64,000 bases of DNA from an uncultured Verrucomicrobiae bacterium. GTDB lineage: Bacteria > Verrucomicrobiota > Verrucomicrobiia > Chthoniobacterales > Terrimicrobiaceae. Where the stretch lies: positions 160,001-224,000 of the forward strand of contig CAVPOC010000002.1 in NCBI GenBank assembly GCA_963706955.1, written 5' to 3'. How positions within the stretch are numbered: the first letter of the stretch is position 1; each line of letters begins with the position of its first letter. The position numbers and the translations under genes were made by a program. Below are positions 1 through 64,000 of this stretch, in pieces. The notes under the pieces are model-generated. The model was not told the origin of the DNA, did not search any database, and worked only from the letters and a program-made list of their open reading frames with translations.

Positions 1-1
1 G

Positions 2-157
2 AGCCGAATGAAGCTCGTCGTCGAGCCAACCGGATGTCTGGGAGCTGCTGCGGTGATCCAAAAAAGGATCGATGTCACTGGGAAGAACGTTGGCGTGGTG
101 ATCTCCGGCGGTAATGTCGACATGATCCGCTTTGCCGAGCTAATGTTGAAGCGCTGA
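2..157 (+). CDS. 3' end (partial) of a PLP-dependent threonine/serine dehydratase-family enzyme (threo-3-hydroxyaspartate ammonia-lyase/serine racemase-like)
   Basis: Manual translation SRMKLVVEPTGCLGAAAVIQKRIDVTGKNVGVVISGGNVD...LKR*; VEP and SGGN motifs typical of the fold-type II dehydratase C-terminus. Confidence 0.8.
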   Translation, partial: SRMKLVVEPTGCLGAAAVIQKRIDVTGKNVGVVISGGNVDMIRFAELMLKR

Positions 158-203
158 GCCTTATCTAACTCTCCAACTATTCAATCCAGGGGGGCAATTA
201 GTT

Positions 204-264
204 GTAGGGGCGCTTGTGTCAAGCGCCCAGCGAATCTACAGGCGGTTGGCACAACCGCCTCTAC
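204..264. repeat. GTAG-type REP doublet (REPIN)
   Basis: GTAGGGGCGCTTGTGTCAAGCGCCC followed by an inverted copy (reverse complement GTAGAGGCGGTTGTGCCAACCGCC); each arm is GTAG plus a GC hairpin; lies between convergent genes. Confidence 0.75.
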
Positions 265-297
265 TAAATCTTCGAATGGCTTCTAGGCGGTCGAGAG

Positions 298-1134
298 TCA
301 TTCTTTCCAGAGCACAGGGTTGAGCTTAGAGTTGACGATCTCCCCGATTTTACATCCGGGGAGCCATGCTTCCCAATCCTGCTGCTGGTGGTTGTTGCGC
401 GGTTTTATCAATCTGATGCCGTCTTCCATGTAAATGATGGTCATGACCGCGCGCGCCTGTGCCGATGAATTGCCGCCCGCTCGGTGAAAGGTCCAGCCGG
501 AATGGAAGCTGACCTCTCCTAACTCGTAGGGTTCTTCCACATAAGTGAAGTTCTGTGCCTGGAGCATCTCGCGAATTCTCGCTTCACTCTCGTCGCTAAT
601 TTCGAGATCCCGCCCACCTTCGAAACGATGGCTGCGAGCGGCGAAAGCCAGCGGTCCCATCTCGAGTGGCGTCGCCTGTAACGGGATCCAGGCAGTGCAG
701 GTATTATCGTTGCTTAGCGGCCAGTAGTACTGATCTGCGTGCCACGGGGTAAACCCGCCGCCCGCTTCCTTATAAAGCGCCTGGTCGTGGTAGATACGAA
801 CCCCCTTGACGCCCATCAGCTCCGCGGCGACGCGGGCGAGTCGTTTGCCAAACGAGAACTGCTGGCAAATTTGATCCTTGCTCCATAAATTCATTACTTG
901 AAGGAAGGCGCGCTGATAAGTTGAGCGCTCAGCCATAGGCTTGATGAGCGTATTAAGACGAACGACCTGCTCGGTGATCGCTTCGCCGTAGAACTTAAGC
1001 AACTCGGGCGAGAACAGTTGCTTTAGTTTGACATACCCCTCCGCCCGAAAGTGGTCGATCACCCCCGCAGGCAATGGAAAAGGTGCATCCAACTCCGCAC
1101 TCAAGTTGCCTGGGCTTCGAAGCGGCGCTCTCAT
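298..1134 (-). CDS. Phytanoyl-CoA dioxygenase (PhyH) family Fe(II)/2OG dioxygenase
   Basis: TPWHAD (HxD), WIPL, FHSGWTFH and distal R motifs; ATG at 1134 chosen over the TTG at 1194. Confidence 0.85.
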   Translation of the reverse strand: MRAPLRSPGNLSAELDAPFPLPAGVIDHFRAEGYVKLKQLFSPELLKFYGEAITEQVVRLNTLIKPMAERSTYQRAFLQVMNLWSKDQICQQFSFGKRLARVAAELMGVKGVRIYHDQALYKEAGGGFTPWHADQYYWPLSNDNTCTAWIPLQATPLEMGPLAFAARSHRFEGGRDLEISDESEARIREMLQAQNFTYVEEPYELGEVSFHSGWTFHRAGGNSSAQARAVMTIIYMEDGIRLIKPRNNHQQQDWEAWLPGCKIGEIVNSKLNPVLWKE

Positions 1135-1162
1135 GAATTTGCGGGGAACTCCGTGATTCGCT

Positions 1163-1357
1163 AATAAATGTCCCCGTTCCCGATCCGAAATCAATCAGGA
1201 CATCGCTGGATGCCAATCCGAGCAGGTCGAGCGCCTGGTTGCTTTCCGCCTCGACGTCGCGAAAGGCAGCATGGGTGGAATCGTAAATCTCGACTTCCGC
1301 CGGATTGCCGTAGTCTCTTCCCACCTGCTGAAACTCGTTATATTGCCAGGAAATCAT
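1163..1357 (-). pseudogene. 5' fragment of a class I SAM-dependent methyltransferase
   Basis: MISWQYNEFQQVGRDY...VLIDFGSGTGTFI ends right after motif I, then reads out of frame into the PhyH gene. Confidence 0.6.
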
Positions 1358-1509
1358 ACCCCCTATCGGGCACCGCAAATTGAATGGTACTCTCGCGCGA
1401 GCATCAAGCGGACAATCAATCGCCAGACCCGTCGCCTCAACTATCAACTGCGGCGGTGAATACCGCCCCCCTACTTGACATAGCCGACGGAGCATCGTCG
1501 TTATAGGGT

Positions 1510-1791
1510 ATGTGTCGAAACATCCGACCACTTTTTAATTTCGAACCGCCCGCAACCGAGACGGAGATTCAAGCTGCCGCACTTCAGTTTATCCGAAAGA
1601 TCAGCGGTTTTACAAAGCCGTCCCATTCCAATGAGACTGCCTTTAATGAAGCGGTCCGCGACGTTTCGCAGATCGCCCGAACGCTGATCGACTCTCTGCA
1701 AACCACCGCTCCACCCAAAGATCGCGCCGTGCAGGCGCATAAGGCACGGGAACGTTCACGGGTTCGCTTCCCTGAGCGAGCACACGGATAG
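1510..1791 (+). CDS. DUF2277 family protein
   Basis: Characteristic MCRNIRPLFNFEPPAT...AALQFIRKISG...N..AF. Confidence 0.85.
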   Translation: MCRNIRPLFNFEPPATETEIQAAALQFIRKISGFTKPSHSNETAFNEAVRDVSQIARTLIDSLQTTAPPKDRAVQAHKARERSRVRFPERAHG

Positions 1792-1870
1792 AAAGAGCGT
1801 CGCGACGATCGTCGAGGGATCGGCGCTGGGGAGGCGCCCGCCGGCCCACAGGTTGACGCTCTCGCCGCTT

Positions 1871-2338
1871 GGGGAGCACACCCGTCCCCGGGTGTGATTA
1901 GCCGGCGTCTCGCCGGACAATCTTTAGCAAGAGATTGAGGAAATTGGTGGGCTTTTTTGGCCGACATACCGGTTTCTTTCTTTGGGCTCTCAGCTACCGA
2001 TTCTAGCACTCGGCAGAGACGCCGAGCGCCACACCCGGGATTCGCCTAGGAGACTGTTGAAGAACTCACGCATGTCACGCGCGAGCTCTTTGGGGTAGAT
2101 ATCGGTGAAGCGACGAAGGAGCATCCCCTCAAGGGCTGTAACTGAGGAGCGACGCCGAAAGGTGCCCCAAAGAGTTCGCGCCCTCCGGGTTGCGCTAATT
2201 TTCGGCCCTCGCGGTGTCGCCAAGCTTGTCCGTAGCACTGCGGCTACGACCTGCGCTTGGCTCCTTGCGATCTTCCGAAAATTGGCAGCAACGTGGCATA
2301 CGTGAGTTTTTCAACAGTCTCCTAGGCGAATGCTCCCC
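1871..2338. repeat. GGAG-type REP-like inverted pair; the right arm is interrupted by a MITE
   Basis: Left arm GGGGAGCACACCCGTCCCCGGGTGTG...CCGGCGTCTCGCCGG (1871-1916). Right arm (2011-2049 plus 2326-2338) reverse-complements to GGGGAGCA..TCCCGGGTGTGGCGCTCGGCGTCTCTGCCG. Confidence 0.55.
2050..2321. mobile_element. MITE (non-autonomous IS derivative), short 272-bp variant
   Basis: 30-bp imperfect TIR (27/30) GAGACTGTTGAA(G/A)AACTCACG...; CTAG duplicated at 2046-2049 and 2322-2325; no transposase; near-identical copy at 53336-53692. Confidence 0.9.
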
Positions 2339-2509
2339 GGAAGCGCTAGAAGGCTCACCGTTTTGAACCTTGGCATCGGAGTTCAGTTTGTCTCACGCAG
2401 TGCGCCCGCGGAGCAGAGAAAGTCCTCGCGAAGAGTCGAAGCGCTGTCCTTCTAATGGAACTTGTTGATTCGAGCCGCACCTAGGCGCTGGGAAGAGCGC
2501 TGCTTTTAG

Positions 2510-3880
2510 CTAGAGGTCAAGGGCTCGCTCGGCATTGAGCAGAGCACCGTTACAGCCGTTTTGTTCCTCGAGGTGTTCGGCCATGACGGGTTCCTCGTCG
2601 CCGATACCAAGCAAAGCGTCAGATTCTTTGACGGACATCCCTTCAACTTCTCGCAATTTGCGCTGCATCGAGCGAGCCTTGGTGCCGACTGTCTCGATGT
2701 CGCTGGTCGCCTGGAGCAGCTTCCGTTGCACCTTCGCAAGCACTTCGCCAAAAGTGTCAAACTGTGCTTTGACCGCGCCGAGGACCTTCCAGACTTCGCT
2801 GGAGCGCTGCTCGATTGCCAGGGTGCGAAATCCCACCTGAAGGCTATTTAGCAAGGCGACCAAAGTGGTCGGACCCGCGATAATCACGCGGTGCTCGCGC
2901 TGAATGAAATCCGCGAGACCAGGAACCCTGAGCACTTCCGCGTAGAGGCCCTCGGTCGGCAAGAACATGATCGCGAAATCCGTGGTTTGGGGCGGGCACA
3001 GATACTTTTGCGAAATATCGCGAGCGTTCGCCTTGATGCGAACCTCGAGTTGAGACGTCGAAATCCGCACCTGCTCCGCATCGCGGCGGTCAATTGCCGC
3101 CAGCAGCTTCTCGTAATCCTCTTTCGGAAATTTTGCGTCAATGGGCAGCCAGACATGCGCGCCATCGAGGTCGCGACCGGGAAGCTTGATCGCGAATTCG
3201 ACCGTTTCGCCGTTGCCGCGTGGGCGGACATTCTTTGCATATTGCTCGGGGCTGAGAAACTGCTCAAGGATGGCCGATAGTTGGAACTCCCCCCAACCAC
3301 CGCGATTCTTTACGTTCGACATCAACGTCTGCAGACTGCCGATCTCGCCGGCGAGTTTTCGCATTTCGCCCATGGCGATGTGAACCTGCTGCAGGTTCTC
3401 GCTGACGATCTTGAAGGACTCACCAAGGCGTCGCTCCAGGGTCGTCTGCAATTTCTCCTCCACGGTTGCGCGCATCTGCTCGAGCTTGGCGTTATTGTCG
3501 TGCTGGATGGCGGCCAGCCTGTTGTCGAGCGCCACGCGCAAGGTTTCCGACTTCTGCTCACTGGTTTGGCTCATCAGCGCCAACTGGCGATCCAGGGCCT
3601 CTCGTAAATTGCCAAGAGCTTCGTTTTGCATCCGCAGCGAGTCCCGGGTGCTCGTGGCAACTTGATTCAATGCCGCAAAAAGGGACTGCGCAAGTTCCTG
3701 ACGTCCTGCCGAATTATCCTGGCGCATCTCTGCTGGGAGAGCCTCCAGCCGCTCGCGCAACTGCGAGGAGACAACGGTTGTGTGCCGACGGAGCGATCGG
3801 CTTGAGACAAGATGGGCTATTTGGAGGGCAGCCGTTAGCGCGAGGAGAGCGCCAATCCCGATGAGAAGGTTCTCTGTCAT
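2510..3880 (-). CDS. rmuC: DNA recombination protein RmuC
   Basis: N-terminal TM, coiled coil, KNRGGWGE, LPIDAKFP, FAIMFLPTEGLY, GPTTL motifs. Confidence 0.93.
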   Translation of the reverse strand: MTENLLIGIGALLALTAALQIAHLVSSRSLRRHTTVVSSQLRERLEALPAEMRQDNSAGRQELAQSLFAALNQVATSTRDSLRMQNEALGNLREALDRQLALMSQTSEQKSETLRVALDNRLAAIQHDNNAKLEQMRATVEEKLQTTLERRLGESFKIVSENLQQVHIAMGEMRKLAGEIGSLQTLMSNVKNRGGWGEFQLSAILEQFLSPEQYAKNVRPRGNGETVEFAIKLPGRDLDGAHVWLPIDAKFPKEDYEKLLAAIDRRDAEQVRISTSQLEVRIKANARDISQKYLCPPQTTDFAIMFLPTEGLYAEVLRVPGLADFIQREHRVIIAGPTTLVALLNSLQVGFRTLAIEQRSSEVWKVLGAVKAQFDTFGEVLAKVQRKLLQATSDIETVGTKARSMQRKLREVEGMSVKESDALLGIGDEEPVMAEHLEEQNGCNGALLNAERALDL

Positions 3881-4108
3881 GCGATCAGCTGTCGTTGTCT
3901 AAAAAGGCGCAGTTCTGCGTCACAGGAACAGAATACCCGATGGGTAGGACATTTGCGGGGGGAGGGCCAGAAATAATTGATTAGCTCCGGTCTCTCTCAA
4001 GCGCGTCAGAGTAGGACGTCCGCCCAGATCGTGAGCAGGAGAATCCTCCCCTTTTAAGGTCTCCCTTCTTTGTCTCTGAGTCGAAAGGAGATCGGTATCG
4101 GCAGCGCG

Positions 4109-4327
4109 TTAGCCGAGCCGGTAAACGATACGGGCTTTGTCGAGATCGTATGGTGACATCTCAAGTTTCACTCGATCGCCATTGAGGAGGCGGATGAAAC
4201 GCTTGCGCATTTTGCCGGAGATGTGCGCGAGGACCGTATGGTTGTTTGCCAATGCGACGTGGAACATGGTGCCGGGCAACACGGAGGTGATCGTTCCTTC
4301 GATTTCAATTGTTTTGTCTTGGCTCAT
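4109..4327 (-). CDS. infA: Translation initiation factor IF-1
   Basis: [50 protein letters not shown] at 4327. Confidence 0.97.
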
Positions 4328-4577
4328 AAGAATGCGTCCGCGGGTCGGCACGGGGTATTAGGATGGGTTCTGACGTTGGTTCGTCGAGAAGGAACAGGCC
4401 ACCCTGTGCCAGAACTCGCTGCGCAAAATTGCAACGCAGCAAAACACTTCAACAGTCCGTATCGGTCCGTTACTGTGAGTCCATTGGCGACGCAAAGCAA
4501 GGGTCGATTTCATCAGCTTGCAAAGCTCCATTTGACAAGCAAGGAGTTTGCAACCACTTTCGCCACCAGAAAAACAC

Positions 4578-5798
4578 ATGCCATTTGCCAAGCTTGGATT
4601 GACCAAGCCACTCTTGCGCGGGGTTCAATCCATGGGCTACGGTGTCGCGACGCCAATTCAGCTCCGCGCCATACCGCCCGCATTGGAAGGCCGCGACCTG
4701 ATCGCTTCGGCCCAGACGGGCACAGGGAAAACCGCCGCATTCGCCCTTCCCATACTGCAAAGACTCGGATGTCACGGCGCTCTCCGGTGCCTGGTCCTAG
4801 AACCGACCCGCGAGCTCGCAATCCAAATAGAGAGCTCGATCCGCGAGTTGGCGCGGATGACAGATTTGCGCGTGGTCTCTGTGTACGGCGGTGTCGGCTA
4901 CGGATTGCAACGCGCAGCGATCAAGAGCGGAGTCGATGTCGTCGTCGCTACTCCAGGACGGCTCGAGGATCTTCTGGCCCGAGGCGACCTACAGCTCAAC
5001 GACCTGAAAATTGTCGTGCTCGACGAGGTCGATCGCATGCTCGACGTCGGCTTCCTACCCGCGGTAAAGCGCATCCTCCTGAAATGTCCAAGGGATCGTC
5101 AGACTCTTTTGTTTTCAGCTACCCTTCCCCCGGAAATCGGTGAGCTTGCCGCTTGGGCTTTACGGGATGCCGAGCGCGTCGAAATTGGCGTACAGCAAAC
5201 AGTTGCTGAAACAGTCGCCCACGGAGTCTATTTGGTGGAAGGCACGCGCAAGTTCGATTTGCTACTCGCCTTATTGGAATCCGCCGACTTTCAGAGCGCA
5301 CTCATTTTCGCGCGGACCAAGCGTGGCGCCGATAAGATCGCCAAGAAACTTCGCTCTGCGAACCATTCGGTGGCGGTCTTGCACGCCAATCGCAGCCAAA
5401 ACCAACGCGCCGAGGCTCTCCATGGCTTTAGGTGCGGACGGTACGAAGTCATGGTGGCCACCGACATCGCTGCGCGCGGGATCGATGTGGTTGGCATCAG
5501 TCACGTGATCAACTACGATCCGCCGCAGAATCCAGAGGACTACGTCCATCGCGTAGGACGCACTGGCCGCGCTCAGCTCACCGGCGATGCTTTCACGCTG
5601 GTTACGCCCGAGGATTTTAAATTGCTTGCCGCGATCGAGCATTTTATCGGACAAAGGATTAAAAGGCTTGCGATTGAGGGATTCGCCGAGGGGCCCTCCC
5701 CCCTGCGAACCGAGAAATTGCCTCGTCCGCACCCCATTCGATTTCGTAAGGCCGGACGCGGTCTTGCGCCCGATCAAACTCACAACCGCCACTCATGA
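4578..5798 (+). CDS. DEAD-box RNA helicase (RhlE-like)
   Basis: Q motif, AQTGTGKT, PTRELA, TPGR, DEVD, SAT, ARGID, HRVGRTGR. Confidence 0.93.
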   Translation: MPFAKLGLTKPLLRGVQSMGYGVATPIQLRAIPPALEGRDLIASAQTGTGKTAAFALPILQRLGCHGALRCLVLEPTRELAIQIESSIRELARMTDLRVVSVYGGVGYGLQRAAIKSGVDVVVATPGRLEDLLARGDLQLNDLKIVVLDEVDRMLDVGFLPAVKRILLKCPRDRQTLLFSATLPPEIGELAAWALRDAERVEIGVQQTVAETVAHGVYLVEGTRKFDLLLALLESADFQSALIFARTKRGADKIAKKLRSANHSVAVLHANRSQNQRAEALHGFRCGRYEVMVATDIAARGIDVVGISHVINYDPPQNPEDYVHRVGRTGRAQLTGDAFTLVTPEDFKLLAAIEHFIGQRIKRLAIEGFAEGPSPLRTEKLPRPHPIRFRKAGRGLAPDQTHNRHS

Positions 5799-6946
5799 AC
5801 CCACCTAGGAAAAAAATTTATTGGAGGAACTACACGTTTCTCACCGGAACGTTTCTCGCTACAGTTATCGGTGTCCCTGCTTACATCTGGCACTTCGGGC
5901 TGGACATCTTTCAGGTCGGTCTCTTCTTGGTTCTGGTTGCGGCGACGGGCATAAGCATCACTTTGGGCTACCACCGGTTGTTTTCCCATCTGACCTTCCA
6001 AGCGAGATGGCCGGTGAAGCTATTCACGCTCTTGTTTGGTGCCGCTGCTTTTGAAGGGTCCGCTCTGAGCTGGTGTGCCGATCACCGCAGGCACCACAAG
6101 TTTACCGATCATGAAGATGACCCGCATGACATCACCAAAGGGTTCTTCCACGCCCATATCGGATGGCTTCTTTTCCGAACTGGACCGGATACTCCGTTGA
6201 CCTGGGTTCGCGATTTACAAAAAGACCGTCTGGCTGTCTGGCAGCATGAACACTATGTGAAGCTTGCTGTCGGTATGGGTTTCGGGCTGCCGCTCTTACT
6301 GGGATATCTCTGGGGCGGATGGGAGTCCGCGCTAGGCGCGTTCCTCATCGCCGGAGCGGCTCGCATCGTCTTCGTGCATCATACGACCTTTTGCATCAAC
6401 TCGCTGTGCCATTGGATCGGCAAACAGCCCTACTCCAGCAAATGCACGGCGCGCGACAGCTTGTTGATGGCGTTCTTCACTTTTGGCGAGGGTTATCACA
6501 ATTTCCATCATGAGTTTCAGCACGACTATCGTAACGGTGTAAAACCGTGGCAATTCGATCCGACCAAATGGTCGATCTGGTTGCTCAACAAGGCGGGCCT
6601 AGTCACCAAACTGCGCCGGGTCCCTGACGAGGTCATCCTCAAGGCCCAGATTGCGGAACGCTCACGGCGCCTGGCCGAGACGCTCTCGGCGCGACAGACG
6701 CCCATCTCTGAGTCGCTTCACACCGTGTTGCAGAATGCTCAAGAAAGAATGCATGCCGCGTTGGCCCACTGGGAGCAATTGATGGCGGAGTATCGTGCGG
6801 CGGCCGAGCGCCGGGGCGAAATTTCAAGAAGGCACCGCCGAGAGCTGAAGCGTCGCGTCGACGAGGCCACCGCGCGCTTGCGCGCAGCGGTGAAGGAGTG
6901 GACGAGCGCACACGAGCTCATCTACTCGGCGATTCAAGCTGCTTGA
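5795..6946 (+). CDS. Delta-9 acyl-lipid/acyl-CoA fatty acid desaturase
   Basis: His boxes HRLFSH, HRRHH, HNFHH; TM helices; ATGA overlap with the helicase stop. Confidence 0.92.
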   Translation: MNPPRKKIYWRNYTFLTGTFLATVIGVPAYIWHFGLDIFQVGLFLVLVAATGISITLGYHRLFSHLTFQARWPVKLFTLLFGAAAFEGSALSWCADHRRHHKFTDHEDDPHDITKGFFHAHIGWLLFRTGPDTPLTWVRDLQKDRLAVWQHEHYVKLAVGMGFGLPLLLGYLWGGWESALGAFLIAGAARIVFVHHTTFCINSLCHWIGKQPYSSKCTARDSLLMAFFTFGEGYHNFHHEFQHDYRNGVKPWQFDPTKWSIWLLNKAGLVTKLRRVPDEVILKAQIAERSRRLAETLSARQTPISESLHTVLQNAQERMHAALAHWEQLMAEYRAAAERRGEISRRHRRELKRRVDEATARLRAAVKEWTSAHELIYSAIQAA

Positions 6947-7061
6947 TCGGGGCAGCAGTCCGACTGACCGCGGGTCCGGGCGCGAAAATCCCTGGACGCT
7001 GGCAGACGGTAATACATGGAATTATGCGACCGTCCGTGATTGACTGGTTTGATTGTTCCTT

Positions 7062-8177
7062 ATGTACGATCCACGTTTTGACCAACTAGCGCGCGTCCTA
7101 GTTCGTCATTCTACCAAGCTTCAGAAGGGCGAAGGTGCTCTGATCGAGCTCTTTGATGTGCCTGACGAGATGGGCATCGCGCTGATCCGTGCCACCCGTC
7201 AGGCGGGGGGGATTCCGTTCTTGCAGATCCACCGCGCGCGGATTTCTCGCGAGCTCGCCCTTCAAGTCGAAGAGAGCCAACTCGCCACCTCGAGCGCTCT
7301 CGAATTGGCTCGCATGAAGAAGATGCAGGCTTACATCGCGGTCCGGGGAAGCCACAACATCACCGAGCTCTCTGATGTGCCCGAAGAAAAGATGCGCTTG
7401 GTGGCAGGGAAATTGCGCCCGGTGATGGATTGGCGAATCAACAAGACAAAGTGGGTGGTCCTGCGCTGGCCGACTTCGGCAATGGCGCAGCAAGCTCAAA
7501 TGAGCACCGAGGCGTTCGAGGATTACTTTTTCAAGGTCTGCACCCTCGACTACGGACGCCTGGTCCCAGGCATGAAGGCTCTTAAAGCACTCATGGACAA
7601 AACGGATCGGGTTCAGCTCAAAGGACCCGGGACCGATCTTCTCTTTTCGATCAAAGAAATCGGCTCGGTGATGTGCGGCGGGGATCGCAACATCCCCGAC
7701 GGCGAGGTGTTTTCGTGCCCGCTCAAGGACTCGGTCGAAGGTCACATCACCTTCAATGCTCCGACAATTTATCAAGGGATCGCCTTCGATAATATTCGCC
7801 TCGATTTTCAGAATGGGCGAATCGTCAAAGCCACTGCCAACAATACCAAGAAACTCAACGAAATCCTGGATAGCGACGAAGGTGCTCGCTACATCGGCGA
7901 GTTCTCACTGGCCTTCAATCCGCATATTCTGCATCCCATGCGTGATATTCTTTTTGACGAGAAGATCGCCGGATCATTCCACTTTACACCTGGCCAGGCG
8001 TATGACATCGCCGGCAACGGCAACAAAAGTCGAATCCATTGGGATATGGTCAACATTCAACGCAAGGATTACGGCGGAGGCGAAGTCTGGTTCGATGGCA
8101 AACTCATCCGCAAGGACGGACTATTCCTGATTCCCGGACTGAAGAAACTAAATCCGGAGTATCTGCTCAGGAAATAG
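7062..8177 (+). CDS. Aminopeptidase, M29 (AmpS/thermophilic metalloprotease) family
   Basis: [33 protein letters not shown] motifs. Confidence 0.9.
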
Positions 8178-8344
8178 GTGCGTGAAATCGTCGTGCTCGC
8201 CTTGAGATGAATCGCGTCTACAGCGCTGCTTATCCGCTTATTCGGACAATACCTGGGGCGATTGCCCCATGCTCGTAGTTGAAGCCGCGCTTTTGGCGCT
8301 TCGGCAGACGATGGCACTTTGAGTCAAACTGACTCGGATACTTT

Positions 8345-8417
8345 GCGTGGTGTTCGGCGTCCTGGCCGAACACCGTTTCCCGGCGAGATGCCGGCCGGAG
8401 GGCACGCGCGCGCTTCC
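8345..8417. repeat. Degenerate GGAG-type REP-like inverted pair
   Basis: Hairpins GGTGTTCGGC..GCCGAACACC and CCGGCGAGATGCCGG; the latter matches the reverse complement of CCGGCGTCTCGCCGG in the 1871 repeat with one mismatch. Confidence 0.4.
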
Positions 8418-8710
8418 AAATAGCAACGACACGCCGAAGTTTAAGCTTTCTTTTCGTCGCGCCCGAGAGACGCACCTGCTGCGCGAAATTCTCTGGTTAA
8501 GCGCCAACGGCGCAGTCTCAATCGGCAGCCTGGGCCCACGGCCCCAAAAATATGAGACATCCACAGATCGAGCGCTGAAGGCACGCCTCATGGCTTCGGT
8601 GTTGCATTGCATTCAACATGAGGTCATTGCGAAGCGCCATATGGGGCGAATGGCTACAGAGCCGCGCGCGACAATCGGGATATAACCGCTTCATCGATTC
8701 GATCGGCGCT

Positions 8711-10072
8711 TCACTGCTTGCCCTTGCTCCTTTCGGCGGCTCTTTTCTGATCCTCGTCGAAGAGCTTTCGCCAGTGGTCGAGGCGTTCCTTAACGCGCCT
8801 TTCCATGCCGTTCTCGCTCGGTTCGTAGTAGATGCGACCTTCGGGAAGGTAAGCCTGAGGAACGTAGGCGCCTTCGTAGTCGTGGCTGTACTTGTAACCC
8901 TCACCGTGGCCAAGCTTTTTGGCCGCCTTGTAATGTGTATCGCGGAGATGCTTGGGGACGGCGAGGGTGCGACCTTCGCGCACCTCCGCCGAGGCCTTTC
9001 CAATGGCCACGGTGCAGCGATTGCTCTTCGGAGCGGTAGCCACGTAAACGGTGGCGTGCGCCAGGACGAGCTGAGCTTCGGGCAAACCGACAAACTCGAC
9101 CGCTTGTTGCGCTGCGACCGCTACAACGAGAGCATTCGAATCGGCCATGCCCACGTCTTCGCTCGCGCAGATGATGAGGCGTCGCGCGATGAAGCGAATG
9201 TCCTCACCCGCGTAGAGCATTTTGGCTAGCCAATAGAGCGCCGCATCGGGGTCGGAGCCGCGAAGGCTCTTGATAAAAGCACTGATGGTATCGTAATGCG
9301 CGTCGCCATCCGCGTCGTAGACCACCGCCTTTCTCTGGATGCTCTCTTCTGCCGCAGACAACGTGATGTGAACCAGACCGCTTTGGTCCAGCGGGGTGGT
9401 GCGGGCGGCAATTTCGAGCGCGTTGAGGCACTTGCGCGCATCGCCATCGCTCACCTTGGCCAGATGGGCGGCAGCTTCGTCGTCAACGCGCAAGCGCAGC
9501 CCGCCGAGACCGCGTTCTTTGTCCATCAGCGTTTCCCGTATCAAAGTGAGCAAATCTTCGATTGATAGAGGTTCGAGTTGGAAGATTTGTGAACGCGAGA
9601 CAAGAGGGCTATTGACATAGAAAAATGGGTTATGCGTCGTCGCACCGATCAACCGGAGCAACCCGCTCTCGACATCGGGCAACAAGACATCCTGCTGAGC
9701 CTTGTTGAAGCGATGGATTTCATCGATGAAGAGGATCGTCTTTTGCCTCGTGTTCTGCAGACGGTTGGCAGCCTGGGCGATTACGCGCCGTATGTCGGCG
9801 ACACTCCCCTCCACGCCGCTCAGTCGCTCAAAGCGGGACTGCGTCGACGCCGCAATCACGTGGGCAAGACTCGTTTTCCCGACGCCGGGTGGGCCATAGA
9901 GAATGATCGACGATATTCGATCTGCCTCAACCGCGCGACGCAAGAGCTTGCCCGGACCGAGAATGTGACGTTGGCCGACAACTTCGTTCAACGTCCGGGG
10001 GCGCATACGCGTGGCGAGCGGCGCGTCCGGCCCAGCCGGCTTCTCGAGTTCTTCCGGAAAGAGGTCCTGCAT
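8711..10072 (-). CDS. rarA: Replication-associated recombination protein A (RarA/MgsA)
   Basis: PLA.RMRP, GPPGVGKT, FIDEIHRFNKAQQD, GATT.NP, SAFIKSLRGSDPDAA. Confidence 0.96.
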   Translation of the reverse strand: MQDLFPEELEKPAGPDAPLATRMRPRTLNEVVGQRHILGPGKLLRRAVEADRISSIILYGPPGVGKTSLAHVIAASTQSRFERLSGVEGSVADIRRVIAQAANRLQNTRQKTILFIDEIHRFNKAQQDVLLPDVESGLLRLIGATTHNPFFYVNSPLVSRSQIFQLEPLSIEDLLTLIRETLMDKERGLGGLRLRVDDEAAAHLAKVSDGDARKCLNALEIAARTTPLDQSGLVHITLSAAEESIQRKAVVYDADGDAHYDTISAFIKSLRGSDPDAALYWLAKMLYAGEDIRFIARRLIICASEDVGMADSNALVVAVAAQQAVEFVGLPEAQLVLAHATVYVATAPKSNRCTVAIGKASAEVREGRTLAVPKHLRDTHYKAAKKLGHGEGYKYSHDYEGAYVPQAYLPEGRIYYEPSENGMERRVKERLDHWRKLFDEDQKRAAERSKGKQ

Positions 10073-10261
10073 GGCTAAGTATCGTTCCGATCCTCGCCCT
10101 GCCGCAAGCGGCCAAAACGGCTCGAAAGGTGGCGCCTTTCTTAGACTAACGCCCTCCTAAAATGAGGTTGGACCTTTCACCTAGAAGGGACTGACCGCCC
10201 TTAGATCTTTTTATTGATGGCTGTTTGAGTATTGCGTCGCGCGTATTAGATTGTCGCTCCG

Positions 10262-10726
10262 ATGGCCATGAAAACTCTTCTTGTTCCAGTCGACCTGAGT
10301 GACGCAGCGCAACCCGTGCTTCAGAAGGCTGCCGAACTCGCCCCGCAGCTATCGGCTAGAATCGTCCTTTTGCACATCGTCGAGCCGGTCGCGACCTACG
10401 TGCCCGTCGGCGCGACAATGGATGTAATCGCTGCGGCTCCGCCGCCTGCGGAAACTACCGAGAGCCTTTCCGCACCCGATTCGCGCCTCAAGACGCTGGC
10501 CGAACCGCTCATCGCAGCCGGAATTAGCGTCGAACCGGTCACCCTGATTGGTTTGGCCGTCGATGACATTCTCGAACAGGCCGTGAAACATCGCGCGGAC
10601 TACATCATGCTCGGATCACATGGACACGGTGCGCTCTATCATCTCTTCAGCGGCAGCGTGGTGACCGGAATTCTAAAGCGCTCCACTTGCCCGGTCATCG
10701 TGGTTCCCTCGCGATCCCAGACCTGA
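10262..10726 (+). CDS. Universal stress protein (UspA family)
   Basis: LLVPVDLS N-terminus; LGSHGHG...SGSV...CPVIVVP C-terminus. Confidence 0.92.
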   Translation: MAMKTLLVPVDLSDAAQPVLQKAAELAPQLSARIVLLHIVEPVATYVPVGATMDVIAAAPPPAETTESLSAPDSRLKTLAEPLIAAGISVEPVTLIGLAVDDILEQAVKHRADYIMLGSHGHGALYHLFSGSVVTGILKRSTCPVIVVPSRSQT

Positions 10727-10727
10727 T

Positions 10728-11924
10728 CTACGAGACAGGCTCATGCTCGACGATGCGCACTGCATGCGTCTTATCGAGTTTCAACACACCGCGCGAGCCG
10801 TCCGGCAGACGAACTTTCGGGTCAGTGACCTTTTCACCTCCCCATTGAATGCTCCCTCCTTCAATGAGACGACGAGCGTCGCTTCGAGATTTCGAGATGC
10901 GGAAGCAGCATGCGTAGGCCTCGACAACAAGGCTCACGAAATCGCGCGATTCACCCGTCGGCGAGAAGACCGGCAGATCTGCATGCTCCAAATCCCTTTT
11001 GCTGAAGCGCTGCTCAAAATCGAGAAGCGAACTCTCCGCCTCGGCGGCGGAATGGAAGCGCGCGACCAGGCGACGAGCCAGCTCCTTCTTGGCCTCCATG
11101 GGATGCCGATCGGCGCCCAATTCCTCATGGAGCAGGACTTGGTAATACCGCCCCATCAAGTCGTCGCTAATGCTCATGAGCTTGCCAAACATTTCCGCTG
11201 GGCTTTCGTTTAGTGCAACGTAGTTGCCAAGGCTCTTGCTCATCTTCTGCTTTCCGTCGAGTCCTTCGAGGATGGGCAGGACCATCGCGACCTGCTGGGG
11301 CATTCCTTCCTCCCGTTGCAGGTCGCGTCCCACCATAATATTGAAGAGTTGGTCCGTCCCCCCGAGCTCAACGTCGGCCTGGATCTTGACCGAATCCCAC
11401 CCCTGCATGATCGGGTATTGGATCTCGTGGGCACGGATGGCCAACCCACGCTGCATCCGGTCGCGGAAGTCCTCTCGAACCAGCATCTGCTGAAGTGTCA
11501 CGCGGCTGTTCAGTTTAATGACTTCCTGAAAGCTCATGCCTTCGAACCATTCGCCGTTGAAGACGATTCTTGAGCGTTCCCGGCTCAAGATCTTGAAGGC
11601 CTGCTCCTGATAGCTCTGCGCGTTCTCCAAGACCTCTTCATGCGTCAATTGGGGACGCGTGACCGATCTGCCGCTGGGATCGCCGATTATGGCGGTGAAG
11701 TCCCCTATGATCAATATCGCGGAGTGACCGAGATCTTGAAAATCTCTGAGCTTTTCCAGCACGACGCTGTGTCCGAGATGAATGTCGGGTGCGGTCGGAT
11801 CAACCCCAAGCTTGACACTGAGGGGCCGGCCCTCGTTGAGTTTGGCTAGGAGCTCGTCGCGGTTGAAAACGCTCTCACACCCTCGGCAAAGACGCGTGAG
11901 CTGATCTGCGGGTGAGAGCATCAT
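10728..11924 (-). CDS. tyrS: Tyrosine--tRNA ligase
   Basis: GVDPTAPDIHLGH (HIGH-like), ELGGTDQLFN, KMSKS, C-terminal S4 domain. Confidence 0.97.
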   Translation of the reverse strand: MMLSPADQLTRLCRGCESVFNRDELLAKLNEGRPLSVKLGVDPTAPDIHLGHSVVLEKLRDFQDLGHSAILIIGDFTAIIGDPSGRSVTRPQLTHEEVLENAQSYQEQAFKILSRERSRIVFNGEWFEGMSFQEVIKLNSRVTLQQMLVREDFRDRMQRGLAIRAHEIQYPIMQGWDSVKIQADVELGGTDQLFNIMVGRDLQREEGMPQQVAMVLPILEGLDGKQKMSKSLGNYVALNESPAEMFGKLMSISDDLMGRYYQVLLHEELGADRHPMEAKKELARRLVARFHSAAEAESSLLDFEQRFSKRDLEHADLPVFSPTGESRDFVSLVVEAYACCFRISKSRSDARRLIEGGSIQWGGEKVTDPKVRLPDGSRGVLKLDKTHAVRIVEHEPVS

Positions 11925-11926
11925 CC

Positions 11927-12460
11927 TTAGCGATTTTTGTTCAAAATCTCCCGGACCTGCTCGATGGTCATGTTCTTGTCGATCTGCTCGCTGAGCTGGT
12001 CGAGCCGTCCCTGCGCACTGCCCTGGGCGAGATACGGCGACGCCCTAAATGGCTGCTCTGGCCGAGACGCTCTGCGTTCCCCCTCATGAAACTTTCCCGC
12101 ACTGGCCGATTCAACGGGATAGCCGGTGTCTTTATTTCGAATAGAGCTCTTCGACCACAAGCTTGCCTGGTTCGACTCGTAAACTTTCCTACCGATCCAT
12201 GGATTCTTGATCCCAAGGAACGAACGGACGTTCGCATACTTTTCCGTCGAGGCTTTTTGCGTGTGAAGAAATGAAGAAGACCCGGCCGCTGCCTTCTTCA
12301 CCAGAAATCCTCCACTGTCGAATTTCTTCCCATTCATCGGGTTGATCTGCGACATGTCAGGCTTCGCCAGCACGCGCTCCAAAAGCTTTTTCTCATCCTG
12401 CTGCGCAAAGCAACAAGCGCCACTAAGACACCAGGCAAGAATCCACCGGAAGGCACGCAC
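11927..12460 (-). CDS. Hypothetical secreted protein
   Basis: Signal-peptide-like N-terminus; packed tightly between the TPR gene and tyrS. Confidence 0.6.
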   Translation of the reverse strand: MRAFRWILAWCLSGACCFAQQDEKKLLERVLAKPDMSQINPMNGKKFDSGGFLVKKAAAGSSSFLHTQKASTEKYANVRSFLGIKNPWIGRKVYESNQASLWSKSSIRNKDTGYPVESASAGKFHEGERRASRPEQPFRASPYLAQGSAQGRLDQLSEQIDKNMTIEQVREILNKNR

Positions 12461-12478
12461 GATCGCAGACTATATTAT

Positions 12479-15400
12479 TCATTCATCTTTCGGCAAGGCG
12501 GGGGACAGAGGATGAGTGGTCAACATCTCGTGTGCCGCACGGCGGTCGGCCGGCGCGGCATAAGCTTCAATCACATCCTGGAGAACCTTGCGCGCCTCGG
12601 GGTGCTCACCCGACTGGAGAAGTCTTTCGACGTATGCTTTGGCAATCGGAAAGGATCCGGGATGCAATTCGTGAGCGCGGGCGAGGTCCCGCTGCGCGCT
12701 CGCCTCGGATGCGGTTGCCTCGGCTCGGCGCATGAAAAACTCGGCCTTTGCGCAACGCACCTCCCAGAGCGGGCTCTCGCAGGCTTCCCAGAGCGCAGTT
12801 GCACGGTCCCAGTCTGAGGATTCCAAGCTCTGCAGCAAGGTCCGGCCTGGCAGGCCATCAAGAAGTGAGGCGATGCTCTCGATCCAAAGCCATGCGCGCT
12901 CGTAGTCATGGTTTGCGAGCAGTCTTTGGGCAACCTCAGCCTGGAAGGCGCGGAACTGTCTTGGAGCAAGTCCGAATTCGTTGACGCGTGGATCATGTTG
13001 CAGCAGTTCGCCAGTTTTGAAGTAGTAATCAGCGAGGGCGCGTGCTGACACAGACTGAGGGGTATCCATCGCGCGGCGTATGCTCTCACGCGCGGCCGCA
13101 AAGTCGCCCTGCTCGAGGAATAGCTTCATAGCTTCGATCCATGCCGCACCCGAGCGCGCATCCACCGGTGCGGCGAGGAGATACGGTTGTGCTTCGTGGG
13201 AACGCCCGGTCGCCAGATAGTATTCAATGAGATCGAGATTCCTCTGCGGTTCGAGCACCGCGATGCGTGTGATGGGCGTTACAATCGCTTCGGCGGCAGC
13301 GCGTTTCCCGGTCTTAAACAATGCTTGGGCGAGCAGCAAGGTACGTGTCGCGTTCCCGGGCATGCCGTTTCGTGAGCTCGGCGAAAGTGCGAGCCGCGAA
13401 TTCGTAGCGCTGCGCATCCAGGAGCCGACGGCCAATCTGATCCCACCCCCGCTCGTTGAAATGCGCGTCAGTCAGATAGTTGTCCAGCACGGCCCCGACT
13501 TCCTCATAGCGCCCGTGCTGCAGCAGGATTTGAACGACGACCTCACCCGCCTGATAGTTTCCGCGGCCTTCTTCCCATTCTGCGTAGAGCTCGTTGAGCA
13601 GCTCGCCAATTGAACCGAATTTCTCGGCGAGTTCTTTGCGTAACGCGTAAAATTCAGGAAGCAGAGTCGGGGTGCGAAAAGCGATTCGCTTCAGTCGCTG
13701 CACCTGCTCACTTCGGACGGTGCTAGGCAAGTCTTGCTGGACGATTAAGAAGCTCCGAACGGCACGAAAGCGTTCCTCATTGGAGGCGGTCGGATTGTCA
13801 AGGTCGACGAGCACTTTCTTCCAATCGCGAGAAGCCGTGGGCGTCGGTCCTCCGGGCGATAATTCATTCCCCGACGGGACCTCGGTGGCATTGCTGTGCG
13901 ATCCGATTCGACCAGTTCCGGCGATCTCCCGAAGCTTGGCAACTGCTAACTTGCTTCGTGGCGGCCCGGTGCGAATGTCCCGCTCGAGCAGCGCCACTGC
14001 GTCTTGTTCGCGACCGAGTCCGAGGTAGAGTTCCACCATTGGCGCTGTAAACTCCGCCGAAGCGGCCAGGAGAGGGCTGGCTTCCAGTTCCGAGAGAGCT
14101 TCTTGGTGGCGTCCCATCTTCGAGAGAGCTTGGATGTGTCGCAGAAGCAGCGCTTTATTTAACGGTCCCTCGCGACCTAGACGTTCAAGGATGGTCAGCG
14201 AACGTTCATATTTTCCGTCTTCGTCGAGAATAGCGGCCAGCCGAAGCCCCGCAGTCTGGACAATAGCTCGCCCCAAGCCTGGATATTCTTCAGCGAGCAG
14301 CCGTTCAAAGAACGCCGTGCCAGGCTCCTGAAGCAGACGGGCTTGAATCAGGTTGAGAATTCCGGAGCGAATCCCTTCATTGCGCGGATTTCGGTCACAC
14401 AACGTCTTGTAAACGACCGCCGCGGCTTCGACGCGACCCGAGTGTTGAAGCCGGATGACGGCGTCCAAGAGTTCGCGATCGGTAGCCCCCCGTGCGACCC
14501 ATTCATTGAGGAGGTAGGGGATTTCGTGCGTTTCGGCGGAAACAAGCTGGTTGAGAATGAATCGACCGACGGTCGCGTCGCGGAAGTTCTCGCCTCTGAG
14601 ACTGAGCAGTGCAGAGTCTCGCGCGAGGTCGTTTCGATACAGATCACGCGCGAGACGATGCAGGTTCCACTCCTCGAGTTGGTTTCCGCCCTGCTGCACC
14701 AGTTGCGACCAGCTTTCGTCATCCGAGCTGCCGAAACTCGGAAACATTTCTGCGAGCTCTTCCGCCGCAGCGACGTGATCTCCTTTGAGGCTGCTAATCA
14801 ACGCGGCCGCCGCGCTCTCACAACGCGGATGCTTGGAGGCTTTCAGCCGGACGGCTATATTCTCTTCAAAGCTTCCTTTGTCCTGGTCGGGAGTAAGCAT
14901 CCACCGTGCGCGAATGGCAACAAACAGCGGTTCACCAAAGGAAATTGCCGAGGGGGCTGACTCGATCGCTTTGTCGAAGCGCTCAACGGCCTCGTCCGGC
15001 TCGCACAAAGCGACCCACCAACGCGCCAGCTCAATCCAGGCGGAGCAAGCCTGGGAGGCGGGCAGAGCGTCGGGCACGCTTTCGCCCAAAGTACACGCCG
15101 CGCGAAACAGATTCTTGCTTGCCAATGCCTCGGAAGCCTGCCAGCGCGTCAGCGCGGGAGCCTGGGCGAAGAGCCGAGAGAGGAACTCGCCGGAGGGGCG
15201 CCAATTCGCCTCCAGCATTCGGACAAGTGCGGCAAGGATGCTGTCCCACTTGGCTTGAGGTTGTTCTGAATGGCCAATCCAACGCCTGAGTGCGTCGTCA
15301 GCCTCGACGTCCATGGCAAGGGCGGCGAAGCTCTGCTCGAGCCCCGCGCTGGACTGTTCTGAAAATGTCAGGCGCTCGATTTCCAGAAAGGCAGCCGTGC

Positions 15401-18400
15401 GGTCCCCTGAATGAAAGGTTGCCCAGATCCTTTCGATAGGTTCCGAGAGTTGCCCGATCCATTCCTTCGTGTGCGAGCTATTCGCGACGAGTCGTCCGAT
15501 CTCGCGGATCGCCAGAAGCCGACAGCCTTCCACGTCGGCTTCCGTCGGGACTTTCCACGGAGTAGCCCGCGACCCGCTCGTGCGGACGGAGGGGGCTGGA
15601 GTCCGCAAAATTCTCTCCGGCAGAGGAATGCAATCCCTGTATGACTCCGGCTGTGGTCGTGTTTCGCGCAGGACTGCTTCCAAGTCGCTTAAAGCCTGCG
15701 CGCGGTCGCCACGCTCGAGGGCAAGCCGCCCCAGCCGCAGGAGCACCTGCGGAGCGCAACCGCTAAAGCGCGCGGCGGTGCGATATGAGTTCTCTGCGCG
15801 TTCGCTGTTTCCGGCTCGCTCAAAAAAGTCCCCGGCCGCGGAAAGGACCTGTGGATTGCGGGCGTGTCGTGCGGCCAGAGCTCGCCAGACGTTCTCCGCC
15901 TCCTCGCGTCGTCCAGCGCGCTCGAGAAAATCGGCATATCGAATCGAGGGCTGAGCATCCTGGGCGCCAGCCAGAAAGACAATGCGGCGAGCGAGGCGCG
16001 CTGCTTCATCCCAATCTGCCGCTTTCTCCGCCAGTTTTATCAATTTATCGAGTTCCTCGATCGAGTCATCGCTCTCCTTGGTTGCAGATGCTTTCAGCAC
16101 TCCCAGGGCTTCCTCGTCCTTGCCCTCGGCTGCCAGCAGCGAAGCCAAACACTCCTGCCACAAGCGTTCGTCAGCGGAGCTTCGCGCCCTCCGCTCGATT
16201 CGGGAGCGCCAGTCGTCTGTCATCCCGTGCTCGACAGCATAGGAGCCTGCCTCGTCGAGCAACTCTTTACGCGCTGGACTGCTCCCCTCGGTCGCACAGG
16301 CATTTTCCAAAAAGTCCAGTGCGCGGGTAAAGAGTTGGAGACGCGTCGCGGCATTGAGGATCGGCGTCCGCAGAGAGCGCCTCGCATCGGGCGGAGCAAG
16401 GTTGTATGCGCGCTGCCAGGTCTCGAATGCTTCGAACCAGTTTCCGCTCATTTGCTGCGCGAGAGCGAGATCAGCAATAGTTTGCCAATCCTTGGACTCG
16501 TGGGCCAAAGCTTGAAAAATGCGCAGGCCGTCATCGGCATTTCCGCGATCGAGTTCGAGGTGACCGATGCGTCGCCGGATTTCGAAGTGCCGCTCCGGAG
16601 CCATTTCGGCCAGGCGAGTAAACGCTTGAATCGCGCCGCCCGAGTCGCCTGAGTCGGCGAGTTGCACCGCAAGAGCTTCTTGCAAGGCCTTGGACTGCGG
16701 GAGCGCATCGAGCCCGCGTCGGAGCGCACTGACCGGACTTGGTCGATTGTTGGTCCAGCGCAACCATCGAGCCAATCTTAGCCAGGAGCCCTCCTGGCCG
16801 CTTTGTTGAGCATGCACCTCGAGTAGCTCGATCATCTCGCGAATTGCGGGTTGCAGCGACTCCTCCTGTTCCTCGGGCGGTGCTTGCCGACCAGATTGCA
16901 AGGCGAGAAAGAGTCGGCGATCCAGATCTTCACGAGGCGGCGAAGATGCCGAGGTCTGGCAAGCCTTTTGCAGGACCTCGACCATGGCTTCGGTTTGCCC
17001 GTCGGTCTGGAGCAGGTCGGCCAAATGGAGCGCGTATTCGGGTTTGGAGGGATCGTGCTCAAACGCCTTGCGCGCCCACCGGATCTCTTCCTGCCTTGTG
17101 CCGGCAGCGCTCAGGAGTTCGCTAAACTTAAAGGCGACCTCACCGGCCTCCCGCTCGTCAAGCCGCGAAGCTTCGAACCGCGCCAGACAACTTATCGCTT
17201 CCTGGTCCCGGCGCTGGTCGAGGTAAAAGCGCACCAGGTCGGAGACGGCCGGCAGGTCGTCAGGATGGGCGAGAAACGCCGCGGAGAGCTTCCGTTCCAG
17301 CGGAGCGGTCAGCTGCATGCGTTTGTAAAAATCGATCGCACGCCCAGCGGCCGTGTCGTCGTCGGCATGAGCACGCAGATAGTTCTCGATGCGCTCCTCC
17401 GCATCTGCCTCCTGTTCCATGAGTGCGCTTGCTTCGGCCCGCAAAAAGATGATGTCGCGATCATCGGGCCTGGAGGCGAGCACCTTGTCGTAGAGCGTGG
17501 CGGCCGACTGCGGATTTCCCAAAGCAAGATCGAGAGCGGCGAGGTCACAAGTGAGGCGAACATCGCTTGGAAGAAGTGTTGCTGCCCGGCTTAGCCACTC
17601 GCGCCGCTGCAAGTCGTCCCCTTGAAATTCGCAGAGCTTGGCCAGGCGCAAAGCGGCCTGAGGATCACGAGGATCGCTTTCGGCTTCGGCGCGCCATCGT
17701 TTCTCGAGCACGTCGAGCGAGTGATTCTTATCATGCAGACTCAGCAATCGGCGCCGGGCGGAGTCGAGCTGCCAGTGTCCCGGTCCCATCAAGTGAAGCA
17801 GGGCCTCTTGTGCGTCGATCGCTTCGGCCATTCTCCCGACTGACTCGAGCCGCAGCGAAATCTCCCCAAGAGCATTGAACCGCTCGCTCGGCGTGCCGTG
17901 CTTCGCAATAACTTGCAAGTGGGCGACAGCCTCGCTCCAGTCGGCAGCGCGAACGCTCGCCGCGGCCAGCCGTTTACGCAGCGCAAGGTCCCCGGGATCG
18001 AGGGCCACGGCACGGTTCCAAGCGGCCCGCGATCTGTCGAGCTCGCCAATCTTGAGCAAGAGCTCGCCGAGCCGGACCAACACGGCCGGATTCGGGTTAG
18101 TGGCGGTCGATTCCTCCAGCAACTTCGCCGCCGCCGCCAGATCACCCTCTTCCTCGAGGATCCCAGAGAGCATCTCGGCCGCCTGAACGCTCCCGGACGC
18201 CGCTGCCGCACCCAGCACAGTCTTGACCTCCACAGTGCGCCCAGCACGCTGCAACACTCGTGCATAGAGCACCGGCGCCTCCGCTGCCCTCTGCTGACAC
18301 ACGGCAATCAGCGCGTCAATTTCACCTGCTTCCGAATGGATTTTCCACAGCCGGTCAAAGGCGGTCTGCTGCATCGGGTTGGCGATCAGAATCGTAAGAT

Positions 18401-18494
18401 AGCGGTCGGCCAGCTTTTGTGATTGGGCGTCCAGGCCCAAAGCGACTCCGGACAGGCAAAGCCAAAGCCCTAGCGGAAGAAAACGCCGTCCCAT
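12479..18494 (-). CDS. Giant (~2000 aa) secreted tetratricopeptide-repeat protein, split by one +1 frameshift at ~13364
   Basis: Signal peptide MGRRFLPLGLWLCLSGVALG; many TPR-like helical repeats; ORFs 13314..18530 and 12479..13435 join as ...AELTKR|MPGNATRTLLLAQALF... Confidence 0.75.
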
Positions 18495-18650
18495 CGGGCA
18501 AAAAGCTAGCGGATTTGGCATTTCCGGCAACTGGGAGACGCCCCGATCGACTGGTCGGCAGTCCTCAATTTCCGCAGAACGTCCCCGCCTGGACGAAACG
18601 TCAGAGGGTAAGGTCCTCAGGGCACCGGAGTTTCGCCGCTGGCAACGCGT

Positions 18651-19115
18651 TTAACGGGAGAGATCCGCCTGCGCCAGAATCTTGAAGCCGTCGCCTCGCA
18701 AAACCGAACTCGAGCAGTCACTGTCGTCGACGTGCATGACCAGAACAGCACGCCCGCGTGGGCGAACCAGCAAAGGGTAGCTGAAAATGATGTTCACCTC
18801 TGCCATGAGTAACGCCGAGAGCACTTTGCTGAGATCTGACGCGCCACCAGGGAGTTCGACCACAAGGACTTCGCACTCACTGAAGGGAATGTCATGCTTG
18901 TGAAAGAGTTCAGTCACACGCTCCGGATCGCTGACGATCATTCGACCGATGGACGATTCGGAGGAATCCTGAATGCTCAAGGCGAGCGCCACGATGTTGT
19001 GCTCGTTCAGTAGCTTGACGACCTCGAGCAACGCTCCCACCTTGTTCTGCAGAAAGACCGAAAACTGCCGCACTTGTGGGCTTTCGAGGCTTTCGGTAGT
19101 TCGCGTCGCCGGCAT
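18651..19115 (-). CDS. Tandem ACT-domain protein
   Basis: QFSVFLQNKVGAL...NI.ALS and ...G.L..VL..L..AEVNI..SY repeats. Confidence 0.85.
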   Translation of the reverse strand: MPATRTTESLESPQVRQFSVFLQNKVGALLEVVKLLNEHNIVALALSIQDSSESSIGRMIVSDPERVTELFHKHDIPFSECEVLVVELPGGASDLSKVLSALLMAEVNIIFSYPLLVRPRGRAVLVMHVDDSDCSSSVLRGDGFKILAQADLSR

Positions 19116-19142
19116 GTTCGTAGAACTTCCGATAAGTTGCCA

Positions 19143-19607
19143 CTATTTATAAGAATACAAAAGACAGAACTGCGCCTTGTCGCCCTCCAACAGGGTCAGC
19201 TTCACATAGTAGCGACCGCTGACTTCCGGGACGAAACCTGCGGCCGCAACCTGCCCGTCCTCGTAGGTTTGGAAGTCCATTGGCTTGCCGATTTCGTTGA
19301 ACACAGCCACGGCAATTTTTCGTCCGGGCGGGTTTACGGCCGCGGAGAACCAGTATTCGTTGCCAGAAAACAGGTTTACCTCGAGAAACTGGGGGCGATT
19401 CGGTTCGATTTCGCCGGGCCAATAGCCGTCACGAATCTTATACCCGTCGTTGCTAAAGGCACCGGCGAGCTCTAGTGCTTTGCTGCGGGCACTGACGTCA
19501 GTCTCAGGGACCGGGGTCGGAGCGGGATTTTCCTGGGCGAACAACCCAGAAGAAAGGACCACCAGGAGCCAAATAGGGCAAAGCCAAAGGAGGAGGCGAG
19601 GAGGCAT
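19143..19607 (-). CDS. Hypothetical secreted protein
   Basis: Signal peptide MPPRLLLWLCPIWLLVV; beta-rich domain; operon-like spacing. Confidence 0.65.
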   Translation of the reverse strand: MPPRLLLWLCPIWLLVVLSSGLFAQENPAPTPVPETDVSARSKALELAGAFSNDGYKIRDGYWPGEIEPNRPQFLEVNLFSGNEYWFSAAVNPPGRKIAVAVFNEIGKPMDFQTYEDGQVAAAGFVPEVSGRYYVKLTLLEGDKAQFCLLYSYK

Positions 19608-19614
19608 TTGGTTT

Positions 19615-20409
19615 TTATAAGCCGGTGGCGATTGCCTTTCCCATCGATGCCATGGCAGCGTGGAGTTGGGTGACATTCTCCTCCGAAGGCGTCTCCGCTT
19701 TGACGTAATCGAGGCACTTCTCCAAAGTGGCGCGAATCATTGCGACCAGCGAATCTTCTTTCATCCCTTGAGGGAGAGAGCCGATTTGCTCGAGAAGATA
19801 TTCGATTATCGCCGGCTGCCGCAAGAGCCGCGCGGCGTCAGGCGTGTAGGCGCGCTCCACAAGATCGCTGGCGAGTTCGGTTCCCCGAATCCATGCTCCC
19901 AAGCTGACCAAGGTGACAAGGTTGCTGTCTTTTTGCTCGAACATGTCGAGCTTGACTTCATTTTGCGTGGCTTCCAGCTCCTCCCGCAGTGCGTTCCAAT
20001 CGTTATTTTCGGCGAAATCGTTGATACTGTTGCCGCGACCGAGGACGCTTTGGCTGACGTTCAGTTTCTTGGCTAGATTGATGATCTCTTTGCCGATGTT
20101 TTTGACGCCCTGCCCGTCCTGAGCCTCCACGGCGATATAGCCGTCGGCAACGAGAGTGCCCAAGACGAGAGCAATTTGGGCGCGATTGGCAGTCGCTTCC
20201 GGGGTTCCCACGCGAACCAGTTGCTTCCAGTTTGGGCGTTCGAGCTTATTGATGGCGGCGAAAAACTCACCCGGCATCGGAATAGTCAGCGATTCAATGC
20301 GAACGGCCTGGTCGATTTGGCCTGAGGTCATGGCGCTCTCCGCGGCTCTCGATCCGAATACGGGGAGAGTGATGGTGGCCAAGACAAGGTGCCATCGAAG
20401 CCAATTCAT
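19615..20409 (-). CDS. Hypothetical secreted alpha-helical protein
   Basis: Signal peptide from ATG 20409; long protein-like ORF. Confidence 0.65.
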   Translation of the reverse strand: MNWLRWHLVLATITLPVFGSRAAESAMTSGQIDQAVRIESLTIPMPGEFFAAINKLERPNWKQLVRVGTPEATANRAQIALVLGTLVADGYIAVEAQDGQGVKNIGKEIINLAKKLNVSQSVLGRGNSINDFAENNDWNALREELEATQNEVKLDMFEQKDSNLVTLVSLGAWIRGTELASDLVERAYTPDAARLLRQPAIIEYLLEQIGSLPQGMKEDSLVAMIRATLEKCLDYVKAETPSEENVTQLHAAMASMGKAIATGL

Positions 20410-20542
20410 CGGAGCAGATAATACAAAGGGGCAAAGTTTGGCGAGTGCCTTTCTGAGGCAAAGTTTGGCCACTATGATTCGCATCTCAGCTTCGTAAAGT
20501 TACTCTGATGTCTTCGCGTTCACCAGCGCGGTCACGTTAACG

Positions 20543-23089
20543 ATGAAGCCAAACAAACTCAATGGAGGCGAGCCGCTGCCGATCTATGATCTGGACGAGG
20601 AAATCGTTCGGGCGGTGCAAGGCCATGGGCGATTGATTTTGCGAGCACCGACAGGTTCCGGCAAGTCGACCCAGGTGCCACAAATCCTTTTGGATGGCGG
20701 CGCGCTCGGCATCGGGCGCTGCATAATTCTGCAACCGCGACGGCTGGCTACCCGAATGCTGGCCAAGCGCGTCGCCGAAGAGCGCGGCTGCGCGCTCGGG
20801 ACAGAGGTAGGCTATCAGATACGGCTCGATAATGTTTCCTCACCGGAAACACGGATTCTTTTCGTGACAGAAGGCATCCTGCTTCGGCAGATGCTGGTCA
20901 ATCCGCAACTGGATGGAGTCTCTGCGCTCATTTTCGACGAGTTTCACGAGCGTCACCTCTTCAGCGATATCAGCCTGGCCCGCGCTCTCGAGCTCCAGGA
21001 TACGACGCGCCCGGATGTCAAGATTGTCGTCATGTCGGCAACGCTGGAGAGCGCTCAGCTGGAGCGCTATATGGCTCCCGGTGAACTCCTATCCTCTGAG
21101 GGTCGAACTTACCCGGTGGAGATTGAGCACCTGCGCCACGATCCGCGAGACGATCCGCCTTGGGAACTCGCCGCCGACGCCATCGCCGAGAACTTCGATC
21201 AGACTGACGGCGACGTCCTCGTCTTTATGCCGGGCGCTTATGAAATCCAACGGACTATCAGGGAAATCAATCATCGTGTGCCCAGCGGCTGCGTTCTGTT
21301 GCCCCTGCATGGCGAGCTTCCTGCCTCCGAGCAAGACAAGGCGGTCGCGCGAAGCACCACCCGCAAGATCATCGTTTCGACGAATGTGGCAGAAACTTCC
21401 CTGACGATCGACGGGGTCACCATGGTCGTCGATTCGGGCCTGGCGCGCGTCGCCCGCTATGATCCCCATCGGGGCATCAACACCTTGCTCATTGAAAAGA
21501 TCAGCCGCGCATCGGCGGAACAACGTGCCGGCAGGGCGGGACGCACCGCGCCAGGGCTTTGCCTGCGACTGTGGACCCAGCGGGATCACGCCCTGCGAGC
21601 CGCATCAGAATTACCGGAGATACGACGCCTGGATCTGGCTGAAACTGTCCTCTCGCTCAGGGCAGCGGGAGTTCGCGATCTCGCCACCTTCCGGTGGATT
21701 GATCCTCCGGAGGAGAAATCGCTACGTCGGGCTGAACAACCTGCTGTGCGACCTCGGCGCTTTGGACAGCCATTCCGGTGCAAATCACCGCGCTCGGTCG
21801 CCGCATGCTGAGCTTCCCTGTTCATCCGCGCTATGCACGGATGTTTCTCGCGGCTGAGCATTTCAATTGCGTGCGCGCCGCCGCGCTCATCGCCTCCCTG
21901 ACACAATCACGCAATCTCTTGCTGAGAGCTGAGCGACGTGTCGAGGAGGAGCGTGCAGAAATCTTTGGTCAGGGGATCTCCGACTTTCTCATCCTCATCC
22001 GCGCATTCTCTTATGCACACCGTCACAAGTTTCGCATCGATGCGCTCCGACCGCTGGCCATCCATGCCGACGCTGCCAGGCAGGTGGACAAGCTTTTCCA
22101 GCAGTTTCTTGAGATCGCACGCGATGAAGGCCTCAAAACGGAAACCGAGGCGGCCAGTGACGAGGCCATCGCACGGTGTGTGCTCGCAGCATTCGCCGAC
22201 CAGGTTGCCCGCCGTCGCAGCGGAGGCACGCTGATCTGCGACGTCGTTCACGGCCGTCGAGGACAGTTGGCTCGCGCCAGCGTCGCGCAGAACAGTCGTC
22301 TAATCGTCGCAGCCGAGATCACGGAAATCGAAGGCCGCAGCGGGGAAGCCCAAGTGCTCTTCTCGTTGGCCACGGAAATTGAAGAGCACTGGCTGCGGGA
22401 AATGTTCCCAAACGATTTTGAAGAGCGCGTCGCCTACCATTTTGACAAGTCGCAGAATCGGGTGGTCGTGCGGCGGGAACGGGTCTTTCGCGACTTGGTT
22501 ATCGATTCGCAAGACCGCGATGCCGAATCTTCAGCTGAGGCATCGGCTTGTCTGGCAGCCGCCGTGGCCGCCGGAGACCTCACGCTCACCCAGTGGAACG
22601 ATGCAGTGGAACAATGGATTGCGCGTGTCAATTTTCTGGCTGCAGCTCTTCCCGAGGAGGGAATCCCACCGATTGGCTCAGCCGAGCGCGAATACCTGAT
22701 CCAGCTCGCCTGCGAGGGAGCCACCAACTATCGCGACATCAAAGATCGCCCAATTCTAAGCGTCGCGCGGTCCCTGCTTTCGCCCGCTCACCAGCAGCTC
22801 GTTGATCAGCACGCGCCCGAACGTCATTGAGCTGCCGGGAGGCCGCCGCGCGAAGATCACCTACCCGGCAGATGGTCAACCGTTTGTAGGTGCCCGTATC
22901 CAGGACCTCTATGGCGTCACCGGCGACCTCAAGATCGCAGCAGGACGGGTGAAATTGCCCATCCATGTCCTTGCTCCAAATTTTCGGCCCGTTCAAGTTA
23001 CGGAAAACTTGCGTTCATTTTGGCTCGAAGTTTACCCAAAGCTAAAGCAGCAGCTGCAGCGGCAGTATCCCAAGCACGAATGGCGGTGA
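20543..23089 (+). CDS. hrpB: ATP-dependent helicase HrpB, broken by three +1 frameshifts (~21740, ~21780, ~22825)
   Basis: APTGSGKST, QPRRLA, DEFHER, MSAT, TNVAETSLTI, QRAGRAGR; joins give L.DLGALD, HPRYARM and the HrpB C-terminus LAPNFRPVQVT...YPKHEWR. Confidence 0.9.
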
Positions 23090-23131
23090 GCCGCGCTGGA
23101 GCGCTCCGCCAAAGAGCCCAGGGCATCCGAT

Positions 23132-23154
23132 CGACGGCGGGCCGCCTCCGCTAC
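23132..23154 (-). repeat. Single GTAG-type REP-like unit
   Basis: Reverse complement GTAGCGGAGGCGGCCCGCCGTCG; between convergent genes. Confidence 0.3.
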
Positions 23155-23166
23155 ACCAAACGCGCT

Positions 23167-23650
23167 CTAGTCGATTCTGCAAACGATGGTCTGCTCGAAA
23201 GCTCCATCAAGGAGCGCGATAAGAGGCTTTGAATGGATCCGTTCCCGCAGATCGTAGAAGGATTCGCGCAGGTTCCATGGACAGGCCAGTAGCGCTGCCG
23301 AATACCAGTCATGGAAACTTCTCAGAAGCTTCGGTGAGACGAAGACTTGCCAAGGTCGCTTTCAACTGGGAATGCCGCCTCTCGACGTAGTCGAGAAGTA
23401 GCTCCACGGCTTTGCGACGCGCATTTCTCTCCACCAGCGGCAGAATACCTTTGAGGTCATACGCCCCGGCAAAGGAATACATGAAAGAACGAACTTCGAA
23501 CCCCGGTTGGTCCTTGCAGATCGTGAAGAGAAGGATATCCGTTTGGACCTGTTTTTCTGCCTCGAGCGGGTTTAAGGCAATCACCAGCCGGGGTTCGAAA
23601 TGGAGAATGTCCCTGTCGGGCGCGAGCACAGAAATAAGCTGATCATTCAT
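23167..23650 (-). CDS. Hypothetical protein, probably split by a +1 frameshift at ~23340
   Basis: MNDQLISVLAPDRD...ATLASL continues in the next frame as SPKLLRSFHDWYSAALLACPWNLRESFYDLRERIH...CRID*. Confidence 0.45.
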
Positions 23651-23860
23651 ATCCGGCGGCAGTGAACTCCTCGAACCAAGCCGATGCCAGCAAATAAATA
23701 TCTGAACGCTGATCAGCTGTCCGGTTATCGTGAAACGCTCGTGGTCACGCGAGCCAGTCGCGCGGGATTTGCGCTGCCCCGCGCATCTGTTCATTGCTGC
23801 CTGTCTACAATCGTAAGCGGCGCGCACGCGGGGGTTCACGGCTCTCGGAAAATCGTGTAA

Positions 23861-26316
<2,456 letters not shown>

Positions 26317-26486
26317 GGCAGTCTTTGGATCGTCGTTTGCCCGGAGGCGCGTGCGCTATCTAGCTGAGATTCAGCAGCCCGGCAAGAGATAGGATGCTCG
26401 GCGGGAAGAATTCCATCGGCAGAAATTCACTCATCAACATGTCAAAAACCTGATTGGTTTAGAAGCAAACCCGCAGGTAGGAGAAG

Positions 26487-26954
26487 ATGCACAAGGGACG
26501 AATCGCCAACACTATTCACCAAGCGGTGATCCGGACGGCCAGGGTCTCGGACGCGTCGCAGATCGGCCCCCTGCTCCATGAACTGGGATATCCGGTGTCG
26601 GCTGACTTTGTGCACCAGCAGTTGAGCGCACTTCTAAATGATCCAAACGAAGACCTTCTCGTTGCCGAGGCGGACGATTCGAGGGTGATCGCGTTCCTTG
26701 CGATACACTACGTCCCACAGATAGCCGTAGAGGGAGGGTTCGCTCGGATAAGTTATCTTTGCGTAAACAAGGAGATGCAATCGAGGGGGCTCGGGACATT
26801 GCTGGAGCGCGAGGCCTGCCGTCTCGCCGCAGAACGAGGGTGCGACCGTATCGAATTACATTGCCACGCTCGGAGAACCGACGCCCACGGTTTTTACGCG
26901 CGTCAGGGCTACGCCGAATCCCCCAAGTATTTCATCAAGAGACTTCGCGACTAA
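26487..26954 (+). CDS. GNAT N-acetyltransferase (PhnO/YiiD-like)
   Basis: LCVNKEMQSRGLGTLL, RRTDAHGFYARQGY; AGGAG SD upstream. Confidence 0.88.
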   Translation: MHKGRIANTIHQAVIRTARVSDASQIGPLLHELGYPVSADFVHQQLSALLNDPNEDLLVAEADDSRVIAFLAIHYVPQIAVEGGFARISYLCVNKEMQSRGLGTLLEREACRLAAERGCDRIELHCHARRTDAHGFYARQGYAESPKYFIKRLRD

Positions 26955-27062
26955 ACTCGTGATTGTCGCGACCGTCTTCCGGCGGTCGACAGCTCTTTTG
27001 CCGGTGTGGACACCGGCGCTACAGTGACCACGAAGCCTTTTCGAATGATTCGCGGAAGTTGC

Positions 27063-27611
27063 CTACGCCAACGGATAAATAGGTTGGCCACGCTCGTCGA
27101 CCGATGCCCATCGGTCCAGCAACGCCCTACATTCCGCCATGACGCGATCCAGTTCTTGCGCGTCGCAAAACGCCTGCGGTGGAAGCTCCATGGTCTCCAT
27201 GTTTGGAAACAACTCGACGAAGTTTCCGTCAGGGTCGTCGAAGCCAACGATGACAAGGCCGGGGCCGCGTGGTTCGTAACGAGCGGCAATCCCGCGCAAG
27301 GTCAGCCCTTCGAAGATCTCTTCCTTCGCCAAGTCGACGCGGAACGCGACATGATTCTGCATCGGCGGCACACCAACAGGAATTCTGCGCACCGAAGCTG
27401 TGGCTCCATCCCATTGGATATCCAGGGGCCAGAATTCCAAGATCCCGCGATATACAGACTCAGGACTGGCAATCTTGACCATGACAACCCCGAGCCCTGT
27501 CAGCACCGGGTGAATAAAGAACCCGGCCTCGAAGAGGTCGGCGTAAAACTTCCCTATCCGCACGGGATCCGGTGACCGCAAGGAACAATGAAGAAAGCCG
27601 GACGCTTTCAT
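27063..27611 (-). CDS. VOC/glyoxalase-like protein
   Basis: H.SL...[26 protein letters not shown] overlap with upstream gene. Confidence 0.7.
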
Positions 27612-29686
27612 GGCAAGACTTGCGGCGCCTGACAGGAAAAGTCTTCGCAAAGATAAAGCGCGGCTCGCCCTTTGAGCGGCTTCATGCTTGCCAGTTCAGG
27701 GACTCGTTCCAGAAGAAAAGAATTGCCATCTGTCAGGAGCAGCACTCGGCGCGGCGAAAATTCTCGATGTAATTTGGCGTTCCATTCTCGGACATCTGCA
27801 GACTCCGGTGCTCCCGCGACCACCGCCTGCGCCGGCGGAGACAATGCCAGATCGAGAGCAGTCAGCATTTGCGGCACCGCGGTGGGCATCCGTGTGAGAG
27901 CTTCGCGACTCGAACCCAAGATGGCGCTGGCGCGGGCTTCAAACGATTCGTCATGAAGCATGCGGCCGAAACGGAGGAGGTTCAGAGCGCTAATGGAATT
28001 GGCGGAGGGTTCGGCGCCATCATAATCCTCCTTCATCCGCACGCTGATCAAGGGATCTCCAGCAGCGCTGCCAAAATAGCTTCCACTCGCTTCATCCCGG
28101 AACAGCCGATCTTGTCGCTCCTGAAGTTCCAGCGCCCATTCCAACCAATTTGCTTCCCACCCGGCTTCGTAAAGATCGAGCAGGCCTTGAATGAGGAACG
28201 CATAGTCTTCGGCAAAAGCGGGGATCGCGCTTGCCTCACCACGCCAGCTACGCAGAAGTCCCTTCTCTGAAGAAAGCTGCTTCCGCAAAAATCCAGCGCT
28301 CTTGGCAGCAGCTCCGAGATAACGAGGCTCGTTCAAGGCCGCACCGCATTTGGCAAAAGCCGAAATCGCCAAACCGTTCCATGCCGTGAGGACCTTATCA
28401 TCCAGATGCGGGCGTGGACGCTGCGCGCGCCGATCGAAAAGTTTTCTCCGCCCAGCCGCGAGCGTCTCGGAGACCGTTTCGACCGGGAGATTCAAAATCC
28501 GCGCCGTGGTGGCGACCTCCTGTCTCTCAATAAGGATATTTTTCCCCCTGAACTCGCCGTGCGGATCGCTCCCCGCCGGCGCATTTCCGTTTTCTTCCAC
28601 GGCGTAGTGGCGGCAGAAAATCCGTGCATCTTCTGCACCGAGCACTTCAAAGATTTCCTGTCGGCTCCAGACGTAATACGCCCCCTCGGCATGGTCCGGT
28701 CGGCCATGGGCAAGCAAACTGTCAGCGTCTTCTGCCGAAAAAAACCCGCCCTCGGCGTGCGTCATGTCCCTCAACACATAGTCGAGCACCTCCCGGGCAA
28801 CGCTGGCGAAAAATTCGTCGCCAGTGAGTTGCCATGCCTCGAGAAACGAGACCGCGAGCTGCGCTTGATCATAGAGCATCTTCTCGAAATGCGGCACATG
28901 CCAAAACTCATCGACCGAATAACGGTGAAATCCTCCACCAAGATGATCGCGCATGCCGCCAGCAGCCATTCTGCGCAGCGTGAGCAGCGCCATCTTGGCA
29001 GCGCGCTCTGATTTGTCTCCGGTTACCCGTGTCGCAAATCGAAACAGAAAATTGAAGACCGAAGGACGGGGGAATTTCGGGGCACCGCCAAAACCTCCGT
29101 AATCTTCGTCGAAACTTCGCGAAAAATCCTCGAATCCCCGCACGAGCGGGCTGTCGTCCTCGCGAAACTCCGCGCCGTCCGCGCCTTTGCCAGCTTCCGC
29201 AAGCGCGGCGATTACTCGAGACGCCTCAGTTTCGATCCTCTCACGATCCTGCTGCCAAAGCCGGGCAATTTGGGTGAGAATGCTGGGAAATCCAGCGCGT
29301 CCGTAGCGGTTGTCTGGCGGAAAATAGGTGCCACCATAGAAGGGGCGCCCATCCTGGGTGAGCCAAACGCTCATCGGCCATCCGCCTGAGCCTGTGGTTG
29401 CCTGCACAAAGGCCATGTAGAGTCGGTCAACATCGGGTCGTTCCTCACGATCCACCTTGATGTTGACGAAATTGTCGTTCATCAGCTTGGCGATACCCGG
29501 ATTTTCGAACGACTCATGCGCCATCACATGGCACCAATGGCAGGTGGAATACCCCACCGAGAGGAACACTGGTTTGTTGAGTCTTTTCGCTTCCGAGAAA
29601 GCCTCCTCAGACCAAGGCCACCACTCCACCGGATTAGCCCTGTGTTGAAGAAGGTAGGGTGATTTTTCCTCGGCCAGACGGTTCAT
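27608..29686 (-). CDS. YyaL/SSP411 (DUF255) thioredoxin plus six-hairpin glycosidase-like protein
   Basis: [51 protein letters not shown]. Confidence 0.93.
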
Positions 29687-29742
29687 CGAGAGAGCCTACT
29701 TCAAGACCGAAGGCCTGGTAGCGGTAATCCAAAAAAACTCGT

Positions 29743-31023
29743 CTAGCCCTTCAGCGTTCTCGCTGTCAGGCGCTCATCTTCGGCGACGAGCTGCTGCCAG
29801 AGTTTCTTATATTTCGGTTCAAAGCGCTGGTCCTGAAAGTCAGCCATGCGTTCACGCAGTTCGACGATTCCCGCGATGCCGGGCTGAAGTTCCTGCCAGC
29901 ACTCCCGAAGGATCCGCAGCGCTCCCGCTTCCCTATCCCAGAGGAGCGCATAGGAATCGATGAATTCCGCCGCATAGTTGGGTTCGGCCCGTTCATTTGG
30001 GTGCCAGAGGCCACGAGTGGGCTCCGCGGATTCAAGCAACATGGGGGCAATGTAAATGTTGCCGAGGATGGCTTCGCGGTACTTTTGACGTGCGCCGGTC
30101 TCATCGCCCTGGAGTGTCAAACAAAGGGCCCAGCCGAAAAGGAACGACGGCTCGGCAAAATCCTGCGGATAATCGCGCGCGTAGCGTTCGAAATGCAGTC
30201 CGGCGGCTTCAGTATTCTCATCGAGCAGATGGAGCAAGGGGATAAAGAAGCGAACCCCCTGGTTGTCTCGAGGGTTCAAGGAGAGGAGATCCTCAAATTG
30301 CGCGGCAGATTCACCATGCTGGTTCTGGTGCCAAAGCGTCATCCCTCGGCCATACATGGCACGCAGCAGAAGTCGGGTCTCGCGGTTTGTCCACCATTCA
30401 GGATCTCGGTCGCGCCACCGCGGAGTTTCCCGGGCAATTACCTCATCGTAAGCAGCCAGGCAAACCTTCCAGTTACCGTGCTGGAATTCTACGTCGGCCA
30501 ACTCGATGCGGGCCGACGAGCAATCCGCGTCCCGCGCCAGAGCCGAACGCAGCAGAGCGATCTTCTTGCGCGGCGATCGAATACGCAAGGCGGTGTTGAC
30601 AAGCCCGCGAGCGACCTCTTTCGACTGGGGAGCAGAGTCTTCATCTCGGGCGAAGCGCAGAACGACCGTCCGGGCCAAGGCACGCAACTCGTCGGCGCCG
30701 CCACGATTGAAGCGCTGAAAGCGGATCTCAACGCGATGCTCCTGGGAAAATTGCTTCCAGGCATCGTTATCCCACTCGTCGCTCGCACAGATGGCCAGTC
30801 GGTCCGGCACGCCCAAGCGGTCGAAAAGTTTGACGAGAAGGGTTTCGACGCGCACCTGGTCCAGTTCTTCGAGAATGTCGGGCGCGGCCAGCGGCGCCCC
30901 CGCTGGATCGCAGACAATCAGAAGAGTTGGAAGAAAGTAGTCGCTCCCTGCAGGCACCGGTTCCTCGAGATCCAACCAATAGACGAACCACGTCGTCTTC
31001 GACGATTTCAGCGGTTGAATCAT
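29743..31023 (-). CDS. Hypothetical protein with TPR-like repeats
   Basis: LLSLNPRDNQGVRF TPR-associated motif; helical composition; TGATG overlap with upstream gene. Confidence 0.65.
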   Translation of the reverse strand: MIQPLKSSKTTWFVYWLDLEEPVPAGSDYFLPTLLIVCDPAGAPLAAPDILEELDQVRVETLLVKLFDRLGVPDRLAICASDEWDNDAWKQFSQEHRVEIRFQRFNRGGADELRALARTVVLRFARDEDSAPQSKEVARGLVNTALRIRSPRKKIALLRSALARDADCSSARIELADVEFQHGNWKVCLAAYDEVIARETPRWRDRDPEWWTNRETRLLLRAMYGRGMTLWHQNQHGESAAQFEDLLSLNPRDNQGVRFFIPLLHLLDENTEAAGLHFERYARDYPQDFAEPSFLFGWALCLTLQGDETGARQKYREAILGNIYIAPMLLESAEPTRGLWHPNERAEPNYAAEFIDSYALLWDREAGALRILRECWQELQPGIAGIVELRERMADFQDQRFEPKYKKLWQQLVAEDERLTARTLKG

Positions 31024-31568
31024 CAGTTTCCGCGCTGCCAGTCGACCTCGAGGCGTTGCCGCCGACCGAACCGATCGGCGTAGAACAACTCCCGATGCCG
31101 GGCGCCGTGCTCATGGACAAGACGGGTAACCTTGACGTCGAAGCAGCAGTATTCGGCGATTTCCATTACCTTTCCTTCCCTCCACCAACGAATGGCGTCA
31201 AGTCCCTCACCGATTTTGCCGACGCCAAGGGTCCCCTGTGCCAGGTCGTCCAGCTTCAGACGATGACCGGAGGCCTTCTCCACATGCTCGAGGAGATCGA
31301 GAGTCTGCAAATAATGGGGAAGATCGAGAATGGTGTAGGCCATGAGCACCTGGTAGTCGAAATGCAGGATGTTGTAGCCGACCACGAGATCGGCTTTGCG
31401 CAAGCGGTTTACCAGGTCGCCGGCTCGGCTTTCAGGATAGATTGCGTAAGTGTCGTCAGCCGTGCTGTAGGTGACCCCCACCGACATCCCCATTTGATAC
31501 TTCTTGTCCCAGCCGCCCACGTCGTTCGCCGTGCGTTGGGTCTCCAAGTCAAAGTAAACAATGTCCAT
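31023..31568 (-). CDS. RNase H-like (DEDD/YprB-type) 3'-5' exonuclease domain protein
   Basis: YFDLET (ExoI), VGYNILHFD (ExoII), YCCFDV (ExoIII). Confidence 0.85.
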   Translation of the reverse strand: MDIVYFDLETQRTANDVGGWDKKYQMGMSVGVTYSTADDTYAIYPESRAGDLVNRLRKADLVVGYNILHFDYQVLMAYTILDLPHYLQTLDLLEHVEKASGHRLKLDDLAQGTLGVGKIGEGLDAIRWWREGKVMEIAEYCCFDVKVTRLVHEHGARHRELFYADRFGRRQRLEVDWQRGN

Positions 31569-31638
31569 CGACAGCGGGGAGAATGTGAAAAAATTGTCGG
31601 GGTTTCAACTCCGAGTGAGTCACCAGGCGAAAGAAATC

Positions 31639-33720
31639 TCATTTTTCGAGAAAATCCCAAATTCCCTCCCAGCCTGGGCTGAGCGGTTGAGCAACAAAGG
31701 CTTCACAGCGCACCCGATACAGCGCCGCGAGTTTCGGAGCAAGGCCGCCCTGCGCGAGTTGGTCAAAGGCAGCCTGCGCGAGAGCGAATTCGCCCGCGCG
31801 ATACTGGGCGCGGGCGGCGGCGAACGCTTCCGCCCACTCGAGATGCTCCTCCTTGTGGGGAAAAAACAGTCGCTCCGGTTTCTTGCGACCCTTCACACGC
31901 ACCACATCCACCTCAAGGAAGGGACAGATCTCGCGGGCTTTTCGGGCAATGCGTTCATCCACCAGGATGTCACACCCATAAATGCGGGTCAGGCCCTCAA
32001 TCCGTGAAGCGAGGTTGACGGTATCCCCGATGACAGTCATGTCCATTCGCTGATGCGAACCGATGTTCCCAAAGATAGCGGGTCCGTAGCTGATGCCAAT
32101 GCCAGAACCCCACGGGGGGATCCCCAGTGTGTTGCGCCGTTCATTGATGGCCGCGAGCCGCTCCTTCATGTTGAGGGCCGCGAGCACCGCATTTTGCGCA
32201 TCCTCTTCGCGATTGGCAGGTCGCAGGCCCCCCCAGGTGGCCATCAGGGCGTCACCAATAAATTTGTCGAGTGTCCCCGAATGCGTGAAGACCACCTCGA
32301 CCATCTCGCGAAAATACTCGTTGAGCAGAGTCACCATTTCGGCCGGATCAAGCCGCTCGGAGTCTGATGTAAAGCCCTTGAGATCCGAAAAGAGGACGAC
32401 CATCTCCTTTCGTTGGCCGCCCAGGCTTTGCAGGTAGGAATCGGGATTCTCCGCAATTTCACGCACGACGTCCCTGGAGACGTAGCGCTCGAGCGTCGCC
32501 CGCATGCGCCCGCGCTCCCTTCGCTCAATCGAGACGTCGCAGACCACACCTGCAAAGCCGCAGACAAGCCACGTCAGCAGCGGAGCCGCCGTCGGCAAGA
32601 AGTACGAAAAGAGCCAAAGCACGGCTGTGCAAAGCAGCAGCCAGAAGAGCGCGCCGCCCACAACTCCTGCGGCGAGCGATTTCGCGCTGCCGCGGAAGAA
32701 GAAAGTCAAGCCAAGGGACGCCAGCGTCGCGAAAACGATCGCCACGATGGTGGCCGCGAGACCGGCCTGCTTGAGCCAGCTGCCGCGGAGCATCGCCGCG
32801 AGCGCATGCAGGTTGATTTCCGGACCGGAAAGCTTGCCCCAAGGAGTGAGATAAAAGTCATGCAGCCGCTCAGCCGTTGCTCCGACAAGAACGATGCGAT
32901 CCTTGAAAAACGCTCCGTCACCGTAATTTGACTTCCAAAACTCCGGCACAAAGATCTCAAAAAGAGAAACGAGACGAGCTGTTCCCGGCAATGAATAGCG
33001 AAAGCGCAGCGGCTCGTGTTCGGGGCTCTCTGGAACAGTGGCTCCCAAGAGACGCGCAGAGACCGTGGCCAGTGAAGGCACCACCTCTTCGTGGTGAAGC
33101 GTGGGAACGCCGATGATGTTTGAGGCGCTGGCAGCGGTGTAGAGCGATCGCACCTTATTATCCCTCCACATCGGCAGGTTAACGATACCCCAGTTTTCCT
33201 TCGCCGCTTCACGGAATGCCTCGTTGGGAACCACCAGCTGCGGTGCGTTGGCGCCACGATCCCGGGAGTCCGGATTTTCGAAGGAAGCTGCCAAAACGAC
33301 CTTTTCCGCATGCGGCTGTAGGGCGCTGGCCAAGAGCTGGTCACCTTCTCTCGAGGTCGGAAAAAGAAGGTCGAAGATCACCATCCGCGCGCCCGCAGCC
33401 ATTAATTTTTCGGTCAAGGCCGCATACACTTCTCGCGACCAGGGAAAGCCTGCCTGCATCAGCTGGAGAGGGCGCGATTCGGCAATCTCCTCCGGGCTAA
33501 CCTCCCCGAGGCTTAGCGATCGCTCATCGATAGTCACGAGCGCGAATTCCTTCGGCAACTCCGCCCGGGTGGTGATCCGAAGCAGCCAATCTTGGAGGTA
33601 AAGGTTCAGGCTGCCAACGAAGGGTGTGAACAAGGTTGCCAGCAAGACGGCGACCATGCCGAGCGCCGTCGCCAGCAATTGCCAGCGAAGTCTTAGCGAG
33701 GACACGCGGGTCATTTGCAT
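31639..33720 (-). CDS. CHASE2-domain membrane class III adenylate cyclase
   Basis: N-terminal TM, CHASE2 (FPWSR, FDLLF, IVLVG, GPEI), three TMs, cyclase LFSDLKGFT, DKFIGDA, TVIGDTVNLASRIE; exact start uncertain (33714-33756). Confidence 0.92.
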   Translation of the reverse strand: MQMTRVSSLRLRWQLLATALGMVAVLLATLFTPFVGSLNLYLQDWLLRITTRAELPKEFALVTIDERSLSLGEVSPEEIAESRPLQLMQAGFPWSREVYAALTEKLMAAGARMVIFDLLFPTSREGDQLLASALQPHAEKVVLAASFENPDSRDRGANAPQLVVPNEAFREAAKENWGIVNLPMWRDNKVRSLYTAASASNIIGVPTLHHEEVVPSLATVSARLLGATVPESPEHEPLRFRYSLPGTARLVSLFEIFVPEFWKSNYGDGAFFKDRIVLVGATAERLHDFYLTPWGKLSGPEINLHALAAMLRGSWLKQAGLAATIVAIVFATLASLGLTFFFRGSAKSLAAGVVGGALFWLLLCTAVLWLFSYFLPTAAPLLTWLVCGFAGVVCDVSIERRERGRMRATLERYVSRDVVREIAENPDSYLQSLGGQRKEMVVLFSDLKGFTSDSERLDPAEMVTLLNEYFREMVEVVFTHSGTLDKFIGDALMATWGGLRPANREEDAQNAVLAALNMKERLAAINERRNTLGIPPWGSGIGISYGPAIFGNIGSHQRMDMTVIGDTVNLASRIEGLTRIYGCDILVDERIARKAREICPFLEVDVVRVKGRKKPERLFFPHKEEHLEWAEAFAAARAQYRAGEFALAQAAFDQLAQGGLAPKLAALYRVRCEAFVAQPLSPGWEGIWDFLEK

Positions 33721-33803
33721 CTCAAACAGAGGAATCCTCCTGAGACACGAATGCAAGCCGCACTACAACTACAGCTTGACTTTTTCAAAAATTTCAGCCG
33801 CCT

Positions 33804-34742
33804 ATGCAGCTCGTGCTGCTCAGAACAATTCTTCTACTCGCCGCCCTCATATCCTGTATCCGAGTTTCCAAAGCCCAGCAGACGGGACGAGAAGCGCGCG
33901 CGGAAACGGCGACCAGGACCACGTCGATGCTTCAACGCACCCAAGCCGCAACGCGAGCTCCCGAGCAATATGTGCAAGCTGAGGCGGATTTCGGGGAGCT
34001 GGTCCCTGTCCCAACAACGGCGTTTGGTCTCAACCCGTACCTGGTCGGGACCGCCGGTCTGAACTACACGTCAAACCCGAGCCTCTCCAACAATGGGGGA
34101 CGCGGCGACCTCTACTTCGTGGGAGGGGGAGGCGCCGGCATCCGTCCGAACCTGATCGGCGGACTTTACCTCGACGGCCACGTTTCTGACCTCGTTTATC
34201 AGTACGCCCGCTTCTCCTCACTGAACTTCAATTATTTCAACGCGGGTGGCGGGTTTGACTACGTCTTCACCAATTTGGGCGACCTCATCGCCTCAATCCG
34301 TTACGAGTATGAGCGCTACATTGATGGCGATTCTCTCGACGAATTTTACGTCAACAATGCATTGACGTTCGCCCTATTTAAGGAGTTCCCTCTCAACGAG
34401 AAATTCAGCTTCCAGGCCGGCACGCAGGCCGCCATTTCGCTCACGGCGGAGCCGGCTTCCGCGCGGTTCAATGAATTTGACTTCTGGGTGGGATCGCGCT
34501 GGCGCATCCTCACGCCCCTCGAACTCCAAACTTTTTACGTTCTCTCGCTGTTTTACTACCCGCAGGGTGATACCCGAACCGACGTAACCAACACCGTCGG
34601 AGCCGCCTTGACTCTTGAATTCACAAGATGGGCTCGCCTAGTAGCGACCACCAGTTTCTCGGCCAACAACTCGACAAACTCGTTTTTTGAATATACTGTA
34701 GTAAATGTTGGGGGGATTTTGAACCTCGATTTTCGTTTTTAG
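33804..34742 (+). CDS. Putative outer-membrane beta-barrel protein
   Basis: Signal peptide, alternating aromatic beta strands, C-terminal LNLDFRF. Confidence 0.7.
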   Translation: MQLVLLRTILLLAALISCIRVSKAQQTGREARAETATRTTSMLQRTQAATRAPEQYVQAEADFGELVPVPTTAFGLNPYLVGTAGLNYTSNPSLSNNGGRGDLYFVGGGGAGIRPNLIGGLYLDGHVSDLVYQYARFSSLNFNYFNAGGGFDYVFTNLGDLIASIRYEYERYIDGDSLDEFYVNNALTFALFKEFPLNEKFSFQAGTQAAISLTAEPASARFNEFDFWVGSRWRILTPLELQTFYVLSLFYYPQGDTRTDVTNTVGAALTLEFTRWARLVATTSFSANNSTNSFFEYTVVNVGGILNLDFRF

Positions 34743-34745
34743 ACC

Positions 34746-35810
34746 ATGAATGGAAGAATCGTCGGCCTGATCGCTTGCGCTGTGTTTCCAGCGAGCCTTT
34801 TAGCGGAGCCCTTTGAGGAGGCCCGCGTCACCGAAACTGTCAAGATTGTCTCCCTCCTGCAACAATTGCAGAAGCCTCAGCCGGCCGTGATTGGCGACGT
34901 CATTAAGGGGCAAACTGCTCTCAAAACCGGAGGCGAGTCTCGTGCTGAGCTTAAATTTCCAGACCTCACGATGACTCGGGTCGGAGCTAATTCGCTCTTC
35001 CGATTCTATGCGGGGGGACGCGATATGGCCCTGGACGGAGGAACCATGCTCTTTTATTCCCCGAAAGGTACCGGCGGAGGTAAAGTGCAGGCGGGTGCGG
35101 TTACGGCGGCGGTTACTGGATCGGCCATCATGGTGATGAATTTGGGGCCCACAATCAAGGTGGTTTGCCTGGAGCACGCTGCGGTGGTTTCGGGCCCGGG
35201 CTTCACCCGCAAGATCCGCGCGGGCCAGGTCATCGACCAAACTGGGAAAGTGACTAACATCAGCCTGCAGGCCCTCGCCAAGAGTAGCAATCTCTGTAGC
35301 GGGTTCTCCACGGCGCTTCCTTTCTCGATCAAGAATTACCGCTCGCCGGAATTGAACTTAAATCTCGATACCAACGTTGATCAGACCGGCCAGGTTGCGC
35401 GGCGCACAATCGACCGCGATCAGCAGAGTGCACTGGTCAATAATCCGCCGGTTCAGTCTCAATCGGGATCCCCGAGGTCCCTTCCGATCCCGGTTGTCTC
35501 CCGTTCTAACGGCTCCGTCTCTCCGCCTCCTGCTCCGCCAACTGATCAACCTGGTTCGCCACCTGATCAACCTGGTTCGCCACCCGGTGAGCCTGGTTCG
35601 CCACCCGGTGAGCCTGGTTCGCCACCCGATCGGCCTCCAACTGTGGAGCCCGGCCAGCCAGGTGATGGTCAGCCAGATAAGCCTCGGCGAGGGAACCGCG
35701 GTAACATCAAGAACAACGAGAAGCGCGGCAACAGCGGCAATAATCGCAGCAACATTAAGAATGTGGAGAACCGGGGCAATAGCGGGAATGCTCCAGGGCG
35801 AACAAGGTGA
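34746..35810 (+). CDS. Secreted FecR-domain protein with Pro-rich and Asn/Gly-rich low-complexity tail
   Basis: Signal peptide; L.TG..SRAELKF.D.T.TRVGANS.F...L..GT.L; AAVTG; C-terminal repeats. Confidence 0.8.
   Translation: MNGRIVGLIACAVFPASLLAEPFEEARVTETVKIVSLLQQLQKPQPAVIGDVIKGQTALKTGGESRAELKFPDLTMTRVGANSLFRFYAGGRDMALDGGTMLFYSPKGTGGGKVQAGAVTAAVTGSAIMVMNLGPTIKVVCLEHAAVVSGPGFTRKIRAGQVIDQTGKVTNISLQALAKSSNLCSGFSTALPFSIKNYRSPELNLNLDTNVDQTGQVARRTIDRDQQSALVNNPPVQSQSGSPRSLPIPVVSRSNGSVSPPPAPPTDQPGSPPDQPGSPPGEPGSPPGEPGSPPDRPPTVEPGQPGDGQPDKPRRGNRGNIKNNEKRGNSGNNRSNIKNVENRGNSGNAPGRTR
35544..35627 (+). repeat. 21-bp coding tandem repeat x4
   Basis: GATCAACCTGGTTCGCCACC(T/C) x2 then GGTGAGCCTGGTTCGCCACCC x2, encoding DQPGSPP/GEPGSPP. 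Confidence 0.9.
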
Positions 35811-36120
35811 TAGCGCCAGTTGCCCGGCCGAACCGCGCATTGCGCGCATGCCTTGGGCCCTGCTGAGGTATCAGGCACGTAGAACCTGATCCGCGGTTCC
35901 CAGCGAAGAAACGAGCGAAGGCGGACTCGGTGGCGGGCTCCGCGAGGGTGCCGAAACGGGCGTCAGTGGGGCGAGAAATTCGGTGGTGCGAATTGAGCGT
36001 TGAGGCGCACTGAGTTCCCCAACGAACCGGCGTGGGATAGCCCTGCGCCGGACGGCAAAGTCGTCGCTTCGCGCCTTTCAGCGCTATGAAGCATCTCAAC
36101 CGTTTAGAAGCCGCCGTGTT

Positions 36121-36999
36121 TTAGTCCACTGCGGTTTTCTCTTTCGACTTCAGGGCGGCGACCTGGCCTTCAACGGCCCGACGATTGATGACAAAGGTGT
36201 TGTTGTCGCCGTAGGAGGCCCACGGTCCAGTCGGAACTTCATCGAAGTCGACAAATTTCCAATCCGTCACATCGGTGTCGTCCATACCGAGATAATCACG
36301 GACCGCGGGCGAGACATCGAGTCCGGCGCCTTTGTTCAGGTTCGGGAGAGGACGCTCGGGCCCAAACACATATTGCCAATTGTCGGTCCGGAAGGGTCCC
36401 GCATCTTCCCATTGCGCGTAGCAGACGCGATCGCCTTTGCGAATGGCAATCCACCGTCCTTTGCAAACCGACTTGTGAGGTCCCTTGTACTCCTTCTTGA
36501 ACCAGGGAATGACCTGTTTCGCCTCGGGTTTGTGGCCGTTCGAGGTCTTGTCATTGTACGGGAGGGCAACGTAAAAGGGATTTTGACTCGGGACGAAACT
36601 GTCCGGGATGAACTCACCCGTGCGCCTGGAGCGATCGGGAGTGTCGGTGCCGCCATAGTTCTGGGCCCATTTCGCATCCCAGCTGCTTTTGTGGTTGGGC
36701 ACGGGATTGTTCTGCGTTGGCTTTTCGCCGATCCAGAATGTTGTTGTTACGATCTCCTTTTTCCACGGGTAACGATCCAGAACATCCGAAGGCACATCCT
36801 GCAGCTCCTCTGTCGGAGGCGGTGTGCCATCCTGAGCGCTTTCCTCAGTCGCCTTCTGTGCCTGACTAGGGCGCATCTTTTTGCTCGTCTTGGTGAGATC
36901 CTTGATGTCGGACTTCGCCATGAGGGCGTGAGCCGTAAAAATGGAGGTGATGGATGACGCCCAAATACCGAAGAACTGGAGGAGCGAGCCGCGTTTCAT
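36121..36999 (-). CDS. Conserved hypothetical protein, possible RlpA/barwin-like double-psi beta-barrel
   Basis: TTTFW, YVALP, WEDAGP, GLDVSPAV resemble RlpA-like NDRGP/DLS motifs; start uncertain. Confidence 0.55.
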   Translation of the reverse strand: MKRGSLLQFFGIWASSITSIFTAHALMAKSDIKDLTKTSKKMRPSQAQKATEESAQDGTPPPTEELQDVPSDVLDRYPWKKEIVTTTFWIGEKPTQNNPVPNHKSSWDAKWAQNYGGTDTPDRSRRTGEFIPDSFVPSQNPFYVALPYNDKTSNGHKPEAKQVIPWFKKEYKGPHKSVCKGRWIAIRKGDRVCYAQWEDAGPFRTDNWQYVFGPERPLPNLNKGAGLDVSPAVRDYLGMDDTDVTDWKFVDFDEVPTGPWASYGDNNTFVINRRAVEGQVAALKSKEKTAVD

Positions 37000-37127
37000 G
37001 GACTGCCTTTCCCCAGCGTGTGGTTTGAGGCCGCGCGCGAAGGCGTGTGCCGTCACGCTGGTGACTAGATTTTCGGCCCGCAGCGGCGGGTCTGGCAAGT
37101 ATTTTTTGCGTGGGCGGACGGGGCGGA

Positions 37128-37155
37128 TTGCAACCGCACGCCAGAGATCTATGCT
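37128..37155 (+). promoter_or_regulatory. Candidate sigma70 promoter directly before a leaderless start
   Basis: TTGCAA-16 nt-TATGCT, ending 6 nt before GTG 37162; no SD. Confidence 0.4.
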
Positions 37156-37161
37156 TGCGCC

Positions 37162-38118
37162 GTGAAGGCGATTCGCGTGGGACGATTCGGAGGGCCAGAG
37201 GTATTGGAACTGGTCGAGGTGCCAGACCTACAGATTTCCGCCGGACAAATCCTGGTTCAAATTAGGGCTATCGGGGTAAACCCTGTGGAAACTTATATTC
37301 GTGCGGGAACCTACGCTCGAAAACCGCCTCTTCCTTACACACCGGGAAGTGACGGTGCCGGGATAATCGTGGCTGCGGATGGTAGTAATCTCAAGGCCGG
37401 GGATCGTGTATTTCTTTCAGGGTCCATCTCGGGAACTTACGCGGAAGCTGCTGTTTGCACGCCCGATCAAGTTCACCCACTTCCCGAGGTCACGACCTTT
37501 GCTCAGGGCGCGGCCATGGGAATTCCCTATGCGACCGCATACCGAGGAATCTTTCATCGCGGAGACATGCGCAGCGGTGAAACGCTCCTCGTGCATGGCG
37601 CGAGTGGAGGCGTCGGAACCGCCGCGGTGCAACTGGCGCACGGCGCGGGCATCAAGGTCTTCGGCACGGCCGGTTCACCCGAGGGCCGCGAACTCGTTCG
37701 AAAGCTAGGCGCAGACCTGGCCTTCGATCATCATGACGCTGACTATCGCCAGGCTATCATGGAGGCCACGGAAGCTCGCGGAGTTGATTGTATTCTTGAG
37801 ATGCTCGCCAACGTGAACCTTGGCGCTGATCTTCAACTGCTGGCTCCGCGCGGGCGCGTCGTTGTTATTGGCAGCCGCGGCAGTGTGGAAATAAACCCTC
37901 GCGATGCGATGATGCGCGATGCGGATATTCGCGGAATGATTCTCGCCAACGCCCCGCGAGAGGAGCTGGGCGCAATCTACAACTCGTTGGGAAAGCAGCT
38001 CGCGGAAGGCCGCATCCAGCCAGTCATCGGAAAAGAGCTGCCGCTCTCCTCCGCCCCCGAGGCGCACCGCACGGTGATGTCGCCCAATGCCCGCGGCAAG
38101 ATCGTGCTCATCCCGTAG
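37162..38118 (+). CDS. NADPH:quinone reductase (zeta-crystallin/MDR family)
   Basis: GGPEVL, GVNPVE, PYTPGSDGAG, LVHGASGGVG, GKIVL. Confidence 0.92.
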   Translation: MKAIRVGRFGGPEVLELVEVPDLQISAGQILVQIRAIGVNPVETYIRAGTYARKPPLPYTPGSDGAGIIVAADGSNLKAGDRVFLSGSISGTYAEAAVCTPDQVHPLPEVTTFAQGAAMGIPYATAYRGIFHRGDMRSGETLLVHGASGGVGTAAVQLAHGAGIKVFGTAGSPEGRELVRKLGADLAFDHHDADYRQAIMEATEARGVDCILEMLANVNLGADLQLLAPRGRVVVIGSRGSVEINPRDAMMRDADIRGMILANAPREELGAIYNSLGKQLAEGRIQPVIGKELPLSSAPEAHRTVMSPNARGKIVLIP

Positions 38119-38186
38119 TGGTTACTTCTGAGCAACTCCTCTCGCGCGAAGCCGATTCTCTCGGACTCGCTCGATAGGACCTTTTC

Positions 38187-40010
38187 CTATTCAGTTACTC
38201 GACGTAGGTGCAGGCACCATTCGATCACGAGGAGCACGAGGGCCGCGAGAGCGAGCCAGCGCCACGGCTGCAAAGCACCCCAACTACCAGTGAAAGACAG
38301 GGCCTTGTTCTCGCTTTCAGCGGCTCGCACATCGGACTCCGCCGCGTCCGAGGTATTCACCGCTAACCAACGTGTTCCCTCCGAACCACGAACTTCGTAG
38401 AACCCATTTTTTCTCACCGTCAACGGCGTTGGCGAGTACGCGGCCGGTTCAGTTTCGCGGGCAGCCTGCAGTTGGGGAAGCGGATCTTTGCGGATCTCTT
38501 CACCCGCTCTTGGGAAGAAGGTCCCGCCGGCCTTCACGAGCGTCTCGCTGCGCGAGTGGCGTTCAGCAAGCCAGTGAATGACGTTGCTTACGAACAGAGG
38601 AAAGCCAACGCGCAACGGAAAGTTGGAATCTGCCACCGCGAAAGCGACCGCGACCATGCGTGCTCCCTGCGGATCTTCAAGGGCCATGACCATCGGCTCG
38701 CCAGCGCTTCGCATCGGAATGCTGGCGCGCCAACGACTGTCCGCCGGAATCGTCAATTTCTCTGCCTTGGTCAGACGGATGTCGCGAAATTCCACATTCC
38801 AAAGCAGTGGGCTAGTGGATTCAGAGGCCTCGAGAAAGTCGGGCGAGATTTGCTCTCCGGCGAGATTGAACGGCGTGCGCCCAAAGAAGAGGGACGGCTC
38901 GGAACCAAGCTTCTCGGAGGCTAAGTCTGCCGGTAGCCAATTGTCGAAAACGACAACATCGAAGCCAGCACCGAGAGTAGAGCGCCAGGACTCCGGCCGC
39001 AGGATCTCCATCGCAATCGAGGGGTCAGCCTTTATTGCATTTTCAAGAAACGGATCGTCTTCGCCCACCAGGAGCACACGCAGTTGCTGGCCGGTCGGCA
39101 GCACGGCACGAGCCGAATTGTCGAAATTCAACGCGTCCTTTGAAGTAAGCCTTGCAACGAGAAAGCCGGTTCCGGAAGCCAACATTTCCTTGGGAATGAT
39201 CGCCGAGAAATCGCGTTGTTCGCCCGGACCCAATGGGAACCGCTGCAAATCGAAGGGTTTCCCATCCAGCGAAAGCTCCAGTTCAGCGGTATTCGCATCG
39301 CGAGAGAAGTTTCCCAGCCGAACCATGAGTTCGGCAGACTGCGGACTTGCCGGCAGCGGCCGTTGCGCGAGAGCCAGGAGCGCCAGGTTGTCTGTCGATT
39401 TCCCGACGGTAATCTGCTCGGCATTTTCCGGGGCGGCTGCTTTTCGGTCGCCAATGACGATGAGCCTCTTTTCACCCGGTTTAGCGTCGAGAAGTCTGCC
39501 GGCCAGCACCATGGCTTCATCGAGGTTCCCACCTGCGTCCGAGGGCTCCAGCGACGACAACTTTCGGCGCAGCTCCTTCCCGTCACTCGAGAATGAGGAG
39601 ACGATTCGCGGAGCTCCCTCCACCGCCAGGATAGCCACTTCGTCATGAGGACCAAGCCTGGAGACCACGTCTTGTGCCGCCCGCAGAGCCTCATCAAAGA
39701 TACCCGGCGCTTGCATGCGGGCTCGCATATCCAGGACGAGCACGGTCGAGCGATGACCGCGTGAGGAAACCTCCTGCGGCCGGGCGAGCGCGAGAAGCAA
39801 CAGGAGCATGATCACCAACTGGAGGATCAAGGAGAGCGGATTGCGCAGCCGGCCGAGAAACTTGCGATGCGGCTCGCGCTCCAGGACTCTCTGCCAGAAG
39901 AGCAGGCTGGAGAACTCCAGCGGCCTTCGCGATGGGCGGCGCAAATACAGCACCACGATGGGAACGGCCAGCGATCCGAGGAAGAAGGCTGCGGGAAAGA
40001 GAAAATTCAT
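38187..40010 (-). CDS. BatA/VWA domain membrane protein
   Basis: BatA N-terminus (MNFL.P..F...LAVPIVVLYL...LALARP), degenerate VWA, C-terminal TM. Confidence 0.85.
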   Translation of the reverse strand: MNFLFPAAFFLGSLAVPIVVLYLRRPSRRPLEFSSLLFWQRVLEREPHRKFLGRLRNPLSLILQLVIMLLLLLALARPQEVSSRGHRSTVLVLDMRARMQAPGIFDEALRAAQDVVSRLGPHDEVAILAVEGAPRIVSSFSSDGKELRRKLSSLEPSDAGGNLDEAMVLAGRLLDAKPGEKRLIVIGDRKAAAPENAEQITVGKSTDNLALLALAQRPLPASPQSAELMVRLGNFSRDANTAELELSLDGKPFDLQRFPLGPGEQRDFSAIIPKEMLASGTGFLVARLTSKDALNFDNSARAVLPTGQQLRVLLVGEDDPFLENAIKADPSIAMEILRPESWRSTLGAGFDVVVFDNWLPADLASEKLGSEPSLFFGRTPFNLAGEQISPDFLEASESTSPLLWNVEFRDIRLTKAEKLTIPADSRWRASIPMRSAGEPMVMALEDPQGARMVAVAFAVADSNFPLRVGFPLFVSNVIHWLAERHSRSETLVKAGGTFFPRAGEEIRKDPLPQLQAARETEPAAYSPTPLTVRKNGFYEVRGSEGTRWLAVNTSDAAESDVRAAESENKALSFTGSWGALQPWRWLALAALVLLVIEWCLHLRRVTE

Positions 40011-40909
40011 CGCACCAGCCCGTCGCGACGGAAATCTCGGAGAATAATCTCATCAAAAGCGGCGTCGGCGCTGACGAAGGAATAGCCGGCATTGTGCCGC
40101 GCGCACCAGGACTTGAGTCCGCCGCGAAAGCGATCGACTTCCGCGCGATAGAGCCGCCGCAGAGTCGCATTCGCCGTCACGGCCAGTTCCTGCGCGCTCT
40201 CGCAGTCGCGGAGGAGCAAGTCTCCGCTTTGGCTGGGATCGCATTCGGCCGGATCCATCAGATGAACAAGATGCACCGCAAAATGCCGACCGACCAGCGC
40301 ACTCAAGCCACGCTCGTATCCCGAAGGATCGAGGCAGTCGCTCAAGACGATCGCCAGGCCGCGTCGGCGTCGGCCACGTCCAAAGCGTTCCAAGCTCGAG
40401 GAGAGATCGGTGGCGTGCCCGGATGGGTCTGCCCGTAAGAAGCGCAGAACATCATGGAACGCCGGTATCCCCCGGTAACGTCCACTCTCTGCGCGCAATG
40501 TGGAATCGAAAAACCAGAGCGCCACGTGGTCGAGGCCATGCAACGCAAAATAGGCCAACGCCGCCGCCAGCTGCCGGGCCAGCACGAACTTGGGGGTATG
40601 CGAAGCGTCGCTGCCGCGCCAGTGCATAGAGGCGCTGCAATCGATCAGAACGCCGACGTCGAGCTCCTCTTCTTCCTCGTAGAGCTTCATCATCAGGCGC
40701 TCGATTCTCCCATAGATGTTCCAATCGATTCGTCGTGGATCGTCACCCGGCACATAGTTTCGAAAGTCGGCAAACTCCAGGCTCGAGCCCATGCGGCGCG
40801 AGCGCCGTTCAGCGCGCAACGTTCCCGCAAAGCGCTTGCTCATTTGCAAGCGCACGTGCTCGAGGCGCACGCGGAAATCGTCGTCGAATATGTTGGCCTC
40901 GTCGGACAT
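40007..40909 (-). CDS. DUF58 family protein
   Basis: GSSLEFADFRNYVPGDDPRRIDWN, IDCSASM, IVLSD. Confidence 0.92.
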   Translation of the reverse strand: MSDEANIFDDDFRVRLEHVRLQMSKRFAGTLRAERRSRRMGSSLEFADFRNYVPGDDPRRIDWNIYGRIERLMMKLYEEEEELDVGVLIDCSASMHWRGSDASHTPKFVLARQLAAALAYFALHGLDHVALWFFDSTLRAESGRYRGIPAFHDVLRFLRADPSGHATDLSSSLERFGRGRRRRGLAIVLSDCLDPSGYERGLSALVGRHFAVHLVHLMDPAECDPSQSGDLLLRDCESAQELAVTANATLRRLYRAEVDRFRGGLKSWCARHNAGYSFVSADAAFDEIILRDFRRDGLVR

Positions 40910-41034
40910 GCCCACAACTACGCCGGGTTGCGCCCCTTTTCCACGCGCATCAGAGAAAATCACCGGAAGCAGCGCCGCGAAATTCTTGGTGATTTCTCTT
41001 GGAGGCTTCGCTTGCCTCGAATTTCTTTGCTGCT

Positions 41035-41805
41035 ATGCGCCCTCCCTTGTCAGTTTTCATCATCTTCGCAGCGATTTGCTTTTCGCGAGCGGAATCATCT
41101 CCCCTGCAGTGGACCGAACTCGGCAGATTGGAGGGAGAGGTTGTTGCCTGGGAGGGAGAAGGCTCGTCGGATGGTCGGACGATTCGCCTTACCGGCGTTT
41201 CGTTTCCTTCTTCCAAGAGTATTTTTCGTGTTGTCGACAACCCGCCTGGAAATCGCCAGTCGCTGTCGTCCGCGCTTGCCACCGTCGGTGCCGTCGCCGG
41301 ATCGAATGGCGGGTACTTTCATAAGGATTTCACTCCGCTGGGACTGGTCGTCTCGCAGGGCGAAATTATCCATCGATTCGAAAAGGCCAGGCTCCTTAGC
41401 GGTGTTCTTTCCGTCCGCCACGGCCGAATGGAGCTTGTCCGTTCCGGTAAATTCAAGGTGGGAAGCGACGCGCAGGAAGCCATGCAGGCAGGTCCCTGGC
41501 TGGTGGAAAAGGGCGTTCCCGTCGCCGGGCTTGATGACACGCGCAATGCCCGCCGCACGATTGTCGCGAACGACGGAAAAGGCCAATGGGCTCTCATCGC
41601 CACCTCCTCCATTACCCTGGCCGATGCCTCTCGACTCCTTTGCGAAAAAGGAATCACCGGACCACTCAAGATTGCGAATGCGTTGAATCTCGACGGCGGT
41701 TCGTCAACGGCTCTTCAGGCCGGTTTGCCGCCCGAGATTCTTATCGATATTGCCGCTTTCGGCTCAGTCCGGAACTATCTCACCGTTGCGCCGCGGCGTC
41801 CTTAG
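41035..41805 (+). CDS. Phosphodiester glycosidase (NAGPA-like) family protein
   Basis: NGGYF, QAGPWLV, RT, ALNLDGGSST. Confidence 0.85.
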   Translation: MRPPLSVFIIFAAICFSRAESSPLQWTELGRLEGEVVAWEGEGSSDGRTIRLTGVSFPSSKSIFRVVDNPPGNRQSLSSALATVGAVAGSNGGYFHKDFTPLGLVVSQGEIIHRFEKARLLSGVLSVRHGRMELVRSGKFKVGSDAQEAMQAGPWLVEKGVPVAGLDDTRNARRTIVANDGKGQWALIATSSITLADASRLLCEKGITGPLKIANALNLDGGSSTALQAGLPPEILIDIAAFGSVRNYLTVAPRRP

Positions 41806-41862
41806 TTGCCGCGGTGGATTATTCTTCCTCGCGGGCTCCGGGAATATCATTATTTTTTTAGC

Positions 41863-42216
41863 ATGCAAATCCACCTTAGCCCCAGACATCTGACTCTGAC
41901 CGCAGCCATCTACGCATATGTGGCCGAGAAGATCACTCACCTGGAGCAACTCACGGATAGCATTCTCGCCGCCCATGTCGTCCTCCTTCATGACGAGACG
42001 AGGACGAGGAAGCATATCGTTAAGGTGCACCTTGCTGTTCCCGGCCCCGACATTTACGCGGAGGATGCCGAGGATGACCTCTACGCCGCTATCGACAAGG
42101 TCACCGGCAAGCTTTCGCAACAGCTCCGAAAACGCAAGACGCGCATCGCCGATCGCAAGAAACATCGCTCGCGTCTCGCGAGTGAAGAGAAGAAAAGGGG
42201 CTACAAGCGCCGCTGA
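41863..42216 (+). CDS. hpf: Ribosome hibernation promoting factor (HPF/RaiA)
   Basis: MQIHLSPRHLTLTAAIYAYVAEKI...DLYAAID....L..QLRK.K. Confidence 0.92.
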   Translation: MQIHLSPRHLTLTAAIYAYVAEKITHLEQLTDSILAAHVVLLHDETRTRKHIVKVHLAVPGPDIYAEDAEDDLYAAIDKVTGKLSQQLRKRKTRIADRKKHRSRLASEEKKRGYKRR

Positions 42217-42230
42217 GGGCGAGGCTTCCG

Positions 42231-42989
42231 GTGGACTACAAGGTCAAGCTTGAGGTCTTTGAAGGACCTCTCGATCTCCTGCTTTATCTTATCAAGCGGG
42301 ACGAGGTTGATATTTACGAGATCTCCATTGAACGGATCGCCAAGCAGTATCTCGAGTACATGGAAGCCTTCCAGGTCCTGAATATCGATCTGGCGGGAGA
42401 GTTCATCGTGATGGCCGCGAATCTGCTCTACATCAAGAGTCGCACGCTGCTGCCCAAGGAACAACAAATGCCCGAGGAAGATGCCGAGGAGGACGATCCT
42501 CGATGGGAGTTGATCCGGCAACTTATCGAATATAAGAAATTCAAGGAGGCCGCCTTCGAGCTCCGCTCACGCGAAGCCATCCAAGAAAAGCTCTTCCCCC
42601 GATTTCCCTCCAATCCGGAGCTCGCACCGGCGGGCGACCTTCTCGTCAGCGAAGTCGGGATTTTTGATCTGATCAATGCGTTTCAAAAGGCGCTCAGGCG
42701 GCTGGAGAGCCGCAAGAGAGAGGAAGATCTTCGCGAGATTTTCGAGGAGAATTTCACCGTATCCGACAAGATCGACTTTTTGCTTCAGGTCATCTATCAT
42801 GGCGTTCCCGTGCGTTTTGAGGAATGCTTCGTCGATGCCGCGAGTCGCGCCGAGATTGTGGTCACGTTTCTCGCCATGCTCGAGCTGATCCGTCTCAAAC
42901 AGCTTCGTGTTCGCCAGGACAACCATTTTGAAGAAATTTGGCTCGAGCGCACCTTTCCCGCGACCGCGAACGCCGAGAGGTCAGTATGA
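42231..42989 (+). CDS. scpA: Segregation and condensation protein A
   Basis: FEGPLDLLLYLI, IKSRTLLP, VTFLAMLEL. Confidence 0.95.
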   Translation: MDYKVKLEVFEGPLDLLLYLIKRDEVDIYEISIERIAKQYLEYMEAFQVLNIDLAGEFIVMAANLLYIKSRTLLPKEQQMPEEDAEEDDPRWELIRQLIEYKKFKEAAFELRSREAIQEKLFPRFPSNPELAPAGDLLVSEVGIFDLINAFQKALRRLESRKREEDLREIFEENFTVSDKIDFLLQVIYHGVPVRFEECFVDAASRAEIVVTFLAMLELIRLKQLRVRQDNHFEEIWLERTFPATANAERSV

Positions 42990-43693
42990 GCGAAGAAGTC
43001 GTTGACTGGTCTCTCAAGCGCATCGTCGAATCCATCTTGTTTGCCTCACAACGGCCGGTCACAACCAAGGATCTTCAGGGCATTGTCAAGAGTGCTGCCG
43101 AATTGGAAAAGGCAGATCCCAACGTGGCCAGGTTCTCCGCGATCCAGGAATCGGCCCTCCGCGGCGCCCTCGATGAGCTGGGAGCTGAGTGCGCCCACCC
43201 TTCGCGCGCTTATGAACTGCGCGAGACCGCTGCCGGCTGGCAACTGGTTACCAAACCGCAGTTTTCACCGTGGCTCCGACAGCTTTTCCCGGAATTCCGT
43301 TCCGCCCGGCTGAGCGCCCCCGCGATGGAGACTTTGGCGATCATCGCATACCGGCAGCCGATCACCCGCGCTGATATCGAAGCCATCCGCGGCGTCGCTG
43401 TGGATGGCGTCCTCCAGACGCTCCTCGATCGCGGCTTGGTAAAGATTTCCGGCCGAGCAGAAGTTCCGGGGCGGCCGCTGCTCTACGATACCACGCAGAA
43501 TTTCATGGACCATTTCGGTCTGAGAAATCTCGACGAACTTCCCAATGTAATGGAACTGCGTAAGGTTCGCCTGCCGATGGCGGCAAGCACCGCAACGGCT
43601 GCCTCGTCCGAGACCCCGAGCGCACCGAAGGCAGTCGAGACGAGCCCGGAAATCACTTTGCAGAACGCTCCACCGGAAGATAAGTCGTCATGA
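42986..43693 (+). CDS. scpB: Segregation and condensation protein B
   Basis: ESILFAS, LS..AMETLAIIAYRQPITRADIEAIRGV, GRPLLY.TT..F. Confidence 0.95.
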   Translation: MSEEVVDWSLKRIVESILFASQRPVTTKDLQGIVKSAAELEKADPNVARFSAIQESALRGALDELGAECAHPSRAYELRETAAGWQLVTKPQFSPWLRQLFPEFRSARLSAPAMETLAIIAYRQPITRADIEAIRGVAVDGVLQTLLDRGLVKISGRAEVPGRPLLYDTTQNFMDHFGLRNLDELPNVMELRKVRLPMAASTATAASSETPSAPKAVETSPEITLQNAPPEDKSS

Positions 43694-44523
43694 GCGACCT
43701 TGATGAGTTGCGCAGGAGAATCGATGCCATCGACGACGAACTTCTTCGCTTGCTCAATGAGCGCGCTGTGGTGGCCAAGGAAATCGGGGCCATCAAGAAC
43801 CGCGAGGGTCTTCCGATCTATTCTCCGGAACGAGAGGATCGAGTGATTCGCAGCCTGATCGAGCGGAGCGAAGGTCCTCTCACGCCCGAGGCGATCCGCG
43901 CCATCTATTGCGAAATCATGTCTGCGGCGCTCGCGGTGGAGAAGGATGTTGCCATCGCCTGTCTCGGACCCGCAGGTTCGCCGGCGCACCAAGCCGCGAA
44001 GAGTAAGTTCGGATCGAGCGTTCACTACATATTTCTCGCAACCACCGAAGACGTTTTTCGCGAAGTCAAACGCGACGGCGCGGACTGCGGTGTCGTGCCC
44101 ATTGATCATCCCGAGCACGGCCTGGCGAATCAAACGCTCGATCAACTCGCCGAAACCGAACTCTCCATCTGCGCCGAGATTTTTCTAGCCACAGAACGAA
44201 CCCCCCACAACGACTCGGCGCGTTTCTTCGTTCTCGGACGCATGGGGAATCCACCTTCCGGCAATGACACGACGATGCTCATGCTGCGGATCGAAGATAA
44301 GCCGGGCGCGCTAGTTTCCGCGCTCGAGCCTTTTAAGGCGCTCAACATCAATCTTAGCCACTTCGCGAGCAGACCGGCGGCTCACGGCAGCCAGGACATC
44401 TTTTTTTTCGTCGAAGCGGTCGGTCACACCCGGGACCTTCAAATGGCAGACCTTTTTCGCGAGCTCTCCAGAAGCTGCCGGGCTGTCAAGGTCATTGGCA
44501 GCTATCCGAAGGGCCACCTATGA
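43690..44523 (+). CDS. PheA-like protein: chorismate mutase plus shortened prephenate dehydratase-like domain plus ACT
   Basis: AroQ N-terminus LRRRIDAID...PERE; CLGPAGS; ACT DKPGAL..SRP..GSYP; only 277 aa. Confidence 0.85.
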   Translation: MSDLDELRRRIDAIDDELLRLLNERAVVAKEIGAIKNREGLPIYSPEREDRVIRSLIERSEGPLTPEAIRAIYCEIMSAALAVEKDVAIACLGPAGSPAHQAAKSKFGSSVHYIFLATTEDVFREVKRDGADCGVVPIDHPEHGLANQTLDQLAETELSICAEIFLATERTPHNDSARFFVLGRMGNPPSGNDTTMLMLRIEDKPGALVSALEPFKALNINLSHFASRPAAHGSQDIFFFVEAVGHTRDLQMADLFRELSRSCRAVKVIGSYPKGHL

Positions 44524-44615
44524 ACGTCTCTTCCCAGAATTGATCCGGAACCTTAGAGCTGAGCATAGCCAAGCTAAGCCAGCACTAATAACTATCTAGG
44601 TGAAGGGGATACCGT

Positions 44616-44675
44616 GTCGGGCGTTTGCGGCAAGCGCCCAGCGAACCCCACAGGCGCTTGGCACAAGCGCTCTCC
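44616..44675. repeat. Degenerate copy of the 204-264 REPIN
   Basis: GGGCGTTTGCGGCAAGCGCCCAGCGAACCCCACAGGCGCTTGGCACAAGCGCTCTCC aligns with 204-264, including the AGCGAA spacer. Confidence 0.7.
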
Positions 44676-44714
44676 AAACTTCCTAAGCAAATAGAGCTCC
44701 TTCAGTGGCGGCGC

Positions 44715-45249
44715 TTACTTCATGGCTGCCACGACGTGCCCGTCCGCATAGAGGCGGTTGGCACGATTAAAGTGGACCGGCTCAAAATCCATGCACAGGC
44801 GCATGCGAGCGGGATTTACTGTCCGGGCGCCGCCGCGCCGGCCATAAACAACCGGATTGACCTTTACTTCGCCGTCGAGCATCGGACGCCATTGATAGCT
44901 GCTGCCGCGGCTGCGAAAGTAGTTGCCCGCCTTCATGTCGCTCGGACATTGCAAGAGCTGCGGCGACACTCCGTAAGGGCCTAACTCTGCCAACATCGGC
45001 TGCGCTTCGTATTCAGGGTCATAGACGGGATCCGCCGGGATTTGGCTCAATAAACGGAAAGGTATTGTCGTTATCCGCAAGGTATGTGCTGACGGCGATT
45101 CCGATTTGTCTAAGATTATTCATGCAAGCGACACTCCGAGCACGCTCAACCACTCTTTGGTATTCCGGCCAGAGCAACGCGGCCAGGATTGCCGCTATGG
45201 CCATGACCAGGGTGAGTTCGGCCAGAGAAAAGGCGCAGTTTCTTTTCAC
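44715..45249 (-). CDS. Prepilin-type N-terminal cleavage/methylation protein with H-X9-DG motif (PVC type), +1 frameshift at ~45038
   Basis: AFSLAEL..V.AI..ILAALL.P, ARS..C.NNLRQIG, CPSD, HFNRANRLYADGHV. Confidence 0.85.
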
Positions 45250-46274
45250 GACTTTGTCGGCGCCCCCTTGATCTGCTCCTTTCGCCGGATGTAGTTGCGA
45301 TATCTCTGTTCGCGCTGTTCGGGCGTCCTTCGTGCATCGCGCGCGGCAGCTTGCTCCTCCATGCGCGCCTCGACGTCTGGGTTGTTGAGATGCTCCTCGA
45401 TCTTGGCGCGGCGCTCCGGCTCTGGAATTTGGCGGATCGACTCCCAGAACGTTCGCATTTCATTGAACTCCCCGCGAGCCTCCTCCTGTTGGTCTGGAGG
45501 CAGCACGGCGATGGCCGCTTCCGCTCGCTCGGCCGTCCACTCAAGATTCGGAGGTTGTGTTCTAGGTAGCGCGGAAAACAGCGTTCGCCCCGGCGGTCTT
45601 TCCGCTTCGACCTGCCCAGGTTGGCCATCAGTGCGGGGATGAACGGTCAAGAGGACGAGCTCCTTGGCGGTCCCTTTGGCCGTTCGGATCAGTTTCGCGG
45701 TCACCTTGCCTACTTCGCCCGCCGAGGGCAATTTGGTCAGCAACGGATTCCAGCCAAGAGGAACCGCAAAAAGTGCTCCAGTCTTCTGCGCACCTTGGTC
45801 GAGGAGTGTGTGGAGATTTCGATCAGGTGTTTGGCTGATTCTCCACTCCATTCGGCGAGGGTCCACAGCGGAAAGGTTGCCAACCATGAGCCTTCCCCCC
45901 CATGGCGCGGAAAAGACCATCCAGTCACCTGGATTTGCTCCCGAGGAGAAAGCCCTCAGCGCGGCTCGGATCTGCTCACTTGTTGGCGCCGCGACGTAGG
46001 CGAGCTTTGCGTTCGCGTTGATGCGCACGGCGAGCGTTTCGATCGCTTCAAAGAGTGGCGCTCGATTTAGTCGCATGGTCACCAGCGTGGCGGGATCGGC
46101 GTTCGTCGCGAACTCCACTCTCCCCTGACGCTCAATCGACTTGATTACGGTGGCCAGCGGCGCGTTAGTAAACGCCAAAGTAACGAGCCCGCGCTCCGTC
46201 CACCACCTCCACGCGAGCACCCCCATCGCAGACGCTGCAACGACGAGGAGTAGAGCGGTTCGTAACTTCCGCAT
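45246..46274 (-). CDS. Hypothetical membrane-anchored protein with a secretin-N/STN-like segment
   Basis: N-terminal TM; VTLAFTNAPLATVIKSIERQ; charged helical C-terminus; GTGA overlap with the prepilin gene. Confidence 0.55.
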   Translation of the reverse strand: MRKLRTALLLVVAASAMGVLAWRWWTERGLVTLAFTNAPLATVIKSIERQGRVEFATNADPATLVTMRLNRAPLFEAIETLAVRINANAKLAYVAAPTSEQIRAALRAFSSGANPGDWMVFSAPWGGRLMVGNLSAVDPRRMEWRISQTPDRNLHTLLDQGAQKTGALFAVPLGWNPLLTKLPSAGEVGKVTAKLIRTAKGTAKELVLLTVHPRTDGQPGQVEAERPPGRTLFSALPRTQPPNLEWTAERAEAAIAVLPPDQQEEARGEFNEMRTFWESIRQIPEPERRAKIEEHLNNPDVEARMEEQAAARDARRTPEQREQRYRNYIRRKEQIKGAPTKS

Positions 46275-46600
46275 CCCAAATTAACTCTCCCGGAAAGGCA
46301 AAGTTACAATCCTTCTTTCTTCGTTGTTCGAAGAATTTGCGGCTTGCATTGGGAGGCCCGGTGGACGATTTTTGCGCAAGCCTCAGTCGTTTAATGAAAT
46401 GCAAATACGATCCGCCGCGAACCTTTTGAAGTGGTTCAGGTGGCGGGTCTTCTGCATGGTTGTTCTCAGGTTTTCCGCCGGCAAGGAACCGGCTTCGGCG
46501 GAGAGATCGGCACCGCCTGAGGCCTCAACGGCGGCACCGCGCGTCCGAAGAAGTTTCCCTAGCCCTTCCGCGCCGTGCGCCACTGCCATATATCAAACCA

Positions 46601-47161
46601 ATGTCATCCGAACACACATCCGCCAGCGAGACCCGCTCCTCGAGAAAGGGCCGCCGCCGAGCTACCCGCTCCCGCAACCGTCAGGAAACGCCCGTGCCTT
46701 TGCCCCAGAAAGAAACCTGGTGGCAAAAGATAACCGCATTCTTGTTGGGCAAGAATACCCAAGCCGCACCGCCGAAGAGGTCGCTGGAGAAGTCCGACTT
46801 CGGCAACGGCGACACCGCCGCCGCTAAGCGGCCCGTCCGTTCCGCTGGGTTCAGAAAACCGGAAACTGTCGAGGTTTCGTCGCCTCGCATCTACGTAGGC
46901 AACTTGTCTTTTGAGGCGACTGAGGGCGATCTCTCCGAGCTGTTCAGCGGCGTCGGGACGGTGCAAAACGTAGAGATCGTTTCCAATAGGCATACGCACA
47001 AATCGAAGGGATTCGCTTTCGTGCAAATGCAAACCATCGACGAGGCGAAACGCGCCGTCGCCGAATTGCATGATAAAGACTACATGGGTCGCAAGCTGGT
47101 CGTGAGCGGCGCCAAGGCCGTCGACGAAAAGCGCGGCGAGCGTCGCCATTCTGAGCAGTAG
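46601..47161 (+). CDS. RRM (RNP-1) RNA-binding protein with basic disordered N-terminal extension
   Basis: RNP2 IYVGNL, RNP1 KGFAFVQM; ATG at 46601. Confidence 0.9.
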   Translation: MSSEHTSASETRSSRKGRRRATRSRNRQETPVPLPQKETWWQKITAFLLGKNTQAAPPKRSLEKSDFGNGDTAAAKRPVRSAGFRKPETVEVSSPRIYVGNLSFEATEGDLSELFSGVGTVQNVEIVSNRHTHKSKGFAFVQMQTIDEAKRAVAELHDKDYMGRKLVVSGAKAVDEKRGERRHSEQ

Positions 47162-48050
47162 GACACCGATCATTGTTGCCGGACCCACCGGGGTCGGCAA
47201 AACCTCTTTCGCCGTCGAGCTGGCAACCCGGTTCGACGGCGAAATCATTAGTGCGGATGCCTTCCAGGTTTACCTTGGCATGGAAATCCTTACTGCGCAG
47301 CCTGAGGAAAGGCTGCTTCGTGCGGTTCCTCACCATTTGGTCGGATTTCTATCGCCTGAGAAGTCCTTTGATGCTTCTCGCTTCGCAGATCTCGCACGCG
47401 AGAAGGTTGGCGAAATTCTCGAGCGTGGAAAACTGCCGATTATCGCGGGTGGTTCGGGACTTTACATCAAAGCATTTACGCACGGCTTTGCCGAGTTGCC
47501 GACAGGAGACGCGTCTCTTCGTTCAGAGCTCGCGAAACTTTCCGATCCCCAGCTGCAGGAGTTCTTGAAAGCGGTAGACCCGTTGACGAAGGTCGAATTG
47601 CAAAATCGCAGGCGGGTCTCCCGCGCACTCGAGATCTCGCTCGTTGCCGGTCGACCCGCTTCGGAGCTGCGCAGCCAATGGCAGACCACCGCAACAGCGA
47701 ACTTCCGCGGCATGCTGCTTATTCGGGAACGCACCGAGCTTTACGGCCGCATCTCCGAAAACGTCCGCGCAATGTTCCAACGCGGAGTGGTTACGGAAAT
47801 CGCCAAGATTTCAACGATCGGTCCGACGGCGGGAATGGCCATCGGGTTGCGGGAACTCGAAGCGCTGCGACGTGGCGAATTATCGGAGAGCCAATGCATT
47901 GAAGCGGTCACCCTCGCAACCCGTCGCTATGCCAAAAGGCAATTGACCTGGTTTCGCAATCAATTTAACTTCAAACATATCGATTTGACTGGCCTTCGCG
48001 ATACGTCTGAGATTCCTCCTCCCGCCTTGGAATTCCTGGGTGCTGCATAA
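47151..48050 (+). CDS. miaA: tRNA dimethylallyltransferase
   Basis: In-frame upstream of the listed ORF: IIVAGPTGVGKT...EIISADAFQVY; then PHHL, GGSGLY, TRRYAKRQLTWF; probable CTG start at 47151. Confidence 0.93.
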   Translation: MSSRTPIIVAGPTGVGKTSFAVELATRFDGEIISADAFQVYLGMEILTAQPEERLLRAVPHHLVGFLSPEKSFDASRFADLAREKVGEILERGKLPIIAGGSGLYIKAFTHGFAELPTGDASLRSELAKLSDPQLQEFLKAVDPLTKVELQNRRRVSRALEISLVAGRPASELRSQWQTTATANFRGMLLIRERTELYGRISENVRAMFQRGVVTEIAKISTIGPTAGMAIGLRELEALRRGELSESQCIEAVTLATRRYAKRQLTWFRNQFNFKHIDLTGLRDTSEIPPPALEFLGAA

Positions 48051-49333
48051 TGCCGGACGCTCATCCGCAACTTAAAGAAAAGGCCATTCTTGTCGGACTC
48101 GAACGCGAAGGGGTTAGCCGCTGGGACGTTGAGGATTCTTTGAGCGAGTTGCGTCAACTCGCCGCCACTGCGGGTGCGCAAGTTGTCGACACGGTGGTCC
48201 AAAAATTGGAAAAGCCGACCGCGCCATTTTACATCGGCAAAGGGAAAGCTGAAGAGGTCGCCCGGCAGTGCGGAGAAAAACAGGTGACGTCGTTGATTTT
48301 CGATGACGAGCTGTCGCCTGCACAGGGACGCAATCTCGAACAATTGACCAGTCGAAAGGTCTTGGACCGGACGCAGCTCATCCTGGATATTTTCGCCCGT
48401 CGCGCGCGCACCAGGGAAGGCCGTCTGCAAATTGAGCTCGCGCAACTGCAATATCTTCTCCCGCGTCTTACCAGGATGTGGACCCACCTGTCGCGTCAAA
48501 CAGGAGGGATTGGAACACGCGGCCCCGGCGAGACACAACTCGAAGTTGATCGACGGCGCGTCCAAGAGCGCATCGCGCGTCTGGAACGCGACCTGCGAGG
48601 CGTCCGCAAGAATCGCACAGTCCAACGTGAGGGGCGGCTTCGCCGGAACTGGCCTGTGGCCTCATTGGTCGGATACACAAACGCCGGCAAATCGTCGCTT
48701 CTCAATAGTCTTACCGGAGCCGGAGTCGTCGCCGAGGATCGACTTTTCGCGACACTCGACCCGACCACGCGACAAGTTGTTCTCCCGAATCGGCAGAAGG
48801 TCTTGCTGACAGACACGGTTGGCTTCATCCGGAAACTTCCCCATACGGTGATCGAGTCGTTCAAGGCCACCCTGGAAGAGGTTCAGTTGGCGGATCTGCT
48901 CATTCACGTCGTCGATATCAGCCATCCTCAATATCGGGAGCAAATGCTCGCGGTAGAGGAGACCATTGCGGAACTCGGCGCCGATGGCAAACAGACGCTC
49001 ATCGTTTTCAACAAGATCGACCGGGTAGCGGATCGGGAGATAGTCAAGAGCCAGCTTCGCCACCATCCTGGCAGTGTCGCTATTTCGGCGCACACCAAAG
49101 AGGGTATGGACACGTTCTTTCAAGAACTCGAAGTGCGGCTCGGTTCCTGGCGCTTGCGGGTTGAGTTTCAAATTCCCACTACCGAGTCGGCCTTGCTTGC
49201 GGAGGTGCACCGCGTCGGTCACGTCTTAAACATCACCTACGAAGGCGACCTGGCTATCGTAACCGCACACGTGCCGCCAGAGCTGAAGTCCAGGCTGGCC
49301 CCCTATGAAAAGGATGGCGATCCTTATGCCTAG
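48050..49333 (+). CDS. hflX: GTPase HflX
   Basis: LIL DIFARRA, GPGETQLE, GYTNAGKS, LFATLDPT, DTVGFI, NKID. Confidence 0.97.
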   Translation: MPDAHPQLKEKAILVGLEREGVSRWDVEDSLSELRQLAATAGAQVVDTVVQKLEKPTAPFYIGKGKAEEVARQCGEKQVTSLIFDDELSPAQGRNLEQLTSRKVLDRTQLILDIFARRARTREGRLQIELAQLQYLLPRLTRMWTHLSRQTGGIGTRGPGETQLEVDRRRVQERIARLERDLRGVRKNRTVQREGRLRRNWPVASLVGYTNAGKSSLLNSLTGAGVVAEDRLFATLDPTTRQVVLPNRQKVLLTDTVGFIRKLPHTVIESFKATLEEVQLADLLIHVVDISHPQYREQMLAVEETIAELGADGKQTLIVFNKIDRVADREIVKSQLRHHPGSVAISAHTKEGMDTFFQELEVRLGSWRLRVEFQIPTTESALLAEVHRVGHVLNITYEGDLAIVTAHVPPELKSRLAPYEKDGDPYA

Positions 49334-49344
49334 CTCCCCAAACC

Positions 49345-49842
49345 GTGATTCCCCTCAGGTCCCATCTTCTAATCTTGTTGTCGCTTTGGTTAGGTGCGTG
49401 CGCCACCGAGGTGACCCCACAACGCAAGAAGACTTCTCTCTACGATCCAAAGCCGATCCACGTGCAAACCGGGATCGCCTCGTGGTATAGGGATCACCGC
49501 ACCGCCAGCGGTGAGCGCTTTAATGTAAACGCCATGGCTGCGGCCCACCGCACGCTCCCGTTCGGATCGAAGGTGCGCGTAATCGACCTGAGAACGGGCC
49601 AATCGGTGATCGTGAGGATCAACGATCGCGGGCCCTACATTCGAGGGCGTATCATCGATCTGACCGTGGGCGCAGCGCGAGAACTTGGCACCTACCATCG
49701 CGGAATTGCCCGCGTGCGCATCGAGGTGCTTAGGGAAATCCCCGTCCTCGAAAAGCCGAACCTGCGCACCGCCGCCTCCCCAACGAAACGCAAAAAAGCG
49801 GCGCCGTCGAATCCCTTCGCTTTCCTGTTTGCCGAGCGGTAA
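49345..49842 (+). CDS. rlpA: Septal ring lytic transglycosylase RlpA-family lipoprotein
   Basis: Lipobox LGAC; G.ASWY, TASGE, AAHRTLPFG, INDRGP, RIIDL. Confidence 0.92.
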   Translation: MIPLRSHLLILLSLWLGACATEVTPQRKKTSLYDPKPIHVQTGIASWYRDHRTASGERFNVNAMAAAHRTLPFGSKVRVIDLRTGQSVIVRINDRGPYIRGRIIDLTVGAARELGTYHRGIARVRIEVLREIPVLEKPNLRTAASPTKRKKAAPSNPFAFLFAER

Positions 49843-49843
49843 C

Positions 49844-50227
49844 TTAACCGCTCGTGGCGAGAGATGTTTGCTCTTTCCAGCGAGTCTCTGGTTGTAGGTT
49901 GATCTCTTCGAGCTTCACCTTGAAACCACACGAGGCCATCAGGTAGGCAATCCCTTCACGACTTTCCATGGTCTCCTTTAAGCTGCGACCGAAGATCTCA
50001 ACATATTCCTTATAGCTCTCCAGAGCCAGGCGGCCTTCCGAAACATGCTTAGCAAGCTCTTCATCGTGATTCTCAATCAAATTGAACAATCCGCGGCGCA
50101 GCCTGGCTCGCATGACCGGATCAACGACGAGCTTAAACGGATTAGCTGCAGGATCTGATGCGCCGACGCGATCAACAACATCCAGCGTCAGCGTGGCTGG
50201 AGAGGTTTCAACAGATTTCTCGTTCAT
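49844..50227 (-). CDS. Hypothetical protein
   Basis: Protein-like ORF filling the gap; no recognised motif. Confidence 0.5.
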   Translation of the reverse strand: MNEKSVETSPATLTLDVVDRVGASDPAANPFKLVVDPVMRARLRRGLFNLIENHDEELAKHVSEGRLALESYKEYVEIFGRSLKETMESREGIAYLMASCGFKVKLEEINLQPETRWKEQTSLATSG

Positions 50228-50409
50228 CCTGCCAATTCAATCCGGTGAACTGCGAAAGGCAAGTGAATGCAGAAATTGTTCCCCCGTATTCTTCCCGGTG
50301 TTTCACGATGCCGCCTGCAACCTTTCTTCAACGAAGAAGGGGAGCGATCTGCCGGGTGAAATTGACATAACTGTTGACTGGTCCTGGGGGATGCTAACAT
50401 TGGACAGTC

Positions 50410-51153
50410 ATGCGCCTTTCGCACAAGCTCAAGAAGCTGATCAATCGCGACGCTTACGATAGCGCCAAAGCCACGCTCTTGAGACTGTCATATCCGCTCG
50501 ATCCAAAGCCGTTCATCGACGCGATCGATCGCGATGCGTTTAACGCAATCAAGGAGCGCTACTTCAACCCACACGATAGCGTCTCGCCAAAGAAGTATCT
50601 CAATCTGGAGAATTGGATGCGCACCAATGTGAAGCGCGTGCGTGATCTGCGCATCCGAAAGGCTCCTCCGTGCTTACGTATTCTGGACATCGGCTGCGGC
50701 TCGGGATATTTCCTGCACATCACCAAGTGCCTCGGTCATGATGTGCTTGGCATGGACCTGGACAACGAACCGATCTTTCGCGAGACGATTGCGTTGCTCG
50801 GCCTCAAACGAATCATCCACCGGATCGGGGCTTTGCAACGACTTCCGGATACCGGAGCGCCCTTCGATCTGATCACCGCCCACATGACTCGATTCAACTG
50901 GCACGAGGATGAAACCCCTTGGGGAACTGCTGAATGGGAATTCTTCCTCAACGATCTCGCCTCGCGGCTCACATCACGTGGCCGTGTGCAATTCGATCTG
51001 AATGCTCTGCCCGATGGTCGCCACATGGAAGCCGATCTCAGGGAATTCTTCCTGGCCCAGGGAGCACGCATTGACCGTCGGCGAATCCATCTGCAAGCTC
51101 CACTCGCGAAACAACCCCAAAAACTTGGCCGCCTAAAGACCAAGCACGCGTAA
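50410..51153 (+). CDS. Class I SAM-dependent methyltransferase
   Basis: ILDIGCGSG motif I, LGMD, FDLIT. Confidence 0.85.
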   Translation: MRLSHKLKKLINRDAYDSAKATLLRLSYPLDPKPFIDAIDRDAFNAIKERYFNPHDSVSPKKYLNLENWMRTNVKRVRDLRIRKAPPCLRILDIGCGSGYFLHITKCLGHDVLGMDLDNEPIFRETIALLGLKRIIHRIGALQRLPDTGAPFDLITAHMTRFNWHEDETPWGTAEWEFFLNDLASRLTSRGRVQFDLNALPDGRHMEADLREFFLAQGARIDRRRIHLQAPLAKQPQKLGRLKTKHA

Positions 51154-51184
51154 ACTTCCGGACGAGTGGTCGGGAGGAAGCAGG

Positions 51185-51589
51185 ATGGATCTCAATCTCA
51201 AGATCGCCGGCGTTCATCATGTGGCGATCATCTGCTCAAACTACGAGGAGTCTCGGCACTTCTACAGCGAGATGCTTGGTCTGACGATTGTTTCGGAGAC
51301 GTATCGGGCAGATCGCGATTCCTACAAGATCAACCTGGCACTTCCCGACGGCCGCCAAATCGAGCTCTTTTCATTTCCACAGCCGCCCCCGCGCGCTTCA
51401 TATCCGGAAGCATGTGGATTGCGCCATCTCGCGTTTGCTGTCGGCGATCTCGATGATGCGGTGAACGCTCTTACAGCTCGGGGCATTGCTCTCGAAGAGG
51501 TGCGCATCGATGAGCTCACCGGAAAACGCTTCACGTTCTTTGCAGATCCCGATGGACTCCCTCTCGAACTCTACGAGGAGCGTGGCTGA
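51185..51589 (+). CDS. VOC family protein (YaeR/YwkD glyoxalase-like)
   Basis: HHVAIICS.Y..S..FY, IELFSFP, GLRHLAF, FFADPDGLPLELYE. Confidence 0.92.
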   Translation: MDLNLKIAGVHHVAIICSNYEESRHFYSEMLGLTIVSETYRADRDSYKINLALPDGRQIELFSFPQPPPRASYPEACGLRHLAFAVGDLDDAVNALTARGIALEEVRIDELTGKRFTFFADPDGLPLELYEERG

Positions 51590-51746
51590 GAAGATTTCGC
51601 CGACTCGCAATGATCAAGTTGCTCTCGCTTGCGGCCGGGGCCTGCCTCGAGAATTTCTCAGTCATCTCGCGCGAATCCCGCAGTGATACTGTTGGTGCAC
51701 GGGTCGCCCCGGTGGCTCTGGCTTGTCCGCGTTTTCACAACGAACT

Positions 51747-51804
51747 GTAGCGACGGTGTCCTCACCGCCGAGGGCTCGGTCGGCGATGGGGACATCGCCG
51801 CTAC
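51747..51804. repeat. GTAG-type REP doublet, second sequence family
   Basis: GTAGCGACGGTGTCCTCACCGCCG, 10-nt spacer, inverted copy (reverse complement GTAGCGGCGATGTCCCCATCGCCG); between convergent genes. Confidence 0.75.
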
Positions 51805-51827
51805 AGGATTGCGCTGTCAGCCGCGCT

Positions 51828-53207
51828 CTAGAAGTGTATCGCGTGGCCGTGGGAGGCATGGGCGGCCTCGTGGACGGCTTCGCTCAGAGTGGGATGAGCG
51901 TGAATGGTGGCGGTGATTTCCTCGTAAGTTGCCTCCAACGAGATCGCCAGGCCCAGTTCGGCGATCATTTCTGTCGCGTCGGCGCCGATGATGTGGGCGC
52001 CGAGAATTTCGCCATGTGGCTCGCCCACGAGGAGTTTCACGAAACCGTCTGGCTCCCCGACCGCCAGAGCTTTGCCACTCGCCAAAAATGGGAACTTGCC
52101 GACCCGATACTTGAGGCCCTTATCCTTGGCTGCCCGCTCGGTAAGTCCCACGCTCGCGACCTGCGGCTGGCAATAGGTACAGCCGGGAAATGACTCTACT
52201 CTCCGGGGCTTCGTGACACCGAACATACCTTCGACAGCTTGAACTGCCTCAAAGCTGGCCACATGGGCGAGCCAGGGCGGACCGATGATGTCTCCCGCAG
52301 CATAGACTCCCTTTAGGCTCGTTTCGTAGTTTTCGTTCGTCGTGAGCCAACCCTTTGGATCGGTTTCAAGTTTGGCGCCCGCCGGAAGGAGGGGACTGAC
52401 TCCAATCGCCACCAACGCGATGCTGGCCTCGACCGTCTCCGAGCTCTTGCCCGAGAGCGTCAGCTTCACGCCCCGGTTAGTCGTTTCAGCTTTCTCCACC
52501 TTGGTGCCCGCGAGAATCTTGAGCCCCTGCTTGGTAAGAGATTTCTCCAGAGCGACGCTGACCTCGGTATCCTCCACCGGAAGAACGTTCGGCAACATTT
52601 CTATCACCGTCACCTTGGTGCCGAAGGCGTTGAAAAAGTAGGCAAATTCGATGCCGATCGCGCCAGCTCCGATAACAATAATATCCTTGGGCTGCTCGGG
52701 CAACACCATCGCCTGTTTGCTGCCGATGACGGAGGTTCCGTTGAAAGGAAATCCTGGCATCTCTCGGCTCACGACACCGGTGGCGATTAGAATATTCTTG
52801 CCCTTGATCTCCTTCTTCTTCCCGTCCTTGTCAGTCGCCTCAACCACACCGGCCTTGGGAATGGCGGCAGTCCCGCGCAGGTAATCGATCTTGTTCTTCT
52901 TGAAGAGCATCTCGATGCCACCGGCGAGCTTGTCGGCAACTCTCCGGCTGCGGCCGATGATCTTGTCCCATTCGAAACTCACTCCATCGATCTTCAGGCC
53001 GAAATCGCCCGCATGGTGGGTCAGCAGCTGATAAACCTCCGCGTTCTTGAGGAGAGATTTTGTGGGAATACAACCCCAGTTGAGACACGTTCCGCCCGCC
53101 CGATCCATCTCCACGCAGGCGACCTTCTTGCCAAGTTGCCCGGCGCGAATTGCTCCGACATATCCGGCTGGTCCGCCGCCAACAACAATCAAATCATAAT
53201 CGGCCAT
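51828..53207 (-). CDS. lpdA: Dihydrolipoamide dehydrogenase (E3)
   Basis: GGGPAG, GGTCLNWGCIPTK, GAGAIG, HAHPTLSE. Confidence 0.97.
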   Translation of the reverse strand: MADYDLIVVGGGPAGYVGAIRAGQLGKKVACVEMDRAGGTCLNWGCIPTKSLLKNAEVYQLLTHHAGDFGLKIDGVSFEWDKIIGRSRRVADKLAGGIEMLFKKNKIDYLRGTAAIPKAGVVEATDKDGKKKEIKGKNILIATGVVSREMPGFPFNGTSVIGSKQAMVLPEQPKDIIVIGAGAIGIEFAYFFNAFGTKVTVIEMLPNVLPVEDTEVSVALEKSLTKQGLKILAGTKVEKAETTNRGVKLTLSGKSSETVEASIALVAIGVSPLLPAGAKLETDPKGWLTTNENYETSLKGVYAAGDIIGPPWLAHVASFEAVQAVEGMFGVTKPRRVESFPGCTYCQPQVASVGLTERAAKDKGLKYRVGKFPFLASGKALAVGEPDGFVKLLVGEPHGEILGAHIIGADATEMIAELGLAISLEATYEEITATIHAHPTLSEAVHEAAHASHGHAIHF

Positions 53208-53335
53208 AACATCATTCTAGTGTTCCGACAGATTGATCAGAATTCCGCCACCAGGGCAAACGAATCTCTTCCGGCGCAGGCGGTTGTTTCCGCCGATGCT
53301 GCGCTTGCGCGCGCACGAACTAGTCGCGCGCCTAG

Positions 53336-53692
53336 GAGACTGTTGAAAAACTCACGTATGCCACGTTGCTGCCAATTTTCGGAAGATCGCAAGGAGCCAA
53401 GCGCAGGCTTGATGGGGTTGCGGGGACCCCATCTCCCCGCAAGCCGCAGTGCTACGGACAAGCTTGGCGACACCGCGAGGGCCAAAAATTAGCGCAACCC
53501 TGGTGGGAAGAAAGGGTCCCACCCCTTTCTGGGCGCGAACTCTTTGGGGCACCTTGGAAGGGTGAGGGGCCCCTTCCCCTCACGGGCGTCGCTCCTCAGT
53601 TACAGCCCCTTGAGGGGATGCTCCTTCGTCGCTTCACCGATATCTACCCCAAAGAGCTCGCGCGTGACATGCGTGAGTTCTTCAACAGTCTC
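53336..53692. mobile_element. MITE, long 357-bp variant (inverted relative to 2050-2321) with three extra cassettes
   Basis: Same 30-bp TIRs; CTAG at 53332-53335 and 53693-53696; extra segments at 53408-53441, 53501-53530, 53555-53584. Confidence 0.9.
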
Positions 53693-54520
53693 CTAGGAGG
53701 CCGAGGGGCTTGCTTGCTGCGTTTTGCGAATCGCTTCTTTGATGCGTTCGACCCGGTTGTCCGGGTCGGGGTGCGTGCTGAGAAACTCAGGCGGCGCGCG
53801 CCCGGCCGCGGCTTTCTTGAGCACTTCCATGACGCGAATGAGCGCATTCGGATCGTAGCCGGCTCGGATCATAAAGCGCACGCCCAATTGATCGGACTCG
53901 AGCTCGTCCCCGCGACCGTAAGCCGTGTTCTTTAACTGGCTGACGAATTGCGCAAGCTGGCCTGCGGTCATGCCATAGTCGGCTCCTCCGGCCATGACCA
54001 CGGCGTTCACCAACCCCTGACTAAGCTGAGCCTTGGCCATCTGCTCATTCGAGTGCCGCCCGACGACATGCCCGATCTCGTGTCCGAGGACGCCCGCCAC
54101 TTCGTCCTCGGTGTCCAGCAATTTCAGCAATCCAAAAGTGATGAATATCTGCCCGCCAGGAAGAGCAAAGGCGTTGACCGTCTCCGGGTCAGCCAGAAGG
54201 TGAAACTGGAAGTAGTAGGGGGTTTGATTGATCTCAGGACTGGCTTGAACGATTTTTTCTCCGACGCTTGTGACGAGATTTTGATAGCGTTCGTCCGGAT
54301 ACAAACCGCCATGCTGCCGAGCCATCTCGGGTGCAGAGTTCAGGCCGAGCGCTATCTCCTCCTTCGGGCTCAGGGCAACTCGCTGGACACGCCCGGTGAC
54401 AGGATTCTGGAACTTCTCGGTTCCGACGTAGTAGCTAATAATGGCGAAGAGGGCCAGCAGGATTCCGATGGTTAATCGACCCCCGCAACCTGGCTGACCT
54501 CTGGAGATTCGATATGCCAT
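53693..54520 (-). CDS. M48 family Zn metallopeptidase
   Basis: NAFALPGG, HEIGH, E.ESD..G, FLSTHP; stop codon lies in the MITE CTAG target site. Confidence 0.92.
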   Translation of the reverse strand: MAYRISRGQPGCGGRLTIGILLALFAIISYYVGTEKFQNPVTGRVQRVALSPKEEIALGLNSAPEMARQHGGLYPDERYQNLVTSVGEKIVQASPEINQTPYYFQFHLLADPETVNAFALPGGQIFITFGLLKLLDTEDEVAGVLGHEIGHVVGRHSNEQMAKAQLSQGLVNAVVMAGGADYGMTAGQLAQFVSQLKNTAYGRGDELESDQLGVRFMIRAGYDPNALIRVMEVLKKAAAGRAPPEFLSTHPDPDNRVERIKEAIRKTQQASPSAS

Positions 54521-54591
54521 AGTTCTGGAGAAAACGAGTAGCGCCGGGGATCTCTTGCTTCTCGCAGATTAAAGCACTTAGCAGAGAACCG

Positions 54592-55737
54592 CTAAAGGAT
54601 TTTTTCCAACAACGGCCGCAATACCTGTTGCGGTGAAAAGGTGGTGTCGGCTAATGACTGCGCCGCGCGCGAGTGAATGTCATACTCGTTCTCGATGGTA
54701 GAGATCGCCCGAGCACAATCCTCGACATCGTGGAAGATCAACATGCCGGGTGCAGGCGCCATCGCTTCCGTCCAACCGGTATCTTGGAAGACAACCGGTC
54801 TGCCGAGCGCCAAGTAAACGACGCTGCGGTCGCTCATCCAACCGGTCCGCGAGACGACATAGCCTTCCTTGGCGATGCCAATCTCACCGCGACTTTGCGC
54901 GATAAACCGCAAATACGACGAAACGGACCTGCAAACCTCAGACGCTCGAATGATTTGCCAGCCCGCTTCGCGAAAAGCGATGTAATCGTCCCAGCCAGGT
55001 GGCAAATCGGTCGCGATAACGCAGGGTTTCTCAAGATGTTGAGGAAGTAATCGCATCGACATCAGGCTTTCGCGCTTTCCGGCGTACCTTCGTCCGTTCC
55101 ATTCCATGTCATTGTAGCCATACCAGTGCGCCACCGTCGTCCAGGCGGATCCGCGGGAATCGTCCGGGAACGTGCCCAATTTTTGACGCCAAAAACTTGC
55201 CACGACGGGCGGCAGAACTGAAATCCACTCCCGCTCGAGCTTGGGAATAAGAGCCTCCGGCGAATTCATCGCTGTTCCCACCGTGAGAAACACATCGTGG
55301 CCATCCAGATTCATGTCGCTCCCAAAAACCTCGACCCACAGCTGCGTAAAAGCGGGATCGACATCGAGATAGGCCTTGACCGTCCGCGGTCCGAAGAGAT
55401 CGAGCGCCTTGAATTGCCCCGAGTAGTTGACGAAGAGATCGGCGCCCGAGGCAAATTCGCGAAAAGCTTCCGAGCTCGTCGACTGCCCGTCGATCAACAA
55501 GCATTCCCGCCCGTGAAAGTCGAATTCTTCGACAATAGCCCTCCAAAACTCCTCCTGCGGGCTGGCGAGACCGTCCGCGGCAGGGGGGCTTAGTTCAGCC
55601 GCGCCGATTGCGTCCACGATCCAAACTTCACACCCTAGCTCGCGCAGGCCGAGTGCCCAATGCATGATCGAGCAGACATGGCCTGCGGAGGCATCATGCC
55701 AACGGGCAAAAACAACACCTACCACAATTTTTGGCAT
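54592..55737 (-). CDS. Putative GT-B glycosyltransferase-like protein
   Basis: YLDVDPAFTQ, GWMSDRS..YLA.GRPVV.QD C-terminal pattern; ATG at 55737. Confidence 0.6.
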   Translation of the reverse strand: MPKIVVGVVFARWHDASAGHVCSIMHWALGLRELGCEVWIVDAIGAAELSPPAADGLASPQEEFWRAIVEEFDFHGRECLLIDGQSTSSEAFREFASGADLFVNYSGQFKALDLFGPRTVKAYLDVDPAFTQLWVEVFGSDMNLDGHDVFLTVGTAMNSPEALIPKLEREWISVLPPVVASFWRQKLGTFPDDSRGSAWTTVAHWYGYNDMEWNGRRYAGKRESLMSMRLLPQHLEKPCVIATDLPPGWDDYIAFREAGWQIIRASEVCRSVSSYLRFIAQSRGEIGIAKEGYVVSRTGWMSDRSVVYLALGRPVVFQDTGWTEAMAPAPGMLIFHDVEDCARAISTIENEYDIHSRAAQSLADTTFSPQQVLRPLLEKIL

Positions 55738-56044
55738 CCCATTCACCTCACTACCTTCTGCACAACACCAGCGATAGCGAAAGGAGAATTCCTGGTCAGA
55801 GATTGCCCTCGGATGGATCCGGGGGCGGGAGGGGCTCAGTGGCGAGCGTGTCCCTACGGTCGACGGAGCTCCCTGTGGAGGCTCACCTCGGAGCGCCCTG
55901 GCGGGAACACCGCCGCGACGACGCGAGCTGTCTGCCCGCACTGCAAGAAATCACACGCCGAGATCGGAGGAGTTGTCGGGACGCCTCTACAATCTTCAAA
56001 TTGATTTGCAGCGAGTTTTGTAAGCTAAGACGCCCGGATCTGAT

Positions 56045-56962
56045 CTAAGGATCGTGCTCTACGCGGAGCTGCCGAGGATGTTCCAACTCGATCTGCGGGA
56101 TGTTTCGGAAGAGCGTGACCGTTCCTTCAAGAACCACGAATTTGCCGGGCAGCTCCGACTTCAAGCCGCTCGGAAAACGCTCCAAAAAGCGATGGAGAAA
56201 CTTTTCCCGCACAATGCCGACGAAACCGTTGCGGTCAGGGTTGCCGCTGAAGTTGATGAATGTCATGCGACCGGAAAGCCTCCCGACACGGGATACGCGC
56301 CCACGAACTTTGAGATACCTGCCGGCGTTCGTAAGGAGCCTTTCGTGATCGGTTGCCTCGACGATTGCGGCGACAGGGTCGGTCATCCTGGAGCTCGCGA
56401 TTCCCCAAGCTCCACGCTTCTTTCCCCTCGCCTCTCGCTCAACCATTCTGAGATGGGCGGAGAACTCGCTGGTCCTTCTTCCATCCGGATGATCAGAGAC
56501 CGCTTTCGCACCATGCCGTATGATCGCTAATCCCTCAGCAACCAGGAGGGTCGAGAGATCGTCACCATTTGCCGTCTGGACGAAAGCGCGGATGGCCGGA
56601 TTGCCGCTATCGACATCGACTGGCTGCCACCGCGTATAAACGACGAAAGGGTCACGCAGCTGGGCCCTTGTAAAGGCGCTCGCCATATAGGCCGCTCTCA
56701 GCCCCGCAGTCTCTGCTGTTTCCTCCAGCCCAAAATAGCGCGACTGTGCGGCCCGGCGAGCGCGCGAGTCGGGATTGCGTTCTACACAGTCGACGAAGTA
56801 TAGCCGGAAGATGTAGCGCTTGCCGTCTCGCAAAATCTCGATGCTGTCGCCATCGCTGTGTGAGCCCTCGTGAAACTCGCAGTCGGTCAGTTTCTCCCAG
56901 CCACGAGCAAACAATGGGGAAACGACGAGTGCCCAGACGAGCGCAAAGGCCAGTCGCCGCAT
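56045..56962 (-). CDS. Secreted thermonuclease (SNase-like) with C-terminal OB-fold domain
   Basis: Signal peptide; DGDSI, RLYFVD..E, LVAEGLA, AR..KRGAW. Confidence 0.75.
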   Translation of the reverse strand: MRRLAFALVWALVVSPLFARGWEKLTDCEFHEGSHSDGDSIEILRDGKRYIFRLYFVDCVERNPDSRARRAAQSRYFGLEETAETAGLRAAYMASAFTRAQLRDPFVVYTRWQPVDVDSGNPAIRAFVQTANGDDLSTLLVAEGLAIIRHGAKAVSDHPDGRRTSEFSAHLRMVEREARGKKRGAWGIASSRMTDPVAAIVEATDHERLLTNAGRYLKVRGRVSRVGRLSGRMTFINFSGNPDRNGFVGIVREKFLHRFLERFPSGLKSELPGKFVVLEGTVTLFRNIPQIELEHPRQLRVEHDP

Positions 56963-56963
56963 C

Positions 56964-57725
56964 TTAAATGCCAGGGCTCGAGAGCGAGAGTTCGACAGCT
57001 CTAGGCCAGATCTCGCTGATATTTCCCTCGCGCCGAATCGTAACCTCCGGCAAGCCATCGTGCTCCGTAGGGCCGTTGTTGATGATCGCGTAGGGAACGC
57101 CGCGCCGCGCCGCAGTAAGTGGAACCGCTGCGGCCGGATAGACGGAAAGAGTTGAACCAAGCGCAACCACCGCGTCACAACTCATCGCCGCGATTTCCGC
57201 GGCCGCCAAAGTCTTCGAGTCAAGGTCCTGTCCAAAACTGATGGTTGCGGACTTAAGCCATCCCGCACAATGCGGACATCGCGGAGGCCGTGTCGTCGCC
57301 GCAAAGGAATCAAAGAGGGGCTGCGGCTCAAAACGCCTCTTGCAGGTAAGGCATTCAATCCACCGATTTGTCCCATGTAGTTCGATGACGAGCTCTTCCG
57401 AAAGCCCTGCCTTTTGATGCAGCCCGTCAATATTCTGGGTAACGACGGCCAGCAGTTTTCCAGTCTTCTGGAGGTTCACGATGGCGCGGTGCGCGACATT
57501 TGGTTCCGCGTCCCGCATCGAAGGCCATGACTCGAGTTTGTAATCCCAGTATTCGACGCGAGCCTCCTCTGAGGTGAGGAACTCGGAATAATAGACCGGC
57601 CGCCGCGTCTTCCAAATTCCCTGGGGCCCGCGAAAATCCGGAATCCCGCTGCTCGTCGAGATCCCGGCACCCGTAAAAACTAAAAGGCGCTCCGCACGAT
57701 TCAGCAAGGCGGCGAGGTCATCCAT
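56964..57725 (-). CDS. NAD-dependent protein deacylase, Sir2/CobB family
   Basis: TGAGISTSSGIPDFRG, TQNIDGLH, ELHG, two CxxC, GSTLSVYPAA. Confidence 0.93.
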   Translation of the reverse strand: MDDLAALLNRAERLLVFTGAGISTSSGIPDFRGPQGIWKTRRPVYYSEFLTSEEARVEYWDYKLESWPSMRDAEPNVAHRAIVNLQKTGKLLAVVTQNIDGLHQKAGLSEELVIELHGTNRWIECLTCKRRFEPQPLFDSFAATTRPPRCPHCAGWLKSATISFGQDLDSKTLAAAEIAAMSCDAVVALGSTLSVYPAAAVPLTAARRGVPYAIINNGPTEHDGLPEVTIRREGNISEIWPRAVELSLSSPGI

Positions 57726-57825
57726 GGGCTTCGACCGAAGATCAGTGGATTTTCCGTCGTCTCGACATCAAAGAAGAGGCGACGAACAAAATCAGAAACG
57801 ACATGGTCCGAGCGGACGAGTTCTC

Positions 57826-57851
57826 GGGGCGTTTGTGTCACGCGCCTCTAC
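57826..57851 (-). repeat. Single degenerate GTAG REP related to the 204-264 family
   Basis: Reverse complement GTAGAGGCGCGTGACACAAACGCCCC. Confidence 0.5.
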
Positions 57852-57992
57852 CAATTTTTGGATTCATGGTAGCCGCTATGTGATTGCGTAGGGTGCCGCA
57901 AAAAGGGTCGCTTGGAGGTGGCCAGCGGCTCGTCCACGCCTGTTTCATGAATCCACCGTTCACGAGGGGAGCGCCGCTGCGATCGATTCTGG

Positions 57993-59246
57993 TCAGAACA
58001 GCATCAAGGCAGGGTTCTCAATCAATTTGCGGAGGGTTCCGAGATATTCGGCTCCGACGGCTCCGTCGACGACGCGGTGATCGCAGCTCAGCGAAACGCT
58101 CATGCGCTCTCCGACGACAATCTCGCCTTTGGCATTGACGACTGGCTTTTTCACGATCGCTCCGACCGCCAATATCGCTGCTTGGGGAGGATTGATAATG
58201 GCGAAGAACTGCTCGATGCCATAGGCACCTAAAGTCGAGAGGGTGATGGTGCCACCTGCATATTCTTCGGGTTTAAGTTTCTTATCTCGTGCGCGCTTGG
58301 CGAGGTCCTTGACGGTTGCGCTGATCTCCTTAAGCGAGAGCTTGTCAGCGTTTCTGATCACCGGCGTGACCAATCCTTCATCGACAGCGACGGCGACGGA
58401 AATGTTCACACTGCCATACTGGATGATGGCATCTCCCGCCCAGGAAGCATTGATGTAGGGATGCGAGCTGGCCGCCCGGGCAACGGCGAGCAAGACAAAG
58501 TCATTGACCGTCAGCTTGGGCAACCCGGCTGCTTCGTTCGCGCTGTTGAGTTCTTTGCGCAGGCGCATTAACGAGCCCGCATCAACTTCGATCGAAAGAT
58601 AGAAGTGGGGAAACTGTGTCTTGCTCTCCAGCAGGCGCTGGGCGATGACTCGCCGCATGCCCGTGAGCGGGACACGCTTGTCACCCTCGCCCGCGGCAGC
58701 CTGGATCTTCGGAGCGGCCGCTGGCGCAGCAGATGCCGGAGCGGCAGCGGCCGGAGCCGCGCCCTCCGCGGGGATGTCCTTGGCAACAATGCGCCCGCCT
58801 GGCCCGGAACCCTGGATCCCGTCAAGACCGACTCCACGCTCGGCCGCGATTTTCTTCGCGAGCGGCGAAGCCTTTACACGCTCTCCGCTCGGGGCGGCCG
58901 GTGCGGGCGCCGCCGCGGATAGCGGAGCGGCTTTGCTCTCCGCGGGTTGTGCAGTCGGGGCCGCCTCCGCCTTGGCAGCCGGTGCCGCCTCTGCGCCATC
59001 GGGCGATTCCCCCTCGGCCAGGACCAACGCGATCTTCTCTCCGACTTTGGCGACGCCTCCATCGGGCACATAGATCTCTTTGAGAACGCCATCATCAAAC
59101 GCCTCCATTTCCATCGTCGCCTTGTCGGTTTCGACCTCGGCGAGGATGTCCCCAGTCTCTATGGTGTCACCCTGTTTCTTTTTCCAACGCGCGATGGTTC
59201 CTTCGACCATCGTGTCGCTCAGCTTGGGCATGGTGATGATAGGCAT
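57993..59246 (-). CDS. pdhC: Pyruvate dehydrogenase E2, dihydrolipoamide acetyltransferase
   Basis: Lipoyl domain ETDKATM, ASPLAKK E3-binding domain, DHRVVDG. Confidence 0.95.
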   Translation of the reverse strand: MPIITMPKLSDTMVEGTIARWKKKQGDTIETGDILAEVETDKATMEMEAFDDGVLKEIYVPDGGVAKVGEKIALVLAEGESPDGAEAAPAAKAEAAPTAQPAESKAAPLSAAAPAPAAPSGERVKASPLAKKIAAERGVGLDGIQGSGPGGRIVAKDIPAEGAAPAAAAPASAAPAAAPKIQAAAGEGDKRVPLTGMRRVIAQRLLESKTQFPHFYLSIEVDAGSLMRLRKELNSANEAAGLPKLTVNDFVLLAVARAASSHPYINASWAGDAIIQYGSVNISVAVAVDEGLVTPVIRNADKLSLKEISATVKDLAKRARDKKLKPEEYAGGTITLSTLGAYGIEQFFAIINPPQAAILAVGAIVKKPVVNAKGEIVVGERMSVSLSCDHRVVDGAVGAEYLGTLRKLIENPALMLF

Positions 59247-59272
59247 ACGATTTTGAGGGGTTCAGACTACGA

Positions 59273-60247
59273 TCAGCAAACCTCGAGCACTTTCGAGACA
59301 ACCCTTTGTGGGGTGGGCAGCTGGAGGGGTTCCACCGCCGGGGAATAGATCGCCGGGGCGTCGAGCGATCCTACGCGCCGCACCGGAGCATCGAGTTCGT
59401 CGAAGGCGTTCTCCATGATGATGGTGGAAATTTGGGAAGAGACGCCGCAAAAGGCCTTGTTTTCATCCACCAAGACGGCGCGATGAGTCTTCCGCACGGA
59501 ATTGAGAACGGCATCCTGATCGAGCGGACGGATCGAGCGCAAATCAACTACTTCCGCGTTGATCTTGTGCTCAGCCTCGAGGATTTCGGCGGCCTTCAGG
59601 GCAATGAGAGCTGACCGCCCGTGCGCGATCAAAGAAATATCGGTGCCCTCACGCTTCACATCCGCGACGCCCAGCGGAATCAAGTATTCTTCCTCGGGCA
59701 CCTCGCCCCGCTCGCCATAAAGAAGTGTGTTCTCCATAAACATGACCGGATCGTTGTCCCGAATGGAGGATTTCATCAGCCCCTTGGCGTCGTAAGCTGT
59801 CGCCGGACAAACGACCTTGAGCCCTGGAATAGCTGCGAACCAATTCTCCGGCGTGTGCGAGTGAGTGGCTCCCACGTTTGTGCCGCCGTTAGCCGGACCG
59901 CGAATGACGATCGGACAATTGATCAACCCGCCGCTCATATACCGAATCTGGCCAGCGTTGTTGACGATCTGGTCGTAGGCGACGGTCGCAAAACTCCAAA
60001 ACATGATCTCGATCACGGGCCGCAGGCCAAGCATCGAAGCTCCAACTCCCATGCCGATGAACGCTGCTTCGCTGATCGGGGTATCCACGACACGTTTGTC
60101 CCCGAATCGTTTCCACAGTCCGCGCGTCACCTTGTAAGCGCCATCATACTGCGCCACCTCCTCGCCGATGAGAACGACATTGGGATCGCGTTCGATTTCC
60201 TCGGCAAATGCCTGGTTGAGCGCGTCGCGATATTCGATAAGGGCCAT
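59273..60247 (-). CDS. pdhB: Pyruvate dehydrogenase E1 beta
   Basis: GEEVAQYDGAYKVT, DTPISE, HS, DLRSIRPLD. Confidence 0.94.
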   Translation of the reverse strand: MALIEYRDALNQAFAEEIERDPNVVLIGEEVAQYDGAYKVTRGLWKRFGDKRVVDTPISEAAFIGMGVGASMLGLRPVIEIMFWSFATVAYDQIVNNAGQIRYMSGGLINCPIVIRGPANGGTNVGATHSHTPENWFAAIPGLKVVCPATAYDAKGLMKSSIRDNDPVMFMENTLLYGERGEVPEEEYLIPLGVADVKREGTDISLIAHGRSALIALKAAEILEAEHKINAEVVDLRSIRPLDQDAVLNSVRKTHRAVLVDENKAFCGVSSQISTIIMENAFDELDAPVRRVGSLDAPAIYSPAVEPLQLPTPQRVVSKVLEVC

Positions 60248-60295
60248 AATTCGAAGAAATGCTGAATTTTTGGGGGGTGAGCTCGACCGGCAAGC

Positions 60296-61381
60296 CTAGT
60301 CGTTGAAAAAGTGTCTTCCGGTTCGACCTGCTTCGGTCTGGTGATCGACCTCGTAGTAAACGTCTTCAAACACGCTCTCGACCGACGGCGGCTCGCTTTT
60401 GTCGGCAAATTGCGCAGCCGCATTAGCTTCGGCCTTTAACGTGGCGTCGATCGCCTCGTACTGCTCCTCGTTGATAACCTTTTCCGCTACCAGCCTGTTT
60501 TTGAAAATCCGAATCGGGTCGTGCTCGTTCTTGTATTTTTCGATTTCCTCCTCCTTGCGATAGCCGCCCTTGTGCTTCGCGTCCGCAACCGAATGGCCAT
60601 AGTAGCGGTAGGTATCGAATTCGATAACTGTTGGCCGAGACTCGTTATGCGCACGTTCCAGGGCGGTCTGCGTCACCGCGCGAACCTGATAGACGTCCTC
60701 ACCATCGGCCTGTTCCCACTCAATACCGAAAGCCTCCGCGCGCTGGGCAAGACATTTGTCGACGACAGAAGAACGATCCTGGCTCGTGCCCATCGAATAC
60801 TTGTTGTTCTCGATGATGTAAATGACCGGCAGGTCGAAAAGAGATGCCATATTGAGGCATTCGTAAAAACAGCCTTGATTCACCGCGCCGTCGCCCAGGA
60901 AACACAATGAGGCGCCTTTCAGGCCCTTATACTTGATCCCGTAGGCAAGACCGAGCCCGAGCGGGGTCTGTCCTCCAACGATGCCGTGGCCGCCCCAGTA
61001 ATTTTTGTCCGGCGCGAAGAAGTGCATCGATCCTCCCTTACCCTTGGAGCAGCCGGTCGCCTTTCCATAAAGCTCGGCCATGCATTCGTTCATCCCCATT
61101 CCAGAGGCCAAGGCATGACCATGGCCACGGTAAGCCGTGATCACGTGGTCATCGTCGCCCAGCAGCGAGACCGTTCCCACGGCAATGGACTCTTGTCCGA
61201 TGTAGAGGTGGAGAAATCCACCCATCTTGCCTTGGCTGTAGAACTTGAGCGACGTCTGCTCAAAGCGCCGGATACGAACCATCTCGTGAAGGAGGGAGAT
61301 CTTTTCTTCCGCGCTAAGTCCGGAATTTACAGGAGCTTTCGCGTAATCGGCGGGAGTGGATACGGCTGCGGTGTCTGTCAT
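60296..61381 (-). CDS. pdhA: Pyruvate dehydrogenase E1 alpha
   Basis: GFLHLYIGQE, GKGGSMH, GDGA..QG...ENN TPP motif, YRYYGHS. Confidence 0.95.
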   Translation of the reverse strand: MTDTAAVSTPADYAKAPVNSGLSAEEKISLLHEMVRIRRFEQTSLKFYSQGKMGGFLHLYIGQESIAVGTVSLLGDDDHVITAYRGHGHALASGMGMNECMAELYGKATGCSKGKGGSMHFFAPDKNYWGGHGIVGGQTPLGLGLAYGIKYKGLKGASLCFLGDGAVNQGCFYECLNMASLFDLPVIYIIENNKYSMGTSQDRSSVVDKCLAQRAEAFGIEWEQADGEDVYQVRAVTQTALERAHNESRPTVIEFDTYRYYGHSVADAKHKGGYRKEEEIEKYKNEHDPIRIFKNRLVAEKVINEEQYEAIDATLKAEANAAAQFADKSEPPSVESVFEDVYYEVDHQTEAGRTGRHFFND

Positions 61382-61552
61382 TTCTTACAATAGTGGTTTG
61401 GAATTGCGCCTCCGCTCCCGCGAACCTTCGGGCCCCTCCTAGCGTCAAGACCAACTATCATTTGCTGAGCGCTTGATTTTGACAACTCGGAAATGGCGGG
61501 ATTTTCTTTTCAAAGAGGCGTTCTTCGCTTGGGATATCGCTTCGTGAGACTG

Positions 61553-62242
61553 ATGAGGATCTTTCCGCTTGCCATCCTAGCCGCGTTTTTCGGCCTGGGC
61601 GGGTGCGCCATCGTCGAAGACATCAAGAAAAGTCAGGCCGAAGCCCGCGAAGAACGCGAGCGGGCCGAGCTGCGCAAGCTCGCGTTGGCAGAGCACGCGG
61701 TCTTTCGCGAGGCCGGCGGATGGAAAAAGAGGACCTACCGCAATCAGGCACTTCTTTCCCAAGCCACCACCGACAACGTGTCACTGGAGATTTCCCTTTC
61801 CGAACAGCGCGGTATTCTCCTGGTTCGCACCGCTATTGCCATGGATTTTCCGGTAGCGACCGGCCGCAAGTCGCATCCCACTCCGGCCGGTGATTTTGCG
61901 ATTCGTGCCAAAGAAAAGGACTACGCATCAAACCTTTACGGAAAGATCTATGACGCCATGAACGTCCTCGTTGTCAGTGACGCTGATGTCCGCAGCGACA
62001 TAGTTCCAGAGGGTGGTCACTTCGAAGGGGCGACCATGCCCTATTGGATGCGGCTGACGGATTCAGGGGTCGGTATGCACGTAGGTTACGTCCCAGGGCG
62101 TCCTGCTTCACACGGCTGCATCCGATTGAAGCGTGACTCTGCTACAGAAATCTTTGGGCTCGTGAAGGTTGGAACGCCGGTTGTGATTGCCGAGAGCGCA
62201 CCAAGCCTGACCCCTGAGCCGAAATCGGGCTCAACCATGTAG
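61553..62242 (+). CDS. L,D-transpeptidase (YkuD family) lipoprotein
   Basis: Lipobox LGGC; VATG...TP.G, GMHVG...ASHGCIRL. Confidence 0.88.
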   Translation: MRIFPLAILAAFFGLGGCAIVEDIKKSQAEAREERERAELRKLALAEHAVFREAGGWKKRTYRNQALLSQATTDNVSLEISLSEQRGILLVRTAIAMDFPVATGRKSHPTPAGDFAIRAKEKDYASNLYGKIYDAMNVLVVSDADVRSDIVPEGGHFEGATMPYWMRLTDSGVGMHVGYVPGRPASHGCIRLKRDSATEIFGLVKVGTPVVIAESAPSLTPEPKSGSTM

Positions 62243-63281
62243 ACCAAACTCGAGCTGCTCGCCGCAAGGATTTCGAAATTTCCGCGATCGACAGCGACAT
62301 CGGCTCCTTTTCGAACCCCTCGCGGGCCACGGCCACTTCGAAAAGACGCTGGATTGCCTCTGCCTCGGAGCCCTCGCCGCGCATCCGAGTTCCGAACCGC
62401 GGATCATTAAGCGCGCCACGGCGAGTGGCTCGGATTCGATCCAGGATCTTGTTCCGCGCACCGGGAAGGTGTGTCGCGAGCCAGTCTGAGAAAATCTCCT
62501 TGACGCCGTATGGTAGCCTAAGTAGCACGTATCCAGCCTCTTGCGCCCCGGCAGCGCGCGCCGCAGAAAGAATCGCTGGAATCTCATGATCGTTGAGGCC
62601 GGGAATCACAGGCGCGATGAGTACCCGAACCGGGATGTTCGCGGCGCTCAATTGCTCTATCGCTTGCAACCGGTGCCGAGGAAGGGACGCCCTGGGCTCC
62701 AGCCGCCGCGCGAGCTCTGCGTTCAACGTCGTAATCGAAAGGTTGACATTAGCCGCCCTCACCAAAGCGAGCTTTTCCAGGATGTCTAAGTCTCGAGTCA
62801 CCAGATGATTCTTCGTTACGATCGCCACTGGATTTCGAAACTCAGCCAGGACTTCCAGGCATCGCCGCGTGATCTGCAGCTTGCGTTCGATCGGCTGGTA
62901 ACAATCTGTCACTCCGCTCATGGCCAGAACCTGTGGCTGCCACTTGGGCGAGGAGAGCTCGCGGCGCAGGAGCTCTGGCGCAGATAGTTTGACCATGATG
63001 CGCGTCTCAAAATCAAGGCCCGCCGAAAAACCAAGATACTCGTGGTAGGGACGAGCATAGCAGTAGGCGCAGCCGTGCTCACAGCCTCGATAGGGGTTCA
63101 GGCTAGCCCTAAATCCAATATCCGGACTATCCGAGTAGCTGATCAATGTCTGCGTGTCGTCGCGCAAAAATTGCGTTTGCGGGTTGCGCGCCTCGTCAGC
63201 AAACTCATCGTCGAACTCGACCGTCAGTCGCTCAAAACGGTTGCGCGGGTTGCTGATTGCACCACGCTTCGGCAAGTTCAC
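62231..63281 (-). CDS. PA0069-family radical SAM protein; +1 frameshift near the 3' end (~62281)
   Basis: NPYRGCEHGCAYCYARP, TDCYQP, LEPRA; the corrected frame ends KFRNPCGEQLEFGLHG*. Confidence 0.9.
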
Positions 63282-63293
63282 TGCCCGACAGCC

Positions 63294-63866
63294 CTACTTT
63301 GTGCTCTTCTCGAACTTATCCAACTTCGGTCGAATGATCGCGCGGCTATACGGATAATTCGGATTATTGGAATAGAAGTCCTGATGATACTTTTCAGCAG
63401 GATAAAACTCCTCTAAAGGCACAATCTCAGTGACGATCGGATCCTTGAAGTTTGCTTGAGCCGCCGCTTTTGACTTCTCAGCGATAGCTTTCTGCGTTTC
63501 ATCCTCATAAAGAATGATGGATCGATACTGCGGTCCCGAATCGGGGCCTTGACGGTTGAGCGTCGTGGGATCGTGGGCCTTCCAAAACAGATCAATGATC
63601 TCAGCGTAGCTGATTTTATCTGGATCGTAATCTATCTGAACAACTTCCGCATGTCCCGTTTGACCAGTGCAGACGTCTTCATAAGACGGGTCTGGCACAT
63701 TCCCTCCGGCGTAACCGCTAGTCACACCCAGAATTCCCGGGACAGTTTCATAAACTGCTTCGACACACCAAAAGCATCCTCCCCCGAGGATCGCACGTGC
63801 TTTTTTTTCTGCCGCGCTCATTGAGCTCAACGCTAGCACAGCCATCACCAAAATCCACGCTTTCAC
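63294..63866 (-). CDS. msrA: Peptide methionine sulfoxide reductase MsrA with signal peptide
   Basis: GGGCFWC, GYAGG, GHAEVV, RQGPD.G.QYRS, AEKYHQ. Confidence 0.95.
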   Translation of the reverse strand: MKAWILVMAVLALSSMSAAEKKARAILGGGCFWCVEAVYETVPGILGVTSGYAGGNVPDPSYEDVCTGQTGHAEVVQIDYDPDKISYAEIIDLFWKAHDPTTLNRQGPDSGPQYRSIILYEDETQKAIAEKSKAAAQANFKDPIVTEIVPLEEFYPAEKYHQDFYSNNPNYPYSRAIIRPKLDKFEKSTK

Positions 63867-64000
63867 ATCATCGGCCGAATTATCGGCGGTCCTCCTTACT
63901 CAAATTACCAATTCTCAATAAGCATGGCTAAATCATCTACGACGCTTTCGATTTTTTTCAGATCCTTGCGACGTCCCTTATCCGGCTTGAGCTGTCGGTG

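Follow-up and report, generated by a model that had tools for sequence, protein, structure and literature searches.

The cyanobacterial repeats SDR4, SDR5 and SDR6, reportedly described by Elhai et al. in 2008, are said to be units of 21–27 nt that share a fold with compensatory changes, lie inside minitransposons and are nested in themselves. The optional inserts of fungal mitochondria known as GC clusters and double-hairpin elements are short, rich in GC and marked by runs of G and C, and some are in frame; these organellar elements consist of nested or tandem hairpins, GC clusters have a short target duplication, and we know of no crossed stems in either type. Small dispersed repeats of cyanobacteria are also mentioned in passages of PMC2884548 and PMC3116915, and SDR5 in HIP1 in a passage of PMC4390886. 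Passages of PMC10969869 and PMC3733652 describe Rickettsia palindromic elements (RPE) of ~150 bp that are fused in frame into housekeeping genes, while a betaproteobacterial repeat element (BRE) of ~90 bp also forms in-frame gene fusions (PMC3184786, in part). Finally, REP/REPIN elements are moved by RAYT, according to passages of PMC3116915 and PMC3733652.

The inserts described here, termed cassettes in the following, lie in a 357-bp MITE at 53336..53692 of the window, by which we mean the whole 64,000-nt stretch of DNA analysed, from an uncultured Verrucomicrobiae bacterium; no strand is assigned to this MITE, its target duplication or its cassettes. The element has the features of a MITE, namely inverted ends (imperfect TIRs of ~30 bp), a target duplication, non-coding sequence and multiple copies (11 in the genome), and 16 of 18 further congeneric genomes contain matches to it. 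Its 4-nt palindromic target duplication occupies 53332..53335 and 53693..53696, the right copy including the stop codon of an M48-family protease gene (53693..54520, minus strand; BepA/LoiP-like matches below cut-off) that ends at the insertion site; the empty orthologous site (L071) has a single target copy, which reveals the duplication. On the left, a dihydrolipoyl dehydrogenase gene (51828..53207, minus strand; TIGR01350 above cut-off), with 96% identity to its Terrimicrobium counterpart, starts ~125 nt past the MITE; this identity assigns the host to the Verrucomicrobiota, as Terrimicrobiaceae-like. Within the bacterium's own genome (92.5% complete), all 11 pairs of MITE ends within 4 kb lie less than 400 bp apart, and no autonomous partner was found. 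The window also holds a tandem 21-nt repeat (35529–35636) within an ORF (34746–35810) and a two-copy 27-nt palindromic repeat (208–234 and 44619–44645; 89% identity).

The long copy, aligned over 53329–53697, is near-identical to a short copy on the opposite strand (2045..2328, minus) outside three blocks of +30, +27 and +27 nt, with one extra base in a C-run near 53606 and one substitution. As a previous sequence-only reading of the window had proposed, the 85-bp length difference is that of three cassettes and one base (30+27+27+1), all three sites being filled in the long copy and empty in the short one (~2246–2249, 2184–2186 and 2157–2158). Cassette 1 (53409..53441) places 33 nt where the short copy has 3 (net +30), cassette 2 (53501..53530) 30 nt for 3 (net +27) and cassette 3 (53556..53584) 29 nt for 2 (net +27), this last being another way of writing an exchange for which, as for the others, a replaced stretch of 3–4 nt had been given. 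The proposed order A-B-A'-B' is found in each cassette, as two crossed stems of 7–9 bp that can be read from the sequence: A has 8 bp and B 9 bp in cassette 1 (core 53411–53442), and the stems have 7 and 8 bp, respectively, both in cassette 2 (53502–53530) and in cassette 3 (53556–53583). For cassette 1, the limits 53408–53441 set earlier correspond to the replaced block, while the stem begins only at 53411; likewise, linkers thought to be of 0–1 nt run from −2 to +1 nt, so that adjoining stems often share bases. Unlike the MITE, the cassettes have no TIRs and no target duplication at MITE, REP or gene junctions, and their closing stem does not exceed 3–4 bp.

The cassettes exceed chance expectation. 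When the 4.16-Mb genome was scanned for crossed stems of 7+7 bp without regard to sequence, 12 hits were obtained, six of them the MITE cassettes, compared with 2, 0 and 3 hits in shuffles; cores retrieved by the run lengths of their G-run and C-run had both crossed stems, each 5 bp or longer, in 12 of 12 cases in the genome and in 0 of 5 in the reversed genome. It had further been suggested that structure is conserved rather than sequence, and the crossed register is indeed kept well above shuffled controls. Scored over the three bases beside the runs, with a one-base shift tolerated, crossed pairing of both stems occurs in 35 of 60 core types (169 sources) and the nested register in 2 of 60, against 2.9 on average and 10 at most over 5000 shuffles in which the 3' halves were dealt among types; this score is not a probability, since the types are related and the shift is allowed, and given their relatedness the shuffles overstate independence. 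An independent metagenome scan, with stem A and the runs fixed, returned at least 122 stretches. Among the matches listed, those with a 5-nt spacer have a perfect 4-bp variable stem B in 25 of 59 distinct contexts (mean 8.9, maximum 16 over 2000 shuffles), those with spacers of 3 and 4 nt give no persuasive signal (at best 3 of 46 and 0 of 17), and a stricter score, which missed cases because it disallows the common A-C mismatch beside the G-run, reaches 8 of 117 unique contexts with a shuffle maximum of 8. Template-switch repair of quasi-palindromes could yield such covariation without selection.

An H-type pseudoknot needs several nucleotides in loop 3 to span stem 1. In intact cassettes, loop 3 measures −2 to +1 nt across a stem of 6–8 bp, and A' and B' often share bases; by established geometry, a complete H-type pseudoknot is therefore unlikely, and the compact version put forward earlier finds no support. 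A shortened pseudoknot may form. The best fit among the proposed folds is the two-state hairpin: nested folding with ViennaRNA, which cannot model pseudoknots, predicts alternative hairpins within ~1–3 kcal/mol, as RNA or DNA and on both strands. Read as its reverse complement, a cassette keeps the crossed layout with purines first, a symmetry that suits an element acting at the DNA level. The covariation in both stems, together with the position of the MITE between two same-strand genes, would also agree with host-selected RNA devices (a pseudoknot switch, a frameshift signal or an exonuclease block) that tune neighbouring genes. We consider this very improbable, given loop lengths that forbid a full H-type pseudoknot, a strain-specific and scattered presence, both orientations, and sites in unrelated genes and selfish repeats. 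Nor is there an Rfam family, the three matches of an Rfam search (E 1.4–4) all being far below the gathering score, and tRNA, promoter-like and terminator-like sites were looked for with none found.

Whether cassettes are gained or lost can be read from the copies of the MITE. From 12 genomes, 61 copies were extracted, of which 53 near-full-length ones were scored and 8 internally deleted ones left out; two automatic calls of the cassette state were corrected by eye. Eight of eight possible combinations were found: 111 in 20 copies, 100 in 12, 000 in 7, 001 in 6, and 110, 101, 011 and 010 in 2 each. In public data, contigs of runs X5 and X6 have cassettes 1 and 3 and those of X15, an RNA run, have cassettes 1 and 2, which is by itself no sign of transcription; site 3 without its cassette and cassette 2 within a foreign flank were likewise seen in contigs of public runs. 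Cassettes are present in contigs of three runs, and all of this evidence consists of assembled contigs rather than raw reads. The sequence-only reading had allowed for precise excision and for a structure-induced sequencing deletion. Cassettes might accordingly be ancestral parts of the MITE, either precisely excised or lost through structure-induced error in sequencing or assembly, and the all-filled state is indeed the commonest (20 of 53, in a sample biased to copies most similar to the long query). This account is scarcely credible and, as a general one, is refuted by the empty orthologues and the public-run contigs. The empty alleles do not vary between genomes and contain 2–5 bases that are absent from filled sites, which excludes precise excision; outgroup genes are empty at cassette sites; and eight states in 12 genomes, with filled and empty forms both present in contigs from other runs, argue against a sequencing deletion as the cause of the short copy.

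On a tree of the cassette-masked backbone, calculated before both corrections, genome identity requires 15 changes (34.7 when shuffled) and the three cassette states 11, 11 and 13 (15.2, 17.9 and 17.7 when shuffled); the backbone itself tracks the genome, and cassette states are scattered on it. We infer that each MITE site was filled once and that copies later exchanged their cassettes; repeated homing into the same sites may also have occurred. An internally deleted form of the MITE, of 213–220 nt and with cassette 1 retained, is recurrent (window 53500–53671; G000 C3:457468; L010, L029, L069, L070), and its joint is also present in a contig assembled from run X6.

The earlier idea of a tiny second class of mobile module is supported; its supposed specificity for the MITE of the window is not, as cassettes also occur in a second MITE family, in a REP-like hairpin and in many coding genes. 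Cassette 2 is present with an identical core, and unchanged, in the second MITE family, which holds two further cassettes and has length steps of 317, 344, 371 and 401 nt. Cassette 3 has relatives in coding genes and in the loop of the REP-like hairpin, where one adds 27 nt in genome G012 and two copies in the own genome add 25 and 26 nt; the latter look decayed. These loops hold the cassette in opposite orientations in the own genome and in G012, which may reflect two insertions or one inversion of the loop. In topB and at one further site, 30-nt units stand in tandem. As to the sites themselves, the REP-like one and site 2 of the MITE are loops, site 1 lies in the arm of a hairpin, and no clear loop is seen at site 3; loops are frequent rather than obligatory targets, and strict hairpin-loop targeting was rejected as a rule.

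Several observations concern the surrounding repeats. In several copies of the REP-like hairpin family (G000 C8:509405, C3:485843, C2:278806 and others), the loop is enlarged by direct duplications of 7–11 nt, and the Y1_Tnp gene C3:270014 is flanked on both sides by blastn matches to the REP-like repeat. One copy of the second MITE family (L452, G009) is interrupted by a REP-doublet-like repeat, and a stretch of ~1.2 kb without a long ORF (L511:480–1660, G270) contains five different cassettes, a possible hot spot.

The insertions into genes, for which names were assigned by Pfam, allow comparison with orthologues, first at nucleotide level. In dnaG of G020, a 33-mer differing from cassette 1 at two positions replaces 3 nt, exactly as in the MITE, and four of four orthologues are empty; in opcA of the same genome, 27 nt are gained, three of four orthologues are empty and the fourth has a different insert. 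At the codon position of the opcA cassette, G272 (L526) carries an unrelated in-frame insert of ~18 nt. Gains of 27 nt are also seen in secA relative to its nearest orthologue, in mutS relative to three congeners, and in a conserved unnamed gene of both G020 and G270. Further afield, in another family of the order, nrdA has gained 30 nt (three of three orthologues empty) and uvrD 27 nt (four of four empty). Protein-level comparison with the own genome gives gaps of 9–11 residues for SNF2, PrmA, UbiD and QueA genes and no clear net gap for IspG, and the junction in one gene appears to combine a +28 with a −1 close by. Cassettes lie in both orientations on coding strands, and each of the six MITE sites, like seven genes, shows a net gain of 27 or 30 nt. 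The in-frame insertions sit in core genes of soil bacteria and are missing from the relatives of these bacteria.

Across genomes, the family is unevenly spread. Pattern matches number 10 in G020 and 13 in G270 (sister genus), and zero in the congeners G271 (76% complete) and G272 (93% complete). The pattern of cassette 1 occurs in 2 of 251 genomes of the order, that of one 27-nt subfamily in 1 of 401 genomes of the phylum, namely the own genome only, and a generic pattern in 47 of 301 order-level genomes, frequently as homopolymer artefacts or at control level. Long poly-G/poly-C hairpin runs, identical in several genomes of the order, were seen in G101, G141, G149, G201, G223, G229 and G694 and look like assembly artefacts. 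In metagenomes, the contexts often adjoin proteobacterial-type genes (MetX/MetW, KdsD/KdsC, MlaFE, a proteobacterial sortase two-component pair), and a FolD beside a cassette is closest to Azoarcus and Paraburkholderia records (~60%); the same variant was found in G170, of the host order. From this neighbouring gene content, we infer that one subfamily occurs in a second phylum, the Pseudomonadota. In several of these contexts (L347, L355–L358, L364, L367, L368, L380, L403, L419), a recurrent intergenic host repeat beside proteobacterial-type genes has a 27-nt cassette variant between short inverted arms; this repeat may be BRE-like, and a search for its empty allele found none. Metagenome arrays of a ~105-nt GC-rich unit with a single hairpin were also noted (L341–L343, L375, L376, L416, L417).

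Plasmid and phage collections gave no match to the cassette region and matched the metagenome variants at chance level only. Viral contigs contain at least 139 stretches of the generic G-run/C-run pattern; the 80 listed, scored on the plus strand (79 matches), are nested palindromes or homopolymer artefacts rather than crossed, and were set aside. The subfamily patterns gave 11 hits there, by eye without a clear second stem, and 0 hits, respectively. Three viral contigs of 41–49% GC (L162, L163, L172, L173, L176–L182, L215, L216) each hold 5–8 dispersed copies of a nested, uncrossed G-run/C-run palindrome with shared flanking words.

For the cassettes, the comparisons establish gain, insertion polarity, the absence of target duplication, a short replacement at most junctions, with counts of replaced bases derived from alleles that have drifted, and net lengths divisible by three; neither an insertion as it happened nor an intermediate was seen. 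We have little doubt that they are a family of non-autonomous mobile DNA elements of 27 or 30 nt with two crossed stems, and we think it probable that they spread by copying at the DNA level. Taken as a whole, the explanation we favour, with reasonable rather than strong confidence, is a mobile crossed-stem family copied in from folded single-stranded DNA. The donor would be a folded single strand, copied in by way of a few bases of microhomology at a nick or at an exposed single strand, with ~2–5 target bases replaced and no target duplication. Its fold would be the two-state hairpin, A:A' or B:B', each exposing the partner of the other, and since both strands fold alike, either could act as donor. 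A length that keeps the frame has probably been retained because, where genes are dense, no other lineages survive. Once in a MITE site, cassettes would hitchhike on MITE transposition and be shuffled among copies by gene conversion.

A trans-acting strand-transfer enzyme probably acts on the fold, and a HUH/Y1 (RAYT-like) protein is the leading, though weak, candidate. Y1_Tnp matches number 14 and 8 in the two cassette-rich genomes versus 2 and 3 in two congeners without cassette matches; the profile is found in six of six genomes tested, cassette-free ones included. No enzyme can be tied to the cassettes, as none of the 16 fetched Y1_Tnp loci (4 of 4 in the own genome, 12 of 30 in five relatives; flanks of up to 1.5 kb) and none of five fetched reverse-transcriptase loci is flanked by one, and neither the Y1_Tnp nor the RVT_1 profile singles out an enzyme. 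That a Y1 enzyme specifically is responsible is a tentative suggestion.

Such cassettes might instead spread as the same mobile family without any dedicated enzyme, the fold stalling replication, host repair capturing short folded fragments by 2–5 nt of microhomology, and quasi-palindrome template switching keeping both stems perfect. Short replaced flanks without target duplication, the few bases that donor and recipient flanks have in common, the lack of an enzyme gene adjoining cassettes and the occurrence of tandem copies all agree with repair capture. We nevertheless regard it as unlikely in view of the patchy, burst-like spread, with G020 and G270 rich in cassettes and G271 and G272 devoid of them, and of the recurrence, even in non-coding hosts, of a net 27 or 30 nt, which is not expected of ordinary repair. 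Somewhat less likely still is an RNA-templated route, in which fold-bearing transcripts of MITEs or mRNAs would be reverse-transcribed and the cDNA converted into new sites. The empty MITE has a strong RNA fold (z −9.3), contigs with cassettes are present in one RNA run (which does not prove transcription), and both cassette-rich genomes have RVT_1 matches; however, genes hold cassettes in both orientations, the architecture is the same on both strands, G272 has a reverse transcriptase yet no cassette matches, the own genome has cassettes but no reverse transcriptase, and the five reverse-transcriptase loci adjoin no cassette.

Beyond the favoured reading, copy-in from folded single-stranded DNA, we put forward a more speculative one, to which we give clearly less than even weight. 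The crossed-stem fold itself might be the substrate of an undescribed insertion machinery, and the cassettes a distinct minimal mobile class in at least two phyla: the linear form of a single-stranded circle of 27 or 30 nt that would fold as a dumbbell with complementary loops and be cut and copied into new sites, thereby adding loops of 9–10 residues to essential enzymes.

Transposase-free movement of DNA units below 50 nt is an open question, which the cassette family makes testable: it offers a 27–30-mer whose covarying fold is defined, filled alleles with their empty counterparts in both repeats and genes, and bursts in some genomes to be set against cassette-free close congeners. It further provides a concrete source of insertions of 9–10 residues in SecA, primase, helicases and ribonucleotide reductase, and an example of an element parasitising MITEs and REP-like repeats.

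The family is real and apparently undescribed. In line with the initial impression that this was no recognised system, no description was found in the literature searched, beyond which subscription journals and supplements may contain one, and passages of a bioRxiv manuscript (10.64898/2026.10.21.760802) contain nothing relevant to the cassettes. Like the fungal mitochondrial inserts, cassettes are short, GC-rich and optional; unlike them, they are bacterial and have crossed stems. With RPE and BRE, as these appear in the passages cited above, they share dispersal and in-frame positions in unrelated housekeeping genes; their 27 or 30 nt do not match palindromic units of ~150 and ~90 bp, and they differ in their crossed stems and in parasitising other repeats. 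Judged by the same kind of passages, they resemble REP/REPIN elements as GC-rich, non-autonomous units of the 20–40 nt class with a single-strand fold, in hosts with Y1_Tnp genes, but they have no GTAG/CGTC tetranucleotide tag and no simple hairpin, are often intragenic and do not cluster at Y1 genes; moreover, a REP-like hairpin is a target of their insertion and not what they themselves are. From SDR4/5/6, compared by description only, they differ in phylum, in their G-run/C-run core, perhaps in the crossing of their stems, in the lack of a single target word such as HIP1, and slightly in size, 27–30 nt being at or just above the 21–27 nt given for those repeats. As far as the traits described go, the likeness is nevertheless close: cassettes, too, are tiny, without transposase, dispersed, apparently mobile, polymorphic between relatives, located in minitransposons and found in tandem or nested. 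By this analogy, the cassettes would work like the small dispersed repeats of cyanobacteria.
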